Of a stretch of 64,000 bases of DNA, positions 1 to 64,000 are shown piece by piece (positions within the stretch are counted from its first letter, which is position 1; each line of letters opens with the position of its first letter). A program made the translations under genes and the position numbers. The notes under the pieces are model-generated. The model made no database searches, was not told the origin of the DNA, and saw only the letters and a program-made list of their open reading frames with translations. Source of the stretch: an uncultured Holophagae bacterium (GTDB lineage: Bacteria; Acidobacteriota; Thermoanaerobaculia; Thermoanaerobaculales; Sulfomarinibacteraceae); assembly GCA_963801995.1 (NCBI GenBank), contig CAWDGW010000012.1:78940-142939 (forward strand), in the 5' to 3' direction.

Positions 1-496
1 ACGCTGCAGATTGCTGTGTTGTCTGGGTTCCAACACTGGCACCGGCACCAGGCCACGATCACTTCAAAAACCCAGAACCGTAGTGCCCACTCAAGACAGC
101 ACGCTAGATCCAAGGTCATCGAGGTTTCGCGCCGCGATGTCCACCTGGCCGGCGGCATCAATCTTGCTTTCCTTATTTCGGCGGGCGGTGGCGGTTATTC
201 CACTGCCGGCCGGGAACCAACATCGGAGGAAAAGGGGCCATGGCAACACAAGTTCGGATGCCGTGGTTGGGGTTCCGCGACGAGTTCGCACGGCGCGGTG
301 GCAAAGCGATGGTTCACCAGTCGATGGTCCAAGAATCGCGGCCACGTATTGATCCCCCACAAACCTCGCACATTGCTCATCCACGGCAGCCACCACTCCA
401 GCAATCTGCAGCGCGGCGTCTGGGGACGCGGTCTGCGCCTCGAGGTTTAACCACTGTCAAAAGGGCCTTCGTCGGAGTCCGGACTCGAACGGGCCC

Positions 497-512
497 TGGC
501 AAGGTCGTTGCA
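497..512 (+). promoter_or_regulatory. putative sigma-54 (-24/-12) promoter
   Basis: TGGCAAGGTCGTTGCA fits TGGCAC-N5-TTGCA with GG-N10-GC spacing; 46 bp upstream of the Mrp-like ATG. Confidence 0.6.
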
Positions 513-558
513 CTGCTTTGCTGAGAGAGGGTGGCGGGGTCAAGGAGGCTCGAGACGC

Positions 559-822
559 ATGGAAAAGGGACACGGCAAGGCACCGCCAGTCAAGGACCAG
601 TCTGAGAAGGAGCTTGCGGATCGGCTCCTGCGAGACCGCATGAAACAGATCGACCATAAGCTCCTGGTGCTCTCCGGGAAAGGTGGTGTTGGGAAGAGCA
701 CGGTGGCCACCAACCCGACAGCGAGAGCCTTCGCCAAGGTCATCGAAGCGATTTTGGCCGCCGATACCCAAACCGAAACCCTCGCCCCAGACAATCGATC
801 CACAGAGAGGCAAGCCATATGA
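559..822 (+). pseudogene. internally deleted Mrp/NBP35 (ApbC) ATPase
   Basis: AGGAGG RBS; N-terminal KLLVLSGKGGVGKSTVATN P-loop joined directly to a C-terminal-like PTARAFAKVIEAIL; only 87 aa. Confidence 0.75.
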
Positions 823-1232
823 AAATCGCCATCCCCGTCGCAGATGGTCGCCTGACGCCTCACTTCGGCCGCTGCAAAGAAATCGTCATCGTTGAAGCGG
901 ACTTTGCAGAACGGCGGATTGTCGGTGTGCAAAACCTGAAACCGCCCACACACGCGCCCGGCGCGCTGCCCCGCTGGCTGGCCAATCATGGGGCGAACGT
1001 GATCATCGCTGGTGGGATGGGCCAGCAGGCCAGGGAGATATTCACCAAGAATGGGATCTACGTCGTCGTGGGGGTACCCTCCGAAACGCCGGAGACGCTG
1101 GTTGCCGAATATCTCGACGGGATCCTGGCAAGCGGCGAGAACAACTGTGATCACGACAGCAGTGAGCCGAGCAGCGGCCAGTCCGGTCGCCAACATCGCT
1201 CGGCAAACCACCGAGGCCCAACATTGTGGTGA
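819..1232 (+). CDS. NifB/NifX family Fe-Mo cofactor-binding protein
   Basis: MKIAIP...PHFGRC...VIIAGGMG motifs; ATGA overlap with upstream ORF. Confidence 0.9.
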   Translation: MKIAIPVADGRLTPHFGRCKEIVIVEADFAERRIVGVQNLKPPTHAPGALPRWLANHGANVIIAGGMGQQAREIFTKNGIYVVVGVPSETPETLVAEYLDGILASGENNCDHDSSEPSSGQSGRQHRSANHRGPTLW

Positions 1233-1242
1233 GGAGGACAAC

Positions 1243-2493
1243 ATGAGTTCAGAAGCGGGGCACTACGCGGCCCAACCAATCCTCTCGGCGGCTTGGCGGG
1301 CCATGCCGCCCGCAATGCGAAACACGGTGACCTCGGCCCCGGTGATTCCTCAGATTGCGGCCAAGGCCAAGGTCGCCGCAGCAGCGAATCCTGGATTCAT
1401 CCGTGGCGACCAGGGCCAGGTGGTCGATGTCATGCCGGGCCAGGAGGTGTACTACGGCCCATCCTCGGGCCTGCCGGAACTCCGTCGTCTGGTAGGCCGG
1501 TTCTGGACGCTGGCGTACGGACTCCAGGGCTGCGAGGGCCTATCCAATAACGGTCTCGGTTCCGAGCACGTGGCCATCGTATCCGGGGCCACGGAAGGCA
1601 TCGCCATCGTCATGCGGTTGCTGGCGCCCGGCCGAACCGTCGGGGTCCAGAGGTACTTCTGGGGCAACTACCGCAACATCATCGCCCATGCCGGCGGCGA
1701 GGTCGAGGTACTGGATTTCTTTGCGGACGACGGGAGCTTCGACCGAGCCGGCCTCGCCTCGGCCATTCAGTCGTCAGACATCCGCACCCTTCTCGTGAAT
1801 TTCCCGGCCAACCCCACCGGTGACCTGCTTTCCGATGACGAGCTGGCGGCGCTCGCAGATCTCGCCAGGGACCTCGATCTGACCTTGATTTCGGACGAGG
1901 TCTACAACTGGATCCGGTATGACGACGCGCCGCGGACCCTGCTGACCTTCGCGCCCGAGCGGACCGTTGTCGTCGGCGCCGCATCCAAGGAGTACCTGAT
2001 CCCGGGTGCTCGGACCGGCTACGTGCTGAGCGCTGACGCCATTTTCAGCGGTGAATGGATGCCCCGCCTGATCCGATCCACGTCGTCGTCGCCCAATGTC
2101 CTCGGCCAACGCCTGGCAATCGAGATGCTGGAGGCCGACGTCGCGGATCTCGAGGCCGGACGGACTCCGGCCATCCTCGGCGCCATCAAGGAGGAGCTGC
2201 GGCGTCGCCGAGACGCCATGGTCGAAATGCTCCTATCTTTGGGTTTCGAGGTCGTGTCGCGCCACGGCGGCGTACCCCAGGGGGGAATCTCGCTGCTCGC
2301 GCGACTTCCAGAGGGCGTCGAGGACGACCTGGCCATCATCGATACCGCCATCAATATGGGGAGGTTCAGCGCCATTCCGGGAAGTGCGTTTGGTGCGCCG
2401 GGCTGTATCCGCTTCGGCTATGCGGGGATCCCGCTCGAGGGCATCGATCGGTTGGCGAAGGCGATTCCCGAAGTCCTGATCGCCGTGCGGTGA
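1243..2493 (+). CDS. PLP-dependent class I/II aminotransferase
   Basis: NFPANPTG, ISDEVY, SKEYLIPGARTG motifs; GAGGAGG RBS before ATG at 1243. Confidence 0.9.
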   Translation: MSSEAGHYAAQPILSAAWRAMPPAMRNTVTSAPVIPQIAAKAKVAAAANPGFIRGDQGQVVDVMPGQEVYYGPSSGLPELRRLVGRFWTLAYGLQGCEGLSNNGLGSEHVAIVSGATEGIAIVMRLLAPGRTVGVQRYFWGNYRNIIAHAGGEVEVLDFFADDGSFDRAGLASAIQSSDIRTLLVNFPANPTGDLLSDDELAALADLARDLDLTLISDEVYNWIRYDDAPRTLLTFAPERTVVVGAASKEYLIPGARTGYVLSADAIFSGEWMPRLIRSTSSSPNVLGQRLAIEMLEADVADLEAGRTPAILGAIKEELRRRRDAMVEMLLSLGFEVVSRHGGVPQGGISLLARLPEGVEDDLAIIDTAINMGRFSAIPGSAFGAPGCIRFGYAGIPLEGIDRLAKAIPEVLIAVR

Positions 2494-2592
2494 CTGTTCG
2501 TGGGGCGTCGCCCCCGGACCGACCAGGAGCCGAATCCGCCGAACTGCTGTTCTGATCTGCTCCGGGGAAACAACCTTCATCCAGGTTGTGGA

Positions 2593-4749
2593 TCACTCGG
2601 CCTGAAATCCAAGCGGAAGCTTCTTGAATCGGCCGCCGTAGACGATCGGGTCGCCCTCGTAACCGAGCTTCTTGAAGTCGAGGTAGTCGGTCCCTCCGAC
2701 GAGCCCCCCACATCGCGGCCCTGCCTCAGCAGGTGCTTGAAGTCCATGCCCTTTTCGGACAGGGCCCTGAAGTCCGTACTGCGGTTGCCCTGATGACAGC
2801 GGTCGCAGGTACGCTCGCCCTTGAGGCTGGGGTGGCAATGGGCGCACGAAAGCGCGAACTCCTTGGGCATGACCTCGTGCTCGATGCGCCAGTACATGTC
2901 CGTCCGGACCCAGATGTACTCGCCGCTGTAGGGTAGTTCGGCCTTCTTCATGCCCTCGGCGAAAGCCTTCTGCCAGTCCCTGACCTTCCAGTAGGCGGTC
3001 TGGTCGTGCTCGTCGTAGGGAAAGAGGTGCGGCACCAGCAGATAGCGGTGCTCGGCGTCGGCCGGCTGGATGCCGCCCATCACCTTGAACGGCGTGATCT
3101 TCGAGTTGGGGTCCATGATCGATCCCACGGGCTCGGTGATGTGGGTGACCACGAGCGCCATCTTTCCCTGCAGGCTCAGCGACTCGCCAGGCTTGAAGCC
3201 CTTGGCCTCGGGGTTGATCGTGTCGCCGAGGAGCAGCCGCCTCGTGTAGCCGTTGAACCAGGCATACTCGGGCTTGGCCGACTCGCGCCGCCTGAACGAA
3301 CCTTTCTTCCACTCGTAGTCCGGCTTGCCGTACTTGTCGTTCTTGATCAGGCGCTCGGTGTCGCCCGCCGTGGACCAGTCCCACCAGACCTTGGTGGGAG
3401 CGCACTTGGCGTACACCGGCGAGTGGCAGGTGTTGCAGGCGATGGTCGCGCAGTGCTTGTTCAGATGATGGTCGAGCAGCGTGTCTCCGTAGTGGGGCTC
3501 GGCGGTGTGGCAGTCCTCGCAGGCGTGCGAGCCTTCGGTGACGCACACGGAGGTGCTGCGGCCGGCGATCTTGTGGTTTCGAGTCTCGTGGCACTCGGTG
3601 CACCGGAAGTCGTAGCCGCCCATGTGCACGTCGCAGTCACGGTCCGGCCAGTTGAGGGTCTCGGACATGTCCCCGTGCTTGACGGCGTCCCCACCGCCGC
3701 CGCTGAAGTGGCAGTCGCCGCAGCGTCTGACGGCTGGTTCGGCCGACGTGTTTGGCCACGTAGACCAGGTCGACCTCGGGCGCGGGCATGCCCGCCCCTG
3801 TCGGGGCCTTCATGTAGCTGCCGGTGGTGTCGTGGCACACCAGACAGTCGACTCTCGTTTGGTCCGTGAAGTCGAACGTGGCGTCCTTCCATCCGTATCC
3901 CGCATGACATGATGTGCAACGAGCCTCGTTGCTGATGGGGGAGATTCAATAGTTGTTGAGCGCCGTGGTGCTCTTGCCGCACCCGACGCTGCTTCTGTGC
4001 TCCACGGTATAGCGGGACGGCCCCTGCCATAGCCAGTGCGCGCTGGCGACCATGTCACTGCCCGCATCGTCGTGGCAGCGCAGGCACTCCTGCGTCACCT
4101 GCATGGGCGTGGGATCTGGTGGCAGATTCACCAGCCTCTCATGGTCGGGCACATTCTTCGTGTGGCACCCCTCGCACGCGACCGGGCCCATCTCCATGTC
4201 TTCGTGGCAGCCCATGCACTGCATGTGGTAGGCCGCCTTGAGGCCGATCCTCCCTTGGCGCTCGGGATTGAAGGCGTCCTGATGACAGGCCTTACAGGCC
4301 ACCGTCTCGGAGGCGTTCGCGTCCGCCGGCCGGTAGTGGTGGCAGGCCGCGCAGTCGCCGCCCAGGGCCGCGGCGTGCCGCGAGTGCATGAATCGCACCG
4401 GGCCATACGTGTCCCCGAAGGTGTTCACAAAAGGGCTTTCGAGCCACAGATAACTGTGCTCGATGTCCGCGGTTCCCAGTCCGATTCGGCGCAGGCGCTG
4501 CTGTCTGAGGAGAAGATCCTCCATCAGGACATCCTCGACAAAGGCCGGCGTCCGGCGGGAAAACTCGACCGCGGCTGCCTGTTCTGGAGCAACCCATCCT
4601 TCGGGTTTGGGGTGCTTGTTCGTGCGGACTTTGTCAACCGGCATGGCGTTCGCTTTGGAGACCGTGGCCGGCAACGTGTGAATCACCACGACCGCCAGTG
4701 CGAACACGGCGACGGCGGTTGCCAGGCCGTAAATGTAATGTCTTTTCAT
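2593..4749 (-). CDS. multiheme cytochrome: tetraheme c3-like domain fused to octaheme tetrathionate reductase (Otr) family domain (several frameshifts)
   Basis: 13 CxxCH motifs across frames; Otr-like HWLWQG, NNxC, GGGGDAVKHGD, NHKIAG, HEVMPKE segments; N-terminal hydrophobic signal. Confidence 0.85.
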
Positions 4750-4754
4750 TCTCT

Positions 4755-5912
4755 TCAAACCTCCTGCTCCTGCGCGGCGAGCACCGGGAAAAACGTCACG
4801 AATACCCGGTACAGGAAGAAGATGGTCGACACGGCGCCGGCGGTAACCAGCAGCTCGCCCACCGCCGGGTAGTACGGCGTCTCGGCGTAGGGCGGCGTGA
4901 ACGAGACCACGAACGCGTTGATCCGGTTGAGGAGGACGCCGAGCACGATCATCAGCGAGGCCACGAACAACCCCCGGCGTGACCGGCGCACCGCGCCGGA
5001 CAGCAGCATGAACCAGGGGACCACCACACCGAAGCCGACCTCGACCAGGAAGGACATGCTCTGGCCGGAGCCGTCGAGCAGCGTCGTGTAGGCGCCGCGG
5101 TACGATCAGGTCGCCCAGCTTGAGCACCATGTACAGGCCCAGGAGGAAGACGGTGATCCGCGACAGCGGGGTCAGGATCTCCATCTCGGATTCCAGCTTC
5201 AGGGACGAGGTGGCAATGGTCGTCTCCACGACCACCATGGGATAGCCCACCGCCATGGCCGAGGTCAAGAACAGCAGGGGCAGAGCGGCGTGTACCACAG
5301 GGGCGAAACCTTGGTCGGCGCCATTACCAGAAGCGTGCCCAGGCTCGATTGGTGCATGCAGGACAACACCACGCCCAGGACGAGAAAAACCCACATGGTT
5401 TTGTTCAGGGTGCGGTTCAGGAAGGCCAGCAGCGCGATCCTGTCCCCGAATCGTTCGGCGGCCACCGGGATGAACTCGATCCACAACACGCTGACGTAGA
5501 CCAGCACGCACATTCCCACCTCGAACAGAGGCGAGGTGTGGTTCTGGAACACCAGGAATTTCCAAATCGCCCACGACCGGCCGATGTCCACGAACACGCC
5601 GAAGGCCACGAAGGTGTAGCCCACGGCTGCGGTCACCAGCGCTGGCCGGATGATCGCCCGGTAGCGGTGCCGGTGGAGAATGTGGGCCAAGAAGGCCGTG
5701 GTGAATCCCCCGGCGGCAAGGGCGACTCCCGAGGCCACGTCGATGGCGATCCAGATACCCCAGGGATAGGCATTGCTGAGGTTGGTGACGTACCCCAGCC
5801 CACCCGTATAGCGGGCGATGAGGGCCAGGCCGCCCGCGATCATGAACGCGAGCATGACCAGCACGCCCGGCGTCCAGAACGGCGTGCGCACAGGGTGTGG
5901 TCTATGTTTCAC
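4755..5912 (-). CDS. NrfD/PsrC family membrane subunit (HybB/HmcC-like), frameshifted
   Basis: YPWGIWI, DIGRSW, HQSSLG, LNRINAF motifs spread over three frames. Confidence 0.85.
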
Positions 5913-6810
5913 GGCCCCGGTCCTTGCCGTTGGCGCGTGAGGTGGCGGCCATCACCGCCCCAAGGGCCCCAAAGAGTACGATCGGGGACCACAGATAGCT
6001 GAATAGCCCACGCTGAATGGTCTCGGCGGTCTGCGGGACCGGCCGGGCGGGGAGGTTTTGGAACGCGATCCGCTCGAAGGGCACGCCGGAAATGTAGAGC
6101 CAGCAGGTGCCGCCCACCTCCGTCTCACCGTAGATGCGGTTCACGTACCTGGCCGGGTCCTTGTCGATCCGCTGCCGGCCCAATTCGAGCAGGTCGTTCC
6201 GCCTGCCGAAGGTGATCGCCTCTTCGGGGCAGATCGAGGCACAGGCGGGCTGCAGGCCCTCATTGACCAGGCGATCGAAACAAAAGCTGCACTTGCGCAC
6301 CCGGGGGGTCACCGGATCGTTGTACTCGTAGGCAGGAATCTGAAACGGGCAGGCCAGCATGCAGTACCGACATCCAATGCACTTGGAAACGTCGTAGGTG
6401 ACCGCGCCGTTCGCCTCCTTTGTGAGGGCGCCCGTGACGCAGGCCGACGCACACGCCGGGTCCTGGCAATGCATACATTGGATCTTCACGTATGTCGGCA
6501 CCGGCCTGCCGCGTTCGTCGAGCTCTCCCGGGTAGTAACGATTGACCACGGTGAAGGCGTCGTAATCGGGTCGCCGCTTGGCGTCGAACACGGTCAGGTC
6601 TTCGAACCCCGTATCCGGAGCGGGAAGGGCATTAACTTGGTTGCAGGCCTCTTCGCACTTCCGGCAGCCCACACAACGGGTCAGATCCACCAGGCAACCG
6701 TAGGGATCGGGCGGCGCCTCGGATTGCCACGCGCCGACGGTTTCGTGTGTCGATGTGGACAGGGTGACCGCGGCCGTGGCTGCCAACAGTTTTCGTCGCG
6801 AAAGTTCCAT
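5902..6810 (-). CDS. 4Fe-4S dicluster protein, HybA/HmcB-like, Tat-exported
   Basis: SRRKLL Tat motif; [28 protein letters not shown]; C-terminal TM helix. Confidence 0.9.
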
Positions 6811-6925
6811 GCCGTGTTCGCTCCTCTCCGCAGCCTCGCCACTGCCACCAGACGTCCACGATCTGGGGAGGCGATCGCTGCCGAACCGATCGCCCCTGCG
6901 TCAAAAACGGGCCTTGAGGCTCCCG

Positions 6926-7357
6926 TCACCTGACGATGAGGACCGAGCACGGAGCTCTATGTGTCAGGGCGCTCGAGACGCTGCCCAGATAGATTTCCTT
7001 CTCCGGTGAGCAACCCCGAGTCCCGGCCACGACAAGATCCACGCGGAGGTTCATAGCGAACTCGACGATTTCCCGTGCCGGGTTGCCAAGTAACACAACC
7101 TCCCTGACCCGACTCCGGGTGTCGGCGAAGACCTTCAAGGTCTCGGCCAGAATGGGTCTCGCTACCCGGACGACGCGTTCGTCGTCGGCATGGGCGGGCA
7201 GGGAGACCACACCCTCGTAACACTCCCGGTCGGAAGGGAGAGGAAAAACGTAGATGATAAAGATTTCATCGTCCGGTCCAATACGTGACTGCTCATGGAC
7301 GAAACGCGCGGCCTTGAGACTGGGTTCTGAGCCATCGGTCGCAACGACATACCTCAT
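6926..7357 (-). CDS. universal stress protein
   Basis: VVATDGS...GNPAREI...GTRG...LGSVS...APCSVLIVR. Confidence 0.9.
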   Translation of the reverse strand: MRYVVATDGSEPSLKAARFVHEQSRIGPDDEIFIIYVFPLPSDRECYEGVVSLPAHADDERVVRVARPILAETLKVFADTRSRVREVVLLGNPAREIVEFAMNLRVDLVVAGTRGCSPEKEIYLGSVSSALTHRAPCSVLIVR

Positions 7358-7470
7358 AGGGTGCGTCCTCCAAACCTCCGGCCGGCGCATGCTCCGCACA
7401 GGGCTCTATCAGCTCGGTGTGCCTCGTACAGCCCTTGGTGGGATGCGGGCGTCACGCGTCCTCCATCAAC

Positions 7471-7818
7471 TCAATCGTGCCAGTCGTAGGCCGGCCAGAG
7501 TGACTCCGTCGGGTATCCCTTGTCCTTCCATTCCACGAGCGTACCCTTCACATATTCCACATTGGTGTAACCATGCGCGCTGAGCTGCTTCGCCGCTTCC
7601 TCTGCGCAATCCGTGGTCACACAGTAGGCGACGATATGCACGGACTTGGGGAACAAGGCCCCGAGCTGGCCGAGAAGTTGTTTCCTGGGAATGCAATACG
7701 TGCCCTTGATTGCATCCATCGAGCAAACTGAGACGTTGTCTGCAGCGTTGACCAAGACGAACGCATCCCCCCTGTCGACCCTCTCCTTCAGCTCCTCGAT
7801 TTCAATACCTGTGACCAT
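7471..7818 (-). CDS. rhodanese-like domain protein
   Basis: IVAYC, GYTNV..KGTLVEWK.KGYP pattern; GGAGGG RBS. Confidence 0.8.
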   Translation of the reverse strand: MVTGIEIEELKERVDRGDAFVLVNAADNVSVCSMDAIKGTYCIPRKQLLGQLGALFPKSVHIVAYCVTTDCAEEAAKQLSAHGYTNVEYVKGTLVEWKDKGYPTESLWPAYDWHD

Positions 7819-7908
7819 TTTTCCCTCCCTTCCTCCCTGTCTGTTTGTCAGCCCCGACGGTTCCGGGAGGACGATTCCTCCCGCCCAATCGCCTTTCCCT
7901 CGAGCTAA

Positions 7909-7924
7909 TCAATATCCGTGCCAA
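7909..7924 (-). promoter_or_regulatory. putative sigma-54 promoter for rhodanese-usp-hybA-nrfD-otr
   Basis: minus strand TTGGCACGGATATTGA (near consensus, TTGA at -12). Confidence 0.5.
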
Positions 7925-8412
7925 CCACACGCCTAGTAAAGATGCTCTTTAATCACAATATGTTGAGTGTCGATCCCTTGGGCCTGAATTCGTGATTCCT
8001 GCTGCACATCGCACTGATTGTCTTCCGAAACCCCGCAATTTGCATTCCCACCATGACGCAGAGCGACAACACACCGGTCGCCGCGGGGGAGGTCAGCACG
8101 GGCAAGGGTCGTTTGGCCCAAGCCATCCACCGCTCGACCACGCATGCCAGGCAAACCTCCATTTCGAAACCGACGACGCGGCACGGATCTTGCCTCAGAT
8201 CTTTGAGAGCTGACCAACCGGCCAGGACGTGAAATAACCATCTCGATCACTCGAAAAGGAGGATGACAGCATGGAAGAAGAAAGCACCGAATCCCGTTGC
8301 CCTCTGGCAAATTGCGAGAGGATTCTCGTGCCTGTGGACGGATCGACACACAGCTTCAAGGCAGTCGACCAGGCGATCAGCATGGCGAAAAGACGGCATT
8401 CGAGGCAACCGG

Positions 8413-9093
8413 GTGGTGGCAGTCCGTAACGGCTCGAACCCATTCCGGGATCCCCAACTCGTCGAGGATTATGAGGCGTGGTACCAAGGCCCCGGGCGCC
8501 GTGCAGATCGGCTCGAGATGGCCCTGTTGAAACGACTGCTGGACCGATTCGACGGCGCACAGACGCTGCTCGACGTTGGTTCGGGCACTGGTCATTTCGG
8601 TCGCCATTTTTCCCGTCTCGGTTTGCGGGACGTGGGTGTGGACATCTCGGCCCCGATGCTCCGAGAAGCAGCGCGCCTCGGGAGCCCGTCGTGCATCCTT
8701 GGAGACGCACTCCGCCTGCCGTTTGATGACCGCAGCTTCGACCTCGTGGCGATCGTCACCACGCTCGCGTTCGTGACCGATCCCGAGCAGGTCCTCAGAG
8801 ACGCCGTTCGGGTGAGCCGACGGGGACTCCTCGTCGGAGCCCTAAACCGCACGAGTCGTCTCGGCCGCCGGATACGGCTCGCCACCGGCGAACCTTGGAA
8901 GAACGCGAATCTGCTGACTGTCTCAGAGCTCCGCCGGCTTATCGCAGAAGTCTGTGCCGACCTTCGACCGTCGCTGCTTTGGTACACGACGATCTGGCCC
9001 GGCCTTTCGGGCGCGTATCGTGCCCCGTGGGGTGATTTCATCGGAATGGCGGTAGTTTGGGACGACACATCGAGCACAGAGCAGGGCCGATGA
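8413..9093 (+). CDS. class I SAM-dependent methyltransferase
   Basis: LLDVGSGTG, GVDIS, GDALRLPFDDRSFD; start uncertain. Confidence 0.88.
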   Translation: MVAVRNGSNPFRDPQLVEDYEAWYQGPGRRADRLEMALLKRLLDRFDGAQTLLDVGSGTGHFGRHFSRLGLRDVGVDISAPMLREAARLGSPSCILGDALRLPFDDRSFDLVAIVTTLAFVTDPEQVLRDAVRVSRRGLLVGALNRTSRLGRRIRLATGEPWKNANLLTVSELRRLIAEVCADLRPSLLWYTTIWPGLSGAYRAPWGDFIGMAVVWDDTSSTEQGR

Positions 9094-9404
9094 GTTCTCT
9101 TTCCGCCCAGATCAGCATCTATCCTCTTCGCCGTCAGTCGATCGGCGAGTCGATCGAACGCGCCCTCAGTGCCATCCGCGCCCACAACGTCAACGTGACC
9201 ACCGGTTTTATGAGCACTGTCATCGCTGGCGAGGAAAACGAGGTGTTCTCTGCCCTGCGCGACTGTTTTCGGGCCGCGTGCGCCGGCGGCAACGCGGTCA
9301 TGGTGGTGACCGTCTCGAACGCGTGCCCAGTCGGCGCGGCGGCTGATCAAGAAGCAGTCGGTCAGTCCGGGCAACCCGGCACCGCTGAGGCCCATGATGT
9401 GTGA
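9090..9404 (+). CDS. YkoF/thiamine-binding family protein
   Basis: AQISIYPLR...MSTVIAGE..EVF...VMVVTVSNACP. Confidence 0.75.
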   Translation: MSSLSAQISIYPLRRQSIGESIERALSAIRAHNVNVTTGFMSTVIAGEENEVFSALRDCFRAACAGGNAVMVVTVSNACPVGAAADQEAVGQSGQPGTAEAHDV

Positions 9405-9600
9405 GCTTTTCGCTATGTCCAGCCTGCTGCCGGCCGACGTCACCTACTCGTTGACTGAGTTCGCCCAACACGGTGGTCGAACTGGACCGCACCGCAACGG
9501 TTGGGGGATCGCCCACGCTGAGGACGGCGACGTGCGCCTGATCAAGGACACAGATGCGGCAGCCGACAGCCCGTCCGTCCGTTTCGTGGCCAATGGAATG
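9397..9600 (+). pseudogene. truncated class II glutamine amidotransferase (YafJ/EgtC-like)
   Basis: MCELFAMSS...HGG.TGPH..GWGIA N-terminus; similarity is lost after ~65 aa where more AT-rich sequence begins. Confidence 0.7.
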
Positions 9601-9796
9601 AGACGTTTCGATCGTGCATCGCGCCGAAGAATTGCGCATTCTGTCACTCTGTACCGGGAGAAGAGAACTTCATTGAAGGAGTTGGACAGCTGGTTTTGGA
9701 GCAAAGTCACCCAATTAATGCAGATCAACCCACCAATCGGTGCTTCGTTTTTGGGCATGGCCGGTGCGGGTCGTAATCCTTGGGCGCAGACAGCAC

Positions 9797-9813
9797 CGGG
9801 CATTGTTCTTGCT
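9797..9813 (+). promoter_or_regulatory. possible sigma-54 promoter
   Basis: CGGGCATTGTTCTTGCT, GG-N10-GC with TTGCT. Confidence 0.35.
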
Positions 9814-9946
9814 AGCTGTATATTTGAAAGTCCCAGGGTCGCGTCCCCCGCCGGGCAACCGCGCAACCCGACCCTTGGGTGCAGGGAGGAAAAGTGGTGA
9901 ATTGGAGGACAAAACAAACGACGGGCCGGGTGAGCACGGGCTTACG

Positions 9947-10165
9947 ATGATCCGACCTGAGGGGTTTGGCATGGGCCCGCGAGGATGTTGCGTCTGTCCC
10001 AGGTGTGGCGCCACCGTCGCCCACCGCCCCGGTGTTCCCTGCATGGAGGAGTGGTGCTCGATCTGCGGGACACCGATGGTTCGGCAGGGGAGTCCCCACC
10101 ACCGTGCTGCAGTGGAGGGGAAGAACCCACCTCGAACGATCGGAGAGGAGAAAATCTGGGAATGA
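9947..10165 (+). CDS. small Cys-rich metal-binding protein
   Basis: GPRGCCVCPRCG...HRPGVPC...CSICGTPM; start may be TTG 9902. Confidence 0.7.
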   Translation: MIRPEGFGMGPRGCCVCPRCGATVAHRPGVPCMEEWCSICGTPMVRQGSPHHRAAVEGKNPPRTIGEEKIWE

Positions 10166-10599
10166 AAAAGCTTGGCATTATCATCTGTGACCGGTGGCGT
10201 CGGTGCTCCGGGGGTAAGTGTCTTCTGGCGCTCAAAGAACGACAGGGCGCCTTCAGACGATACGAGGGTGAGGAGGTGGAGCTGGCGGGGTATACCACCT
10301 GTGACGGCTGCCCGGGCGGCAACGTCGAGTACGCACCGGCGGAGATGAAGAAAAACGGGGTCGAGGTGGTCCACCTCGCCACCGGTCTCCTGGTGGGCTA
10401 TCCGCCGTGTCCCTTCATCGACGACTTCCAGAAATTCATCGAGGAGAGGTACGACATGGACGTGGTGCTGGGGACCCACCCCATCCCACAAAACTACTAC
10501 GAGACGCACCAGGCGCTCGGAACATGGGAATCTCCGGAGTGGCAGGAGAGAATTCGGAGGACCCTGACCGACGAAACGGTGCGTAGGACTTACGATTGA
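10162..10599 (+). CDS. CGGC domain protein
   Basis: GIIIC..CSGGKC...TCDGCPG...HLATG...PCP...GTH. Confidence 0.85.
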   Translation: MKKLGIIICDRWRRCSGGKCLLALKERQGAFRRYEGEEVELAGYTTCDGCPGGNVEYAPAEMKKNGVEVVHLATGLLVGYPPCPFIDDFQKFIEERYDMDVVLGTHPIPQNYYETHQALGTWESPEWQERIRRTLTDETVRRTYD

Positions 10600-10605
10600 A
10601 GCTGG

Positions 10606-10845
10606 ATGAAGACGTACCTGGATTGCGTTCCATGCTTCCTGCGGCAGGCGCTCGACGCTGCCCGAATGACGACCGACGACGAGTTGTTGCAGGAGAAGGT
10701 ACTGCGGCTGGTGTCGCGCGAGTTGAGCGAGATGGACATGGGCCTCTCGCCACCTGCGATGGCCCAGAAAATCCATCGGCTCATCCGCCAACTGACCGAC
10801 AACCCAGACCCGTACCGCATGCGTGCCAGGTCCGGAGTTCCGTAG
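10606..10845 (+). pseudogene. truncated DUF89/ARMT1-like damage-control phosphatase
   Basis: MKTYLDCVPCFLRQAL...DPY N-terminus only (79 aa; family ~290 aa); cut off at hicA. Confidence 0.75.
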
Positions 10846-10862
10846 TTATGACCGGACCGGCG

Positions 10863-11105
10863 TCAACCAGCCTTTTCAAAGGCGTCGAGGAAGTCGCCTC
10901 TCGGGATTTGAGCCTGATTGCACATGGTGCGGAGGGTGGAGCCCTTGAGCTTCTTGTGGTTCGGCATGGTGAGGGGAGTGCGGGAACCGTCGGGATTCTC
11001 GCGCAACAGGGCGATGTGATTACCTTCGCGGACCACCTCAAAGCCCAGGGATTGGAGCGCCTTGATGACGCGCCGTTTGGGTGCGTCAACGGGAAACTTC
11101 GGCAT
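10863..11105 (-). CDS. hicA: HicA family toxin
   Basis: LGFEVVREGNHI...LTMPNH..LKGSTLR. Confidence 0.85.
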   Translation of the reverse strand: MPKFPVDAPKRRVIKALQSLGFEVVREGNHIALLRENPDGSRTPLTMPNHKKLKGSTLRTMCNQAQIPRGDFLDAFEKAG

Positions 11106-11329
11106 CAGATGGAGACTCCGGTCTCGGCAACGAAAGCCTCGAGGACGGGCGGATCGGTTTGGAGAACCTCGCCTCCGAATGTGTCGATGTGGAACCGGAT
11201 GGCCGAGCGGACGTCGGCGAGCGCCTCCTCGTAGGTGTCCCCCTCACCGACCACGACGCCCTTGAGTCCGAGGGGGTAGGCGACGTAGCCGTCTGAGTGC
11301 TTCTCTACGATGACCTTGATATTTGTCAT
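11105..11329 (-). CDS. hicB: short HicB family antitoxin
   Basis: GYVAYPLGLKGVVVGEGDTYEEALADVRSAI; no C-terminal DNA-binding domain. Confidence 0.85.
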   Translation of the reverse strand: MTNIKVIVEKHSDGYVAYPLGLKGVVVGEGDTYEEALADVRSAIRFHIDTFGGEVLQTDPPVLEAFVAETGVSI

Positions 11330-11582
11330 AGCGTTCGACCTTCCTTTTCGGCTGGCCTGCCTTCAGGGCTCCCCGGAGTCCCTCTTCCTCGGACCATTGA
11401 GCTGGCCGTGATTCCACAGGGCGGTCTCTGGTTTCTTGGCCGGGGCGCACACGGTCACCACTATAGTCCTTGTGAAATGGGTGAATCAAGGTCGGCTGCC
11501 CACAGCCTCGATCGACGTGGCGCTTCAGGTCCGTGTGTCGGATCGGAAAACGCGACCCGCAGCGCCGCGACTTGAAAATACA

Positions 11583-11601
11583 GCCGCCCGAAAAGGGCGG
11601 C
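11583..11601 (-). terminator. hairpin downstream of tRNA-Asp
   Basis: GCCGCCC-GAAAA-GGGCGGC stem followed on the minus strand by TGTATTTT. Confidence 0.6.
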
Positions 11602-11613
11602 CGTGAGAAGAAG

Positions 11614-11690
11614 TGGCGGGGCCGACGAGACTCGAACTCGCGACCTCCGGCGTGACAGGCCGGCGTTCTGACCAACTGAACTACGACCCC
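11614..11690 (-). tRNA. tRNA-Asp(GTC)
   Basis: 77-nt cloverleaf, CCGGC-CT-GTC-AC-GCCGG anticodon arm, encoded CCA. Confidence 0.97.
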
Positions 11691-11714
11691 GCAGTCGTAT
11701 GGCTCTTGGTTAGA

Positions 11715-11791
11715 TGGTGGGAGGTGGGGGATTCGAACCCACGACCCCCTGCGTGTAAGGCAGGTGCTCTAACCAGCTGAGCTAACCTCCC
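11715..11791 (-). tRNA. tRNA-Val(TAC)
   Basis: 77-nt cloverleaf, CCTGC-CT-TAC-AC-GCAGG, CCA end; one T-stem mismatch. Confidence 0.95.
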
Positions 11792-11815
11792 AGACGGCTG
11801 ACCGTTGGGAGCGTC

Positions 11816-11844
11816 ATGGTAAGGAGCTTTGGGCCGAGTGTCAA
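11816..11844 (-). promoter_or_regulatory. sigma-70 promoter of the tRNA operon
   Basis: TTGACA-17 bp-TACCAT on minus strand just upstream of tRNA-Val. Confidence 0.8.
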
Positions 11845-11912
11845 CCCTCCGAGACGTCAATGCTCCCGAAGATTACGCCCTGGGCGTCGAACCGTTTATG
11901 ATGTTTCTGGAC

Positions 11913-13025
11913 ATGCAGAGTCACGACGCCATCGAACGACTCGGGCGCTGGATCGCCGAGCGATCCAGCGGTGAGGTGTATTTGGTCGCCGGCGGCACCG
12001 AGGTAACGCTTTCAGTCATCAACGGCAAGGTGGTTTCGGTCCGCGGACTCGACACCTCGGCAGTGGCCCGGCGCCTGGAGGTCGAGCCAGCAGACAGGGA
12101 TGATCTCCTGGCGGAAGCGATGGCTCTTACTGAACAGAATGACATCTCACAAGGCCAGGCCGTGGGAGCGGCGAAAGAGGTCCTCCAGGAGGCGATCGCT
12201 GCCTGGTTGGGCGACACCAATCGTCGGGTTGATCTCGTTGAGTCCGATCTTGCCACCGATGACCGGCCTACGATCTCGCTGGCCCACGCCATGGTCGAGG
12301 TGGTGCTGTCCGACCAATCCGGTGCACTCCGCAGGGCGATCCTCCCAGACGCGAACGTGTTGGTACGCCGGGCGGATCGGTTTCTCGAGCTCTACTCTCC
12401 GCTGCGGCTGTCGGAAGAGGCCGACCTGATCGTGGCCAAGGTGACCGGGCAGCGCACGGTGCGTGAGATTTCGGATCGCTCCCCCCACGGCGGCGAGGAG
12501 GTCCACAACTTGCTCGCCGCGTTGATCAGCACCGGTGTCCTCGAAGAGTCTCCACTCGCCGAGGTGGAACTCGAGCCCGCGCCAATTTCGGTTCCGGCAT
12601 CTGAACCCGGATTTCGGCGACGGCAGGTTCCGGTCTGGATCCTGTTGGTGGCTCTCGCGGCCCTGCTGCTCGGAATCATCGGAGTGGTCAAGATCTGGCA
12701 GGGGTCCGATGACTCGGTGGGAATGGCGCCGACGGATGAACCTCAATGGGCCATCGTAATCGACATGGGGTGCGAGCCTCAGGATCTCCAGCGGGTGCTC
12801 AAAAAATACCGAGAAAACCCGAAAACCGTCAAACCGGTTGCGGCGGACGCTGGCGAGAACAGCCCCTGTTGGCGTCTGGTGTGGGGCAGATTCGCCAACA
12901 GCGAGGCCGCAAACCAGGCGATCCCGGACATCCCACGGGACCTGCTCGCGGACGGCTTCACCCCACATGCCATCGAGCTGACGATCGACCCCTCCAGCGA
13001 CACACTTCCGGGTGAGGAGGGATGA
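11913..13025 (+). CDS. hypothetical membrane protein, DUF4388-like N-terminus with SPOR-like C-terminus
   Basis: long ORF, single TM helix, C-terminal CWRLVWGRFANSEAA; start uncertain (11898/11913). Confidence 0.6.
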   Translation: MQSHDAIERLGRWIAERSSGEVYLVAGGTEVTLSVINGKVVSVRGLDTSAVARRLEVEPADRDDLLAEAMALTEQNDISQGQAVGAAKEVLQEAIAAWLGDTNRRVDLVESDLATDDRPTISLAHAMVEVVLSDQSGALRRAILPDANVLVRRADRFLELYSPLRLSEEADLIVAKVTGQRTVREISDRSPHGGEEVHNLLAALISTGVLEESPLAEVELEPAPISVPASEPGFRRRQVPVWILLVALAALLLGIIGVVKIWQGSDDSVGMAPTDEPQWAIVIDMGCEPQDLQRVLKKYRENPKTVKPVAADAGENSPCWRLVWGRFANSEAANQAIPDIPRDLLADGFTPHAIELTIDPSSDTLPGEEG

Positions 13026-13029
13026 CTCG

Positions 13030-14583
13030 ATGAGCGGCGACGAAGCCGCCCGGCTCGACCTCAGCAAGACCCTCCCGGACCATTTGGCCCAGCTGACGGA
13101 GGGCCGGTCCACCGGCACGCTGGCCACGGTGACCGGCTCCGTCCGCCGGGAAATCCTCTGGGTCAAAGGTGAAATAAGGGCTGCTCGTTCCTCTGCCGAG
13201 GATGAAAAGCTCGGCATGTGGCTTGTGGATCGAGGCAAAATCAGCGAGGACGACAGGGCCTTGTCTCTGCTCTCCCAGGGGGGCACCGATGCCCCTCCGC
13301 TGGGTCACCTCCTGGTGACCCGTGGTTGCCTCGAATCCACGACTCTGGAGCAGGAACTTCAGGAGCTCACCCTGGCGATCATCCGCAGATCGGCGGCTGA
13401 ACCAGCGCGTTCATACGAATTCTTCGAGGGAGAGAACCCCGACCAGCCAGACACCCTGCCGAATCTGTTCACGGCCCAGATCATACTGATCGCCGCCCGC
13501 GCCTGCGACGACCACAAGGCCAAGCTCGCCGCCCTCGGGTCCCTGGATAGAACGGTCTTTCGGTCGCGCGAAATCGAGCACCTGCTTCAGGACTTCAACC
13601 TCACCCCGACGGAGGGCTTTCTGATCAGCCGGCTCGAGTCGGCCCGCACCATCTCCAATCTCTTCCAGGTGTCGGCCCTGCCGGACGAGCAGGCGATCGC
13701 CACCCTCTACCCCCTGATGGTGGCCGGCGTGGTTTCGATTCGAGAACCCGAGATACCCGCGAAGTCCGTGTCCGCCCCCACCGAAAAGGCGGACCCAGAC
13801 CAGCCCCGTCCCGTGGACGAATCGTCGCTGGGAGACATCCAGCGTCAGGAGAGACAGAACATCAGACGACTGGCCGAGGAAGCACGCCAGGTAGATCACT
13901 ACGGCGCGCTTGGACTGCGGCCCGGCGCCGATCGCGACGAGGTCAACCGCGCTTTGGAGAGGATCAAGGAGCGCTACTCGCCGGAGATGCGCAAAGACGC
14001 CTACCTTCGCGATCTCCGACTTGAACTGGAAGCGATCTTCGAGCGGGCCAACGAGGCACACCAGGTGCTGTCCAACTGGCGCGACCGCGAGCGGTACGAC
14101 GACATCCTCAAGGAAGTCGAACGGGAGCGTGACAACCTGGCCGACAAGGACGGCCGCGGACCCGCCGACGCCGACGCGCGGAGCGCCATCGTCGCGGCCA
14201 ACGTGAAGCGGGCCGACGAGCTGATCAAGGAGGGTGAGTTCTACCTCGCGATTCAGCTGCTCGAACACGCCTGCAAGCTGGACCCACAGCCTGCCGAGCT
14301 GGTGAAGCTGTCTCAATTGCTGCTTCGCAATCCGTTGTGGACGAATCGGGCCCTGGCATGCATGAGGCGGGCGATCGAGGTGGATCCGTCCTATGTCGAC
14401 GCGTGGCTCGAGCTGGCCCTATTCTGGCGCCGACGCCGAAATCAGGAACGGGAACGCAAAGCACTCGAGAAAGCTCTTGCCGCCGCACCCGACCATCCAC
14501 GGGCCAAGCAGATGTACAAGGAACTCGCTGGCAAACGCGAGCTCGAGCGCCTGTTGCGACGCGCCCAGCAGCAACGCAGCTGA
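13030..14583 (+). CDS. DUF4388 + DnaJ-like + TPR protein
   Basis: TGTL...EKLGMWLV.RG, DHYGALGL...AHQVLSN..RERYD, TPR-like C-terminus; HPD replaced by SPE. Confidence 0.8.
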   Translation: MSGDEAARLDLSKTLPDHLAQLTEGRSTGTLATVTGSVRREILWVKGEIRAARSSAEDEKLGMWLVDRGKISEDDRALSLLSQGGTDAPPLGHLLVTRGCLESTTLEQELQELTLAIIRRSAAEPARSYEFFEGENPDQPDTLPNLFTAQIILIAARACDDHKAKLAALGSLDRTVFRSREIEHLLQDFNLTPTEGFLISRLESARTISNLFQVSALPDEQAIATLYPLMVAGVVSIREPEIPAKSVSAPTEKADPDQPRPVDESSLGDIQRQERQNIRRLAEEARQVDHYGALGLRPGADRDEVNRALERIKERYSPEMRKDAYLRDLRLELEAIFERANEAHQVLSNWRDRERYDDILKEVERERDNLADKDGRGPADADARSAIVAANVKRADELIKEGEFYLAIQLLEHACKLDPQPAELVKLSQLLLRNPLWTNRALACMRRAIEVDPSYVDAWLELALFWRRRRNQERERKALEKALAAAPDHPRAKQMYKELAGKRELERLLRRAQQQRS

Positions 14584-15035
14584 TGCCCCTCCTGCTCGAC
14601 GGCAACAACCTGCTCCACCGCCTTCCCAGATCGTCCCGATCCCGTTCCGAAGTGCGGCGACTCGTCCTGGAAGCGACTCGCCACGAGCGTATGGCGGTGG
14701 TGGTGGTTTTCGACGGCCCCCCACCGACCGGTTCGCCCGCCGAAGAAGCACTTGGCGCGGTCACAGTCTTCTGGTCGGGTGCGGTCAGTGCGGATGACAC
14801 GATCATCAGCAGGATCCCTGCCGGTTCAGGGGCGCGGCAGTGGACGGTGATCACCGACGACCGGGGACTCGCCGATCGTGCGCGACAACTGGGCGCCTCG
14901 GTTCGGCGGCTCAGCGAATGGCGGCAGCGTCGACCGCCAACGCCCAAGCGCCCGCGGACCGAGTCGAAACTCTCTTCCAGAGAGGTACAGGAGTGGGAAG
15001 CCTTTTTTTCCCGGGAACGGGGAGATGGAGATTGA
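14583..15035 (+). CDS. NYN/YacP-like PIN domain protein
   Basis: LLDGNNLL, VVFDG, SADDTI, VITDDRGL, EVQEWEAFF. Confidence 0.85.
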   Translation: MPLLLDGNNLLHRLPRSSRSRSEVRRLVLEATRHERMAVVVVFDGPPPTGSPAEEALGAVTVFWSGAVSADDTIISRIPAGSGARQWTVITDDRGLADRARQLGASVRRLSEWRQRRPPTPKRPRTESKLSSREVQEWEAFFSRERGDGD

Positions 15036-15039
15036 AAAA

Positions 15040-15308
15040 AATTCGGAATTCGGAATTCGGAATTCGGAAAACCTATCTCGACCGTTGAGCTGTGCAGGCG
15101 AGACGCCCGCACCACAATTGAGCCCGGCCAACTCGGCGTGGTGATCCCCTTGTCTGCACCCTCCACACCCTCCACGCTTTCCACACCTTCCACCCCGGGC
15201 GGGCTGGACCTTTAAACCTTTAACCTTTAAATCTCTTTAACCTTTAAAGTCTGACCGAAACGCACCACAACCCTTGCCCCGGAACTTTCAACTTTCAACT
15301 TTCAACTG
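15040..15308. repeat. stacked short tandem repeats and REP-like half site
   Basis: (AATTCGG)4, TGCAGGCGAGACGCCCGCACCACAA, (CACCCTCCA)n, (CCTTTAAA)n, (AACTTTC)3. Confidence 0.9.
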
Positions 15309-15325
15309 GGTGGATGGGTGGGCGG

Positions 15326-15910
15326 TCACTTCACCGGCCGCGAGCCGGGCTTGACGATCGGCCGGTCCCGCTGACACAGGGGACACTGCTCACGCGGCCA
15401 GGTCGGGAAGTCAGTCGTGATCAGGGCTACATAGGGCAACGGGTCGAAGGGATTCGCCGATCCGGACCGGTTGACCAGCGAGGCGACACCCACCACGTAG
15501 GCTCCACGCGCGGTCATCAGCTTGATCACCTCTTTGGTCGAGCCGCCGGTTGTGATCACGTCCTCGACCACTACGACTCCCTGATTGGGGGCAATTCCGA
15601 ACCCCCTGCGAAGCGCCATCTTCCCGTCCACCCGCTCGGTGAAAATGAAGGGCACCCTGAAGGCGCGCGCGGTTTCGTGGCCGATGATCAGCCCACCCAG
15701 CGCCGGTGCCACGATCAAGCTGGGTTTGACCATGTCTGACATGATGGCCTTGGCCAGGTCCTGGCCTACCCTTTCTGCTCGCACCGGATTGGCGAGGAAA
15801 AGGGCGCACTGCAGGTAGTCGGAGGAGTGCAGCCCCGAGGACAGCCTGAAGTGTCCCTTCTGATGCGAGCCGTGGGCGGCAAGGTCTGCGAGCGTAACGC
15901 GGCTGATCAT
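15326..15910 (-). CDS. pyrE: orotate phosphoribosyltransferase
   Basis: GHFRLSSGLHS..YLQCA, VVVEDVITTGGS, KPGSR. Confidence 0.95.
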   Translation of the reverse strand: MISRVTLADLAAHGSHQKGHFRLSSGLHSSDYLQCALFLANPVRAERVGQDLAKAIMSDMVKPSLIVAPALGGLIIGHETARAFRVPFIFTERVDGKMALRRGFGIAPNQGVVVVEDVITTGGSTKEVIKLMTARGAYVVGVASLVNRSGSANPFDPLPYVALITTDFPTWPREQCPLCQRDRPIVKPGSRPVK

Positions 15911-17259
15911 GAGTCCTCCCGTGCGATGCCGTAGGCCTGGAGCTTCTTGTAGAGGTTGGATCGCGGAGTTCCGATGGCGCGAGCGGTGGCCGCGATATTC
16001 CATCCGTTGCGCTCGAGCTGATGACGCAGGTAATGGATCTCCGACGCCCGCTGGAATTCGGCGAGAGATGGAGCTTCGAGAAGGCCGTCGATCCCCGACG
16101 CGGCAGTTGGCGACGCCGCCACGACGACCCTTTCAATCGAATCGTCGAGCACCATGATCACGGCCCTCTCGACGACGTTTTTGAGCTCGCGCACATTGCC
16201 GGGCCAGGGGTGCCGGGCCATCTGGTCGATCGCGGCCCGACTCCAGCTCTTGGGCCGCCGGTTGTATTCCTGACAGAATTGACCTGTGAAGTGCTCGACC
16301 AGGAGGGGAATGTCCTCCGGATGCTCGCGCAACGAAGGAGTCAGCAGCACAACAACCGCGATCCGGTAATAAAGATCCTCTCGAAACCGACCCGACTCAA
16401 CCTCTGCCACAAGGTCTTTGTTGGTGGCCGCTATGACCCTCACGTCCACCTTGAATGGCCGACCAGCACCCACCGGCTCCACCTCGCCATCCTGGAGAAC
16501 CCTCAACACCTTCGCCTGAGTTTTGAGGCTCATGTCGCCCACTTCGTCGAGGAAGATCGTGCCGCCGTCGGCCTGCACGAATTTCCCCAGCTGGCGCCGG
16601 TGAGCGCCGGTGAAAGAGCCCTTCTCGTGCCCAAAGAGCTCCGACTCGATCAACTCTTCGGGAATGGCCGCACAGTTGACCCTCACGAAGGGACGAAGCG
16701 CCCGCTCCGAAAGGCGGTGCAGACGGCGGGCCACCAGCTCCTTCCCCGTTCCCGACTCGCCCTGCACGAGGACAGTGGCCGGCGACGGGGCTACGCGCGC
16801 GATCTGCTCCTTGAGTCGAGCAATGGACGCACCGTTGCCGAGCAACGGGGGTAACTCTTCGGCAGCATCCAGCTCGCGGGCGACCCTACCCTGGGCCACA
16901 GCGCCCCGAACCGCCAACAACAGCTCGGCACGGTTCGGAGGTTTGGTGAGATAGGCCGCGGCACCCGCATCCAAACAGTGCTGAGAGGTGAACTCGTCGC
17001 CGTGGCCGGTGAGAACCACTACCGGGATCTCCAGGCCGCGCTGGCGCAGGTTGTCCATGAGACCAAGGCCGTCCATGCCGGGCATCTTGATGTCCAGCAG
17101 GGCGGCATCCGGCGGCTGAGTGTCCATCACATCGAGGGCCTGGAACGCATCGCCAACCTCATCCACCGCATACCCGGCACCCGAGAGGATCCTGTTGAGG
17201 ACCTTGCGCACGCCTGGATCATCATCGACGATCAGGATTCGCCCACTCATGGCCGCCAT
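15907..17259 (-). CDS. sigma-54-dependent response regulator (NtrX/NtrC-like)
   Basis: receiver domain, GESGTGKE, GSFTGA, WPGNVREL, Fis-type HTH. Confidence 0.95.
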   Translation of the reverse strand: MAAMSGRILIVDDDPGVRKVLNRILSGAGYAVDEVGDAFQALDVMDTQPPDAALLDIKMPGMDGLGLMDNLRQRGLEIPVVVLTGHGDEFTSQHCLDAGAAAYLTKPPNRAELLLAVRGAVAQGRVARELDAAEELPPLLGNGASIARLKEQIARVAPSPATVLVQGESGTGKELVARRLHRLSERALRPFVRVNCAAIPEELIESELFGHEKGSFTGAHRRQLGKFVQADGGTIFLDEVGDMSLKTQAKVLRVLQDGEVEPVGAGRPFKVDVRVIAATNKDLVAEVESGRFREDLYYRIAVVVLLTPSLREHPEDIPLLVEHFTGQFCQEYNRRPKSWSRAAIDQMARHPWPGNVRELKNVVERAVIMVLDDSIERVVVAASPTAASGIDGLLEAPSLAEFQRASEIHYLRHQLERNGWNIAATARAIGTPRSNLYKKLQAYGIAREDS

Positions 17260-17296
17260 GGTAACACCCGGCAGTACCCTGGAAGTTAAATGGCAG

Positions 17297-17442
17297 TAGC
17301 TGCGCAATTCACTCCGCGGACTCCGTGAATTGCGTTGAATAGAATTTTCTTCAGTTCTCAATACTCGCGTCTCAGATCTCACTCCTCGATTGAATCGGAG
17401 AATCGCGGTGGTTGCCGTGAGATATGAGACGCAAGTATTGAG
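17297..17442. repeat. dispersed double-hairpin repeat, copy 1
   Basis: 42 bp identical to 31450-31491, then a CTCAATAC...GTATTGAG hairpin. Confidence 0.9.
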
Positions 17443-17496
17443 CGATTACTGCAACGATGTGAACATCGTCAGCGCTACTGCCTGCTCCCTTGTCCC

Positions 17497-19071
17497 TCAA
17501 ACGTCGAATTCGACTCCTTGTGCCAAAGGAAGTTCCCTGCTCCAGTTAATGGTGCAGGTCTGGCGCCGCATGTAGGCCTTCCAGGCATCCGACCCGGCCT
17601 CGCGTCCACCACCGGTCTCCTTCTCGCCCCCAAAGGCACCACCAATCTCGGCGCCGGAGGTGCCGATATTGACGTTGGCGATTCCGCAGTCGGATCCGGC
17701 GTGGGACAGGAAGCGCTCGGCGGAGTACAGACTGGAAGTGAAGATGGCCGACGACAGCCCCTGGGCCACCGCGTTGTGGGTGGCAATCACGCCTTCCAGA
17801 TCGTCATACTCCATCACGTACAGAATGGGCGCAAAGGTCTCCTCGCAGGCAATGGGAATCTGGCGCTGGAGCCTGGCAATTGTGGGTTCCACGTAGTAAC
17901 CATCACCTTCGACGGCCCCGCCGCCGAAGACAACTTCACCACCCTGCTCACGGATGGTGCCGATGGCCGCGAAGTGGTCCTTCACCGCTCGCTCGTTGAC
18001 CAGCGGCCCCATCAACACAGCGTCGTCCAGGGGATCACCAATGGTGATGCTCCCGTAGGCCTTGGCGAGTTTTCCGACGAATTCGTCGGCCACGCTGGAG
18101 TGGAGGAACAGACGGCGCAGACTCGTACAGCGCTGTCCGGCTGTGCCGACCGCTGCGAACAGCACGGCCCGCAGGGCGAGGTCCATATCGGCGTCGGGTT
18201 CAACCACGATGGCGTTATTGCCCCCAAGTTCGAGGATGCTTCGCCCGAACCGCTTGGCCGTGGCCTCTGCCACATGGCGGCCCATTCCGGTCGATCCGGT
18301 GAACGAAACCAACGGGATTCGGGGGTCGTTGATTATCTTTTCGCCCACGTTGCGCCCGGGCCCAATCACGAGGTTGAAGACGCCGTGCAGGCCGTGCCGG
18401 TCCATCACGCGGTTACAGATGTTCTGCACCGCGACTGCGGTCAACGGCGTGTCCGACGATGGTTTCCACACCATGGTGTCGCCGCAGACCGCGGCCAGGG
18501 CCGCGTTCCAGGCCCATACCGCAACCGGGAAATTGAACGCAGTGATGATTCCCACAACACCCAGCGGGTGCCACTGTTCGTACATTCTATGGAGGGGGCG
18601 CTCGGACATCATGTTGGGACCGTAGAGCTGCCGCGACAGGCCGACGGCGAAGTCGCACATGTCGATCATCTCCTGGACCTCGCCAAGGCCCTCGGATTTG
18701 ATTTTACCCATCTCCAACGACACAAGTTTGCCGAGGGGTTCTTTGTGTTTTCGCAATTCGTTGCCGAGGTCGCGAACGACCTCACCGCGAGCCGGAGCCG
18801 GCATCATCCGCCACTCGGTGAACGCCTGGGAAGCGGTGGCCACGACCTGCTCGTACGCCGCCTCATCGGCCTGCTGCACCGACGCCAACGGTTCACCGTC
18901 GACCGGGCTCACCGAGACCAGCTCGTCGCCCCCTGCCGACTCGATCCAGCGGCCGGTGCAGGCGCCGGGGTTGGTGGGCCGGAGTCCCAACTCGACTCCG
19001 ATGCCGACCTCATTGAGAAAGGCCTCCACGTCTTTCCTGATTTTCTTCAGTCCGCCAACAATGCGATCCAT
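17497..19071 (-). CDS. aldehyde dehydrogenase family 7 (piperideine-6-carboxylate dehydrogenase-like)
   Basis: TAFNFPVAVW, LELGGNN, GQRCT, EETFAP, GAEIGGAFGGEK. Confidence 0.95.
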   Translation of the reverse strand: MDRIVGGLKKIRKDVEAFLNEVGIGVELGLRPTNPGACTGRWIESAGGDELVSVSPVDGEPLASVQQADEAAYEQVVATASQAFTEWRMMPAPARGEVVRDLGNELRKHKEPLGKLVSLEMGKIKSEGLGEVQEMIDMCDFAVGLSRQLYGPNMMSERPLHRMYEQWHPLGVVGIITAFNFPVAVWAWNAALAAVCGDTMVWKPSSDTPLTAVAVQNICNRVMDRHGLHGVFNLVIGPGRNVGEKIINDPRIPLVSFTGSTGMGRHVAEATAKRFGRSILELGGNNAIVVEPDADMDLALRAVLFAAVGTAGQRCTSLRRLFLHSSVADEFVGKLAKAYGSITIGDPLDDAVLMGPLVNERAVKDHFAAIGTIREQGGEVVFGGGAVEGDGYYVEPTIARLQRQIPIACEETFAPILYVMEYDDLEGVIATHNAVAQGLSSAIFTSSLYSAERFLSHAGSDCGIANVNIGTSGAEIGGAFGGEKETGGGREAGSDAWKAYMRRQTCTINWSRELPLAQGVEFDV

Positions 19072-19291
19072 CTGCGTTCCCTCCAGAAGTAACTTCCTGT
19101 GGAACGGGAGTGTAACGCGGGGCAACGGACCTGCCAAGCACAACCTTCCTTGATCGGGATGCTTGTAAAAAGGGTGCAGAAGACCCTCGCCCACCCAACT
19201 CGAAATGCGAAATGCGGAAACCGTTCTCGAGGGCCGCAGCGCGTTTTGAAGTCGTTTTTCGAATTTCGAATTTCGAATTCTCCGTAACTGC

Positions 19292-19780
19292 CTACCGCAT
19301 GACCCGTTCGACCGCATCCGGATCCTGGCTCAAAACTCGCTCGGCGAGCTGGGCCACGGTCTCTCCCACCAGCGGGTGAACCCACTCGCCCGCCACGTCG
19401 GCCGCCGGGACAAGCGCAAAGGCTCGTTCATGAAAGCGCGGATGGGGAAGCACCAGCTGGGGGCTCTTGAGAACGGCACTTCGAACCAACAGCAGATCCA
19501 CGTCGAGTGGCCGTGGACCCCAACGCTGTTCCGTCCCCCGGTCTCGTCCAGCGGCGACCTCCACCTCCTGGGAGGCCCGCAGCAGTTCCCAAATTCCGCA
19601 GCCGCAATCAAGCACCAGCGCGGCATTCAGATAATCCGGCTGAGGTGGGCCTACGGGCCGAGATTGGTAGAGACCCGAGACTGCGGTGACCACACCGAAT
19701 CCCTCCAGGTCGGAAAGCACCCGCGCAAACGCCCCCCGAAGATCACCCACATTGCCGCCGAGGCCGATCAAAACGTCCAC
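19292..19780 (-). CDS. folK: 2-amino-4-hydroxy-6-hydroxymethyldihydropteridine diphosphokinase
   Basis: IGLGGNVG, QPDYLN, RWGPRPLDVDLL, LPHPRFHERAF. Confidence 0.95.
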   Translation of the reverse strand: MDVLIGLGGNVGDLRGAFARVLSDLEGFGVVTAVSGLYQSRPVGPPQPDYLNAALVLDCGCGIWELLRASQEVEVAAGRDRGTEQRWGPRPLDVDLLLVRSAVLKSPQLVLPHPRFHERAFALVPAADVAGEWVHPLVGETVAQLAERVLSQDPDAVERVMR

Positions 19781-19870
19781 GGGTGGATTGTGAGCTTGGT
19801 CACTCCGAAATTCAACAGCTCAGGGAACCACCTCTCGTTAGGGGAACGGAGGGGCGGGTTGACACCATTA

Positions 19871-21244
19871 GTGATCACACCAAGAAGAGCCCTCGGGGTG
19901 CTCCTCGGGATTTGTGCGTGTGGGCCTCTCGTGGCTTTGGCTTCCGACGAAAACGTCCAGGTCGATGTGGCGATGCCGGGGTCACTCGAAGTCTCGGATG
20001 ACGGTTTTCCCCAGGAGCGATTTCAGATTCCCCCATCCGTGGCCGAAGCACTGACCACGACGGACGACGGACGGACAATCGCCTTCACCCGTTGGCCAGT
20101 GGCGCCCGGCCGCCGCCAGCCGATCACCGTAAAACGGCACAGGGTAGTCGATCCCAAGGCCAGCCTCCGCCTCGTGGACGCGAATGGCACGAGGCAACTG
20201 GCTCCGTCGGCGCGGATTCACTTTTGGGGAACTTCGGGGTTGGCCGGCGACAGGATCATGCTGTCGATCCACCCCATCGACGGTTCGCTGCACGGCTTCA
20301 CAGTGGTTGACGACGAGGTCTACGAGATCAGCAAATCCGGAATCCAATACCTCGTTCGTCCGGCTGCCGACCGCATCAGAGCAGAAGGTGGCGACCCCGA
20401 AGCCTGGTCCTGCAGCCTGGAAAACGGCGCACATGACGCTCCCCGCACGTTGCCCTCGGGGCCGGGCGGGGCGGCTGAGGGAAGCGGGGAATTCGTCCCC
20501 CGCTCGGCCACCATCGCCTTCGACACCGACACCGAACTGCTGCAGCTCAAGTTCAACAACAGCCAGGCGGCGGCCCTGGATTACATCGCTGACCTCGTGG
20601 CCGCGATGAACGTGATGTACGAGCATGACCTCGACGTCACGCTACTCCAGGGCGACACCATCATCCGAATGGGTTCGGATCCTTACGTTCAGAACAGCGG
20701 AGGGAATGCTTCCAGCTCCGAGCTCAACGAGTTCGGGTCTTACTGGAACTCCCACTACGACCACATCGACCGCGCCCTGGCGGCCATGCTGTCCGGAAAG
20801 CAGCCGGGCGACTACTCCGCATCCGGCATCGCCTGGGTCGGCGGGCTGTGCTCCCACAACTACGGCTACAGCTTCACCAAGGTCTTCAAGATCGACTATC
20901 TGGCAGGCGACGCATTCGTTGCCGGCCACGAGCTAGGTCATAACTTCGGCTCGCGCCATACCCACTGCTACACGCCGCCCATCGACCAGTGCTACGCCAA
21001 CGAGGGCGGCTGCTACTCGGGCCCGACGTCGTGCCCGGGCGGCCCAGGCACGGTCATGAGCTACTGCCACGTCGCCGGCTGCGGCTCCAACCGTATGGAG
21101 TTCCACAGCCGCGTGATCAGCAACATCATCAACAACCACGTCAACCCGGCCACTGGAATCTGCATCTTCAACGCGGTCGACCCGCTTTTCACGGACGGCT
21201 TCGAGTCCGGCGGCCTCGGTGCCTGGTCGACCGTCACCCCCTGA
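19871..21244 (+). CDS. secreted M12B/reprolysin-like zinc metallopeptidase
   Basis: signal peptide, HELGHNFGSRH, TVMSYCH Met-turn, C-terminal FTDGFESG tail. Confidence 0.9.
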   Translation: MITPRRALGVLLGICACGPLVALASDENVQVDVAMPGSLEVSDDGFPQERFQIPPSVAEALTTTDDGRTIAFTRWPVAPGRRQPITVKRHRVVDPKASLRLVDANGTRQLAPSARIHFWGTSGLAGDRIMLSIHPIDGSLHGFTVVDDEVYEISKSGIQYLVRPAADRIRAEGGDPEAWSCSLENGAHDAPRTLPSGPGGAAEGSGEFVPRSATIAFDTDTELLQLKFNNSQAAALDYIADLVAAMNVMYEHDLDVTLLQGDTIIRMGSDPYVQNSGGNASSSELNEFGSYWNSHYDHIDRALAAMLSGKQPGDYSASGIAWVGGLCSHNYGYSFTKVFKIDYLAGDAFVAGHELGHNFGSRHTHCYTPPIDQCYANEGGCYSGPTSCPGGPGTVMSYCHVAGCGSNRMEFHSRVISNIINNHVNPATGICIFNAVDPLFTDGFESGGLGAWSTVTP

Positions 21245-21280
21245 GAACAAACACGAAGTCCACGAGGAGTTCCACGGGAC

Positions 21281-23612
<2,332 letters not shown>

Positions 23613-23681
23613 GCAGAACGGCCCCAAAACCGCCCCGTTCCAGCCATAAAATGGCCATCCCCGCTTTGCTAAGGTGTTGCC

Positions 23682-26180
23682 GTGGGCAAGAAGGCGATCT
23701 CAGTGCTGGTCAAAATGCTGGTAGCAGCCGTGGCAGGCGTGGTCGCGGGCGCCCTCGGAGGCTGGACCGTCGCCCAGTTCCTGCACGTGCCCCAGGTGGA
23801 CCAGTTGGCATCATTCCGGCCCGCATCCACCACCGTCGTCTACGCAGCCGACGGCCAGCCCGTCGCCTCCTATGCCGTGGAACGGCGAGTCGAACTGGCC
23901 CCTGAACAAATCCCCGAAGACCTCAAACTGGCGATCGTCGCCATCGAGGACGCCGAGTTCTTCGAGCACGGCGGTGTGGATCCCAAGGCGATCGCCCGCG
24001 CCGCTTGGGTCACGGCCCGCAACCTGGTCAACCGCCGGGACCGACTGATCACCCAGGGCGGCTCCACTCTCACCCAGCAGCTGGCCCTCAACCTCTTCCT
24101 CCAGAGAGATCGCACCCTGCAGCGGAAGATCAAGGAAGCACTGCTCGCCATCGACATTGAAAAACGCTACAGCAAGGACCAGATCCTCACGCTCTACGCG
24201 AACCAGATCTTCCTTGGCCAGGGGGCGTACGGGGTAGAAGCGGCGGCTCGTCTGTACTTCGATCGGCCGGCGAGCGAACTCACCCTGGCCGAGGCGGCAC
24301 TACTGGCCGGCATGATCCCGAGCGCCAACAACCGCTACAACCCAATCAAACGACCGGAAGCCGCCACCCAACGGCGGAACAAAGTGTTGGACCGGATGCT
24401 CGAGCTCGGTTTCATCGACAGGGCACAACACGATGAAGCGGTGGCCGAGCCGCTGGGTGTGGGGCTCCACAGGGACCGCGTCTCGAGCGGTGAGTATTTC
24501 CACGAGATGGTCCGCCAGCAGGTGGAGGAACGCTACGGAACCGACGCGTTGTACACGGCCGGTCTCCAGGTTCACCTCACCATGGATCCCAAACTGCAGC
24601 TCATCGCCGAGCAGACCCTTCGCCGGGGTTTGGTCAACCTCGAGACCACCTACCTCGAGTACCGGAAACCGCCGAACGTCATCGCCGACGGCAGGGCAGA
24701 GTCCGCTGAGGACTACAACGACCCCTCGTGGAAACTGCTTGAACTGCGTCCGAATGCCATGGTCCGCGCTGTTGTGCTGGAGGTTTCCCGCAGCAACGCC
24801 GATCTCAGGATTGGAGATCGCTCGGCCCGGCTACCTCTGGCCGGAGCCAAATGGACCGGAACTCAATCGCTGGGCAGGATCCTCAAGACTGGCGACCTGG
24901 TTTTGGTGGGACTTCCAGGAGACCTGCCTGAAAATCTACCCGAAGACGAATCTGAATCCGGGCCGATCACGGTATCCCTGCTTCAGGAGCCCGAGATCGA
25001 GGGCGCCATGGTCGCGATGGACAACCGCACCGGAGCGATCCTGGCGTTGGTGGGTGGATTCGATTTCGCGCGTTCGGAGTTCAACCGCGCCGTCCAGTCC
25101 ACCCTCCAGTGCGGCTCTGCTATTAAACCCTTCGTCTACATGACAGCGTTTGAACAGGGTTACACCCCCGCTGACACCATCTTCGATGGTCCGATCCTCT
25201 TGCCCGACGCTGAAGGCGAACTCACGTACTGCCCGAGGAATTTCTACAGCCGCTACTACGGGATCACCACAATCCGGCGCGCACTGGAATTCAGCTACAA
25301 CGCCTCAGCGGTGAAGATGCAGCAGCTCGTTGGAGGTCCGGCGGTCGTCGACGTGGCGACTCGATTCGGTATCAGCACCCAGCTCCACCCCTACCCTTCG
25401 CTCGCCCTCGGCGCGGTCGAGGTGCGTTTGATCGACCTCGTCCGTGCCTATTCGGGCATCGCCAATCTGGGCGAAATCCCTGAACCCTACGCGATCTCGG
25501 AGATCTACGATCGAGACGGTCGCCTCGAGGAACGTTTCTTCCCCCGAACCCAGCGGGCAATCTCGGCACCGGTTGCCTACCTCATGCTCAACGTTCTCGA
25601 GGGCGTGGTGGACAGGGGGACCGGAATGTCCGCCCGGTATATCGACGCCAACCTTGGCGGCAAGACCGGCACCACCGACTGGTTCGCTGATGCGTGGTTC
25701 ATCGGGTTCACCCCGCGAATCACCGTCGGGGTCTGGGTCGGCCGCGACGTCAAGGCCCCGATCGGCAAGAAGATGACTGGCGCAAGAGCGGCCCAACCGA
25801 TCTGGAACAACTTCATCCAGGGTTACCTCGACACCCTCGACGAAGCGGCGCGGACCGAGGAGTTCGAGGTGCCGCCCGGGGTGGTTTTCACCCCGGTCGA
25901 CTACTACACCGGAGAGCGGGCCATTCCGCGATGCCCTTACCACGGCGAGGTCATCCTGGAGGCCTTTCTGGACGGCACCGAACCGGACTCGGTCGAGTGT
26001 GGCGAGGTTCCGGATGCCCTCCACGAGCTGCCGTGGCCGTTCCAGCTCTCCTTCTACACCCCCAGGCCGGGCGAGCCCATGCCAACCGTCGAGGCCATAG
26101 CGGTCGCCGACGAAAGACTCACCGAAGATGAGGACGACGAGGAGGGTGACGAGGAAAAGGGCGATGAGGACGCGGTGTAG
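23682..26180 (+). CDS. penicillin-binding protein 1A family
   Basis: EDAEFFEHGG, QGGSTLTQQL, SAIK, SYN, KTGT motifs. Confidence 0.95.
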   Translation: MGKKAISVLVKMLVAAVAGVVAGALGGWTVAQFLHVPQVDQLASFRPASTTVVYAADGQPVASYAVERRVELAPEQIPEDLKLAIVAIEDAEFFEHGGVDPKAIARAAWVTARNLVNRRDRLITQGGSTLTQQLALNLFLQRDRTLQRKIKEALLAIDIEKRYSKDQILTLYANQIFLGQGAYGVEAAARLYFDRPASELTLAEAALLAGMIPSANNRYNPIKRPEAATQRRNKVLDRMLELGFIDRAQHDEAVAEPLGVGLHRDRVSSGEYFHEMVRQQVEERYGTDALYTAGLQVHLTMDPKLQLIAEQTLRRGLVNLETTYLEYRKPPNVIADGRAESAEDYNDPSWKLLELRPNAMVRAVVLEVSRSNADLRIGDRSARLPLAGAKWTGTQSLGRILKTGDLVLVGLPGDLPENLPEDESESGPITVSLLQEPEIEGAMVAMDNRTGAILALVGGFDFARSEFNRAVQSTLQCGSAIKPFVYMTAFEQGYTPADTIFDGPILLPDAEGELTYCPRNFYSRYYGITTIRRALEFSYNASAVKMQQLVGGPAVVDVATRFGISTQLHPYPSLALGAVEVRLIDLVRAYSGIANLGEIPEPYAISEIYDRDGRLEERFFPRTQRAISAPVAYLMLNVLEGVVDRGTGMSARYIDANLGGKTGTTDWFADAWFIGFTPRITVGVWVGRDVKAPIGKKMTGARAAQPIWNNFIQGYLDTLDEAARTEEFEVPPGVVFTPVDYYTGERAIPRCPYHGEVILEAFLDGTEPDSVECGEVPDALHELPWPFQLSFYTPRPGEPMPTVEAIAVADERLTEDEDDEEGDEEKGDEDAV

Positions 26181-26279
26181 GGGAATTCGATCGAATTCGA
26201 AATTCGAAATTCGAAAACCATGCTAGATCGTTATAAGGTGATATGATGCCAGACGGCGTCCGCGCCGAGGGAGGCCCTC

Positions 26280-26768
26280 GTGGCTTTGAGGTGGAATCCA
26301 AACCGATTGTTGATCGCCGCGATTCTCGTGGCTGTGGGCTGCGGTGGGGCAGAGAACTCGCCAGATCCCGAGCCAGTGGAGATGGCGGTAACCTCGCACA
26401 GGAAAGCCGTGATCTCGTGGGAGAACGACTGGGATGCCGCGTTTTCAAGGGCTCGAAATCAGGGCAGGCCAGTTATGGCCAGCTTCTATGCCGACTGGTG
26501 TGTCTGGTGCAAGACCCTCGAGACGATCACCTACCGAGACCAAAAGGTGGCTGCGATGCTGGCCGAACGGGTGGTGCCTCTGAACATCGACATCGAAGGC
26601 GAGAGAAAGGACCTCGCCCGAAATCACCGAGTTGAAGCGCCACCGACGATCATCTTTTTTGACTCCGACGGCAGCGAACTGGGCAGGATCCCCGGCTACC
26701 TCCCACCGACTCAGTTCTTGACCGTGGTCGAACGAATTCTCGCCGGCGAACCTGTGACATTCAGTTGA
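26280..26768 (+). CDS. thioredoxin-family lipoprotein
   Basis: lipobox VAVGC, FYADWCVWC. Confidence 0.85.
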   Translation: MALRWNPNRLLIAAILVAVGCGGAENSPDPEPVEMAVTSHRKAVISWENDWDAAFSRARNQGRPVMASFYADWCVWCKTLETITYRDQKVAAMLAERVVPLNIDIEGERKDLARNHRVEAPPTIIFFDSDGSELGRIPGYLPPTQFLTVVERILAGEPVTFS

Positions 26769-26859
26769 TCCTGTCGGCAGCCGCAATCCGCGGGCAACCG
26801 CTCGTCTCATTCAAAAACAACCCCGTAAATTAGTTTCAAAAAAAATAGTATCCAAAAAA

Positions 26860-26944
26860 CTCAATACCCGCATGGCTGTTCTCACGCCACACTCGACCCG
26901 AGAATCGTGCATTTCACCGTGAGAACAGCCATGCGGGTATTGAG
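26860..26944. repeat. perfect 27-bp inverted repeat with CTCAATAC/GTATTGAG ends
   Basis: CTCAATACCCGCATGGCTGTTCTCACG ... CGTGAGAACAGCCATGCGGGTATTGAG. Confidence 0.9.
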
Positions 26945-26993
26945 AGATCACCTCCGCCTTGTCGACGAGCTGTACTCATGAAAGAATCCGACC

Positions 26994-28226
26994 ATGTCTC
27001 AAAGCTCGATCTCGTTGTTTCGCCGCATCGAACGGGCACTCGAGACAATAGCTCTCGGCTCGACCGCGCTGGACACGATCCAGCAATCCTCTCAGCTCCT
27101 CGCCGAAACCTTCTCCGATGACCTCGGCATCTGTGGCGGCCGAATCTACTCTCAGGACGACGGTTCCTACGAGCTCGTGTCCACCTTTGGCGAAGTCACC
27201 AAGACACCGGTAGGACTGCGAGTCTGGCGAACATATCCGCCTTTCGAGCAGCTGCTCGACACCGGGGCGGTGGTCATGAAGCGCACCGATCCAAGGCTCG
27301 ACCAGCGACTTGAGGCGGATCTCGGCACCCGTGACTGCTTCGCTGCCATCTCGGTGGCCGACGGACGTCACGTGCTCTCCTTCGACGTCGTGTCGGAAAA
27401 TGAGAACACGGACGAACTCATGGCCACCCTCTTCATCGTCCGCTTGGCCATCAACCAGAAACTGCGCGAGGCGCGAATGCACGCGATCATGGAGGACTCG
27501 CGACAAATCCAGAACTCCATCCTCCCTCGCCACCTCCCGAAACCGGGAGATTTCGAAATTGCCGCCAGGAACTCGGCCGCAGAGATTGTTGGCGGTGACT
27601 TTTACGACGTGATCACTTTTGACGACGAGATGTTCGCGGTTGTGGTGGCCGACGCAACTGGCCACGGCTTGCCTGCCGCGCTCCAGGTGCGCGACGTTTT
27701 CACCGGTCTCAGGATGGGGCTCTCCAGGGAATTCAAGCTCACTCGAACCCTCGAACGGCTGAATCGGATCATTCACCGCAGCCGCCTCGCCACCAAGTTC
27801 GTGTCCCTCTTCCTGGCTGAAATCCACCCCAACGGCACGGTTCTCTACTGCAATGCGGGCCATCCACCGCCCCTCCTGATCAACTCCGATAAGAGCACGC
27901 AGCGGCTTCGAAAAGGGGGACCGATCATCGGCCCGACTCCGAACGCGAAGTACGAAATCGGGGTCACGAACCTGAGACCCGGCGACGTCCTGGTGCTGTA
28001 TACCGACGGCATCACGGAAGCCACACCGCCGGAGTCGAGCGACGAATACGGTGAGGGCCGATTGATTCACGTGGCCCAGGCCGCATGCCACCTCGACCCG
28101 GTGGCGATCGTCGATCGAATTTTCACCGATGTCAACGACTTGAGCAGGACCTCCCCACCAGTGGATGATCAGACCGTGGTGGTGATCAAACGGCGTCCGA
28201 TCCAACTGGAGGAATCCCCGGCATGA
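26994..28226 (+). CDS. SpoIIE/RsbU-type PP2C phosphatase
   Basis: VGGDFYD, ADATGHG, NAGHPPP, YTDGITE, DDQT. Confidence 0.95.
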   Translation: MSQSSISLFRRIERALETIALGSTALDTIQQSSQLLAETFSDDLGICGGRIYSQDDGSYELVSTFGEVTKTPVGLRVWRTYPPFEQLLDTGAVVMKRTDPRLDQRLEADLGTRDCFAAISVADGRHVLSFDVVSENENTDELMATLFIVRLAINQKLREARMHAIMEDSRQIQNSILPRHLPKPGDFEIAARNSAAEIVGGDFYDVITFDDEMFAVVVADATGHGLPAALQVRDVFTGLRMGLSREFKLTRTLERLNRIIHRSRLATKFVSLFLAEIHPNGTVLYCNAGHPPPLLINSDKSTQRLRKGGPIIGPTPNAKYEIGVTNLRPGDVLVLYTDGITEATPPESSDEYGEGRLIHVAQAACHLDPVAIVDRIFTDVNDLSRTSPPVDDQTVVVIKRRPIQLEESPA

Positions 28227-28927
28227 GCGATTTCTTTGCCCCCTCGTTCTTCGAACTCGGCGACTTTGATCACGCGGAGATCTTCGACGATTCCACTCCA
28301 GTCTGGGGAGCCCTCGGAGAGACCCTCAAGCACTATCTCGGGGCTCGTGACCGGTGGGCGATCGACAGCGAGCTTCCCGACGGGGTTCACCTGCTTGGCG
28401 ACCGCATCGCCATCGGTGCCGGATGCAAGATCGAACCGGGTGCGGTCATCGTCGGCCCCGCCATTCTTGAACCGGGCGTCACGGTAAGGACCGGCGCCTA
28501 CATCAGAGAGTTTGTCATCCTCGGCGCAGGCAGCCTGGTGGGAGCCCACTCTGAGGTCAAGGGATCAATCTTGATGCCCGCCGCCAAGGCACCGCACCAG
28601 AACTACGTCGGCGACTCCATCCTTGGACGGGAGGTCAACCTCGGTGCCGGCACCATCCTGTCCAACGTCAAGAACGTGGGGCGTGAGGTGACCTTCCACC
28701 ACGACGGCGAGGTGATCCATACCGGTCTGCGGAAATTCGGCGCCATCCTCGGCGACAGATGCAAGACCGGCTGCAACACAGTGCTCAACCCAGGGGTACT
28801 GCTCGGTCCGGGAAGCGTCACCTACCCCAACGCCACCCTGCGCGGCGGATTCTATCCGGCCGGCACACTCGTCAAGGTCAGGCAGAACCAACAGATGATG
28901 GAATTGTCCCGGCTTCGACGAAGCTGA
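28223..28927 (+). CDS. left-handed beta-helix protein (GlmU/glucose-1-P thymidylyltransferase-like C-terminal domain)
   Basis: hexapeptide repeats, HQNYVGDSILG, NLGAGT, TGLRKFGAILGD. Confidence 0.85.
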   Translation: MSDFFAPSFFELGDFDHAEIFDDSTPVWGALGETLKHYLGARDRWAIDSELPDGVHLLGDRIAIGAGCKIEPGAVIVGPAILEPGVTVRTGAYIREFVILGAGSLVGAHSEVKGSILMPAAKAPHQNYVGDSILGREVNLGAGTILSNVKNVGREVTFHHDGEVIHTGLRKFGAILGDRCKTGCNTVLNPGVLLGPGSVTYPNATLRGGFYPAGTLVKVRQNQQMMELSRLRRS

Positions 28928-28937
28928 ACGCGCAGGT

Positions 28938-29136
28938 TCCGAATTCGAAATTCGAAATCGGACGTCGGGTGGGCGGGTTTCCACATTCCCCATTCCGCCC
29001 TCCACACCCTCCATACAAATCCCCTGCCCATCCTGGCGGTCGGTTTTGGGACCTGAAGCGTGAGACCTGAGGCCTGAAGCCAGATGCGAGGCGCCAGGCC
29101 ACCCGATTTTTGATTTTCGATTTTTGATTTTCGATT
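28938..29136. repeat. stacked heptamer/nonamer tandem repeats
   Basis: (AATTCGA)n, CACCCTCCA-type, (CCTGARG)n, (GATTTTY)4. Confidence 0.85.
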
Positions 29137-29145
29137 CCCAGTTCC

Positions 29146-29161
29146 TGGCACGGCAGTTGCA
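29146..29161 (+). promoter_or_regulatory. sigma-54 promoter
   Basis: TGGCACGGCAGTTGCA, perfect consensus 27 bp upstream of ATG 29189. Confidence 0.85.
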
Positions 29162-29188
29162 ATCCTGACGGGCGTGTGGAGGTGGACC

Positions 29189-31354
29189 ATGAAAACGTTC
29201 CTGACTGCGGCAATCCTGGTCGCGATGGTGGGGTCGGCAATGGCCTCGGAAGGGGACGATCCGACCTCTCTGAGCTACATTTCCTACCTCGAACGCTACG
29301 CTACGATCCAGCCGGCAACCCAGACTGATTCTGTGGAGGCCGTGATCAATATGCCGGTTGTTCCCGGAGACCGGATCGACACCGCCCGCGAAGCCCGCAT
29401 GGAATTAGTGCTGGCCGACGGCAACACCGTCTGGTTGGATGAGTACACCACGTTGAGCATCGATGCAGTGACGTTCAGCCGGGACAGCAGCGCCGACCGA
29501 ACGGTCCTCTACCTGGCCGAAGGCACCGTCGTGGTCGAGGTCAGCGAACACAGCCTCTCCCGCACACCGCTCAGGATCGACGGCAGGTCCGCCACGGTGT
29601 ACCTCAATGACACAGGTCTCTATCGGGTGCAGGCGCTGCCCTCGGGGGGTCTCCGAGTCGAGGTATGGGAGGGACTCGCCGAGGCTGCGACGACTTCCGG
29701 AGGGGTTTTGGTCCGCACCGATTCTGCCACCGAGCTCGACTCGGGAGAGATCACCGGATCGGAACTCATGATGACCTGGGACGACGCCTTTGCCCAATGG
29801 GTCGATCAACGTCGCCAGGTGATGGGTGGAGAGAGTGGTCAATACGTGGACGCACGCCACCAGCGGCAGGCGGCCCAGTTGGACAACTACGGATCGTGGG
29901 TCTACGTGACGGAGTACAACACATGGGCCTGGCAACCCTACGTGGATTCGAGCTGGCGCCCCTATACCGCGGGTCGATGGTATTGGACGCCAACCGGTTG
30001 GTCGTGGGTCTCCTATGAGCCCTGGGGCTGGCTGCCCTACCACTACGGCTCCTGGTACCTCTCGGCCGGCTTCGGTTGGGTTTGGGGCTGGGGCTCCCAC
30101 TGGGGCCCGGCGTGGGTCAACTGGTGCTGGTGGCCCGGCAACGTCGGGTGGTGCCCATCCGGATATTACTGGGGATGGTACTGGCCCCGTTACTGCCACT
30201 ACTACGGCTATCCCCGCTGGCCCTATTATCCAGGCGGACCGGGATATCCGGGTCATCCTGGAGGCGGAGGCGGACAAACGCCCCGGCGCGACGTCATCCC
30301 GAGGCCAGGGGCCGGAGGGGAAGGTGGCGGCGGTGCCAATCGGCGCGCATCGCTCAGCCGACCGCACGATGTGGACCTCGACCTCAAGGGACGAGTCCGT
30401 GTGGGCGACATGGACCGCAAGGCGTGGAATGTGGTCTCCGATCGCGACTTCGCGAGTCCCCACCTGTCACGCATGGTGCGATCGGGTGACGAGGCGCTGC
30501 GCGGTCGAAATGAAACCGGGGTGGTGATGTCAGGTCCGTTGACCACCGCGTCACCCTCGCGCCATCGGCCCTCTCAGGAGCTCGAACGGGTCTTCCGCGG
30601 AATCGAACAGACAACAAACCGGGATCTGACACCAATCATGGCTCGTGACGACAGCCTGCGAGGGGAAGATGCCCTCCGCCTGGTCAATCCCACAACCACC
30701 GCAGCCGTGAGTCGCCGGTCGGCAGCGCCTGCCACAACCGCGTCGACCCCTGGGAATCGCGAGACCGCGGGCACACAAACCGCCGAACCGTCCCTCACAA
30801 CCCGAGCGGGATCGCCCCTTCACGACGCGGCCGGTCGTACTTCGCCAAACTCGTACCGCTCGTACCAGGGCCGAGGCTCGGGGACCACCCAACCCCAGGG
30901 ATCCACCGGCCGCAACCCCTTCGTCCCCCGAACCAGACCCTCCACCCTGGTCACACCACCGGCCGGAGGACGGACGACAACCGGCTCGCGGGACATCCCG
31001 TCAAGGCAACCGGGAACCACCGGTCGGACGATTCAGCGAAGGTCCCCAACGACCCGGGGGACCCCCTCCACCGGCGGCCCAACCGGCAGCCCATCAACTC
31101 GACCGGTGATCGTTCCGAGAACCAATCCAACGGCGCCGAGAACCTCCACCGGATCGCGCAGCGCCCCCTCCCGCAATCCCACGGCGTCCTCCAAGCCCCG
31201 ATCCTCCGGTGGCAGGTCCTCGCCGAGTCGAGCGCCTTCCCAATCCAGCGGGAGCAGGTCCGGCTCTGGACGTTCGAGCGGAGGAGGGGCATCAGCGCCC
31301 CGGTCAGCCCCATCGGGTTCCAGACCGTCCAGCGGAGCCCGTCGCGGGGGTTAG
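29189..31354 (+). CDS. FecR/DUF6600-like secreted protein with low-complexity tail
   Basis: signal peptide, FecR-like region, WRPY..GRW..WGWLPYHYG.W repeats, Ser/Pro/Arg tail. Confidence 0.85.
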   Translation: MKTFLTAAILVAMVGSAMASEGDDPTSLSYISYLERYATIQPATQTDSVEAVINMPVVPGDRIDTAREARMELVLADGNTVWLDEYTTLSIDAVTFSRDSSADRTVLYLAEGTVVVEVSEHSLSRTPLRIDGRSATVYLNDTGLYRVQALPSGGLRVEVWEGLAEAATTSGGVLVRTDSATELDSGEITGSELMMTWDDAFAQWVDQRRQVMGGESGQYVDARHQRQAAQLDNYGSWVYVTEYNTWAWQPYVDSSWRPYTAGRWYWTPTGWSWVSYEPWGWLPYHYGSWYLSAGFGWVWGWGSHWGPAWVNWCWWPGNVGWCPSGYYWGWYWPRYCHYYGYPRWPYYPGGPGYPGHPGGGGGQTPRRDVIPRPGAGGEGGGGANRRASLSRPHDVDLDLKGRVRVGDMDRKAWNVVSDRDFASPHLSRMVRSGDEALRGRNETGVVMSGPLTTASPSRHRPSQELERVFRGIEQTTNRDLTPIMARDDSLRGEDALRLVNPTTTAAVSRRSAAPATTASTPGNRETAGTQTAEPSLTTRAGSPLHDAAGRTSPNSYRSYQGRGSGTTQPQGSTGRNPFVPRTRPSTLVTPPAGGRTTTGSRDIPSRQPGTTGRTIQRRSPTTRGTPSTGGPTGSPSTRPVIVPRTNPTAPRTSTGSRSAPSRNPTASSKPRSSGGRSSPSRAPSQSSGSRSGSGRSSGGGASAPRSAPSGSRPSSGARRGG

Positions 31355-31390
31355 AGATTCCAACACAGACAACACACGCACGTCTCCTCC

Positions 31391-31417
31391 GACCGCCTTC
31401 GGGCGGTCACCTTTTTT
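31391..31417 (+). terminator. intrinsic terminator
   Basis: GACCGCC-TTCG-GGCGGTC then a T-run. Confidence 0.8.
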
Positions 31418-31449
31418 CATACGATTAGAGGTGAGTCCATCGCTTGCGA

Positions 31450-31601
31450 TAGCTGCGCAATTCACTCCGCGGACTCCGTGAATTGCGTTGATTAGAAATC
31501 TGAAAAAACTCAATACTCGCGTCTCAGGTCTTGCGAGGCAATCGGATCGGAGGATCGAAGATGTCGCGAGCTCGTGTCATCTCGAGACGCGACGTATTGA
31601 G
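31450..31601. repeat. dispersed double-hairpin repeat, copy 2
   Basis: 42 bp identical to 17297-17338; CTCAATACTCGCGTCTCAG shared with 17357. Confidence 0.9.
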
Positions 31602-31721
31602 CTACTGGCACGACGATCTGACCCACGCCAAGCTGCGCCTTGCTTTCGAGGTTCGCTTCTGAGACGGGGGCGACTCTCTCTGCTCGATGGTTGCCGGGGC
31701 TATGAGAGGAGTTAGCAAGCC

Positions 31722-32141
31722 ATGGAGTTGACACCAGAAGTCGTGCAGCGCCTGGTGGCGGCTGCCGCCAAGGTCCGCGACCGAGCCCATGCCCCCTACT
31801 CGCGCTTCTGCGTCGGTGCTGCCTTGCTGCTCTCCAACAACGAGTTGATCACAGGCTGCAACGTGGAAAACGCCTCGTTCGGGCTCAGCGTCTGCGCTGA
31901 ACGCAACGCGGTGGCGGCCGGGGTGGCCGCCGGAACCACTTCCTTTCTGGCCTTGGCCGTGGTGACCGACACGTCCCCGCCGTCCAGCCCCTGCGGCGCT
32001 TGCCGCCAGGTCCTGGCCGAGTTCGGTGACTTTCCGGTCATTCTGGCGAACACAACCGGCGAACGCCGGATGACGAGCGTCGCCGAACTGCTGCCTCGGG
32101 CATTTTCGGGCACCGCCCTTCCAAACCGCGTTAAACGTTAG
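31722..32141 (+). CDS. cdd: cytidine deaminase
   Basis: APYSRF.VGAA, GCNVEN, CAER, PCGACRQ. Confidence 0.95.
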   Translation: MELTPEVVQRLVAAAAKVRDRAHAPYSRFCVGAALLLSNNELITGCNVENASFGLSVCAERNAVAAGVAAGTTSFLALAVVTDTSPPSSPCGACRQVLAEFGDFPVILANTTGERRMTSVAELLPRAFSGTALPNRVKR

Positions 32142-33000
32142 GCTCATCCGGAATTCCGTGAGGTGGTGGATGACAGCGACCAGGGACAGATTCAGCTGAC
32201 AGCGACAGGGGCCGGTGGCGGCGTCAGGTGACGGCGACGGCGTCAGAGTTGGACGGGTGCGGGCTACCGGGGATTGAGCAGTCGCCATGTCATGGCACGC
32301 ACCTCATCGAATCCCTGCAGGACCTTCTCCGCCCCGGTTCCATTGACGGCACTGGCAGCAGCAAGCAGTCGCAGGTGGCTGTCGACCTCCTTGGCCGAGG
32401 CGTAGGCGATCCGCCAGTGGTGCTGGCGATCTCTCCCGGATCGGCCGTGCCCTTCCGCTAAGTTGGCGGGGACCGAGCTGGCCGACCGGATCAGCTGATC
32501 GGCGATGGACTTGAGCGGAGCCGGAACTCTCAAAACCAGCGTAATTGCGATGCCTGCTGCTTCGAGGGCTTTGGTGTAGGCCACGAGATTGGTGTTGCTG
32601 ACGGCTTTGGACATGGTCACCTCCGGGTCGTTCATGCCCTTCAACAAGCTGCCAGGGAGGGCGGAGGGGCTGGCAGGGGGGCCTTGGAGATGGCACGACG
32701 AATTGTGGTGCGGCCGTCCCGGCTGCAAGACTCGGCCGTAAGGTCAGCAGGCCAGAGGCCCGCACCACAATCTCCCCCCTGCCAGCCCCTCCGCCCTCCC
32801 TGGCAGCTATCCGTCCCCGTCCCATAGAACGACCCGGAGGGGGCCATGCAGCCGCTGCACATCTGATCGCTGCCTCTGCCCCGGTCGCTGACCACAGTCG
32901 CTGCCCGCTGTTTCCTGCCCCCGTCGCTGCATCCTGACCCTGCCGCTGGGTTCGGGAACGGAAACAGCAACACCCGACATCACGCTTTCCCGGATGAACC
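32141..33000. mobile_element. non-autonomous ISL3-like cassette carrying a four-helix-bundle gene, copy 1 (860 bp)
   Basis: TIRs GGCTCATCCGGAATTCCGTG / CACGCTTTCCCGGATGAACC; AAACGTTA directly repeated at 32133-32140 and 33001-33008; no transposase. Confidence 0.8.
32264..32614 (-). CDS. four helix bundle protein (23S rRNA IVP/Avd-like)
   Basis: DQLIRSASSVPANLAEGHGR...IAYASAKE; GGAGG RBS. Confidence 0.92.
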   Translation of the reverse strand: MSKAVSNTNLVAYTKALEAAGIAITLVLRVPAPLKSIADQLIRSASSVPANLAEGHGRSGRDRQHHWRIAYASAKEVDSHLRLLAAASAVNGTGAEKVLQGFDEVRAMTWRLLNPR

Positions 33001-33130
33001 AAACGTTAGAAGTTACTGGTTAAACGTCGGCTGGCTCGCACTGCACAACGTCAGACGTTAAACGTGTGACCTGTCACGTGTCACATGTCACTCCAGATCC
33101 TTCAGCCGCTTCGGGCCGGCGGCGGCTGAC

Positions 33131-33159
33131 TTGACACGATCCACCGATGACCCCATATT
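33131..33159 (+). promoter_or_regulatory. sigma-70-like promoter
   Basis: TTGACA-17 bp-CATATT. Confidence 0.65.
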
Positions 33160-33164
33160 TGAAG

Positions 33165-33280
33165 TGTCCCTAGGGATCGCGGGTGTTCAACGGACTTCAC
33201 AGCCGCGATACAAACTGAAGAAGCCCGGGTGGGCATACCCACCGCGACGAAATCCCGCTTCACGCGGGGTTTCGTATTTC
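33165..33280 (+). ncRNA. candidate small structured RNA (Acido-Lenti-1-like hairpin)
   Basis: ATCGCGG...GGACTTCACAG-CCGCGAT stem, GGTGGG-CATA-CCCACC hairpin, terminator-like hairpin 33247-33275; family name is from memory only. Confidence 0.55.
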
Positions 33281-33377
33281 TGGGGTCGTAGGGGGAATCT
33301 CGGCGGTTGGAGATGGTTGCGCAATTCGCTCCTCGAATTGCGATATTTTCTTTTCAGACTTTTCCTCTTCGCGTTGG

Positions 33378-33995
33378 ATGAACGTTGACGATGACTGGGA
33401 AGCAGGGCATGGTGGGGAGGTCATGCCCAATCCGGCGAAAGACCAGTGGGATCATCAGCGACGGATGGAACGTCAAGAACGTCGGCGACAGGAGTACCGG
33501 CGGGGGCTCCGCCCATTCGCGATCGCGGTCTGGGAGATCACAAAGGAACACAACCTGGGCTCACTGGTGCGCACCGCACACGCTGCTGCCGCCGCGGAGG
33601 TGCTGCTGGTGGGTGGGCGCGAGTGGGATTCCAAACCGGCCTGCACTTCTGACCTCTTTACCCCGGTCGTCCGGTTGCCGGACATGCCGGCCTTCAGCTC
33701 GCACATCCGGGAGCGTGGCTACTCCCTCGTCGCAGTCGAGCTTCATGACCGTGCGGTCAACCTGTTCGAAGCCGAGTACCCACTGCAGCCCTGCTTCCTC
33801 CTCGGCACCGAGCGCGGAGGAATACCCGAGGACCTGCTGGAGCAAGCCGATACAATTATCCAGATCCCCCAGTGGGGCTTGGTTCCTTCTCTCAACCTGG
33901 CCATTGCAGGATCAATCGTCGTGTACGATTTCCTCGCGAAGCTCCATCACCGCGACCAGCTCGATCGACCCCACGGCGGTTTGGTCGTGGATTGA
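33378..33995 (+). CDS. TrmH/SpoU family RNA methyltransferase
   Basis: NLGSLVRT, LLGTERGG, IPQWG..PSLNLAIAGSIVVY. Confidence 0.9.
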   Translation: MNVDDDWEAGHGGEVMPNPAKDQWDHQRRMERQERRRQEYRRGLRPFAIAVWEITKEHNLGSLVRTAHAAAAAEVLLVGGREWDSKPACTSDLFTPVVRLPDMPAFSSHIRERGYSLVAVELHDRAVNLFEAEYPLQPCFLLGTERGGIPEDLLEQADTIIQIPQWGLVPSLNLAIAGSIVVYDFLAKLHHRDQLDRPHGGLVVD

Positions 33996-34039
33996 GTGAA
34001 CCCATTGAATCGAATTGCGCCCCCAAACCCGCCCTCCCA

Positions 34040-34180
34040 TTACGAATTGCGAATTGCGAATTCAGCCCTCTGGGACCGGGAGAGATGACACAGGATCATC
34101 TGGACCGATGAGACAAACCGGGACGACCTCGACGATCTCGGACGCCGACAATTCGTAATTCGCAATTCGTAATTCGCAAT
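34040..34180. repeat. inverted pair of heptamer tracts
   Basis: TTACGAATTGCGAATTGCGAATT and its approximate reverse complement AATTCGTAATTCGCAATTCGTAATTCGCAAT ~90 bp downstream. Confidence 0.85.
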
Positions 34181-34338
34181 CGACTTTTCACGTTTCACGT
34201 TTCGACCCCTCACCCCAAAACGTGACACCGGCCACACCGCGGCCATCAAAGGAACCACGGTGTGCACCATGCGACTCTTACCTATCTTGTGGGCCCCGAT
34301 CGAGGCTGGTAGAGTGACCGTCAACAAGGAGGTTCCGA

Positions 34339-34908
34339 ATGAAACCAACACCGCGCCTGTTCGTCGCTCTCATCGTGGTGATCTCCATGATGGCGTTCGG
34401 AGCCTGTAAAAGCTCCAAGCTTCCGCCGCCACCGCCCCCGACTCCCACACCGGCTCCCGTGGTGGTCGACGAGGTGGTCGAGGAGGTCGTGGAAGAGCAC
34501 ATCACCGAAACCATCGTGTCCGAGGAAGTGGTTGAAGAGCTCCCGGAAGATCTCGAGCTCCTCAACGCCCGCGGGTACCTCGAGGATGCCTTCTTCGACA
34601 CCGACCTGTGGGATATCAGACCCGAGTACCGCGAAACCCTGGCGAAGAATGCAGCCTGGCTCCAGCAGTACTCCACGGTCAAGATTCTGGTTGAAGGTCA
34701 CTGTGACGAGCGCAACACCCGCGAGTACAACCTCGCCCTTGGGGAGCGGCGCGCCGCCGCCGTACGCGACTACCTGGTATTCCTCGGGGTGGCTCCGGAA
34801 AGGATCCGGACCATTTCCTACGGTGAAGAACGACCGTTCGCCGTCGGCAGCACCGAGGAGGCATTTTCCCTCAATCGCCGTGCCCACTTCGTGATCACCG
34901 CCCGCTAG
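34339..34908 (+). CDS. pal: peptidoglycan-associated lipoprotein (Pal/OmpA)
   Basis: lipobox FGAC, EGHCDER..EYNLALGERRA, SYGEERP, NRRA. Confidence 0.93.
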   Translation: MKPTPRLFVALIVVISMMAFGACKSSKLPPPPPPTPTPAPVVVDEVVEEVVEEHITETIVSEEVVEELPEDLELLNARGYLEDAFFDTDLWDIRPEYRETLAKNAAWLQQYSTVKILVEGHCDERNTREYNLALGERRAAAVRDYLVFLGVAPERIRTISYGEERPFAVGSTEEAFSLNRRAHFVITAR

Positions 34909-34924
34909 GGCTGGGAGTTCGCCA

Positions 34925-35773
34925 ATGCGCCCATCGTCGATCGTAGCGTTTTCACTCTTCCTGGTCCCACTGGCCGCCTGCACCACATCGTCCGAGGACA
35001 TGACACTGCTCCACCGTGAGATCACTGACGTCCAGCGGCAGGTGCAACAGCTCGAACAGTCCATGCCGGACAAGCAAGACCTGGACTCCGTGGACCAGCG
35101 GATCCAGGACTTCACCGCCCAGACCACCCGTTCGAACGCCGACCTGGCGATGCGGGTGGAACAACTCCAGGAGCAGATCGAGGCGCTCCACGCCAGCCTC
35201 GAGGTGACGACCCAACGCCTGCAGTCGATCTCCCAGGAGCTCGCAGCAGCGCGCGGAGTCGCGGTGAGTGGAACGGTACTGCCGCCAGTCACAGCCGCCG
35301 AGGGTAACCCCCGACCCGATGGGGCCGAACCGGGAGCGGGGACGGCGGCAGCGGCCGCCGCCGGGACTACAGTCGCAGCCGGCACCTCGACCCCTGACGA
35401 GGTCTATCGGACAGCCTACGAGGACTACATGCGGGGCAACTACGATCTGGCCGGGCAGGGATTCCGGGAGTACCTCAGGCGCTGGCCCAATACCGAGCTA
35501 TCGGACAACGCCCTGTACTGGGTCGGCGAATGCCTGGATGCCCAGGAAGAAACCGAGCAGGCCATCGGGGTTTTCACGGAGGTTCTCGAGACCTATCCCG
35601 CCAGCGACAAGGCGGCGGCCGCCCAGCTCAAAAAAGGCCTGCTGTACCTGAAGCTTGGTGACAAGGGGCAGGGCGTGCTCAATCTGCAGTACGTGGTGTA
35701 CGAGCACCCGGGCACCCCCGAGGCGGACTTGGCTCGTGAGCGCCTTCGGTCCCTTGGAATGACCATCCGGTAG
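34925..35773 (+). CDS. cpoB: Tol-Pal system protein YbgF/CpoB
   Basis: lipobox LAAC, coiled coil, TPRs (DNALYWVGE); follows pal. Confidence 0.88.
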   Translation: MRPSSIVAFSLFLVPLAACTTSSEDMTLLHREITDVQRQVQQLEQSMPDKQDLDSVDQRIQDFTAQTTRSNADLAMRVEQLQEQIEALHASLEVTTQRLQSISQELAAARGVAVSGTVLPPVTAAEGNPRPDGAEPGAGTAAAAAAGTTVAAGTSTPDEVYRTAYEDYMRGNYDLAGQGFREYLRRWPNTELSDNALYWVGECLDAQEETEQAIGVFTEVLETYPASDKAAAAQLKKGLLYLKLGDKGQGVLNLQYVVYEHPGTPEADLARERLRSLGMTIR

Positions 35774-35890
35774 GCCCATTCCAAATTCCAAATTCCAAAT
35801 TCCAAATTCTCGACTAGCCTGATTGGCGTCAATGGGCTAGAATAACCGGCCGGTGCCGCCTCTCGACGGCACGTGAAGGAGAATTTCCAG

Positions 35891-36173
35891 ATGGCCAAGA
35901 TCAAGGGAACAAAGAGACAGGCGCGCAAGCGCCATCGCCAGTCGCTGGAACGGCGCATGAGGAACAAGTCGGTGCGCACGCGGGTTCGGCGCCAGATGCG
36001 CTTGATGCGCTCCGCGATCGACGATGGAGACGCGAACAAGGTCAAGGAGCTCCTGCCAGAGACCCTGTCGGTGATCGACGTTGGCTGGCGCAAGGGTGTC
36101 CTCCACCGCAACACCGCCTCCCGCTACAAGTCGCGCATGACCAAATCGGCCCAGGCGGTGATCGCTTCCAAGG

Positions 36174-36181
<8 letters not shown>
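35891..36181 (+). CDS. rpsT: 30S ribosomal protein S20
   Basis: ARKRHRQS..RR.RNK, KGVLHRNTASRYKSR. Confidence 0.93.
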
Positions 36182-37073
<892 letters not shown>

Positions 37074-37103
37074 CCACGACACCAACTCCCCGGAGGGATT
37101 TTC

Positions 37104-39191
37104 ATGAGCTCGAAGACCTACCCCACCGACTCGATCCGCAATGTTGCGGTGGTCGGCCACTCTGACACCGGAAAGACGTCGCTCGTGTCGGCAATGCTCT
37201 TCAACGCCGGCGTTGTGACCCGACTGTGCAAGGTGGACGACGGCAACACCACCACCGATTTCGACGAGGACGAGCACGAGCGGAAGATCACCATCAACAC
37301 CGCCGTCGCGCACCTCGATCACGACGGGACCAAGGTCAATCTGATCGATACTCCGGGGTACGGGATCTACACCACCGATGCCGTTCAGGGCCTGCGGGTC
37401 GCCGACGGCGCGCTGCTCCTGATCTCGGCGGTCTCCGGGGTCGAAGTCCAGACCGACAAGCTGTGGAAGGCGGCGGCGAATTTCGAGCTGCCGGTGCTCC
37501 TCGGCATCAACCTGATGGATCGCGACCGCGCCTCCTTTGATCGAACGGTGGAAGCCCTGCAGAAGAAATATGGCCGCGAGGTGACTCCAATCCAGGTGCC
37601 CATCGGCGAGGAGGGAGAGTTTTCCGGCGTGGTGGACCTCATCTCCGGCAAAGCCTTCACCTGGCCCCACGACGAGAGCGGTACGGTCTCGGCGGTGGAT
37701 GTGCCCTCCGACCTTGCAGACCAGGTAGCGAGCGCCCGCGAGGCGCTGATGGAGATGGTGGCGGAGCAGGACGAGGAGCTGATGGACGCCTACCTCGAGG
37801 CCGGGGAGCTCGACACCGAGACCATCACCGCCGGGCTCAAAAAAGCCATCGCCGAGCGTTCCCTTTTCCCGGTCTTCGCCATGTCTGGCGGAAAGAACAT
37901 CGGTGTCCAGCCACTGACGAACGCCCTGGTGAGCCTCCTCCCCGCCCCGAACTGGCGCCCGCTGCCGGTGAAGGTCGACGGCGAGGCCCAAAATCTGGCC
38001 GCCGTCGCCGACCAGCCATTCGTCGCCTACGTCTTCAAGACGATTTCCGATCCCTACACCGGTCGAATCTCGTTGTTCAGAGTGATGTCTGGCGGCATCA
38101 ATTCCGACGAGACCGTGATCAATCCCACCACTCGCAACAACGAGCGCCTTGGTGCGCTGTCCGTGATTCAGGGCAAGGAATTGGAGCACGTGACCGAGCT
38201 GACGCCCGGCGACATCGGCGCCGTACCGAAGCTCAAGGACACCCACACCGGCGACACCCTGTGCGCCGCCAAGGCCGACATCACGTTCCCGCCCGTTCCG
38301 ATTCCCGAGTCAGCCATCAGCTTCGCCCTCGAACCGAAGTCCAAGGGAGACGAGGACAAGCTCGCCGCTGCCCTGTCAAAAATCCGCGACGAGGATCCCA
38401 CCATCAACGTGGGACGGGACCCCCAGACCAAGGAGCTCCTGATCTCCGGAACTGGCCAGCTTCACGTTGAGGTCGTTGTGGGCCGGCTCAAGAAGCGCTA
38501 CAAGGTCGACGTCGTCCTGCACCAGCCCAAGGTCCCCTACCGCGAGACCATCACCGCCTCCGCCGAGGTCACAACTCGACACAAAAAGCAGACCGGTGGT
38601 TCGGGCCAGTTCGCCGAGTGCAAGATCATCATGGAGCCCAACAAGGGCGAGGGTTACGAGTTCGTCGACAAAATCTTTGGCGGCTCGATCTCCCAGGGCT
38701 ACCGGCCCGCGGTCGACAAGGGCATCCAGGAGGCGGCCGAAAACGGCGTCCTCGCCGGCTATCCCATGGTGAATTTCAAGGTCACCCTCATCGACGGCAA
38801 GGAGCACTCGGTGGACTCCTCGGAAATGGCATTCAAAATTGCCGGCCGCAAGGCATTCAGGCAGGGCGCCGCCAAGTGCAAGCCCACCATGCTCGAGCCG
38901 ATCATGCAGATCGAGGTCTACATTCCCGAAGACAGCATGGGTGACGTCATGGGCGACCTCAACTCACGTCGCGGCCGCGTCCAGGGCATGGACACAGAAG
39001 ACGACATCACCACGGTCAAGGCCCAAGTTCCACTGGCCGAGCTCCTCACCTACGCGCCGACCCTGCGTTCCATCACCGGGGGCCGCGGTGACTTCCATAT
39101 GGAGTTCGACCGCTACGCCGAAATCCCGAAACAGCTGCAAGACAAGATCATCGCTGCGGCGGCGCGGGAGGATGAAGAGGACGACGACTAA
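37104..39191 (+). CDS. elongation factor G-like protein (EF-G paralog)
   Basis: GHSDTGKT, DTPG, HKKQTGGSGQF, HSVDSSEMAF; not in the str operon. Confidence 0.93.
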   Translation: MSSKTYPTDSIRNVAVVGHSDTGKTSLVSAMLFNAGVVTRLCKVDDGNTTTDFDEDEHERKITINTAVAHLDHDGTKVNLIDTPGYGIYTTDAVQGLRVADGALLLISAVSGVEVQTDKLWKAAANFELPVLLGINLMDRDRASFDRTVEALQKKYGREVTPIQVPIGEEGEFSGVVDLISGKAFTWPHDESGTVSAVDVPSDLADQVASAREALMEMVAEQDEELMDAYLEAGELDTETITAGLKKAIAERSLFPVFAMSGGKNIGVQPLTNALVSLLPAPNWRPLPVKVDGEAQNLAAVADQPFVAYVFKTISDPYTGRISLFRVMSGGINSDETVINPTTRNNERLGALSVIQGKELEHVTELTPGDIGAVPKLKDTHTGDTLCAAKADITFPPVPIPESAISFALEPKSKGDEDKLAAALSKIRDEDPTINVGRDPQTKELLISGTGQLHVEVVVGRLKKRYKVDVVLHQPKVPYRETITASAEVTTRHKKQTGGSGQFAECKIIMEPNKGEGYEFVDKIFGGSISQGYRPAVDKGIQEAAENGVLAGYPMVNFKVTLIDGKEHSVDSSEMAFKIAGRKAFRQGAAKCKPTMLEPIMQIEVYIPEDSMGDVMGDLNSRRGRVQGMDTEDDITTVKAQVPLAELLTYAPTLRSITGGRGDFHMEFDRYAEIPKQLQDKIIAAAAREDEEDDD

Positions 39192-39204
39192 CGGGGTGCA
39201 GTCG

Positions 39205-39641
39205 ATGAACAGAAGGAGAGATTCCTGGCCCTCGCCGCCGTCGTCACGATGGCCATCGTCCTGCCCACCTTCAATCCGGAGCAGCCCAGCTTTGACTCTG
39301 ATACCCAGATTTTGCGCTCGGCCGACCTGCCTCGGCCCGCAACACCAGTGGCGCCAGTGGATCAGGCCGTCGAGTGGAAATCGAGGAACGGGCTCCTCCT
39401 CAAGTGGGCGATCGATCCCCCCACCCACGTCTTGGTGGAGATTCTCGACGCTGACGGCGAGCTCATCTGGACCAGCCCGGAAACGGCGACCACGGAAATC
39501 CAGATCCCGTTGAATGTGGCGGCGGACCCAGGCCGGTATTACTGGCGTGTCGTGATCACCGAGCCCACGATCGGCAGGATCTCTTCGGATCTGGTGTCGT
39601 TCGAGCTCGTTGACGGAGGAGCTACCGCCAGTCCCCCCTGA
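39205..39641 (+). CDS. hypothetical exported protein (probable 5' frameshift)
   Basis: MNRRR/FLALAAVVTMAIV leader; GRYYWRV Ig-like tail. Confidence 0.55.
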
Positions 39642-42283
39642 CATGGAACGACGCCCAGTGAAAGGGGTGGGCTCTCGCCGGGGAGCTTTCAGCGGTATGC
39701 CTTTGCGCGATCCACAGAGCCTCGACCGTGCTCCGACCCTCTTTCAGATTTGCGTAGTATCGGCCCATGAGCTCGGCCGTCGACCGGTCCGGTATGGCCC
39801 ACTGGGAAACGACCAGGGTGCGGGCTCCTGCGATTTGGAATGCTCGCGCGAGCCCAATGATGCCCTCGCCGTCGATGGCATGACCCCGGGCCGGTACTGC
39901 AGGCGGAGAGGACCACCACCTCGGCCTCGATAGCCAGCGTGTCAGCGATCTCCCAGGCCGAGAGCACGCCATCTTGGTCCGAGGATGTGGGATCCTCCGG
40001 AAGAGAGAAAAACAGCGCCGATTCCATTGGAAACCGAGAGTCAGCGACGGCATGAACAGCACAGTGCAGGATGCTGGCCGCCGCTCCGTGTTCCTTGAAA
40101 TTGTCCTCGGTCGCCGCCCCGCCCAGATAGGTCGCTGCCCCACTGCCAAAAAGTCGCTCGATGGATCTGATCTCTTCACGAGAGCCCGGAAGCGGCTGTA
40201 ATCCATACCGTTCAGTCACGGATGATTGGCGCGGATACTCGGGGTCACCAAAGGCTGCGATGGTGCTCGACCCGACGGGCCGGTCCCTCCGAAGCTGGCG
40301 GAGTTCGGCGAACACGCTCGCGGATGGGTTGAAGAAGAGTGGCTTGGTGTGACCGAGGTACCGGATGGGATCTCCCGGGAGGACAAGCGCTGCAAAGGGA
40401 AGATCGACCAGGGGACCGTCCGGCACGATGAGCACCCTGTCTGCCGCCGAGATGGCATCAAGAGCCGGTCCAAGTAGGAGTTCGAACAACTTCCGCGCCT
40501 GGGCGATGAGGGCGGGATCCACCGCCTCGGCCGTTCGCCCTCTGGCGATCAGGGCGTGGAAGATGTTCAGCCGCCTGCCGAGCTCCGGCCCTCCCATCGG
40601 TATGTGAAAAGCCTGGATCCCAGAGTCTCTTTCGACCCCAGCGCCGGTCACCAGCGCCATGCTCTGCTCTTCACCGACGGAGAAGTAGACCACAACCGTG
40701 CCGGCGTCCAGCGACTGCCTCGTTTTGATGGAGGTAACGACCCCGGGACTCGAGAATGCAGAGTACCGAGGTGCAGCCTCGCGGATCGCCGCCATCACCC
40801 CTTCGAGCTGTGCCTCCGCCGAATTCAGCTGTTCTCGATAGCGGTGAAGGGACTGCTCATCGCCGATCGGGTCGATCCGCGCGATCCGGCCTTCGATGCC
40901 CCCGATCCGCCGCTCCAACTGGTTTTTTGCGAACCAAAGCTCGGAGGGGATATTCGCCGGAACCGCGCCGCGACGCGCCAACACTTCCCGCAGGGCAGCT
41001 GCCCTGGCCCTTTCCAGAAGATCCCAGGCCTCGGCCGCGGCGGCCCTGGTCCACGAGTAGCCGCGCGAGCCTGCCGTAATAAGCGTAGTACCTGGCTCCG
41101 AATTGGGAGCGATCCTCGTCTGAAACCTGCATCCCCTGGCGACGTTCCTCGATGATGGCAATCGCCTCGCGCCACAGCTTCTCAGCGACCTCCGAGCGAC
41201 CCCGCGCCTGTTCGACAGCACCCAATGCAAAAAGGCTAACTGTGGAGTGTCGGATCCGAGGCGCCCCGCAGAATCCATCTCGCGTCGAAAGAAATCCCGG
41301 GCGTGATCGAAATCCCCTCGTCGCATGGCCAACAGCCCGAGATTCCCCAACACCTCGCACTCGGCCGGGCTTCCCTCTGCAACTCCCCGCACAACATCCA
41401 AGGCCGTTCGATACCCCTCCTCCGCAGCATCCAGATCCGACCGAACGAAGGCGATTGCGGCCAAGGTGTTGACAGCCTGCGCCCACTCGATGGTCTCGCC
41501 GCCGACCGTCAGGTAGATCTCTGCAGCGCGCGTCGCCTCCGGGTCACACCCTCTGAGGTTGGCCCGGCACAGCTGGAGCTGGGCGAATGCCAGCGCCGGC
41601 GAGTCCGGGACGTCGGCCTCGAGAAGCCCGATTCCCAATCGGAAGGCGCGGGCGGCGATGGACTGTCGGCCGACTGCGAGCAGGCCATCGCCGGCCCGCT
41701 CCCAGAACGCGGCGCGGAGCCGGTGATCCTCGATGGTCTCGGCTCCGATCACCAGAACGGGAAGGCACTCGTCGGGAGTCTCCGACGTGGCGAGAGCCAC
41801 TCCCTCCCTCATGTGGAACCAGGCCGCCTCGAGGGTATCCCCCAGCTCGGCCGCGGCGTTCGCGAGTCTCCTCCACTCCTCGACCGCGCCCTCCACATGT
41901 CCGCTGTCAGCCAACTCCTTCGCCCGCAGGTGTCCGGTCAACGATTCTTCGTCCAGCAGCGGACGAAGGTGGACCCGCCACCGACCGGTGCGAACCACGA
42001 CCCGCCGCTTCTTCGAATCGCGCTGAATGATCAGCTCCACCGGGCCGTGGGGAGCCAGCTCCTGTTCGACGACGGCCAGGTGGAAGGGCGACTCGATCGC
42101 CCCCGACGCTCTGCCCTGCCGCCAATCAACCACCACGTCGCCGGGCTTCAGCCCGGCCACATCGGCAGCCTCACCCCGGTCACAGGACACGACGACGGCG
42201 CCGTTGGTCGGCGGATGCTGAAGGCCGCAGCCCCAGAGCGCGAGCCTCGATGCAACCGCGGCCGTGCTGATCGCGCAATTCAC
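39622..42283 (-). CDS. PDZ-TPR-CHAT domain protein (frameshifted)
   Basis: AGLKPGDVVV, TPRs, PDGPL..LPFAAL, HCAVHA, VVLSAC, HPFHWASF; start uncertain. Confidence 0.85.
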
Positions 42284-42304
42284 TCCGCAGACTCCGTGAA
42301 TTGC
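42273..42304. repeat. first hairpin of the dispersed repeat, copy 3
   Basis: GCGCAATTCACTCCGCAGACTCCGTGAATTGC, one mismatch to copies 1 and 2. Confidence 0.85.
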
Positions 42305-42395
42305 GAAAATCTGAGAGCATAACCGCCGCCCTTCCCTCAGCGTAAACTCTGGAATCACCTGAGCGATCAGGCCAGAACCCCTCGAGGAGCGAGCT

Positions 42396-43403
42396 ATGCA
42401 CTGCCCTTCAATCATCGCGATCTCGATGACCATGGCCGCCGTTGTGCTTACGGGCTGCCAGGTGCCATCACCCGAAGCCGGACCAGAGGCCGTCGCGGTC
42501 ACCGGGCCCTACCTGGGCCAGCAACCTCCGGGCATGGAGCCGGCCCCATTCGCGATCGAGGTCCTGGGAGCGGCGTTCGATATCCGGGACACCGCGTGGA
42601 TGCCGTCCGGGAATCAGCTGTTCTACACGGTCTGGGGCCGGAGCCGAGGCACCATCGTCACCGTCTCGCAGTCCGACGGCCAGTGGAACGCGCCCGAGAT
42701 CGCCCCCTTTTCTGGACAGTGGCCAGCGCTCGAGGCCTTTGTGACCCCTGCCGGCGACGCGCTCTACTTCGTGTCCAAACGGCCCCTGGAGGTCGGCGAC
42801 GAAGAGAAGGACTGGGACATCTGGATGACCCAGCTTGGCGATGACGGTTGGGATGAACCCAAGAATCTGGGTCCCGTCATCAACACCGACGAAGGCGAGT
42901 ACTTCCCGTCGCTCACGACCGACGGCAGCCTCTATTTCACGGCCCGCCGGGAGGACAGCCTGGGCGGAGAGGACATTTACCGGTCGCAGCGACTGGCCGA
43001 TGGGAGCTGGGCCGAGCCGGAAAACCTGGGACCGGCGATCAACTCCCCCGGGCCCGAGTTCAACGCCCTCATCGCACCGGACGAGAGCTTCCTGATCTTC
43101 GGGTCGGTCCGGGAGGGCGACGTGGGCGGCGGCGACCTCCACATCGCCTTCCGGGGCGAGGGCGGCGAATGGCTGCCCGCGAAAAACATGGGCGAGCCGG
43201 TCAACAGCCCGGCCATCGACTACTGCCCGGCGCTCTCCCCTGACGGACGATACTTGTTCTTCACCAGTGGGCGGACGTTGGATGGAGGCTCCAAACCCAC
43301 CACCTATGAGGAGCTGGCCGACGGTCTGCGTGACCCGTTCAACGGCTCCGACAACCTCTGGTGGGTGGACGCCCGAGTCATCGACGGCCTTCGAGGGCGG
43401 TGA
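42396..43403 (+). CDS. PD40/TolB-like beta-propeller lipoprotein
   Basis: LTGC lipobox, GPYLGQ.PPG, repeated W..P.NLG..IN, SPDGRYLFFTS. Confidence 0.88.
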   Translation: MHCPSIIAISMTMAAVVLTGCQVPSPEAGPEAVAVTGPYLGQQPPGMEPAPFAIEVLGAAFDIRDTAWMPSGNQLFYTVWGRSRGTIVTVSQSDGQWNAPEIAPFSGQWPALEAFVTPAGDALYFVSKRPLEVGDEEKDWDIWMTQLGDDGWDEPKNLGPVINTDEGEYFPSLTTDGSLYFTARREDSLGGEDIYRSQRLADGSWAEPENLGPAINSPGPEFNALIAPDESFLIFGSVREGDVGGGDLHIAFRGEGGEWLPAKNMGEPVNSPAIDYCPALSPDGRYLFFTSGRTLDGGSKPTTYEELADGLRDPFNGSDNLWWVDARVIDGLRGR

Positions 43404-43503
43404 TCGAAACAGCGAGGTCCACTCGTTGTGCCTGCTTTCAGGCTCAGCTCTGGGGCTTAAAGGTTTAAAGGTTAGAGGTTTAAAGGTTTAAGGTTAAAGG
43501 TTT

Positions 43504-44353
43504 GGCTCATCCGGGAAAACGTGAGGTGGGGGTCGATCGATTTCGGACTTCACAACGGCACCCGCCCGCCCGAAGAGGAACCGCGGCTTCATCCGCGGAG
43601 ACAGCAATCAGGGACAGCGTCAGAAACCAGCGGCAGGGACCCGCGGCAGCGTCAGTTGACAGCGTCAGTATCGGAGAACCGGGCGCGCTCAGATGGGATT
43701 GAGCAGGCGCCACGTCATCGCACGAACTTGGTCGAAGGTCTCCAAGGCGTTCTCTGCCCCGATTCCATTGACTGCACCAGCGGCGGCGAGGAGTCGCAGG
43801 TGACTGTCGACCTCTTTGGCCGAGGCATAGGCGATCCGCCAGTGGTTCAACCGGTCTCGTCCAAACCGGCCGTGGCCTTCAGCGATGTTGGCCGGGACCG
43901 AGCTTGCCGACCGGATCACCTGATCGGCAATCGATTTCAGAGGAGCGGGAACCCTCATAACGAGCTTGATGGCGATGCCTGCCGCTTCAAGGGCTTTCTG
44001 CTGGGCTACGAGATTGGTGTTCGTGACGGCTCAGGACTGGTCACCTCCGGGTCGTTCATGCTCACCCGAATGCTGGCGAGGGGGCCGGTGTCAAGGGTTT
44101 GCCGGCCTTTGGCCGGCCGCATGGCGCCCTTGACACCGGCCCCCTCGCCAGCTATGCCCATTCACCCCGTGAACGACCCGGAGGTGACCATGTGCAATGC
44201 GGCCAAGACAACTGATTGCTGCCGCTGAAGACTGGTTACTGTCCCTGCTCGCTGTTCCCGGTCGCTGCCCCTGACTGCTGTCGCTGCCGCTGAATTTCGG
44301 GTACGGGAACGGGAACGGCGGGAACTTCAACCACACGTTATTCCGGATGAACC
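43504..44353. mobile_element. non-autonomous ISL3-like cassette carrying a four-helix-bundle gene, copy 2 (850 bp)
   Basis: TIRs GGCTCATCCGGGAAAACGTG / CACGTTATTCCGGATGAACC; same architecture as copy 1; no flanking duplication. Confidence 0.78.
43689..44038 (-). pseudogene. four helix bundle protein, 5' end damaged
   Basis: 75/89 aa identical to copy 1 by manual alignment; ATG reads AG and codon 3 is TGA; could restart at ATG 43958. Confidence 0.75.
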
Positions 44354-44359
44354 GAATCT

Positions 44360-46447
44360 TCAATCTTCAATCTTGGAAAGCAGGGCTTCCGCCTCCGCCT
44401 CGACGGTGGTGCCCTTGCCAAGGACCGACGCCCGCCGCAGGTGAGGTTTGGCCAGGAGGTTGTCGCCCTTGGCCAGATAGACCCTGCCGGTACACATCGC
44501 TGTCAAGGGGTTCGCGGGCTCGAGCTCGGCCGCTCGCCGGCAGTGCTGCAGGGCCTCGTCCAACCGCGACTCGGCCTGGTCCACCTCCGCCAGCTCCAAC
44601 CAGACCACCGCTGCCTCCGGCGCCATGATTGCGGCCCGATCGAGCAGGTCACGCGCCGCCTCGAACCCCCCGCTCTGCCGTTCGAGCCGGGCCAGCTCGA
44701 GCAGCACCACCAGGCTCTCTGCCCCGGCTTCAACCGCTTGGCTGAGGATTCTCTGCCCCTCCTCGGGCTCCGGTGCGAGGTGAGCCAAGCCGAGCCAAGC
44801 TGCGGCGGAACGAGGATCCAGGTCCAGTACCTTTCTGTAACCAACACGGGCCTCATCCTCCCGCCCCAAGAAGCGGTAGGTGTCGGCAACACCGAGGGCC
44901 AGGAACTCCGATCTCGGGTTCAGATCGGCAGCTCGCTGCCGAGTCGCCAGCCCTTCATCACCCTGGTTCGCCGCAAGCTGAGCCTCAGCGAGTCGATTGA
45001 GGAAGGGGACGTTGGAGGGGTTGCGCTCCACGAGTCCGGCGAGGATGGCCGCGGCCCTCTCGGCCTTTCCCTTGGCCAACAGTCCCTTGGCCTCCTCGAA
45101 TGACGCCAATAACCCGATCCCGTCCTTGGGATCGATGCCATCGTTCGACCCTTCCGCGGGTCCTTCCACGTAGCCCAGTGCGATCAAGGCTGTCCTGGTT
45201 TCGGCGTCCAGCTCCGGCTCCGCCACGGATCCCGCCGCCGGTCGAGCGGCCAACTCGGCCACGGCCGCCCTCAGCCGCGCCGCTTCCTCCGGCCGGCTCG
45301 CGATCAGATTGGTGCTCTCCGCAGGATCCGAAACCAGATCGTAGAGCTCCGGCCGGGGTGCCCGGATGTACCGCAGCCGGCCTTCCGTGACGGCATGGAG
45401 GGGCGCCCAACCGTAGACCGACCTGGGCATCGTGGCCTCGCTGTAAATCGGCTCCGGAGATCCGGAATCCTCGTCTTTCAGGCCCGGCAGCACCGAACCG
45501 GGAACAACGCCGTCCTGATTCTCGCCGAGCAGAAAAAACAGACTGGCCGCGAGCCGCCGGATCGCCACCGGAGTTTTTACCACCCGACCCTTCGCCATCC
45601 TCGGACCGGCGATGATCAGCGGCACCTCGATGGCAGCGGTGTAGAGGAAGATCCCGTGACTTCGCTCGTCGTGGTCACCGAGGGCTTCGCCGTGGTCGCC
45701 CACCGCGGCCACGACGGCCCCGGGGAACTTGGCCCGAACCGCATCCAGGAGGCGTCCGATCTCGCGGTCAACGAAGGCCACCTCTCCCAGGTACTTCTCC
45801 ACCACGGTGGCGCCCCCAAATTCGGCAGGCGGACGGTACGGAGCATGGGGGTCGTAGTAGTGGACCCAAAGGAAGACAGGGCGTTGGATCGGCTGCCCCG
45901 CAAGCCACGCCAGGGCGGCATCGGTCACGGCATCCGCCGGCCTCTCCGGATAACCGTACTCACCCACCCGTTCAGCCAGCATGACGTCGTCGTAGAGCTC
46001 GAATCCCCGGTTCAGACCGAACCGTCGGTCGAGCACCCGCGATCCAACGAACGCGGCGGTTGAGTAGCCGCGACTCGCGAGCTCTTCCGCCAGAGTGGGG
46101 ACTCCCGGAGGCAGGGTTTCACCGCCGTTCGTGCGAACACCGTGCTGGGGCGGATCCAAGCCGGTGAGCAGGGTGGTGTGGGATGGCAGCGTCAACGGGG
46201 CAGGTGCCACCGCCCTGGCCCAGCGGGTGCCGGAGGCGGCCAAGCCATCCAACACCGGAGTGTGCGAATGACCGCCATAGACCCCGACGGCATCGGCCCG
46301 GGTCGTGTCGAGGGTGATGAGCACAAGGCTCGGCGCTGTCTCCCCGGCCGTGCCGGCAACCGCTTCGGGCGCAGGGCCGACCCCATACGCAAGCGTCAAT
46401 CCGACGAGCACAGCGGAAACACACCGCGGTTTCATGATGGTCAGCAT
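44360..46447 (-). CDS. sulfatase-like hydrolase with C-terminal TPRs
   Basis: LITLDTTRAD, PLTLPSH, HYYDPH, GDHGE, TPRs. Confidence 0.9.
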   Translation of the reverse strand: MLTIMKPRCVSAVLVGLTLAYGVGPAPEAVAGTAGETAPSLVLITLDTTRADAVGVYGGHSHTPVLDGLAASGTRWARAVAPAPLTLPSHTTLLTGLDPPQHGVRTNGGETLPPGVPTLAEELASRGYSTAAFVGSRVLDRRFGLNRGFELYDDVMLAERVGEYGYPERPADAVTDAALAWLAGQPIQRPVFLWVHYYDPHAPYRPPAEFGGATVVEKYLGEVAFVDREIGRLLDAVRAKFPGAVVAAVGDHGEALGDHDERSHGIFLYTAAIEVPLIIAGPRMAKGRVVKTPVAIRRLAASLFFLLGENQDGVVPGSVLPGLKDEDSGSPEPIYSEATMPRSVYGWAPLHAVTEGRLRYIRAPRPELYDLVSDPAESTNLIASRPEEAARLRAAVAELAARPAAGSVAEPELDAETRTALIALGYVEGPAEGSNDGIDPKDGIGLLASFEEAKGLLAKGKAERAAAILAGLVERNPSNVPFLNRLAEAQLAANQGDEGLATRQRAADLNPRSEFLALGVADTYRFLGREDEARVGYRKVLDLDPRSAAAWLGLAHLAPEPEEGQRILSQAVEAGAESLVVLLELARLERQSGGFEAARDLLDRAAIMAPEAAVVWLELAEVDQAESRLDEALQHCRRAAELEPANPLTAMCTGRVYLAKGDNLLAKPHLRRASVLGKGTTVEAEAEALLSKIED

Positions 46448-46467
46448 AACCTCACCGGTCAGAGTCG

Positions 46468-46597
46468 AAAGTTGAAAGTTGAAAGTTTGAACTCGAAGGT
46501 GGACGGTTGTTCGTTCGCTGGGGTGGATCGATGGATGGTGTGGAAGGTGTGGAAGGTATTGAAGGTGTGGAGGGTGTGGAGGGTGTGGAGGGTGGAG
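46468..46597. repeat. heptamer and nonamer tandem repeats
   Basis: (GAAAGTT)3 and (GGTGTGGAR)~6; reverse complements of the tracts at 15156-15308. Confidence 0.88.
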
Positions 46598-46998
46598 TGT
46601 CGAAAACCTCCGTCGACCTCGCTTGGCGGGTCATTCTCTCGTCCATAGAAAATTAACTCATTGCGGGCCGGCTGGCCGCGTCAGCGGACGGCCGGTTCGC
46701 AATGAGAAGAAAAGCGAATCCTGTCGGAACAGCTGGGCGTGATGGCGTGATGCACGCTACAGCGCCCCCATCCCGTTCTGGGCCAAAATAGGGCTGTCTG
46801 TTCTGGAATTGAGCACTCGGCGCCCTCAGAAACAGCTTTCGCTCTGGCACGCCGATTGCTATCCAACAGTTGGACCGAACGAGTATTCGTGGGTAGAGAT
46901 TTGTCCTCGGCAGCCGGTTGATGTAGTGTTCCAGCTGGCCCCGGCGACACAAGGGGCCAAACCCAATCAAAAGCCCACACACACAACGGGGGGAACCG

Positions 46999-49900
46999 AT
47001 GCACCGTCACCACACCGTCAATGCCCGAAACACGCAAACGAACCAGAAGACGAAAGACCGTACAAGTGGACAAAGAGCCCGGGCGGTTCGGTGGATGGCC
47101 CTGGCTGCCGTCGTTCTGCTTGGCGCCAGCCTCTCACTCGCCTTCACTCCGAAGGAGGCGCGGGACAATCTGGATCTGCTCGTCTACATCGACCCCCAGC
47201 TCAGGGTCGTGGAGGTCACGGCGGATGCCGACGGTCTCGGCGAAACACTCTCGACGACCCCCGAAATGGAGGCCTTCCGCCAGTCCTACGGCCCCGAGTG
47301 GAGCTTCACCGTCGATCTGCGGCGTGGGGTCACCGGACTGATTGACGGCGGCGCGATCCCGTTCATTCCCGGCACCAGGAACGACCTCCCATGGGGTCAG
47401 TTCGCGGCCGGCTGCAGCAGCAACGACTGCATCCCGGTGGCCACGGTGGAGACACTGGCCCGCGATTTCATCGAACAGAACACCTCTCTCCTGGGCGTCC
47501 AGTCGCACGAGCTCGTGCTCGATCCCCTGGGATCCGGCCCCTTTGGTGACTCCATGTATTTCCTCAGTTTCAGGTGGACGGTCGGCGGGGTCCCGGTTGA
47601 GCACGGCTCGGTCTTCTTCCGCATCAACCGCGGCAATTTGCTCCAGGTGGCCAGTCAAAGGGTCGGTCCGATCCAGACCGATCCCTCGCCCACCCTGTCC
47701 CGGAGCGACGCCAGGTCGGTGGTCGAGGGCTACCTGGGACCCTTCGGAGTCGCCGACGATCGGGTGCTTGATAACGGCTCCCTCTTCTTCGTCCCAGCGA
47801 CCCCACACAACCAGGATCCAGACGTCTTCGAGGGACCGATCGGCACGGGCATCGACTACCGACTTGCCTGGCGCTTCGAGTTCCAGCGCAAAGAGGTCAT
47901 CGGAACCTGGGAAGCCGTGGTGGACGCCCACAACGGCGAGCTGCTGCGCTTCGTCGACACCAACGAGTACGGCCGGGTCCACGGCGGTGCCTACCCCGGT
48001 GACAACCACACCGGCGAGGCCGACCGGCCCTTTGCCTTCGCCGACACCGGCCTGCCGTCCCCGGACAATTACGCCGACTCCGGCGGTCTTTTCCCCGGCG
48101 ACAACGCCACCACAACCCTTCAGGGCAAGTACGCCAAGATCTTCGACAGCTGCGGCGCCATCAACAACACCACCACCACCGGTGAGGTGGACTTCAGCCT
48201 CGGAACGGGCACCGACTGCGCGGTGCCGACCGGCAACACCGGCGGGCCCGGCAACACCCACTCGGCGCGCACCCAGTACTACCACCTGACCACGGCCAAC
48301 CTTCGAGCCCAGGCCTGGATGCCCGGCAACACCTGGCTGACCTCCAGCTTCATCACCGTCTACACCAACCAGTCGCCGTGGTGCAACGCCACCTCCGGCG
48401 GCGACACCCTGAACTTCTACAAGGCCGCCTCGGGCTGCTGGAACCTCGGTGAGATCCCCGGAGTTTCGCTCCACGAGTGGGGTCACAGCCTGGACGACTT
48501 CGACGGCTCGGGCGGCGACTCGCGACCGGTGGAGGCCTACGCCGACTGGATGGCGGCGCTCCACCTTCACGACTCCTGCGTCGGTCGCGGTTTCCTGCTC
48601 TCAGGCAACTGCGGTGGCTACGGCGACCCTGCAACGACTGCACCGGCATCCGCGACATGGACTACACCCAGGCACCCGGCAACACGCCCTGGTCCGCCGC
48701 GAATTACGGAACTCGGTCTGGAACAACAGCGGCACCAGCTACTACGGGCCCTGCGGCCTCGGCTCCCACGCCGAGGGAGGCATCGCCTCCCAGGCCCTGT
48801 GGGACTTCGTCAACCGCAAGCTCACGGCACCGCCTTACAACATGGACATCACGAGCGCCTGGCTGCTGGGCGACCGGCTCTGGTACCTGGTCATCCCGAC
48901 TCTGGGCTACGACATGTACACCTGCACGCATCCCGAACTCCGACGGCTGCGGTCCCAACAGCCTGTTCACCGTCATGAAGGCGATCGACGACGACGGCGA
49001 CGGCACTGCCAACGGAACTCCCCACGCCGCCGCCATCTTCTCGGCCATGGACGACCACAACATCGCCTGCGGCCTGGCCTCGGACGCCACCAACCAGGAC
49101 CAGACGCTCCTGTCCTTCGATCGGCGCCACCACGTTGACCGGGGCCGGCTCGAACAACCAGGCCGAGCTGAGCTGGGCCGCAGCGGCCAACGCCACCAGG
49201 TACTTCATCTACCGCAACGACATCGGTTGCGATGCCGGCTACGCCAGAGTCGGAGAGGTCAACGCCCCGACTACCACCTTCACCGACACCACCGTGGTCA
49301 ACGACATCGACTACTACTACGTGGTCCAGCCGGTGGGCGCCTCCGACGGCTGCACCGGCCCGGTCAGTAATTGCGCGACCGTGACCCCGGTGCCCTGTCA
49401 GACACCGGACACTCCCACGGGCCTCAATGCCACGGCCAACGGCGACAACCGGATCGACCTGACCTGGAGCGCTGCGACCGGCGCTGACACCTACAATGTC
49501 TACCGTGCCGTGGGCACCTGCCCGCAGGACTCCTACCAGTTGATCGCCACCGACATCAGCGGTACCAGCTACTCGGACCTCACCGCCTCCGGTGGGCTCG
49601 ACTACGCCTACGTGGTGGCGTCCGAAGACATCACCGGCGGCTGCGAGTCGGCCGACAGCAACTGCGACGGCGCCCAGACCACGGGCGAATGCCTCGAGGC
49701 CCCGATCTTCGACGGCGTCCAGTCCGTCACCAACCCCGGCACAGCCACCTGCACCCTCAACCTGGGTTGGGATGCGGCGGCCGACTACTGCGGCGGCCCG
49801 GTGAGCTACAACGTCTACCGTTCCACGACCTCCGGATTCACACCCGGACCGGACACTCTGATCGCCACCGATGTGGCGACCACCTCGTTCTCCGACGCGG

Positions 49901-51489
49901 TCGCGCTCGACTTCGAGGTCGACTACTTCTACATCGTCCGGTCGGTTGACGACTCCAACGGCTCTGAGGACAACAACACCGTCGAGCTCTCCGACTCTCC
50001 CACCGGACCCATCGACACCGGGACCTGGGAGGACGACGCCGGCGACACCGGGGATGCGAAATTGGTCCTCGACCCCGAATGGAGCGTCGACGCCAGCGGC
50101 GGCAACACCGGCCCCAAGGTCTACAACACCGGCGCGTACGGGAACCAGCTCTGCGACGGTGCAGCCACGCCGCTGCTCCAACTCGGAACCAACCCGCAGC
50201 TGAGCTTCTGGTCCAGGTACGACATCGAGGACAACTGGGACAAGGGCCAGGTGGAGATCTCCACCGACGGCGGCAGCCAATTGGGCAACGGGTCGAGGTC
50301 AACTACCCGGACTACGCCAACCGCAGCTCCGACAACTGCGACTGGCCGACAGGCGATTTCTTCTCGGGAACCGGAGCGAGCTACGCCGAGTACACTGCAG
50401 CCCTCGACGCGTGGTCCGGCCAGGAGGCCATGGTGCGGTGGACCCTCTCCACCGATGGTTCGGTCAACGGCACCGGCTGGTTGGTGGACGACATCGCCAT
50501 CACCCAGGTGGACGTTCCGTCCGCGTGTACGCCCGGGGGTGCCGACCTGCCCGGAGCCTTCGCCAAGGCGAGCCCGGCGGACGGCGCCATCGACCAGAGC
50601 ACCGACCTCGCCCTTTCCTGGGGCGCGAGCACGGACGCCACCAGCTACGAGTACTGCATCGACACCAGCAACAACAGCGCCTGCGACGGCGCCTGGATCA
50701 ACGCCGGAAACGTGACGAGCACCCCCGTGTCCGGACTCGAAATCGGCACCACCTACTACTGGCAGGTCCGGGCCGTTGAACCCCTACGGCAACACCGAGG
50801 CCGATGGCGGGGGCTGGTGGGACTTCACCACCGAAGTCATCCTGCCGGGTGCCTTTGCCAAGGCCAGCCCTGCCAACGGCGCATCGGGTCAGCCCAATTC
50901 GCTCAGCCTGACCTGGGGAGTAAGCTCGGACGCCACCAGCTATGAGTACTGTATCGACACCAGCAACAACAGTACCTGTGACGCCGTCTGGGTCGGGGTT
51001 GGCAACACCAACAGCGCGGCCCTCGTCGGCCTCGCCGACGCCACCACCTACTACTGGCAGGTGCGGGCGATCAACTCCCTGGGCGACACCGAAGCCAACA
51101 ACGGTGCGTGGTGGAACTTCACCACCCTGATTCCGCTGCCCGAGCCGTTCGGAAAGATCGGCCCGGCGGACGGCGCCTTCGGCCAGTCGCTGGACGTCAC
51201 GTTGTCATGGGAGACGAGCTCCTTCGCCACGAGCTACGAGTACTGCATCGACACCAGTGCCGACGACAGCTGCGACACGTCGTGGGTCTCCGCCGGTGGT
51301 AACACCAGCGTGCAGCCCGCGGGTCTGGCGGAGATGACCTACTACTACTGGCAGGTCCGGGCCGTCAATACCTCGGGCAGCGTCGACGCCGACGGCGGAG
51401 GCGCGTGGATGTTCATCACCACACCGCTGCTCTTCGAGGATGGTGTGGAGGCGGGCGACACCTCGCGGTGGACCGTCACGGTTCCATAG
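46999..51489 (+). CDS. large secreted M4/M36-like metallopeptidase with FN3/Ig repeats (several frameshifts)
   Basis: signal peptide, PepSY-like VDAHNGE, HEWGH, Cys-rich FN3 domains, three PG/EAF.K..PA..YEYCIDTS..YYWQVRA repeats, LFEDGVEAG tail. Confidence 0.8.
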
Positions 51490-51513
51490 CTCCGATCTCA
51501 AACCTACTCATCC

Positions 51514-51539
51514 AAGCCCGGGGAGACCCGGGCTTTTTT
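51514..51539 (+). terminator. intrinsic terminator
   Basis: AAGCCCGGG-GAGA-CCCGGGCTT-TTTT. Confidence 0.85.
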
Positions 51540-51691
51540 AATTCGGAATTCGGAATTCGGAATTCGGAAAACCGTCCTCGATCGAACGGCCGGGAAATCG
51601 GCCGCGGAACCAATCGCCCCGTTCGCCGTTAACACAATTGTCTGCCACGCGTATTTGATGTTGAGCGAAGGCCCGGTGACCGGGGGACGAA

Positions 51692-52988
51692 ATGACGAAG
51701 TAACTCACGAAAACAAAGTGGAGACTCCTGGGCCTCTCGGCCCTGGTGGTAGTGGCCGCAACGGCGGTCTTCTTGGGCGTCACCTACGCCCGCGTGGAAG
51801 CCACCGAAACCGACACGGCCGGGCGTGGAAGAGACCCAGACGAGCCGAGGAAATCGCGGCCATCCCGGTGGAGGTGGCGGAGATTTCCAGCGGGCCGGTG
51901 GCGTCCTACATCACCGCGACGGCCAACCTGGTGCCAGAGGACCAGGTCCGGGTGCTCGCCGAGGCCGAGGGTCGGGTCACTGCCTTGCTGGTGGAGGAAG
52001 GCGACGCCGTCAGCCGCGGCCAGACTCTCGCCTCTCTCGACCGCGGGGAGGCCGAGATGGTGCTCGCCAAGGCCAAGACTCCGCGCCACCAATTCCCGGC
52101 TTGCATGGGAGCGCGCCGGCGACACCATGGGCCGGGGTTTGATCGCCCGCGAGGAATTCGATCGGCTCACCATGGAACACGAGGTCGCCAAACAGGAGGT
52201 GGCCGAGGCCGAGTGGCGACTTTCGCGCACCGTCATCCGCGCCCCCTTCAGCGGCATCGTCACCGAACGTTTCATCAATCCCGGCCAGCACCTGCGGCCC
52301 GGTGACGAGGTCTTTTCGGTAGCCGATTTCGACCCGCTCATCGCGAGGATCTACCTCCCGGAGAAAGACGTCCTGACCCTCGAGGAGGGGCGGCAGGTGG
52401 GTCTGGTCCTGGCCGCCGACGACACGGTTCGCTTCACCGGAAAAATCCGCCAGATCTCGCCGGTGGTGGACACCGCCACGGGCACGGTCAAGGTGACGGT
52501 GGAGTCGATCTCGCCGCCACCCCAGGTTCGACCAGGGGCCTTCGTTTCGGTGGAGATCGTTCGCCAACGCCGCGACGACGCCGTGCTGCTGCCCCGTCGT
52601 TCGGTGATCCGCGAAATGCGGACCGCCCACGTCTTTGTCACCGACGGCGATACGGCCGAAAAGCGCCCGGTCACCCTCGGCCTCGAGGAGGGTGAAATCG
52701 TCGAAGCCCTCAGCGGAGTGGACGCCGGTGAAACGGTGATCGTTGCCGGCCAGGGGGGACTCAAACCCGGCGCCAAGATCAAGGTGCTCTGTAACGCGAC
52801 ATCGGTCGGTCGCACCGGATCGGATGCGGTGGGCTTCGCGGATGCGTCACTTCGGAGTTCGGGAGTCGGAAAAGATCTCGGCAGTCTCGCGGGTCGCAAG
52901 ATCGCAATTCCAACAGCCTCGGTTCCGGGTCAGGGCCAGCTCCGAGTCCCGAGCCACGAATCCCCAGGTCCGATAGCAGGAGGAACAG

Positions 52989-53002
<14 letters not shown>
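51692..53002 (+). CDS. RND efflux membrane-fusion protein (frameshifted; ends uncertain)
   Basis: EEGDAVSRGQ, IRAPFSG, ISPVVD.ATGT, RPG.FV motifs; similarity probably ends near 52790. Confidence 0.85.
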
Positions 53003-56231
<3,229 letters not shown>

Positions 56232-56322
56232 AATTGCAGATTGCAAATTGCAAATTGCAAATTTTGACCGGCTTTCCCGTGCGACATGAGAATTTTCAAT
56301 TTTCAATTTTCAATTTTCAATT
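56232..56322. repeat. heptamer tracts between the two RND genes
   Basis: (AAATTGC)4 and (AATTTTC)4. Confidence 0.9.
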
Positions 56323-56340
56323 GGGAGGTCGGGTGGTGGT

Positions 56341-59300
56341 ATGAGCTTACCGGCCCTCTCCGTTCGTCGGCCCATCACGACGGCCATGATCCTTGCCAGC
56401 ATCCTGCTGGTGGGAGGGATCGCCCTGTTCCGACTGCCGCTGGCCTGGCTGCCCGAGCTCGACGCACCCTTCATCTTCATCGAGATCCCCTATCCCAACT
56501 CCCACCCCCAGCAGGTGGAGCGAGAGATCACCCGGCCGGTGGAGGAGGTGCTGTCCACCCTGTCCGGAGTCAAGAAGCTCAACGCCAGCTCGTCCCCTGA
56601 CGGCGCCCAAATTGAAATGGAATTCAGCTGGGGCAAGGACCTGGACGTGGTGCGCATGCAGGTTTCCGAGAAGATGGACCAGATCGAGCCTGAGCTGCCC
56701 GACGACATTGGCCCGATCCTGATCTTCTCCTTCAACACCACCGACATCCCGGTGGTTCAAGGCCGGATCTCGGCCACCGGGGTCGACCTTTCGGAGAACT
56801 ACGATCTGCTCGAGGCGCGGGTCCTCAACCCCCTGCGACGGGTCCCGGGCGTGGCCCGAGTGGACCTTGACGGCGTCGAGCCCCGGGAGCTGTTCATCGA
56901 TTTGATACTGGACAAGGTCAAGGAGCATCGCGTGGACGTGGGCCGGTTGGCGGGTCTGCTCGACGGCATCTCGGCCAATATGGTGCTCGGCGAGGCCACC
57001 CAGGATGGGCTGCGCTACACCGTTCGATCCCTCGGGACCTTCCCCTCGGTCGAAGCCCTGGGCGACCTGGTTGTGAACGAACGGGGCCTCAGGCTGTCGG
57101 ACATCGCTGAGATCAACTACGAGGAGCCGCCCATCGCGTACGGGCGCCACCTCGACCGGCACGACGCGGTTGCACTGCAGGTCTTCAAGGAGTCCACCGC
57201 CAACACCGTGGAGGTGGTCCATGCCGTCAACCGGGTGATGGCCGAGGAGATCGACCACGACCCGTTGCTCGAGGGCATCAACCTCTTCGTCTGGGAGGAC
57301 CAGGCCGAGCAGATCACGGCGGGCGTCGACGGCCTTCGCAGAGCCGGCCTCATCGGCGCCCTGCTGGCCACCTTGAGCCTGTACTTCTTCCTGCGCCGCT
57401 TCGACTCCACCGTGATCGTCTCCCTTTCTATCCCGTTCTCGCTGGTGGCCACCTGTGGTGTGATGTTCTTTCTCGGCGGCAGCCTCAACGTGCTGTCCAT
57501 GATGGGCTTGATGCTGGCGGTGGGCATGCTGGTGGACAACGCCATCGTGGTCCTGGAGTCCATCGACCGCCGGCTGCGCGACGAGCCCGACCGTATGAAG
57601 GCTGCGCTTCAGGGTGCCAGCCAGGTGGTTATGGCGGTCACCGCCTCCACCGCCACCACCCTGATCGTGTTCCTGCCCCTCGTCTTGGGCGGAGGCACGG
57701 ACCTCACCACGTGGCTCAAGGAGGTGGGCATCACCATCTCCATAGCCCTGGCATGTTCGCTGTTTTCGTCCCTGACCCTGATTCCGCTCATGTCGGCGCA
57801 CCTCTTGCGCCCCAGGGAGCCGCGCCCGAACCCCGCTGTAGAGTGGCTCGAAGAGCGTTACGAACGGATCCTGGCGTGGACCCTCACTCATCGGGTCAAG
57901 ACCTTCGGCCTGCTCGCCCTCGGCCTGGTGATCGGCTTCCTGCCTTTCTTCACCGGCATGGTGGAGTCGGCCATTTTCTCGGCAATCGTCAACGAGCGCC
58001 TCTACCTCAGCTACGAGTTCGATGACTTCTTCTACAAGTCCGACGCCGAGCGTGTGGTGGATCAGGTGGAAGAGCTTGTCCACTCCCGCGCCGAGGAATT
58101 TCACGTGGAGTCGATTTACAGCTTCTTCGCCGAGAACGAGGCCGGGACAGCAATCATCCTCTCCAAGAAGGACATGAACGACGACGAGGTGCGCGACCTC
58201 CGGTCCTCGATCCGCGACGCCCTGCCCGAGATACCGGGGGTCCGCCTGGCTTTCCGCGAGGAGGCCGAGACCGGAGGAAGCACCACCTACTTCGCGGTCA
58301 AGCTCTTTGGCCAGGAAACCGCAATCCTCTACGACCTTGCCGACGAGGCGGCGAGGCGGCTGGAGACCGTGGAAGGCGTCACCGACATCTCCAGGCCCCG
58401 TTCCGAGGGACGGCGTGAAATCCAGGTCAACATCCGCCGCGACCGTGCAGCCGACCTCGGCCTCGCCGCCGAGGACGTGAGCCAGTTGATGGCATTCACG
58501 CTGGGCGGCCTGAGGTTGGAGCGCTTCAACGCCGGTGACCGTGAGATCACGAGCTGGCTGGCGCTCCGCCTCGAGGACCGTTCCACCCTCGAGGATTTGC
58601 GACAAATTCCCGTCGCCGATCAGCACGGGAAGCCGGTGCTGCTGGGCGACATCGCCACCTTCGAAACCGTAACGCGGCCCCGCGAGATCGAGCGAGAAAA
58701 CCGCAAGGCTCGAGTTTCGGTCCGCGGAACCTACGACGGCGAGGATTGGTCCTCCACGCGAGAACAGATCGAGGCGCTGATGGACGCCTTCGAGCTCCCG
58801 GCGGGTACCTCGTGGAGTTGGAACGACCGAATTCTGGAGCAGGACACCGAGGATGCCGAGATGGGGGTCAACTTCCTGTTGGCCCTGGTGCTGGTCTACC
58901 TGGTGATGGCCTCGCTCTTCGAGTCGCTGGCCCAACCCTTCGCTATTCTCGTCGCCATTCCCTTCGCCCTCCCGGGGGTGGCCTGGATGTTGGCCCTCAC
59001 CGGAACGCCCTTCAACCTCATGGCACAGATCGGGTTGCTGATCCTCATGGGCATCGTGGTCAACAACGGCATCGTACTCATGGACCACGTCAATCACTAC
59101 CGCCGCCAGGGAGTTCCCCACCACGAGGCCATCCTGCGCGGCGGCCGCGACCGCCTGCGGCCCATCCTGATGACCGCGGCCACCACCATCATCGGCCTGC
59201 TCCCGCTGGCCGTGGGCTCGGCCAACGTGTCGGGTCTGCTCTACTACCCCATGGCCCGCACCGTCATGGGCGGGCTCATGTCCTCCGTTGTCCTCACCCT

Positions 59301-59430
59301 CATCGTGCTGCCCTATATCTCGCTCGGGGTCGAGGGTCTCGCCAATTGGTCGCGACAGGTGTGGAGGCTGTCGGGTCCAAGTGCAGCCATTGGGCGATCT
59401 CCCGAACCCATCGGTTTGATTGAAAATTGA
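56341..59430 (+). CDS. RND efflux permease (AcrB/SwrC-like) 2
   Basis: GMLVDNAIVV, GIVVNNGIVL, RLRPILMT. Confidence 0.95.
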   Translation: MSLPALSVRRPITTAMILASILLVGGIALFRLPLAWLPELDAPFIFIEIPYPNSHPQQVEREITRPVEEVLSTLSGVKKLNASSSPDGAQIEMEFSWGKDLDVVRMQVSEKMDQIEPELPDDIGPILIFSFNTTDIPVVQGRISATGVDLSENYDLLEARVLNPLRRVPGVARVDLDGVEPRELFIDLILDKVKEHRVDVGRLAGLLDGISANMVLGEATQDGLRYTVRSLGTFPSVEALGDLVVNERGLRLSDIAEINYEEPPIAYGRHLDRHDAVALQVFKESTANTVEVVHAVNRVMAEEIDHDPLLEGINLFVWEDQAEQITAGVDGLRRAGLIGALLATLSLYFFLRRFDSTVIVSLSIPFSLVATCGVMFFLGGSLNVLSMMGLMLAVGMLVDNAIVVLESIDRRLRDEPDRMKAALQGASQVVMAVTASTATTLIVFLPLVLGGGTDLTTWLKEVGITISIALACSLFSSLTLIPLMSAHLLRPREPRPNPAVEWLEERYERILAWTLTHRVKTFGLLALGLVIGFLPFFTGMVESAIFSAIVNERLYLSYEFDDFFYKSDAERVVDQVEELVHSRAEEFHVESIYSFFAENEAGTAIILSKKDMNDDEVRDLRSSIRDALPEIPGVRLAFREEAETGGSTTYFAVKLFGQETAILYDLADEAARRLETVEGVTDISRPRSEGRREIQVNIRRDRAADLGLAAEDVSQLMAFTLGGLRLERFNAGDREITSWLALRLEDRSTLEDLRQIPVADQHGKPVLLGDIATFETVTRPREIERENRKARVSVRGTYDGEDWSSTREQIEALMDAFELPAGTSWSWNDRILEQDTEDAEMGVNFLLALVLVYLVMASLFESLAQPFAILVAIPFALPGVAWMLALTGTPFNLMAQIGLLILMGIVVNNGIVLMDHVNHYRRQGVPHHEAILRGGRDRLRPILMTAATTIIGLLPLAVGSANVSGLLYYPMARTVMGGLMSSVVLTLIVLPYISLGVEGLANWSRQVWRLSGPSAAIGRSPEPIGLIEN

Positions 59431-59673
59431 AAAGAAGATTGAAGATTGGTGCCATGAAGGGCGGAATGCGATTGTCACTCGAAAGCCCCCAACCAGTCAG
59501 TCGGATCTCGATGTTCCTGGGAAGATAAAACCCTGGGCTACGACGGGGATTGCCGCGGTTCATATTGCGTCTCATCTGCTGACTTGAGTTGCGAGAATCC
59601 AGACAATCAAACATAATCAAACCAGGACCAATCGATCATCATCAGACTATGAGCCGCCGAGCCCGGGGGAACA

Positions 59674-62640
59674 ATGAGGTACGTGGTCGTTTTCGTCGCT
59701 CTGTGCATCGTTGCGTGCTCCGTGGTCGTTCAGGCCCAGGAGACCACCGGCACCATCATCGGCACGGTGACCTCCCAGGATGGTGCACCACTGCCGGGCG
59801 TCACCATGAAGCTCGCGGATCTGGCCAAGGGCTTTGAACGCACCGCATCACCGCCGACGACGTGCGCTACAAGGTGGTTGCGCTGCCACCCGCTCCTTAC
59901 GAACTGCACCGCATCGCTCAAAGGGTTTCAATCGGTCAAGCGCCCCATCCGGGTCGAACTCGGCCGCACCACCACCAACGACATCGAGATGCAGCTCGGC
60001 CCGGTCACCGCGACCATCGAGGTCACCGCCGAGGCGCACCAAGATGGCCGTCACGTACAACGTCAGCGGTATGACAGTGAGCGCCGATGAGCTCAACAGC
60101 ACATGTGCCTATCGGCAGGGATTCGAACTTCCAAGTCGTGGTGCGGGCGCCGGGCACCATGCGGGGCGACAGCGCATTCGATCGATCGGGTGAGTGGGTG
60201 GCGGGGAACACCCCGGTCAGCAACAGGTCTCCATCGGTGGGGCATCGGTGGCCGAGAATACCTATCAGCTGAACGGCCTCAACATCACCAACTTCAGTAA
60301 CGGGCTCGGCTCCACATTCGTGCCCTTCGAGTTTGTCCAGGAGATGCAGATCAAGACCGGTGGCTACGAGGCCGAGTTCGGTCGCTCCACCGGCGGTGTC
60401 GTCAACATGGTCACCAAGTCCGGAACAAACTCATTCCATGGAAGCCTCTTCGGCTATTTCGAGCCGGAGGGTCTGCAGACCATGGAGAACGACACCTTCT
60501 GGAGCGCCAACCAGGACGAAACCCGCAGAGTCTTACGAGCTGAACGCGTCCATCGGTGGCCCGGTTGTCAGGGACCGCCTTTTCTTCTTCGCGTTCGTAC
60601 GCTACTGGCAGCTGGACACCCTCGAGCTGAATGAGCAACGACGGGCAACGCTTCGAGACGTCACAGCCCTACTACGGCGGCAAGGTGGATTGGAATCTCA
60701 CCGCCAACCACCGGTTGGAGGCCACCTTTCTTTCTGATGATGTGACGGTTGACGTCACGAACTATGACTTCGACCTCGACAGTCACACCCTCGGCCCTCC
60801 CGGCCCCACCGGCACCCAGGAGCGGGGCGGACCGAACTACATCGGCAAGTACACCGGCATCCTGAGCCCCAACTTTCTGCTGGCTGCGCAGTACGGTCGT
60901 AACGATTTCAACCGAACCGACACCTCGCAGACAGACCACTGCCCACTGGCCGTCGATAGTCGCGGAGGCGGATGGGACAGGCTTGGATGTTGGGTCAACG
61001 ATCGCCGCGGAGGCTCTTATGACGGCCGCGAGGCCGCACGGCTCGACGTCGACTCGTTCGTGGGCAGTCACAGCGTGCGCGGCGGTGTTGACGCCGAGTT
61101 CAATGTCTCCGAGTTGGCCCAACGACTTTCCGGGCGGAGTATTCTATATCTACGAGGACGCGTCCGAGCCCACCGATGCCTACCCTTACAAGAGTCGAAC
61201 GTGATGCACTGGGAGAGATTCGGTTCGTTTGAGGCGAATTCGCGGGCCGCCTACCTCCAGGACAGCTGGGCGGTCACACCATCTGTTACGCTCAACCTCG
61301 GTCTGCGCTACGAGGAGTTCGAAAACAAGAATGCCCGCGGCGAGACCTTCATCGAGATCACCGGCCAGTGGGCGCCGCGTCTGGGTATCATCTGGGACCC
61401 GTCCGGCAGGGGACGCTCCAAGCTGTACGGGACCTACGGCCTCTACTACCTACCGATTCCGTCGGTCACGAACATGCGATTTGGCTCCGGGGAGTATCTT
61501 GACCAGGCGTTTTTTGAGTGGGCGGGTGAATACAACCCCGATGGGTCGCCGGCCGGCTACACCGATTGCGGAAAGGGCATGATGGAAGAGTGCGGAAATC
61601 AAGGATCGGTGGGGGACGTGATCCCTCCGTCCCGGATTCTCTCGGATGGGACGGTGAGCGACCCCCGCGAGATCCTGTCCGACAACTTCGACCCCATGTC
61701 GCAGTGGGAGTTGATCGTCGGCTACGAGCAGATGGTGGGCTCCAGTTGGTCACTGGGCGCCCGTTTCGTGGCTCGCCAGTTCAACGAGATCATCGACGAC
61801 TTCGCCATCGCCCAGGCGCTGTGGGAGGTGTACGGCCATGAATGCTACAGCCCCTTCTATCTCTACGAAAACGTTTGCGGAGTTGAACCTTTCAGACTGG
61901 GCAACCCGGGAGGTGATTTCGAAGGGTGGGTGGATCTCGACGGCACCGGTGAACTGACACCCATGCAGATCTCCGCGGGGGATCTCGGGCTGCCAGAGCC
62001 CGTCCGGCACTACTACGCCGTAGAGCTGATGTTCAACCGACGCTTCGCGAACAATTGGATGCTCCAGGGTTCCTACACCTGGGCTCACCTCTACGGCAAC
62101 TACGAGGGCACGGTCCTGTCCGACTTCGCCCAGGAAGTTTCCGGCAACACCGCGGCCTTTGATTTCCCAGGATTGATGGAGAACTCGTCGGGCAACCTTG
62201 CCCAGGACCGGCGCCACAATCTCAAGCTCTTCGGTTCCTACGCGTGGGACTTTGGCCTCCAGTTAGGCGCCAACGCGGGTTTTCACACCGGGCGACCCAT
62301 CAACTCCTTTGGAATGCACCCAACCGATCTCTACTCACAATCCTACGGCCCCGCCTCCTTCTATACGCTCGGCGTGCCGACACCCCGCGGCAGCTCTGGC
62401 ACCACCGACAACGTCCACTGGCTGGACCTGATGCTCAAGTACGACTTCCGGTGGGGGGTGGACTGGAGCGTGCGGCTCGACCTGTTCAACGTCTTCAACA
62501 ACCAGGCCACGGTCGAGGTCAACGAGTTCGCTGAACAGGACTCCTGGCCCCCCGACTATGTGCTCGACCCCACCTACGGGGAAACCAAAACCCACCAATC
62601 GCCACGAACCATCCGGATCGGCGTCGGCTTCACCTTCTAA
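59674..62640 (+). CDS. Oar-like TonB-dependent receptor with carboxypeptidase-regulatory N-domain (frameshifted)
   Basis: QETTGTIIG.V, GGYEAEFGRSTGGVVN.VTKSG, YLQDSW, APRLG, terminal F. Confidence 0.88.
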
Positions 62641-62726
62641 CCACCCGCCCTCTCAGCCAATCGAAAATCAAAAAACGACCATCCGGTTCAGCCATGCTGA
62701 CCACTCAAAAACCAGCCATCCTAGAA

Positions 62727-62778
62727 GTGTTACCCATGTCCTCAGACTTTTGTGTTACCCGTGTCCCCGGACAGCACC
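62727..62778. mobile_element. IS481-like terminal remnant
   Basis: GTGTTACCCRTGTCC directly repeated with 25-bp period, resembling IS481 subterminal sites; no transposase. Confidence 0.5.
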
Positions 62779-62841
62779 CGTGCCAACTGTCAACTGCCAA
62801 CTTGAGCCTTGCAACACTGCCCCACAAAGGGGTCTCAAGCC

Positions 62842-64000
62842 GTGTCCCTGTCCAGTGGAGATCGTCTCGGACGCTACGAAGTCCTCGAGCCGCTCGGCGT
62901 GGGCGGCATGGGCGAGGTCTTTCGCGCCCGAGACACCGAGCTGGACCGCCGGGTGGCGATCAAGATGGCCTGCACCACGACTTCGCCGCCGACCCATCTC
63001 GGATCGAGCGATTCCAGCGCGAGGCCCGCGCCCTTGCCGCCCTGTCCCACCCAAATCTGCTCGAGGTCTACGACGTGGGGTCGTCCAACGGCGTCCACTA
63101 CGTGGTGACCGAGCTGCTCGAGGGCCAGTCCCTTCGCGAACGCGTGCCTACTGGCGGTCTTCCCTGGCAAAAGGTGGCCGAGATGGGTGCGCCCATGGCC
63201 GAAGGGCTGGCCGCCGCCCACTCCAAGGGCATCATCCACCGCGATCTCAAACCCGAGAACATCTTCGTCACCACGGACGGCCGGGTCAAAATCCTCGATT
63301 TTGGTCTGGCGAAAGTCGTGGAGAGCGTGGACCCGGACGCCGAGACCGGCACCATGACCCCGGCGGGCACTGCCATGGGCACGATCCTCGGCACCATGGG
63401 CTACATGTCGCCCGAGCAGGTCAAAGGCCAGCCGGCCGACCACCGGTCGGACATCTTCGCACTGGGGTGCGTGCTCTACGAGATGGTGTGGGGCCGCAGG
63501 GCCTTCGCCTGCGACACCTCGGCGGAGATCATTGCTGCCGTGCTCAAGGAGGAGACGCCCCAGCTCTCCTCCACCGGGGCCGCGCTGCCGGTGGATCTCG
63601 AACGCTCGATCCACCGCTGTCTGGAGAAGGAACCCGCCGCCAGGTACCAATCCGCCGCAGACCTGGGTTTCGCTCTGCGATCCATCGGCTCGAGCCCGAC
63701 GCGGCCGGCTATGGCGACGCCATCGGGCGACGTGCCGGGGCAGCAAGGGCGAAAAGGATGGTGGATCGGGCTTGCTGCGGCGGCAGCTGTGGCTGCGATC
63801 GCCCTGCTGGCCTGGTGGCAGCTCGGGTCGAACGACCGGCCAGCGGAGCGGGCCCCGCGCGAGGCGAGGGTCGCTGAACCGTCCAGGATTGTCCAGGTGA
63901 CCGAGCACTTGGTCGTCGTGGAGGACGTCGAGAACCGGACCGGCGATCCCTCGTTGGACGCGGTCGCCGGCGAGACCACGGACCTCATTCGCGGCGCGCT
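62842..64000 (+). CDS. eukaryote-like Ser/Thr protein kinase (frameshifted, runs off window)
   Basis: [31 protein letters not shown] helix. Confidence 0.92.

Follow-up and report, generated by a model that had tools for sequence, protein, structure and literature searches.

A probable ISL3-derived mobile insertion cassette with an IVP gene as cargo in an uncultured Holophagae bacterium

An 860-bp element between cdd and trmH

We analyzed a 64,000-nucleotide stretch of DNA from an uncultured Holophagae bacterium (GCA_963801995.1 CAWDGW010000012.1:78940-142939; hereafter the window), in which a small element lies between cdd, which encodes a cytidine deaminase (PF00383), on its left and a gene for a SpoU-type methylase (PF00588) on its right. 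The element proper is 860 bp long (32141-33000) and has imperfect terminal inverted repeats; its left end starts GGCTCATCCGG... and its right end closes ...CCGGATGAACC. By eye, 15 of the 20 outermost positions agree between the two ends, and a repeat search returned inverted arms of 31 nt at 77% once the duplicated flank was counted in. A perfect 8-bp duplication, AAACGTTA, flanks the element on both sides. The left copy overlaps the 3′ end of cdd, whose TAG stop is rebuilt from the last two bases of the 8-mer and the first G of the element, leaving the deaminase unchanged. A preliminary description of this DNA had reported the ends, the flanking 8-mers, and a single recognizable gene, all of which we confirmed in the sequence. 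The span that it gave (32133-33008) takes in both duplications, whereas the element itself is 8 bp shorter at each side (Table 1).

Only one ORF within the element (32267-32617, minus strand) matched a protein family. Its product, IVP, matches PF05635 (E 1.6e-15, 57.6 bits; cut-off 33.8) and TIGR02436 (58.1 bits; cut-off 24). As the five other ORFs that overlap the element had no Pfam match above cut-off, its earlier designation as transposase-free holds. The IVP gene has GGAGG 7 nt before its ATG, and a second in-frame ATG 21 nt upstream would yield a protein of 123 aa. An AlphaFold2 model of the 116-aa form consists of four helices (mean pLDDT 94.6), and Foldseek aligned it with the uncharacterized S23-family structures 2gsc (TM 0.82-0.87) and 2rld (TM 0.77-0.86). 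IVP is thus predicted to adopt a four-helix-bundle fold like that of the solved family members. Profile and structure searches found no nuclease or recombinase family match in IVP, PADLOC matched no defense-system family, and no sigma-70-like promoter was found inside the element.

Table 1. Coordinates of the element's parts and of a second family member in the window
Feature	Position	Strand	Basis or remark
Left target duplication AAACGTTA	32133-32140		Flank sequence
Left terminal inverted repeat	32141-32178	+	~26 nt nearly identical to the transposase-distal end of the G064 ISL3
Left arm, downstream of gene	32166-32263	+	One-orientation array of CAGCG-type short repeats
IVP gene, 116 aa plus stop	32264-32617	-	PF05635/TIGR02436 match
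Mirror copy of ribosome-binding-site/ATG region, 22-nt arms, 91% complementary	32612-32848		Repeat search
Long hairpin, 35-nt perfect arms	32647-32808		Repeat search
Nested palindromic insert, hairpin center	32664-32791		Missing from most copies
Right arm, upstream of gene	32849-32975	+	Array of complementary CGCTG-type repeats
Right terminal inverted repeat, inward reading GGTTCATCCGGGAAAGCGTG...	32963-33000	-	Terminus sequence
Right target duplication AAACGTTA, then remaining heptamer tract	33001-33008		Flank sequence
Second family member, 850 bp	43504-44353		IVP gene on minus strand, start-less 5′ variant

Within the terminal repeats, two inverted arrays of CAGCG-type short repeats border the gene, one on each side. 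The orientation of these repeats is strict: among the 42 gene-bearing copies described below, CAGCG occurs 206 times forward and once in reverse in the arm downstream of the gene, and 250 times in reverse and never forward in the outer 150 nt of the upstream arm. Autocorrelation of the repeat arms has its peaks at lags 6 and 13. The hairpin that lies upstream of the gene is enclosed by a mirror copy of the ribosome-binding-site/ATG region, a layout shared with the copy in G064, a genome of a different genus. The window hairpin is enlarged by the nested insert; most copies join query position 564 to 693. The core of the insert is a separate hairpin repeat, which elsewhere forms 110-bp tandem arrays. 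Rfam returned microRNA-like matches on the long hairpin, which we rejected as chance matches on a palindrome, all being far below their gathering scores. When the element was folded as RNA, its ends and arms paired (-461 kcal/mol versus a shuffle mean of -383; z -7.8, 20 shuffles), as long inverted arms would in any element.

Copies across the genome and their target sites

We searched the genome to which the window belongs (5.16 Mb, 17 contigs, 63% G+C, 94.5% complete) for further copies. BLASTN with the element gave 324 matches in 149 loci, some of which match the nested hairpin alone. The exact 11-nt terminus occurs 138 times, compared to 6 times in the reversed genome, and for a 20-nt degenerate terminus, with one mismatch allowed, there are 143 occurrences (70 + 73), compared to none in the control; these counts are not due to chance. 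By pairing neighboring inward-facing termini, we obtained 72 two-ended copies of 269-937 bp, in keeping with the expectation in the preliminary description that other copies bounded by terminal inverted repeats would exist. An IVP match of at least 100 aa is present in 42 of these copies, a partial one in 20, and none in 10; PF05635 matches number 73 genome-wide. Two groups of copies form head-to-tail arrays (C1:33375-36431 and C3:183949-185916). Aside from these arrays, dispersed copies reach ~97% identity at most, with a median of 94% for the best match; for the window copy, the figure against C13:149999-150865 is 97.1%.

The 8-bp duplications that the preliminary description had led us to expect proved to be a consistent feature. 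Of the 72 two-ended copies, 21 have perfect duplications and 18 have duplications with one mismatch (39 of 72 together), compared to 1.2% and 5.3% (6.5% together) when flanks of different elements were re-paired as a control. The flanks of the remaining 33 differ by 2-6 mismatches, which we counted against reading the element as a cassette; the second copy in the window, for example, lies between two different heptamer tracts and has no duplication. Perfect duplications also flank gene-less or nearly gene-less copies, such as C13:126475-126800 (326 bp) and C5:359287-359704, indicating that the ends suffice.

The 39 good sites yield the target consensus N-A-A-(C/A)-(G/T)-T-T-N, in which positions 2-3 are A and positions 6-7 are T in 36-38 of the 39. 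The AT fraction of these sites is 0.71 (the genome has 63% G+C), and the pattern repeats at seven-base steps to either side of the insertion. The preliminary description had cautioned that the duplicated 8-mer is part of a heptamer tract. This is correct, as the 8-mer sits in a tract with a 7-base period. At other copies, an in-phase tract is restored when the element and one 8-mer are taken out, as read from the flanks; the caveat therefore points to the target itself. AT-rich heptamer tracts are where the copies insert. Such tracts are abundant: we counted 984 period-7 tracts of at least three units genome-wide, compared to 121-295 for periods 5, 6, and 8. Their mean G+C is 0.40, and 13 of the 984 adjoin an element end. 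The idea that inverted pairs of heptamer tracts serve as general borders of gene cassettes was dropped, because the common units are near-palindromic and because pairs separated by more than 250 bp have ordinary housekeeping genes between them.

The cdd-trmH locus lacks the element in five relatives, four from the same genus (G001, G002, G005, and G006) and one from another genus (G011), and in G001 the insertion position holds an unoccupied heptamer tract. In the match table, G004 and G007 also show cdd-trmH matches with identical spacing. Since the relatives are only ~70-80% identical in DNA, the comparison shows the locus without the element rather than an exact empty site. The empty-site comparison proposed earlier was thus borne out for the locus in five relatives, which are too diverged to give the site to the base. 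Across the order, the terminus pattern is patchy: it is present in 13 of 81 sampled genomes and absent from 68. This genome (G000) has 143 termini, G004 has 43, G100 has 33, and G064 has 30.

ISL3 ends, cargo selection, and IVP genes elsewhere

An ISL3 transposase is present in 10 of 61 genomes of the same family. In G064, locus L017 contains a complete ISL3 insertion sequence (948-2250) that encodes a 403-aa transposase (291 bits against NF033550, the ISL3 model; cut-off 180). The ends of this insertion sequence start GGCTCATCCGGGAA. It is flanked by GAACGTTT and GAACGTTG, which lie within a heptamer tract, and it directly adjoins an IVP element (gene 2504-2878, end at 3186). The left end of the window element agrees with the right end of the G064 ISL3 over ~26 nt with one indel, and further in both carry GTGGATGA. 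The matching G064 end is the one that overlaps the last transposase codons. By this comparison, the element and an autonomous ISL3 have matching terminal repeats. Other ISL3 elements of the same bacterial family also start with GG(C/T)TCATCC, and a second ISL3, in the congener G007, lies in a heptamer tract and is flanked by a perfect 8-bp duplication, TGAATTTT.

Within this genome, PF01610 matched once, to a 171-aa fragment that lacks its N-terminal part, contains stop codons, and abuts a heptamer tract. The fragment belongs to another subgroup than the L017 transposase: it is 77% identical to the ISL3 of the congener G004, whose ends differ, and 32% identical to the L017 transposase. As tblastn with the L017 transposase returned nothing below E 0.3 beyond this broken fragment, the cognate partner is absent from the 94.5%-complete assembly. 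No cognate autonomous element was found in the 17 contigs and no terminus was seen at contig ends. Terminus pairs at long range (1-5 kb) were considered as a possible autonomous copy and rejected, their extended ends being poor. The autonomous ISL3 with the same terminal repeats that the preliminary description had envisaged thus exists, with nearly the same ends, in a related genus, but not in this assembly. With only a broken and different ISL3 transposase present, and dispersed copies at most ~97% alike, the family looks dormant here, and the element is probably no longer mobile in this genome.

To characterize the cargo, we compared 56 near-full-length gene copies, of which 31 have an ATG and an open frame and 25 are broken. 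Among the broken copies, 17 share a 5′ variant in which the start is removed and a stop occurs at codon 3, three share a stop at codon 52, and five are otherwise broken. Copies with the start-less variant appear at scattered positions in the gene tree, pointing to exchange between copies. For 53 copies, pairwise dN/dS by the Nei-Gojobori method stayed within 0.11-0.22 across the six dS bins, with 0.22 at dS <0.05. We also counted private substitutions, meaning changes found in one copy alone. There are 38 synonymous changes, 40 nonsynonymous changes, and 1 stop, which over 87 synonymous and 246 nonsynonymous sites correspond to an omega of 0.38; both this value and the dN/dS ratios could be distorted by gene conversion or biased mutation, and neither tells benefit to the host from benefit to the element. 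The group without the start-less variant has 35 synonymous and 34 nonsynonymous private changes (omega 0.34), whereas the start-less group has 3 and 7 (omega 0.83, from very few changes). Judged from these ratios, the cargo appears to be under purifying selection, although 25 of the 56 near-full copies are broken. A passenger whose coding sequence is so constrained is not junk, and the pattern suggests that selection maintains the cargo and that it is not a mere passive load.

We also surveyed reference genomes for the closest IVP genes (66-81% identity, 80 loci), which came from genomes labeled Thermoanaerobaculia, Candidatus Sulfomarinibacteraceae, and the like. The strict terminus was found on both sides of 6, on one side of 16, and on neither side of 59 of 81 IVP genes in other genomes. 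With a looser motif, the corresponding numbers for the 80 loci were 13, 40, and 27, and those matches that lay at the expected distance came mainly from loci whose proteins are the most similar. One more distant genome contains twelve loci with the gene and CAG-type arms, some of them 13-mer arrays of ~twenty units; at the ten of these loci whose flanks we read, there was no such terminus and no heptamer tract. Six divergent PF05635 genes of our own genome are each flanked by short tandem tracts, with a different unit at each gene; at five of the six, the upstream tract recurs downstream as its reverse complement. Since the gene and its arms also occur where ISL3 ends are lacking, carriage by ISL3 accounts for their amplification in this lineage only. 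The earlier proposal that such carriage accounts for the scattered expansion of IVP genes is upheld for close relatives and fails as a general account, given the 59 of 81 genes without the strict terminus.

Members of the family to which IVP belongs were first discovered within rRNA intervening sequences, including those of 23S rRNA, and the ORFs of such sequences are named after them. Extracts of one paper (PMC4990558) describe heptameric GACAGAT repeats upstream of the S23p ORF of such a sequence, its excision by RNase III, and a homopentamer formed by a Xanthomonas protein that is a structural relative of IVP. Two old hypotheses appear in the same extracts: one, offered as conjecture only, sees intervening sequences as remnants of transposons, and the other, credited to Ralph and McClelland 1993, holds that their ORF encodes a mobility component (PMC4990558). 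The single 23S rRNA gene of our genome (C1:6613-9625; 3013 nt versus a 2925-position model) contains none of the 149 element loci.

Interpretation and comparison with known systems

We consider it very likely that the element is a mobile insertion cassette, that is, a non-autonomous ISL3 derivative with one passenger module, mobilized in trans. The preliminary description had proposed this reading, and it is supported by the ends, the duplications, the family of copies, and the autonomous relative. The cassette would retain both terminal inverted repeats that the ISL3 DDE transposase recognizes and would have lost the transposase gene, and its passenger module would be the PF05635 IVP/S23p gene set between inverted CAGCG-type arrays. 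A transposase supplied in trans by an autonomous ISL3 with matching ends would cut at the repeats, and the cassette would be inserted by an 8-bp staggered cut with a preference for the consensus described above, a target that the AT-rich heptamer tracts filling intergenic DNA would offer many times. The window copy would have inserted into the heptamer tract at the cdd stop codon, with its 8-bp duplication, as one of about a hundred such cassettes in the genome. A transposase of the L017 type would have moved these copies, and the family would now be dormant here with its partner lost or unassembled. Besides the 33 copies without clean duplications, we counted several observations against this reading. 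Gene-less copies usually outnumber gene-bearing ones when a passenger is dispensable, whereas here the gene-bearing copies (42, plus 20 partial) outnumber the gene-less (10). In addition, the assembly contains no intact ISL3 transposase, and IVP genes with arms occur elsewhere without these ends.

If segmental duplication or recombination, and not transposition, had spread the copies, this would account for the two head-to-tail arrays, for the 33 of 72 copies without a clean duplication, and for the start-less variant, whose scatter over the gene tree suggests exchange. But the dispersed copies have unrelated flanks and sharp ends, and duplications at 39 of 72, compared to 6.5% in the control, refute it as the main mode; we regard it as extremely improbable in that role, and it persists as a secondary process. 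Another possibility is that IVP itself belongs to the mobility machinery, as a cis-acting helper that might bind the CAGCG arms to build or shield the transposition complex, or as the mover of the module, a hypothesis already published (PMC4990558, in the extracts cited above, crediting Ralph and McClelland 1993). Purifying selection on the cargo at all levels of divergence, the predominance of gene-bearing copies, and arm-flanked IVP genes without ISL3 ends both here and in the distant genome are consistent with such a role, as are the ~5-6 strictly oriented repeats per arm, given that structural relatives are homopentamers (PMC4990558, same extracts). We consider it unlikely, because IVP is a 116-aa four-helix bundle without a nuclease or recombinase family match, because the ends and the 8-bp duplication belong to a DDE ISL3 element, because gene-less derivatives have perfect duplications, and because the 17 of 56 near-full copies with the start-less variant and the three with the codon-52 stop lie at different loci.

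A further alternative concerns what the unit is. The IVP gene with its inverted arms may be an RNA-level module resembling an intervening sequence, with its ORF inside a long stem, to which the ISL3 ends were added late as a local amplifier. In favor of this are the pairing of ends and arms in the RNA fold (z -7.8), the six divergent IVP genes between tandem tracts (reverse-complementary at five), the arms without terminal repeats in the distant genome, and the GACAGAT heptamers upstream of the S23p ORF in the 23S intervening sequence (PMC4990558, as excerpted). Weighing on the other side, long inverted arms would fold in this way in any element, and the 23S rRNA gene of this genome has no such insert. 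We hold this alternative tentatively, as possible and somewhat short of probable; it concerns origin and function alone and is compatible with ISL3 mobilization here. A bolder version, which we think rather doubtful, would make IVP and its CAG-periodic arms an ancient selfish module and the free-living form of ORF-bearing rRNA intervening sequences, in which a pentamer binds the ~five repeats per arm, either in DNA or in the RNA stem, and is needed for spread or retention, and which in this acidobacterial lineage was packaged in ISL3 ends and amplified about a hundredfold with heptamer tracts as landing pads. If true, rRNA intervening sequences would be such cassettes inserted into helix loops, and a thirty-year-old question about their origin would be settled. 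For the trans-mobilized ISL3 cassette itself, our best guess about the cargo, by analogy with its relatives and by inference only, is that IVP may be a pentameric nucleic-acid-binding scaffold acting on the repeat arms or their RNA stem, a role that might serve cassette retention or the host.

Mobile insertion cassettes, such as MIC231 from IS231, consist of insertion sequence ends around a passenger gene without a transposase; MITEs are likewise derived from insertion sequences. Our element resembles mobile insertion cassettes in its insertion sequence ends, its passenger gene, the absence of a transposase, its duplications of the length made by the parent, and its inferred mobilization in trans. 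It differs in having an ISL3 parent, in its very high copy number (72 two-ended copies and 143 termini in 5.2 Mb), in a uniform cargo that appears to be under purifying selection and is set in inverted short-repeat arms, and in a defined 8-mer target within heptamer tracts. With ISL3 insertion sequences it shares GG(C/T)TCATCC-type ends and 8-bp AT-rich duplications, but it is a cassette of 0.3-0.9 kb without a transposase, compared to ~1.3 kb for the autonomous elements that we saw. IVP is a predicted four-helix bundle, as is Avd of diversity-generating retroelements; its TM against the Avd structure 4dwl is 0.78-0.83, and it also matched the Avd chains of 8ub7. The likeness is one of fold only, however, at ~10% sequence identity; 2gsc and 2rld are closer matches, and neither the cassette nor the genes next to it, cdd and the SpoU methylase gene, encode a reverse transcriptase.

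PF05635 proteins are among the commonest of those annotated as "function unknown" and are multicopy in scattered lineages. The papers that we searched, mostly open-access, contained no link between the IVP family and ISL3 or mobile insertion cassettes. With 23S rRNA intervening sequences the element has in common the protein family, an ORF enclosed by stem-forming inverted sequences, and short CAG-containing tandem repeats upstream of the ORF (PMC4990558, in the extracts cited); unlike them, it lies outside rRNA genes, and it has transposon ends and target duplications, for which we saw no report in intervening sequences. Thus, the category, a mobile insertion cassette, is known, and what is new is the parent family, the copy number, the uniform cargo with its signs of selection, the repeat arms, and the target. 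The dozens of copies in this one genome tie an enigmatic gene family to a transposon of the ordinary cut-and-paste kind, which provides a concrete and testable vehicle for the spread of IVP genes in at least one bacterial order. As the cassette can be rebuilt and assayed in the laboratory, it also offers a handle on the function of the IVP protein.

Cassette copies, arrays and variants

The second cassette in the window lies between two different heptamer tracts, one on its left flank and the other on its right, without a duplication. This arrangement suggests either recombination between cassette copies or insertion between neighbouring tracts. Elsewhere in the genome, cassettes abut in two head-to-tail arrays, their termini 5-6 bp apart.

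The intervening-sequence protein (IVP) gene of the second cassette belongs to a 5' variant that was identical in 17 of the 56 near-full-length copies of the family. It comprises three changes, with which the ATG is lost and a stop is created at codon 3. Copies of this start-less variant are dispersed over the IVP gene tree and are not limited to one clade. Upstream of the IVP gene, the 860-bp window cassette and a few of its relatives carry, nested in a hairpin, one copy of a further hairpin repeat of ~70 nt (ATTGTGGTGCGG...CCGCACCACAAT), which also forms 110-bp tandem arrays of ~8 units.

Coordinates of the features described (C numbers, contigs of the genome holding the window)
Feature	Sequence	Position
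Second cassette, IVP gene start-less	Window	43504-44353
Head-to-tail array, four cassettes of ~810 bp each	C1	33375-36431
Head-to-tail array, four cassettes of ~500 bp each	C3	183949-185916
Start-less variant copies, examples	C12; C13; C17	122634; 170208; 955801
Hairpin repeat, single nested copy	Window	32664-32791
Hairpin-repeat array	C4	296261-297170
Similar hairpin-repeat arrays	C3, C7, C17	
Promoter-like site and leader, upstream of SpoU methylase gene	Window	33131-33290
Heptamer tracts, examples	Window	15039-15070, 15282-15308, 19256-19280, 26193-26217, 34039-34063, 35777-35810, 46463-46488, 51539-51570, 56233-56323
Divergent PF05635 genes	C4	275035-275337, 286582-286829, 288640-288954, 298442-298747, 302863-303177
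Divergent PF05635 gene	C17	218794-219105
Broken ISL3 transposase gene (L001)	C14	432678-433190
Intact ISL3 and adjacent one-ended IVP element	L017	948-3186

A conserved leader beside the cassette

The SpoU methylase gene is preceded by a promoter-like site (TTGACA, 17 nt, CATATT) and then a leader. An Rfam search of this region matched no family. Across the genus the leader is 84-87% identical, far more conserved than the surrounding DNA.

Tandem tracts around PF05635 genes and ISL3 loci

AT-rich heptamer tandem tracts (mean G+C 0.40) are abundant in intergenic DNA throughout the genome, which contains 984 period-7 tracts of at least three units versus 121-295 for periods 5, 6, and 8. The most frequent unit is AATTCCG (215 tracts). 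Three successive AATTCCG units occur 256 times in this genome, 234, 16, and 8 times in the congeners G001, G007, and G004, respectively, and 99 times in the relative G012; there were none in 26 other relatives' genomes. The cassette's own terminal repeat contains CGGAATTCCG.

The genome also contains six divergent PF05635 genes that do not belong to the terminal-repeat family. Each is flanked by short tandem tracts with a gene-specific repeat unit, and at five of the six the upstream tract recurs downstream as its reverse complement.

In the broken ISL3 transposase gene the N-terminal part is missing; the gene is truncated directly at a heptamer tract, and a run of CCCGAGN heptamers comes after it. 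At L017, a locus in a genome of another genus (G064), only heptamer tracts separate an intact ISL3 from a one-ended IVP element. Since the outer ends of this pair face each other, the two could in principle move as a single unit.

Follow-up and report, generated by a model that had tools for sequence, protein, structure and literature searches.

A covarying nested palindrome at the start of a PF05635 gene in a multicopy cassette: a possible translational lock

What is the role of a nested palindrome that repeats, in antisense, the translation start region of the gene beside it, ribosome-binding site included? The question is raised by an 860-bp cassette within the window, the 64,000-nucleotide stretch of DNA analysed here. 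A preliminary description of the locus proposed that this structure controls the cargo gene of the cassette as a translational lock, a bidirectional promoter or an invertible switch. Of the three, the lock is the best supported and may be the answer, while the promoter fares poorly and the switch finds no support.

The cassette and its cargo gene

Two copies of the cassette are present in the window, both on the minus strand. Copy 1 (860 bp, 32141..33000) has terminal inverted repeats (TIRs) that begin GGCTCATCCGG and end CCGGATGAACC, and it is flanked by the 8-bp target-site duplication AAACGTTA on the left (32133..32140) and on the right (33001..33008). It is intergenic, flanked by genes for a cytidine deaminase and a SpoU methylase; no rRNA match was found within 31900-33300, and the cassette is not in 23S rRNA. 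Copy 2 (850 bp, 43504..44353) has a centre of the canonical type, with outer arms at 44038-44058 / 44170-44192 and an inner palindrome with TTGACA boxes at 44072-44097 / 44127-44152, and its gene start is destroyed. The genome holds about 71 centres of the cassette family, at roughly 70-90 insertion sites. Target duplications are AT-rich and 8 bp long, matching at 8/8 positions in 16 of the 48 cassettes with both ends found and at 7/8 in 6 more, while shuffled pairing of the ends gave 3.4 duplications of 7/8 or better on average and at most 10.

ISL3 elements make 8-bp target duplications, and the cassette end GGTTCATCCGGGAAATCGTG resembles, when compared by eye, the ISL3 ends of related genomes, GGCGCTTCCGGGAATCGTGTGG (G004 and G007) and GGCTCATCC (G015 and G038). 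The terminal arms are mutually complementary, with CAGCGAC-type repeats on one side and GTCGCTG-type repeats on the other. Judged by its sequence, the cassette is a non-autonomous element with ISL3-like ends. It has no transposase and a single passenger gene; among the ORFs in the 860 bp, the Pfam search covered the 116-aa gene discussed below. No intact ISL3 transposase that could serve as a partner was found in the assembly, which contains one broken ISL3 transposase gene only. A subfamily whose start codon is destroyed has still multiplied, which argues for movement in trans. Our literature searches found no published account of the hairpin or the cassette.

The passenger gene (32264..32614, minus strand) encodes a protein of 116 aa that belongs to PF05635, the 23S rRNA intervening-sequence protein family of four-helix bundles (E 1.6e-15; 57.7 bits against a Pfam cut-off of 33.8), which bears out its earlier description as a four-helix-bundle gene. 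Of 120 other Acidobacteriota genomes in our sample, 70 encode proteins of this family. These proteins have had no known function since the 1990s, and the Coxiella member is apparently not made. The ratio dN/dS among 25 intact paralogues is 0.14 (298 pairs), by which measure the cargo protein is under purifying selection and, since it is under selection, must be made. Neighboring genes give no sign that its expression depends on read-through, as their orientation is unbiased: the 5′ neighbor points toward the cassette in 15 cases and away from it in 15, with 41 of the 71 uncalled, although this is a low-power test because the crude GC3-based calling left 41 and 45 of the 71 flanks uncalled.

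Architecture of the nested palindrome

The outer repeat consists of two 22-nt arms at 32612-32633 and 32827-32848 that are 91% complementary, with a 14-nt core (CCTCCGGGTCGTTC / GAACGACCCGGAGG) that pairs perfectly. On the gene strand (minus), the gene-proximal arm (32612..32633) reads GAACGACCCGGAGGTGACCATG and contains the Shine-Dalgarno sequence (SD) GGAGG, separated by 5 nt from the start codon. The distal arm (32827..32848, minus strand; GAACGACCCGGAGGGGGCCATG on the plus strand) is its anti-SD and anti-start counterpart, so that the right arm does mirror the ribosome-binding site and start of the cargo gene, as had been claimed. An upstream in-frame ATG, within CATGAAC, is located 7 codons before the annotated start at the edge of the outer helix (32633..32635, minus strand), and its A and T are invariant in 72/72 aligned sequences. 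The 3′ arm starts with the G of this upstream ATG, includes GGAGG-N5, and reaches the annotated ATG, and the distal arm is complementary to the SD and to both candidate start codons. The distal arm also opens a 6-codon ORF (MQPLHI; 32846..32866, plus strand), which is not conserved. A second gene start or leader peptide in the distal arm was considered and rejected, as the ATG is kept in 41/72 sequences and the peptide, of 6 or 12 codons, is variable. Between the outer and inner repeats lie two spacers that form an internal loop, one on the gene side (32634..32646, minus strand) and one on the far side (32809..32826, minus strand). On the gene strand both consist mostly of purines (70% and 67%), with C at 11% and 17%, and they are thus not mirror images of each other, unlike the two sides of a purely symmetric DNA palindrome.

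The inner repeat (32647-32681 / 32774-32808) is made up of 35-nt arms that are 100% complementary and enclose a 92-nt loop, and no match to it arose in 100 shuffles. At its center is a REP-like doublet of two inverted 25-nt units (32702..32771; 32702-32726 / 32747-32771) that are 80% complementary. The outer pairing, the inner repeat, the doublet, and the right-arm ATG with its 6-codon ORF were all recovered where the preliminary description had placed them. The perfection of the 35-bp repeat was also correct. Comparison with 30 type-A copies reveals that the arms are a composite of 14 bp from the cassette's own inner arm, left as the remnants AGCTGCCAGGGAGG (32647..32660) and CCTCCCTGGCAGCT (32795..32808), and 21 bp from the arms of an inserted REP-doublet unit. 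This unit, which has G-rich arms and which we call a type-D centre (32661..32794), stands in place of the canonical tip TGTCAAGGG-loop-CCCTTGACA; most copies carry the invariant CCCTTGACA on each arm of the inner-palindrome tip. Copy 1 is without TTGACA, and the tip swap lengthened its perfect arms to 35 bp and left the outer helix intact. Annotators should be warned that a long perfect palindrome in such a genome can be built from nested mobile elements.

The type-D unit is found in 6 cassettes at 96.6-100% identity over a 146-nt query, and the genes of the cassettes that share it differ by a dS of 0.12-0.17. Perfect target duplications flank three type-D copies, and the duplicated sequence differs between them. 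Across the genome, blastn matched the doublet family 221 times, in 140 cases over at least 60 nt, in a count where palindromic units may score on both strands. One of the 13 Y1-transposase (RAYT-like) genes, Y1_Tnp at C7:45226-45456, is flanked by 6 doublet-family hits within 1.5 kb. Other insertions into the tip include a MITE at C17:977165 and an insert at GAAC^GACC in two loci (L170 and L132). The outer helix outlives the hairpin tip: the 6 type-D copies still have it, as do the longer-gap loci (157-224 nt), which are without CCCTTGACA. The inner palindrome is deleted in 4/71 centres, none of which (0/4) has an intact 116-codon gene; other copies do have the palindrome, whose absence from them had been named as grounds for rejecting the preliminary proposal. 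A search of Rfam found nothing near the gathering score and only generic long-hairpin matches to models of plant and animal miRNA precursors.

A short segment between perfect inverted repeats is the arrangement in which site-specific recombination could flip the segment and turn the gene on or off, as the preliminary description suggested. This reading is hardly credible here. The asymmetric loop, in which two different small hairpins follow each other in constant order, has one orientation relative to the gene in 30/30 type-A copies, in all copies read of the other types, and in 72/72 aligned sequences, and the cassette encodes no recombinase. Flipping a segment between symmetric -35 boxes would also alter little. 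Contigs of four DNA runs, which are short and repeat-collapsed and cannot show rare forms, contain only joints that skip part of the sequence and no strand-change joints. The strongest skip joint, from 32660 to 32795, is present in three runs (X1, X3, and X4); because a contig of X2 passes from 32660 into a canonical type-A tip, this joint fits copies with another type of centre.

The tip also bears on the second proposal, a divergent promoter or operator in which the outward-facing CCCTTGACA boxes are -35 elements or the half-sites of a symmetric repressor, driving the cargo gene in one direction and an outward transcript in the opposite one. Canonical copies have a perfect TTGACA on each arm, and CCCTTGACA, a perfect -35 and the only conserved motif between the arms, is nearly invariant on both of them while the remaining stem covaries. 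TTGACA and CATGAAC are a constant 35-37 nt apart in 72/72 sequences, and on the far side a TA is rightly placed in 30/72. Moreover, the organism uses TTGACA-N17-TANNNT elsewhere, at 57 of 1085 sites, against 12 and 15 at N16 and N18. However, the hexamer 17 nt past TTGACA fits TANNNT in 0/72 sequences on the gene side and 1/72 on the far side, where the spacing is also variable (33-42 nt), and a scan with the consensus promoter matched neither cassette of the window. The boxes are missing from copy 1 and from other subfamilies that retain intact genes and have spread. We consider a divergent promoter to be quite improbable. An informal look by eye for sigma-54 or ECF-type motifs in the arm and spacer found neither conserved across types, and these candidates were set aside.

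Covariation, folding, and the proposed lock

Related loci were chosen by protein similarity alone; 80 were kept, all from close relatives, and the outer repeat is present in 74 of 76 testable loci. The gap between its arms is 85-140 nt in 67 of these, 157-224 nt in 6, and 62 nt in 1, with no repeat in 2; the best outer-repeat score in shuffles was 13. The covariation alignment comprised 72 sequences from 14 genomes and 49 specified pairs. These pairs are 93.4% paired across the 72 sequences, a figure subject to selection bias as 57 of the 72 rows were chosen for having the repeat (score of at least 12 and gap of 90-135). Two-sided changes occur in 33 pairs (320 cells), which was reached by 0/500 shuffles, while controls in which the pairing was slid gave 14-22 pairs and 38-82 cells. 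Compensated pairs make up 12/22 of the outer helix and 21/27 of the inner palindrome. RNAalifold independently predicted both helices, with 23/31 pairs compensated. Examples of compensation include GAACAACACGGAGGAAATCATG, which is perfect on both arms, GACCTGGAGG / CCTCCAGGTC, and an altered SD, GAAGG, that is met by CCTTC in the distal arm. The retention of an arm complementary to the SD and start, and its covariation with them, favor the proposal of a translational lock. Two possible sources of the hairpin were tried and rejected. Inheritance from a parent insertion sequence would place such a palindrome upstream of ISL3 transposase genes, but neither it nor the ribosome-binding-site motif is found there in G004, G007, G015, G016, and G038. 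In a sample of 27 distant Acidobacteriota loci, an anti-RBS hairpin is not a general trait of PF05635 genes, as only 1 beat shuffles, and this through heptamer-repeat arms.

Folding of 32596-32864 gives -186.8 kcal/mol (z -11.1) and -181.1 kcal/mol (z -10.4) for the two strands, so that the minus-strand transcript named in the preliminary description is, like its complement, predicted to fold far below shuffles. The canonical hairpin reaches -124.7 kcal/mol (z -11.4). For the 81-nt segment that starts with CATGAAC, the predicted energy is only -10.1 kcal/mol, which 197/200 shuffles equal or better.

We propose, at a probability of about 0.45, that the nested palindrome forms a fold-back helix in RNA and thereby hides the translation start of transcripts that enter from outside. 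Read on the gene strand, the hairpin would begin with the anti-SD/anti-start arm, followed by a purine-rich spacer and an inner stem of ~27 bp capped by two small hairpins, and then by the second purine-rich spacer and the arm GAACGACCCGGAGGTGACCATG with the ribosome-binding site and start. An RNA that starts upstream of the distal arm may form a two-tier helix of ~49 bp and ~-125 kcal/mol in canonical copies, in which the SD and both candidate AUGs would be paired and ribosome loading blocked. A duplex of this length could also be a substrate for an RNase III-type enzyme. We infer that productive transcripts start at or after CATGAAC, where an RNA would be without the distal arm and its start region would be open. 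The hairpin would then uncouple translation of the cargo from transcription entering at roughly 70-90 insertion sites. Against this proposal, there is no recognizable promoter between the arms; if every mRNA contained the distal arm, the stable helix would silence the gene wholly, which conflicts with the dN/dS of 0.14. Nor are G-U pairs favored, a pattern that speaks more for DNA-level pairing or copying, or for a requirement that both strands fold, than for a constraint on one RNA strand. Covariation could also arise neutrally, as template switching in quasi-palindromes would give the same pattern.

Alternatively, the palindrome may function in DNA and not in translation. It would then be the legacy of a fold-back build in which TIR, repeat arm, ribosome-binding site, and start are mirrored on both sides, its arms kept complementary by hairpin or template-switch copying in single-stranded DNA. 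Envisaged roles include a cruciform, a means of drawing the two ends close for transposition, and a landing pad for hairpin-seeking elements. Nearly all changes are from one Watson-Crick pair to another, and the non-Watson-Crick cells are not enriched in G-U (35 G-U on the gene strand, 73 A-C, which would be G-U on the other strand, and 156 others). Close type-A copies from the same genome display adjacent compensated double changes beside TTGACA, and the distal side of types B and C resembles the first ~27 nt of the gene (MCNAAKTTD and MFNASKATD, compared with MSKAVSNTN). The tip has also been invaded repeatedly by small palindromic elements, namely the REP unit (n=6), the MITE, and the GAAC^GACC insert. 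The spacers are difficult to reconcile with this history, as they are non-complementary and purine-rich on the same strand in 61 and 54 of the 72 sequences, a feature that symmetric homogenisation would erase. Complementarity is confined to discrete blocks, one of which is exactly the segment from SD to start. The tip is dispensable for transposition, given the type-D copies with their distinct target duplications, and long palindromes are prone to deletion, as the 4 deleted copies illustrate, yet the architecture persists in 14 genomes. We regard a purely DNA-level role as unlikely, though it deserves serious consideration.

It is also conceivable that the long duplex is there to be cut, and that the lock is a by-product of processing or a gate on it. 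According to this explanation, a promoter-less cassette resembling an rRNA intervening sequence (IVS) would be transcribed from its neighbors, and RNase III would cut the 49-bp helix and the terminal arms to release or destroy the mRNA. The PF05635 family is also found in rRNA IVSs, and an account of the Coxiella element describes a 28-bp terminal stem that RNase III cuts and in which the SD region lies (PMC4990558). The cassette yielded no promoter, its stems are long near-perfect duplexes with an internal loop, and the terminal arms could pair with each other. Nevertheless, the 5′ neighbor points toward the cassette in only 15 of 30 callable cases, which implies that half of the copies would be without sense read-through, and after a cut in either stem the anti-SD strand would still be paired or the SD would be lost, with no obvious way to switch the gene on. 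Unlike the ORF in the loop of an IVS, that of the cassette is outside the central hairpin, and the cassette is intergenic and not in rRNA. We consider such a module distinctly unlikely.

A more elaborate version is that the cassette is a promoter-less selfish gene fed by read-through and gated by RNase III, or a helicase, at the 49-bp hairpin, with REP units overwriting the tip. This combination is a long shot. If it were true, the Avd-like protein would be made at 70-90 loci together only when dsRNA processing changes, for example under stress or phage attack, and the module would be a free-living counterpart of the stems through which ORF-bearing intervening sequences are cut out of rRNA. 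Hairpin-seeking REP units would repeatedly overwrite the tip and spread between cassettes faster than the cassettes diverge. The translational lock, by comparison, is open to a direct test in which one arm is mutated and a compensating change is then introduced in the other.

Comparison with known systems

The closest parallels to the proposed lock are found in insertion sequences. Both IS10 and IS50 employ fold-back inhibition of translation in read-through transcripts, with their own promoter located between the arms. A further example is IS200, for which the SD of tnpA is described as sequestered by a stem-loop in the 5′UTR (PMC4513863). As in these elements, an inverted repeat of the cassette is complementary to the SD and start of the gene that the cassette carries. 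With its two tiers (22 + 27 bp, ~-125 kcal/mol), the cassette helix far exceeds theirs in length, and what it would protect is a passenger PF05635 gene, whereas the IS helices protect a transposase. As to a promoter so placed in the cassette, a perfect -35 is separated by 35-37 nt from the point where the 3′ arm starts, but TANNNT follows it in 0/72 sequences, the promoter scan gave no match, and copy 1 has no such box. We found no antisense RNA gene. If the lock is real, a passenger gene, and not a transposase, would have acquired IS-style protection from outside transcription.

The cassette doublet has counterparts in REP/BIME sequences and their RAYT genes, as it consists of ~70-nt palindromic units that are scattered and in tandem and that flank one Y1-transposase gene. 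It differs from them in being inside the hairpin of another mobile element, whose tip it has replaced. The cassette as a whole is close to mobile insertion cassettes (MICs) and other cargo-bearing non-autonomous derivatives of ISL3-family insertion sequences, with which it shares ISL3-like TIRs, AT-rich 8-bp duplications, the absence of a transposase, and one passenger gene. Compared with MICs, it is present at very high copy number and has a conserved internal hairpin that may serve in control.

Finally, the cassette hairpin resembles the stems of 23S rRNA IVSs (Coxiella burnetii S23p; Leptospira), if the analogy holds. Shared features include PF05635, a compact element, and complementary bounding arms. 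In Coxiella, the SD of the homologous ORF is described as part of a long stem that is known to be cut by RNase III (PMC4990558), and the SD region of the cassette ORF is likewise in a long stem, which may link the cassette to IVS biology. Unlike the IVS, the cassette is intergenic, has TIRs and an 8-bp target duplication, and is present in about 70-90 copies, and its ORF is 3′ of the central hairpin and not in the loop. The cargo gene of a widespread family, PF05635, is thus seen here on a high-copy transposable cassette, apparently under purifying selection and with a covarying helix over its ribosome-binding site.

The nested palindrome and the cassette that carries it

The structure at 32612-32848 is a real nested palindrome, and its outer repeat, inner repeat and central doublet all lie where the preliminary description had placed them. 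The outer inverted repeat (32612-32633 / 32827-32848) is made up of 22-nt arms that are 91% complementary around a perfect 14-nt core. This encloses a perfect 35-nt inner repeat (32647-32681 / 32774-32808) with a 92-nt loop, which in turn holds a 25-nt doublet (32702-32726 / 32747-32771). No second occurrence of the 35-mer repeat was seen in the window, and 100 shuffles produced none. The minus-strand RNA of 32596-32864, whose folding had been proposed as a check, is predicted to fold strongly, as is the plus strand; at about -185 kcal/mol, either is more stable than its shuffles by roughly 11 sd. Left of the palindrome lies the cassette gene (32264-32614, minus strand), whose 116-aa product matches PF05635, the "23S rRNA intervening-sequence protein" family, at E 1.6e-15. 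Read in the orientation of the gene, the left outer arm is GAACGACCCGGAGGTGACCATG, in which the Shine-Dalgarno sequence (SD) is followed, after a spacer of 5 nt, by the start codon.

Gene and palindrome belong to a mobile cassette (copy 1, 32141-33000) with terminal inverted repeats GGCTCATCCGG... / ...CCGGATGAACC and the flanking direct repeat AAACGTTA. Copy 2 (43504-44353) has the same outer repeat and a different inner palindrome. The source genome (G000; 5.16 Mb, 17 contigs) contains 71 centres with both outer arms at most 320 nt apart, one additional arm pair being left out as a chance match, and its 178 CCCTTGACA sites suggest about 70-90 cassettes. Among 48 centres with both ends located, target duplications match at 8/8 positions in 16 and 7/8 in 6; some twelve of the others are false left ends within type-B copies. 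Shuffled end pairings gave at least 7/8 an average of 3.4 times and 10 at most. Target sites follow the AT-rich 8-bp pattern NAAMNTTN and often fall within the heptamer arrays that fill the genome's spacers. The cassette has no transposase, and the sole ISL3 transposase gene in the assembly (94.5% complete) is broken. Intact ISL3 elements of same-genus or same-family genomes have ends resembling those of the cassette: two of these genomes show GGCGCTTCCGGGAATCGTGTGG and two more show GGCTCATCC... The 116-codon gene is intact in 25 G000 copies, whose pairwise dN/dS of 0.14 (298 pairs) places the protein under selection. In a large subfamily (window 44036-44045 and about 15 further G000 cassettes), loss of one base together with a stop has destroyed the start (GGTGACCAGTCCTGAGCC); this subfamily has still multiplied, and movement therefore needs no gene in cis. 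Three to four tandem copies also occur inside one terminal-repeat pair (contig C1:33375-36431, 3057 bp).

The window contains further repeats. One, unrelated to the cassette, is an inverted repeat whose 27-bp arms match perfectly around a loop of 31 nt (26860-26886 / 26918-26944). A dispersed hairpin repeat, GCGCAATTCACTCCGCGGACTCCGTGAATTGCG, is found at 17297-17344, 31450-31497 and 42268-42315, with a weaker copy at 33314-33361; one copy is just upstream of the cytidine deaminase gene adjoining the cassette. A long tandem array of 39-nt period at 22448-23566 (22 overlapping 300-nt registers, 64-100% identity) is probably a repeat-rich coding region.

Canonical, tip-replaced and covarying centres

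Canonical centres fall into types A, B and C, with outer-arm gaps of 129, 127 and 124 nt in 30, 17 and 8 copies, respectively. Along the gene strand, each starts with the distal arm CATGGTC(A/C)CCTCCGGGTCGTTC, followed by a purine-rich spacer of 12-18 nt, an inner arm of about 27 nt with the 3' end TGTCAAGGG, a ~30-nt loop of two small hairpins in fixed order, a second inner arm beginning CCCTTGACA, a purine-rich spacer of 11-14 nt, and CATGAACGACCCGGAGGTGACCATG. Towards its base, the inner stem has a wholly different sequence in each type, complementary in every case. Four copies have lost the inner palindrome through deletion between short direct repeats, and in one (C17:977165) it holds another small inserted element. 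In the six type-D copies, copy 1 included, the 53-nt tip GTTGTCAAGGG-loop-CCCTTGACAAC is replaced by a ~134-nt unit (window 32661-32794) in which a REP doublet is joined by G-rich arms and by a left flank that is conserved. The 35-bp inverted repeat is thus perfect, as described earlier, but is not a single repeat; 14 bp are cassette arm and 21 bp are arm of the inserted unit. Perfect target duplications, each of a different sequence, flank three type-D copies, so the canonical tip is dispensable for transposition.

The description of the central doublet as REP-like holds, as its family gives 221 blastn hits, with tandem arrays on several contigs; six hits surround 1 of 13 Y1-transposase genes. 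The other cassettes with the unit lie at C13:150199-150344, C17:286809-286954, C17:951755-951899, C5:567641-567786 and C8:508379-508524. Among the six, the unit is 96.6-100% identical (146-nt query), while the genes are dS 0.12-0.17 apart and each is nearer a type-A gene. The unit has thus moved between cassettes already in place, by conversion or repeated capture and not only by one founder's transposition. The doublet also tips other long G+C-rich palindromes with unrelated arms (C13:177786-177906, C1:2566-2686, C2:241166-241303); it seems that REP doublets either come to lie at the tips of hairpins or produce inverted flanks themselves. Other small elements have also invaded the hairpin, at C17:977165-977490 and at loci L170, L132, L144 and L165. 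Among them are a ~180-bp element in the inner stem, bounded by TAGCCCGCACTTCTCACC, and, in one related genome, an insert of ~115 nt that splits the RBS arm precisely at GAAC^GACC. The hairpin region is an insertion hot spot.

Cassette or gene DNA is present in 25 of 40 related genomes (20/24 of the same family, 5/16 of the sister family). Eighty loci labelled Candidatus Sulfomarinibacteraceae, Thermoanaerobaculia and similar were fetched by protein similarity only, and 76 were testable. An arm complementary to the RBS lies 85-140 nt upstream in 67 of these, at 157-224 nt with the tip altered or interrupted in 6, and at 62 nt in 1; 2 have none. CCCTTGACA or CCCCTGACA is present in 58. From an alignment of 72 centres (15 from G000, 57 from 13 other genomes), RNAalifold predicted both helices, with compensatory changes at 23/31 pairs. 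Across 49 specified pairs, 93.4% of cells are paired, a percentage biased by the choice of the 57 non-G000 rows for having the repeat, and double changes occur at 33 pairs (320 cells). None of 500 shuffles matched these counts, and sliding the partner by 1-3 columns gave 14-22 pairs and 38-82 cells. In the outer helix 12 of 22 pairs are compensated, including in lineages with a wholly different arm (GAACAACACGGAGGAAATCATG, GAACGAACGGGAGGAAACC), and one lineage has an altered SD, GAAGG, faced by CCTTC. The palindrome is thus one tip-replaced copy of a conserved, covarying control hairpin in a high-copy cassette. Among distant PF05635 loci of other Acidobacteriota, 1/27 had a hairpin above shuffles, its arms being heptamer repeats, and nothing similar was found upstream of ISL3 transposase genes in relatives; by these comparisons the hairpin appears specific to this cassette lineage. 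Heptamer-type tandem repeats (with units such as GGATAGG, CATTAGG, ACTAGGG, GATCAGG and AGCTTTC) lie directly upstream of many distant PF05635 genes (L199-L227, other Acidobacteriota, 60 nt examined), which ties these genes to the heptamer arrays, as yet unexplained, in the intergenic DNA of the phylum.

A putative translational lock

Of the three functions suggested earlier, a translational lock on the cassette gene is the best supported, although the internal promoter it requires was not located; we give it a probability of about 45%. Transcripts entering from outside would fold, blocking translation, and would probably be cut as long dsRNA, while a transcript starting at or after CATGAAC, the site of an upstream in-frame ATG at the edge of the outer helix, would be open. 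The complementarity that is conserved falls on the stretch from the SD to the start codon. Selection does not keep the distal arm as a start site: its ATG is present in 41/72 sequences and opens an ORF of 6 or 12 variable codons. Between the two in-frame ATGs, 7 codons vary non-conservatively (MNDPEVT, MNTTEET, MNNTKKI, MNEREET) with pairing kept, and the constraint is therefore on nucleotides, not peptide. The canonical hairpin is predicted at -124.7 kcal/mol. For the 81-nt stretch that begins at CATGAAC, 197 of 200 shuffles are more structured. Of the upstream neighbours, 15 point toward the cassette, 15 point away and 41 were uncalled; this shows no bias for a co-directional gene, so productive expression should be independent of read-through.

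Alternatively, and less likely, the palindrome may act in DNA and have no translational role. Substitutions are almost all from one Watson-Crick pair to another, as arm-to-arm copying in DNA would give, and G-U is not favoured (non-Watson-Crick cells are 35 G-U, 73 A-C and 156 others). Template switching in quasi-palindromes is one such copying mechanism. A need for RNAs of both strands to fold would equally give this pattern. Against a DNA-level role and in favour of the lock, both spacers are purine-rich on the gene strand (70% and 67% purine, 11% and 17% C), which preserves an internal loop and is an asymmetry that symmetric DNA processes would not create.

The lock is weakened because G-U pairs are not favoured and no internal promoter was found. 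CCCTTGACA is a perfect -35 box, kept at 35, 36 and 37 nt from CATGAAC in 37, 12 and 23 of 72 sequences; on the far side, the corresponding distance varies between 33 and 42 nt. TANNNT stands 17 nt downstream in 0/72 on the gene side and 1/72 on the far side, leaving the bidirectional promoter proposed earlier weak and a divergent promoter or operator improbable. Intact genes also occur in copies without the -35 box, copy 1 included. Judged by motif spacing, canonical sigma-70 promoters are evidently in use in G000, their spacer being strictly 17 nt: TANNNT follows at N17 in 57 of 1085 non-cassette TTGACA sites, compared with 12 at N16 and 15 at N18 (background 0.2%). The remaining suggestion, an invertible switch, is weak and hardly credible.

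Comparison with known systems

Fold-back control of the RBS is known for mobile-element genes. Literature searches found no publication on this hairpin or cassette. In its proposed action the hairpin resembles the RBS-sequestering repeats of insertion sequences. IS10 and IS50 are subject to fold-back inhibition; their promoter lies between the arms, where canonical cassettes show a perfect -35 box without TANNNT at N17 on the gene side, and membership of the cassette in that group is for this reason unproven. In IS200, the SD is sequestered by a 5'UTR stem-loop, and a terminator acts against impinging transcription (PMC4513863). In the Coxiella IVS, a 28-bp stem is cut by RNase III and the AG-rich SD region is removed (PMC4990558). 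The cassette is like ORF-bearing 23S rRNA IVSs in that its gene is of the same family and its SD lies within a long stem, but it is not located in rRNA and so is not an IVS; that the hairpin is an IVS-like RNase III module in a cassette that lacks a promoter is rather unlikely. The central doublet is a unit of the REP/BIME type, and as a mobile element the cassette fits the class of MIC-type ISL3 derivatives.

What the first reader, a model, noticed from the sequence alone, without database searches (positions are those of the whole stretch)
44038..44228. Same palindrome architecture in copy 2 but with different arm sequence
Seen: a perfect 21-bp IR covering the RBS (44038-44058/44170-44190) and a perfect 26-bp IR (44072-44097/44127-44152) that contains TTGACA facing outward in both directions. 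The inner arms differ from those of copy 1, yet each copy is internally perfect. The right-arm mini-ORF MCNAAKTTD weakly resembles the cargo N-terminus MSKAVSNTN. Inference: symmetry is actively maintained by selection, conversion or template switching, and the element may descend from a head-to-head pair of four-helix genes with one arm deleted.
Basis: partly seen in the sequence, partly recalled or inferred. Interest (0 to 1): 0.75.

Follow-up and report, generated by a model that had tools for sequence, protein, structure and literature searches.

The report
Covarying promoter palindrome in transposon cassette
The perfect palindrome beside a small four-helix-bundle gene is the control region of a transposase-less mobile DNA cassette found in dozens of copies, and its two arms change together from copy to copy, which suggests it has to fold into a hairpin to work.

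Summary
Both perfect inverted repeats are at the stated coordinates and the architecture recurs in 71 cores in this genome.

The palindrome is the control region of an about 850-bp cassette (window 43504-44353). The cassette has ISL3-type terminal repeats and 8-bp target duplications, has no transposase, and carries a TIGR02436/PF05635 gene. This scan had already noted the cassette on other DNA.

What is new here:
- The inner arm is a conserved 9-bp apex holding TTGACA plus a hypervariable spacer of 17 nt, up to the first base of the hexamer that follows.
- The arms stay complementary: 0.93 of cells are Watson-Crick, against 0.56 when partner arms are shuffled. In a 25-sequence alignment, 28 of 38 predicted pairs show compensatory changes.
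- A TA at the -12/-11 position sits only on the arm away from the gene.
- Stem mismatches are mostly G.T on the strand that templates the gene: 31 against 5. A replicate set gave 9 against 4, not significant.
- The apical loop occurs in both orientations.

Best reading (about 0.4): a hairpin on the template strand is under selection, the arms are kept alike by template switching, and the hairpin may act as a fold-back, Frpo-like promoter.

The "deleted head-to-head gene pair" idea found no support. Copy 2's gene lacks a start codon.

The parts
43504..44353 (.). Copy 2 of the cassette, from terminal repeat to terminal repeat (850 bp). No target duplication at this copy.
   Evidence: TIR pattern scan and pairing (C12 122443-123292, which is window 43504-44353). 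Flanks are aaaggttt and gaatcttc.
43504..43531 (+). Left terminal inverted repeat, about 28 bp. It opens with the same letters as ISL3 insertion-sequence ends in related genomes.
44326..44353 (-). Right terminal inverted repeat.
43581..43598 (-). Terminator-like G+C hairpin downstream of the cargo gene, with a weak T tail.
   Evidence: One such site was found and the shuffles also give a mean of 1.0, so this is weak evidence on its own.
43689..44027 (-). Cargo gene for a TIGR02436/PF05635 four-helix-bundle protein. This copy lacks a start codon.
   Evidence: Pfam 57.5 bits (cut-off 33.8). NCBIfam 59.9 bits (cut-off 24). In-frame TGA just upstream.
44028..44037 (-). Variant patch that replaces the ATG region: one base shorter, with an in-frame stop. 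It is shared by 21 places in this genome.
   Evidence: 21 variant places against 39 canonical; 0 in the loci of other genomes.
44038..44058 (.). Outer arm next to the gene (Shine-Dalgarno-like GGAGG on the - strand).
44059..44071 (.). Unpaired 13 nt on the gene side. No TA at -12/-11.
44072..44097 (.). Inner arm on the gene side: 17-nt variable spacer plus conserved apex. TTGACA reads on the - strand at 44089-44094.
44098..44126 (.). Apical loop of 29 nt with an off-centre 7-bp mini-hairpin (44101-44117). The loop's orientation differs between classes of copies.
44127..44152 (.). Inner arm away from the gene. TTGACA reads on the + strand at 44130-44135.
44153..44169 (+). Unpaired 17 nt on the distal side, opening with TATGCC (44153-44158), 17 nt after TTGACA.
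44170..44190 (.). Outer arm away from the gene.
44190..44228 (+). Mini-ORF of 12 codons. It is not conserved between copies and is probably not a gene.
32141..33000 (.). Copy 1 of the cassette, with a perfect 8-bp target duplication and an intact gene on the - strand (about 32267-32614). Its palindrome at 32612-32848 has the apex replaced by a REP-like unit.

Best explanation
SHOWN.
- The palindrome is the control region of a transposase-less cassette with ISL3-type ends and 8-bp target duplications.
- The cassette's only cargo is a TIGR02436/PF05635 four-helix-bundle gene.
- Each inner arm is a conserved 9-bp apex holding TTGACA plus a fast-changing spacer: 17 nt up to the first base of the hexamer that follows, 16 on the distal arm of one class. 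The two arms stay complementary.
- Each outer arm is the Shine-Dalgarno/ATG region.
- Between inner and outer stems lies an unpaired bubble. Its distal side opens with TA at the -12/-11 position; the gene side does not.

INFERRED.
1. The arms are kept alike by arm-to-arm copying (template switching within the inverted repeat), which also flips the loop.
2. Selection favours a hairpin on the strand that templates the cargo gene.
3. Folded that way, the strand presents a duplex -35, a duplex 17-bp spacer and an already open -10 region. RNA polymerase could then start into the four-helix gene whenever that strand is single-stranded. This is the logic of the Frpo promoters of the F plasmid.
4. In duplex form the same boxes point away from the gene.
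For: Cassette identity:
- 192 terminal-repeat hits, of which 70 form pairs. All but one pair (5341 bp) span 269-894 bp.
- At 8 bp, 412 of 560 flank letters match, against 284 +/- 9 for shuffled pairings. Other lengths show little or no excess.
- ISL3 transposase genes in related genomes sit between ends that open with the same letters (L202, L193).
- All 37 cassettes with a full gene have a complete core. The 23 cassettes without a complete core all lack a full gene.

Covariation:
- 71 distinct inner stems. Positions 1-8 are essentially invariant; positions 10-23 show up to four Watson-Crick pair types, two to four at all but one position.
- 0.932 of variable-position cells are paired, against 0.557 +/- 0.026 when arms are shuffled (maximum 0.635 in 1000 shuffles).
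- 28 of 38 RNAalifold pairs show compensatory changes.
- 39 further distinct stems occur in 79 loci of named Sulfomarinibacteraceae/Thermoanaerobaculia genome assemblies.

Promoter geometry:
- TA at the -12/-11 position at 17-nt spacing in 62 of 97 distinct distal arms; I read another 18 as TA at 16-nt spacing.
- 0 of 97 proximal arms have TA there.

Strand asymmetry:
- Among distinct stem mismatches, 31 are G.T wobble on the template strand and 5 on the sense strand (p 1.3e-5).
- Counting one event per genome, position and type gives 26 against 5.
- The template-strand fold is the more stable in 73 of 97 cores, against 13 (inner part) or 23 (whole core) where the sense-strand fold is more stable (DNA parameters).

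Loop flipping and precedent:
- Loops occur in both orientations: 19 and 7 distinct loops in this genome, 16 and 28 elsewhere.
- Frpo folds as single-stranded DNA into a stem-loop that rebuilds the -35 and -10 boxes, and is switched off by conversion to duplex (PMC9849209, passages read).
Against: - No RNA data: no listed run is on record as RNA, so no start site is known.
- The consensus promoter scan finds 0 sites here, because the second hexamer lacks the final T. TTGACA may therefore not be a -35 box at all.
- The wobble bias did not reach significance in the independent set (9 against 4, p 0.27). Copies are related, so the p-values overstate.
- 62 of the 98 distinct mismatches are non-wobble on either strand.
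- The outer stem shows no such bias and leans the other way (14 against 21; strict count 13 against 24, p 0.10).
- Cassette orientation shows no link to GC skew (38 against 29), so replication-fork exposure is not supported.
- No single-stranded stage is known for this cassette.
- Copies whose apex lacks TTGACA (copy 1 and five others among those listed) keep intact genes.
Confidence: 0.4

Rival explanations
1. An ordinary duplex control region. Two back-to-back promoter and start-site modules arose by an inverted duplication and are kept alike only by neutral template switching or conversion between the arms. The hairpin has no function of its own.
For: - Template switching between imperfect repeat arms is described as homogenising the arms, enlarging them and inverting the spacer (abstract starts of PMC8604942, PMC13100816 and PMC7202029 in the listing).
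- Loops here occur in both orientations.
- 55 of 71 distinct stems carry at least one mismatch, so perfect pairing is not required for a copy to persist.
- The gene side has the spacing TTGACA, 17 nt, a hexamer, 6 nt, then ATG.
Against: - It does not predict the excess of template-strand G.T over sense-strand G.T (31 against 5), nor the more stable template-strand fold.
- It does not explain why the TA is fixed on the distal arm in all lineages while the loop flips freely.
- The gene-side hexamer has no A at -11 in most copies: TT 46, TG 16, AT 12 and GT 9 of 97.
Confidence: 0.3
2. An RNA hairpin that hides the Shine-Dalgarno sequence and ATG of the cargo gene in transcripts reading in from outside. 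Transcripts started inside the palindrome would lack the 5' arm and be translated.
For: - The outer arms cover GGAGG and ATG and covary across genomes.
- Any start downstream of the inner arm would leave out the distal arm (geometry).
- Earlier notes of this scan read the hairpin this way (e1-5254642, e1-2403015).
- The outer stem leans towards sense-strand wobble (21 against 14; strict count 24 against 13, p 0.10).
Against: - In the inner stem the tolerated wobble is on the wrong strand for a sense RNA (31 against 5).
- It does not explain the exact 17-nt spacer length or the conserved TTGACA apex.
- There are no RNA data.
Confidence: 0.15
3. A binding site, as duplex or cruciform, for a protein. 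The protein could be the four-helix-bundle product regulating itself, or a transposition cofactor that recognises the conserved 9-bp apex.
For: - The apex is nearly invariant while the rest of the stem drifts.
- Core and full gene always travel together: 37 of 37.
Against: - Protein subfamily and palindrome class do not go together. Copies with 95-96% identical proteins carry different arm classes, and the same arm class occurs with proteins about 85% identical.
- 23 of 69 cassettes have terminal repeats but no complete core, so I see no sign that the core is needed for movement.
- Symmetric double changes at many positions point to base pairing, not to half-site recognition.
Confidence: 0.1
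4. A chance match or an assembly fold-back artefact.
For: None found.
Against: - 71 cores in this genome.
- The same architecture in 13 genomes, this one included, and in named genome assemblies.
- Contigs of other runs cover it.
- Shuffles give 0-4 against 51 observed.
Confidence: 0.01

Closest known systems
Mobile insertion cassettes (MICs) and cargo-bearing non-autonomous derivatives of insertion sequences, here of the ISL3 family
   Same: - Terminal repeats that open like those of ISL3 elements in related genomes.
- 8-bp target duplication.
- No transposase; a passenger gene instead.
- High and very uneven copy number between species of the same genus, 0 to 73.
   Different: - The passenger is a four-helix-bundle gene with its own large covarying palindrome.
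- This assembly holds only one broken ISL3 transposase gene, with no matching ends.
- MIC papers were seen only as search listings.
Frpo-type single-stranded-DNA promoters of conjugative plasmids
   Same: - The promoter boxes lie on the same strand as the template, so a fold-back stem rebuilds them and transcription runs from the loop towards the gene.
- In duplex form the boxes face away from the gene (geometry; description in PMC9849209).
   Different: - This is a chromosomal, transposon-borne, multi-copy element, not in a plasmid leading region.
- The -10 is only a TA in an open bubble.
- Activity is untested, and sequence similarity to Frpo was not tested.
ORF-bearing intervening sequences of 23S rRNA (for example the Coxiella burnetii IVS with S23p)
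   Same: - A small selfish element whose only ORF belongs to the same protein family (abstract start of PMC4990558 in the listing).
- Nested inverted repeats.
   Different: - It lies between ordinary genes, not in an rRNA helix.
- It has transposon ends and target duplications.
- RNase III processing is not testable here.
Quasipalindrome template-switch mutagenesis
   Same: Arms are homogenised and the spacer is inverted (abstract starts in the listing).
   Different: That is a mutational process, not a function. It does not by itself predict the strand bias or the fixed side of the TA.
REP/REPIN hairpins with RAYT transposases
   Same: - A conserved hairpin with variable flanks.
- This genome has 13 RAYT-like genes.
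- A REP-like unit replaces the apex in copy 1.
   Different: - The repeats flanking the RAYT genes are unrelated to the cassette's ends.
- The palindrome studied here is not a REP unit.

Membership tests
ISL3-type non-autonomous cassette (MIC-like) | Terminal inverted repeats like those of ISL3 elements | tested here: met
   ISL3 transposase genes in G016 (L202) and G015 (L193) lie between ends that open with the same 8-10 letters as the cassette's repeats.
ISL3-type non-autonomous cassette (MIC-like) | 8-bp target-site duplication | tested here: met
   412 of 560 flank letters match at 8 bp, against 284 +/- 9 in controls. Other lengths show little or no excess. Copy 2 itself has none. That 8 bp is the ISL3 rule is recalled; L193 shows 7 of 8.
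ISL3-type non-autonomous cassette (MIC-like) | No transposase inside; a passenger gene instead | tested here: met
   Pairs span 269-894 bp. The only family hit inside is PF05635.
ISL3-type non-autonomous cassette (MIC-like) | Moved in trans by a cognate transposase | not testable with these tools
   Only a broken ISL3 gene is present in this assembly. Copy number differs from 0 to 73 between related species.
TIGR02436 / PF05635 four-helix-bundle (23S rRNA IVS protein, Avd-like) | Profile score above the curated cut-off | tested here: met
   57.5 bits against 33.8. 58.0 and 59.9 bits against 24. No solved structure was found by sequence.
Frpo-like single-stranded-DNA promoter | A fold-back of the template strand rebuilds the -35 and -10 boxes at proper spacing | tested here: inconclusive
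   The -35 is perfect and the spacing is 17 nt. The second hexamer has only TA and fails the consensus scan.
Frpo-like single-stranded-DNA promoter | Active as single strand, silent for the gene as duplex | not testable with these tools
   No RNA run is listed.
Frpo-like single-stranded-DNA promoter | Lies in the leading region of a conjugative plasmid | tested here: not met
   Dispersed over all but two of the 17 chromosomal contigs, in both orientations.
23S rRNA intervening sequence | Inserted in a 23S rRNA helix and cut out by RNase III | tested here: not met
   Copy 2 lies between a PD40-repeat gene and a sulfatase/TPR gene. Processing is not testable.
Intrinsic terminator | G+C stem followed by a T run | tested here: not met
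   The scan reports no terminator at the palindrome.
Known RNA family (Rfam) | Score at or above a family's gathering threshold | tested here: not met
   Only generic hairpin (miRNA-precursor) matches, far below gathering scores.

The most novel reading that the evidence does not exclude
A chromosomal transposon cassette carries a fold-back promoter that works on single-stranded DNA. When the strand that templates the four-helix-bundle gene is single-stranded, the palindrome folds into a ready-opened promoter and fires the cargo gene. Such a moment could be replicative copy-out of the cassette, DNA uptake or repair. This would tie the enigmatic IVS/Avd-like proteins to a single-stranded-DNA moment in the life of mobile DNA, and would take Frpo-type promoters outside conjugative plasmids.
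Probability: 0.3. Interest if true: 0.85.

Novelty: new variant of a known kind. Interest (0 to 1): 0.6.

Why it matters
Proteins of the 23S-rRNA-IVS/Avd family are widespread and have no known role outside diversity-generating retroelements.

Here the gene always travels with a large hairpin. The hairpin's arms evolve fast yet stay paired, and its asymmetries point to one DNA strand. If the hairpin is a single-strand-specific promoter, it says when the protein is needed, and it gives a simple bench test.

Even under the conservative reading, this is a clear natural example of concerted evolution of palindrome arms, with loop inversion, across about 110 distinct inner stems (71 plus 39).

Tried and rejected
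- RNA evidence: no RNA holder listed. Laid contigs were short pieces that do not bridge the cassette to its flanks, and no empty site was seen.
- Orthologous empty site: the left flank (window 42800-43420) found no usable match in five genomes of the same genus.
- Replication link: gene orientation against local GC skew was 38 against 29, not significant. The long-ORF control was uninformative, 1154 against 1203.
- RAYT genes as the mobilising partner: 13 genes, but their flanking repeats are unrelated.
- An autonomous copy in this genome: the only pair over 1 kb (5341 bp) is, by my reading, most likely two separate elements. The single ISL3 transposase gene is broken and has no matching ends.
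- Rfam: nothing near a gathering score.
- Solved structures by sequence: none.
- Consensus promoter scan: 0 sites.
- Outer-stem wobble count: noisy and not significant.
- Mini-ORF as a gene or as a remnant of the cargo N-terminus: rejected as a general feature.
- Literature: searches for the protein family with repeats, or by its accessions, gave nothing on such cassettes. Supplements were not consulted.

Full report
**1. Observation**

Both repeats are exactly as described. The inner repeat is 26 nt, perfect, at 44072-44097/44127-44152 with 29 nt between the arms. The outer repeat is 21 nt, perfect, at 44038-44058/44170-44190. TTGACA reads outward on both strands.

The window has 51 16-mers with a reverse complement within 200 nt, against 0-4 in 20 shuffles. 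Independent contigs from other public runs cover the palindrome, though for a multi-copy element they need not come from this locus. The same architecture recurs 71 times in this genome. Chance and fold-back artefact are therefore excluded.

**2. What it sits in**

The gene on the minus strand (43689-44027) is a PF05635/TIGR02436 four-helix-bundle gene. tblastn finds 90 hits in the 5.16-Mb genome, 54 of them full length. The genome search counts 73 matches.

Aligning close copies shows where similarity ends. The cassette has about 28-bp terminal inverted repeats, with 192 hits genome-wide and 70 clean pairs. All but one pair span 269-894 bp.

Exactly 8 bp of flank are duplicated: 412 of 560 letters match, against 284 +/- 9 for shuffled pairings. 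Insertions lie in the A+T-rich heptamer arrays that fill this genome's spacers. I saw these arrays at the flanks, and earlier notes e1-2377899 and e1-5075703 describe them.

Copy 2 spans window 43504-44353 and has no duplication. Copy 1 spans 32141-33000 and has a perfect one.

The 13 RAYT genes have unrelated repeats. ISL3 transposase genes occur in 7 of 41 genomes of the family, and their elements end with repeats that open like the cassette's (L202, L193). This genome has only one broken ISL3 gene.

So this is an ISL3-type, transposase-less cassette of the MIC kind. Earlier follow-ups of this scan reached the same reading on other genomes (e1-5083484, e1-2087368, e1-2369223), which I saw only after my own tests. 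Two others called related cassettes IS4-derived; I did not test that.

Copy number ranges from 0 to 73 among species of the same genus. The named records place the group in Candidatus Sulfomarinibacteraceae/Thermoanaerobaculia genome assemblies from sediments.

**3. Anatomy of the palindrome across copies**

Of 127 distinct gene-upstream regions (this genome plus loci of relatives), 109 have the TTGACA palindrome. 104 of these have at least 13 pairs.

- The inner stem is 26-27 bp in 68 of the 104 copies; another 18 break at 18 bp (in the listings, at a one-base bulge).
- The stem consists of a 9-bp apex that hardly varies plus a spacer of 17-18 bp. Positions 10-23 show up to four Watson-Crick pair types, two to four at all but one position.
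- There are 31 distinct 17-nt segments with mean pairwise identity 0.55, against 0.89 for the apex.
- Even so, 0.932 of cells are paired, against 0.557 +/- 0.026 when partner arms are dealt among copies.
- RNAalifold on 25 diverse cores predicts 38 pairs, 28 of them with compensatory changes, including the outer stem.
- A second, independent set of 79 loci adds 39 new stems, and 14 of that set's 43 distinct stems are perfect.

Perfection is common but not the rule. The inner stem is perfect in 23 of 50 copies here and 14 of 54 elsewhere, and in 16 of 71 distinct stems.

**4. Asymmetries**

*(a) The TA.* Seventeen nt after TTGACA, the arm away from the gene has TA in 62 of 97 distinct copies. 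In the class with a one-base bulge I read TA at 16-nt spacing in 18 more. The gene-side arm has TA in 0 of 97. In most copies the stem ends at that T, so the A is the first unpaired base. A bubble follows, with 17 nt on the distal side and 12-13 nt on the gene side in this genome's main classes.

*(b) The mismatches.* Among distinct stem mismatches, 31 are A.C or C.A when read on the gene-sense strand. These are G.T wobble on the template strand. Only 5 are G.T on the sense strand, and 62 are wobble on neither. Counting one event per genome, position and type gives 26 against 5.

The replicate set gave 9 against 4, not significant. The outer stem shows no such bias. The template-strand fold is the more stable in 73 of 97 cores. 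Copies are related, so these p-values overstate.

*(c) The loop.* The apical loop, with its off-centre mini-hairpin, occurs in both orientations relative to the gene. The TA side never swaps.

**5. Reading**

Arm-to-arm copying by template switching is an established process. It homogenises repeat arms and inverts spacers (abstract starts), and it explains perfect arms that differ between copies. It does not explain asymmetries (a) and (b).

Both asymmetries point to the strand that templates the gene, which is the + strand for copy 2. That strand carries TTGACA, 17 nt, then TATGCC in its 3' half. Folded, it gives a duplex -35, a duplex spacer and an open -10. Transcription would run from the loop down the 5' half into the four-helix gene.

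This is the logic described for Frpo (PMC9849209). I rank it first at about 0.4 for the whole statement, and about 0.3 for the single-strand promoter itself.

Against it:
- There are no RNA data.
- The second hexamer fails a consensus scan.
- There is no link to replication direction.
- No single-stranded stage is known for the cassette.
- Copies without TTGACA keep intact genes.

The rivals are a duplex module homogenised neutrally (0.3), an RNA fold-back that hides the start site in read-through transcripts (0.15), and a protein site (0.1).

I see no sign that the core is needed for movement. 23 of 69 cassettes with terminal repeats lack a complete core. But the core always accompanies a full gene, 37 of 37.

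**6.

No shared-palindrome divergent gene pair was seen. The mini-ORF varies from 1 to 31 codons, and its similarity to the gene start has a median z of 0.3. The class of copy 2 reaches 14 of 27 nt.

**7. Copy 2 itself**

Its gene has lost the ATG. The patch is one base shorter and carries an in-frame stop. The same patch stands at 21 places in this genome, against 39 canonical starts, and at none in the loci of other genomes. It occurs in copies with different arm classes and protein subfamilies, which suggests spread by conversion between copies.

**8. Novelty**

The cassette kind is known, and the scan had this family already. The new material is the covarying, strand-biased promoter-like palindrome and the fold-back promoter reading. 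My searches found nothing in print on it.

Noticed in passing
window 32661-32794 (copy 1); also G000 C7:45551-46040 and C4:296241-297100: The apex of copy 1's palindrome is replaced by a 72-nt REP-like palindromic unit with its own 21-bp arms. The same unit forms tandem arrays with a 110-bp period next to a RAYT gene. It also sits singly inside other long, locus-specific inverted repeats (C13:177770, C2:241160).
   Followed up: partly
window 44028-44037 and 20 other places in G000: A start-codon-destroying patch (one base shorter, in-frame TGA) is shared by 21 copies that differ in arm class and protein subfamily. It is absent from the loci of other genomes. It looks like a null allele spreading by conversion between copies.
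   Followed up: partly
G016 loci L068, L070, L077, L065, L086, L083, L020: In one related genome many four-helix-bundle genes stand as convergent pairs, 34-154 nt apart tail to tail. The two partners differ in their identity to the query, and in the pairs whose upstream DNA I examined each gene has its own upstream palindrome. This looks like a two-gene, fully symmetric form of the cassette.
   Followed up: no
G000 C1:33375-36431 and C3:183949-185916: Head-to-tail arrays of 3-4 cassettes whose terminal repeats abut with only 5 nt between them.
   Followed up: no
G000 C5:168257, C13:89817, C5:157634, C11:106436: Four copies have lost the whole inner palindrome cleanly, leaving the outer arms around a 28-nt loop. 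This is the kind of excision expected of a hairpin-prone repeat.
   Followed up: no
G000 C17:977166-977488: One copy has a further small element with its own terminal repeats inserted inside the gene-side TTGACA.
   Followed up: no
window 43430-43503 and 44354-44380: Different 7-8-nt tandem arrays flank the two ends of copy 2. This fits the lack of a target duplication here, for example through recombination between two copies or turnover of the arrays.
   Followed up: no
window 43600-43688 and 44205-44300: Both subterminal regions are built of short degenerate repeats of one type, in inverted orientation to each other. The whole cassette is therefore a loose fold-back, with the gene as an insertion in one arm.
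   Followed up: partly
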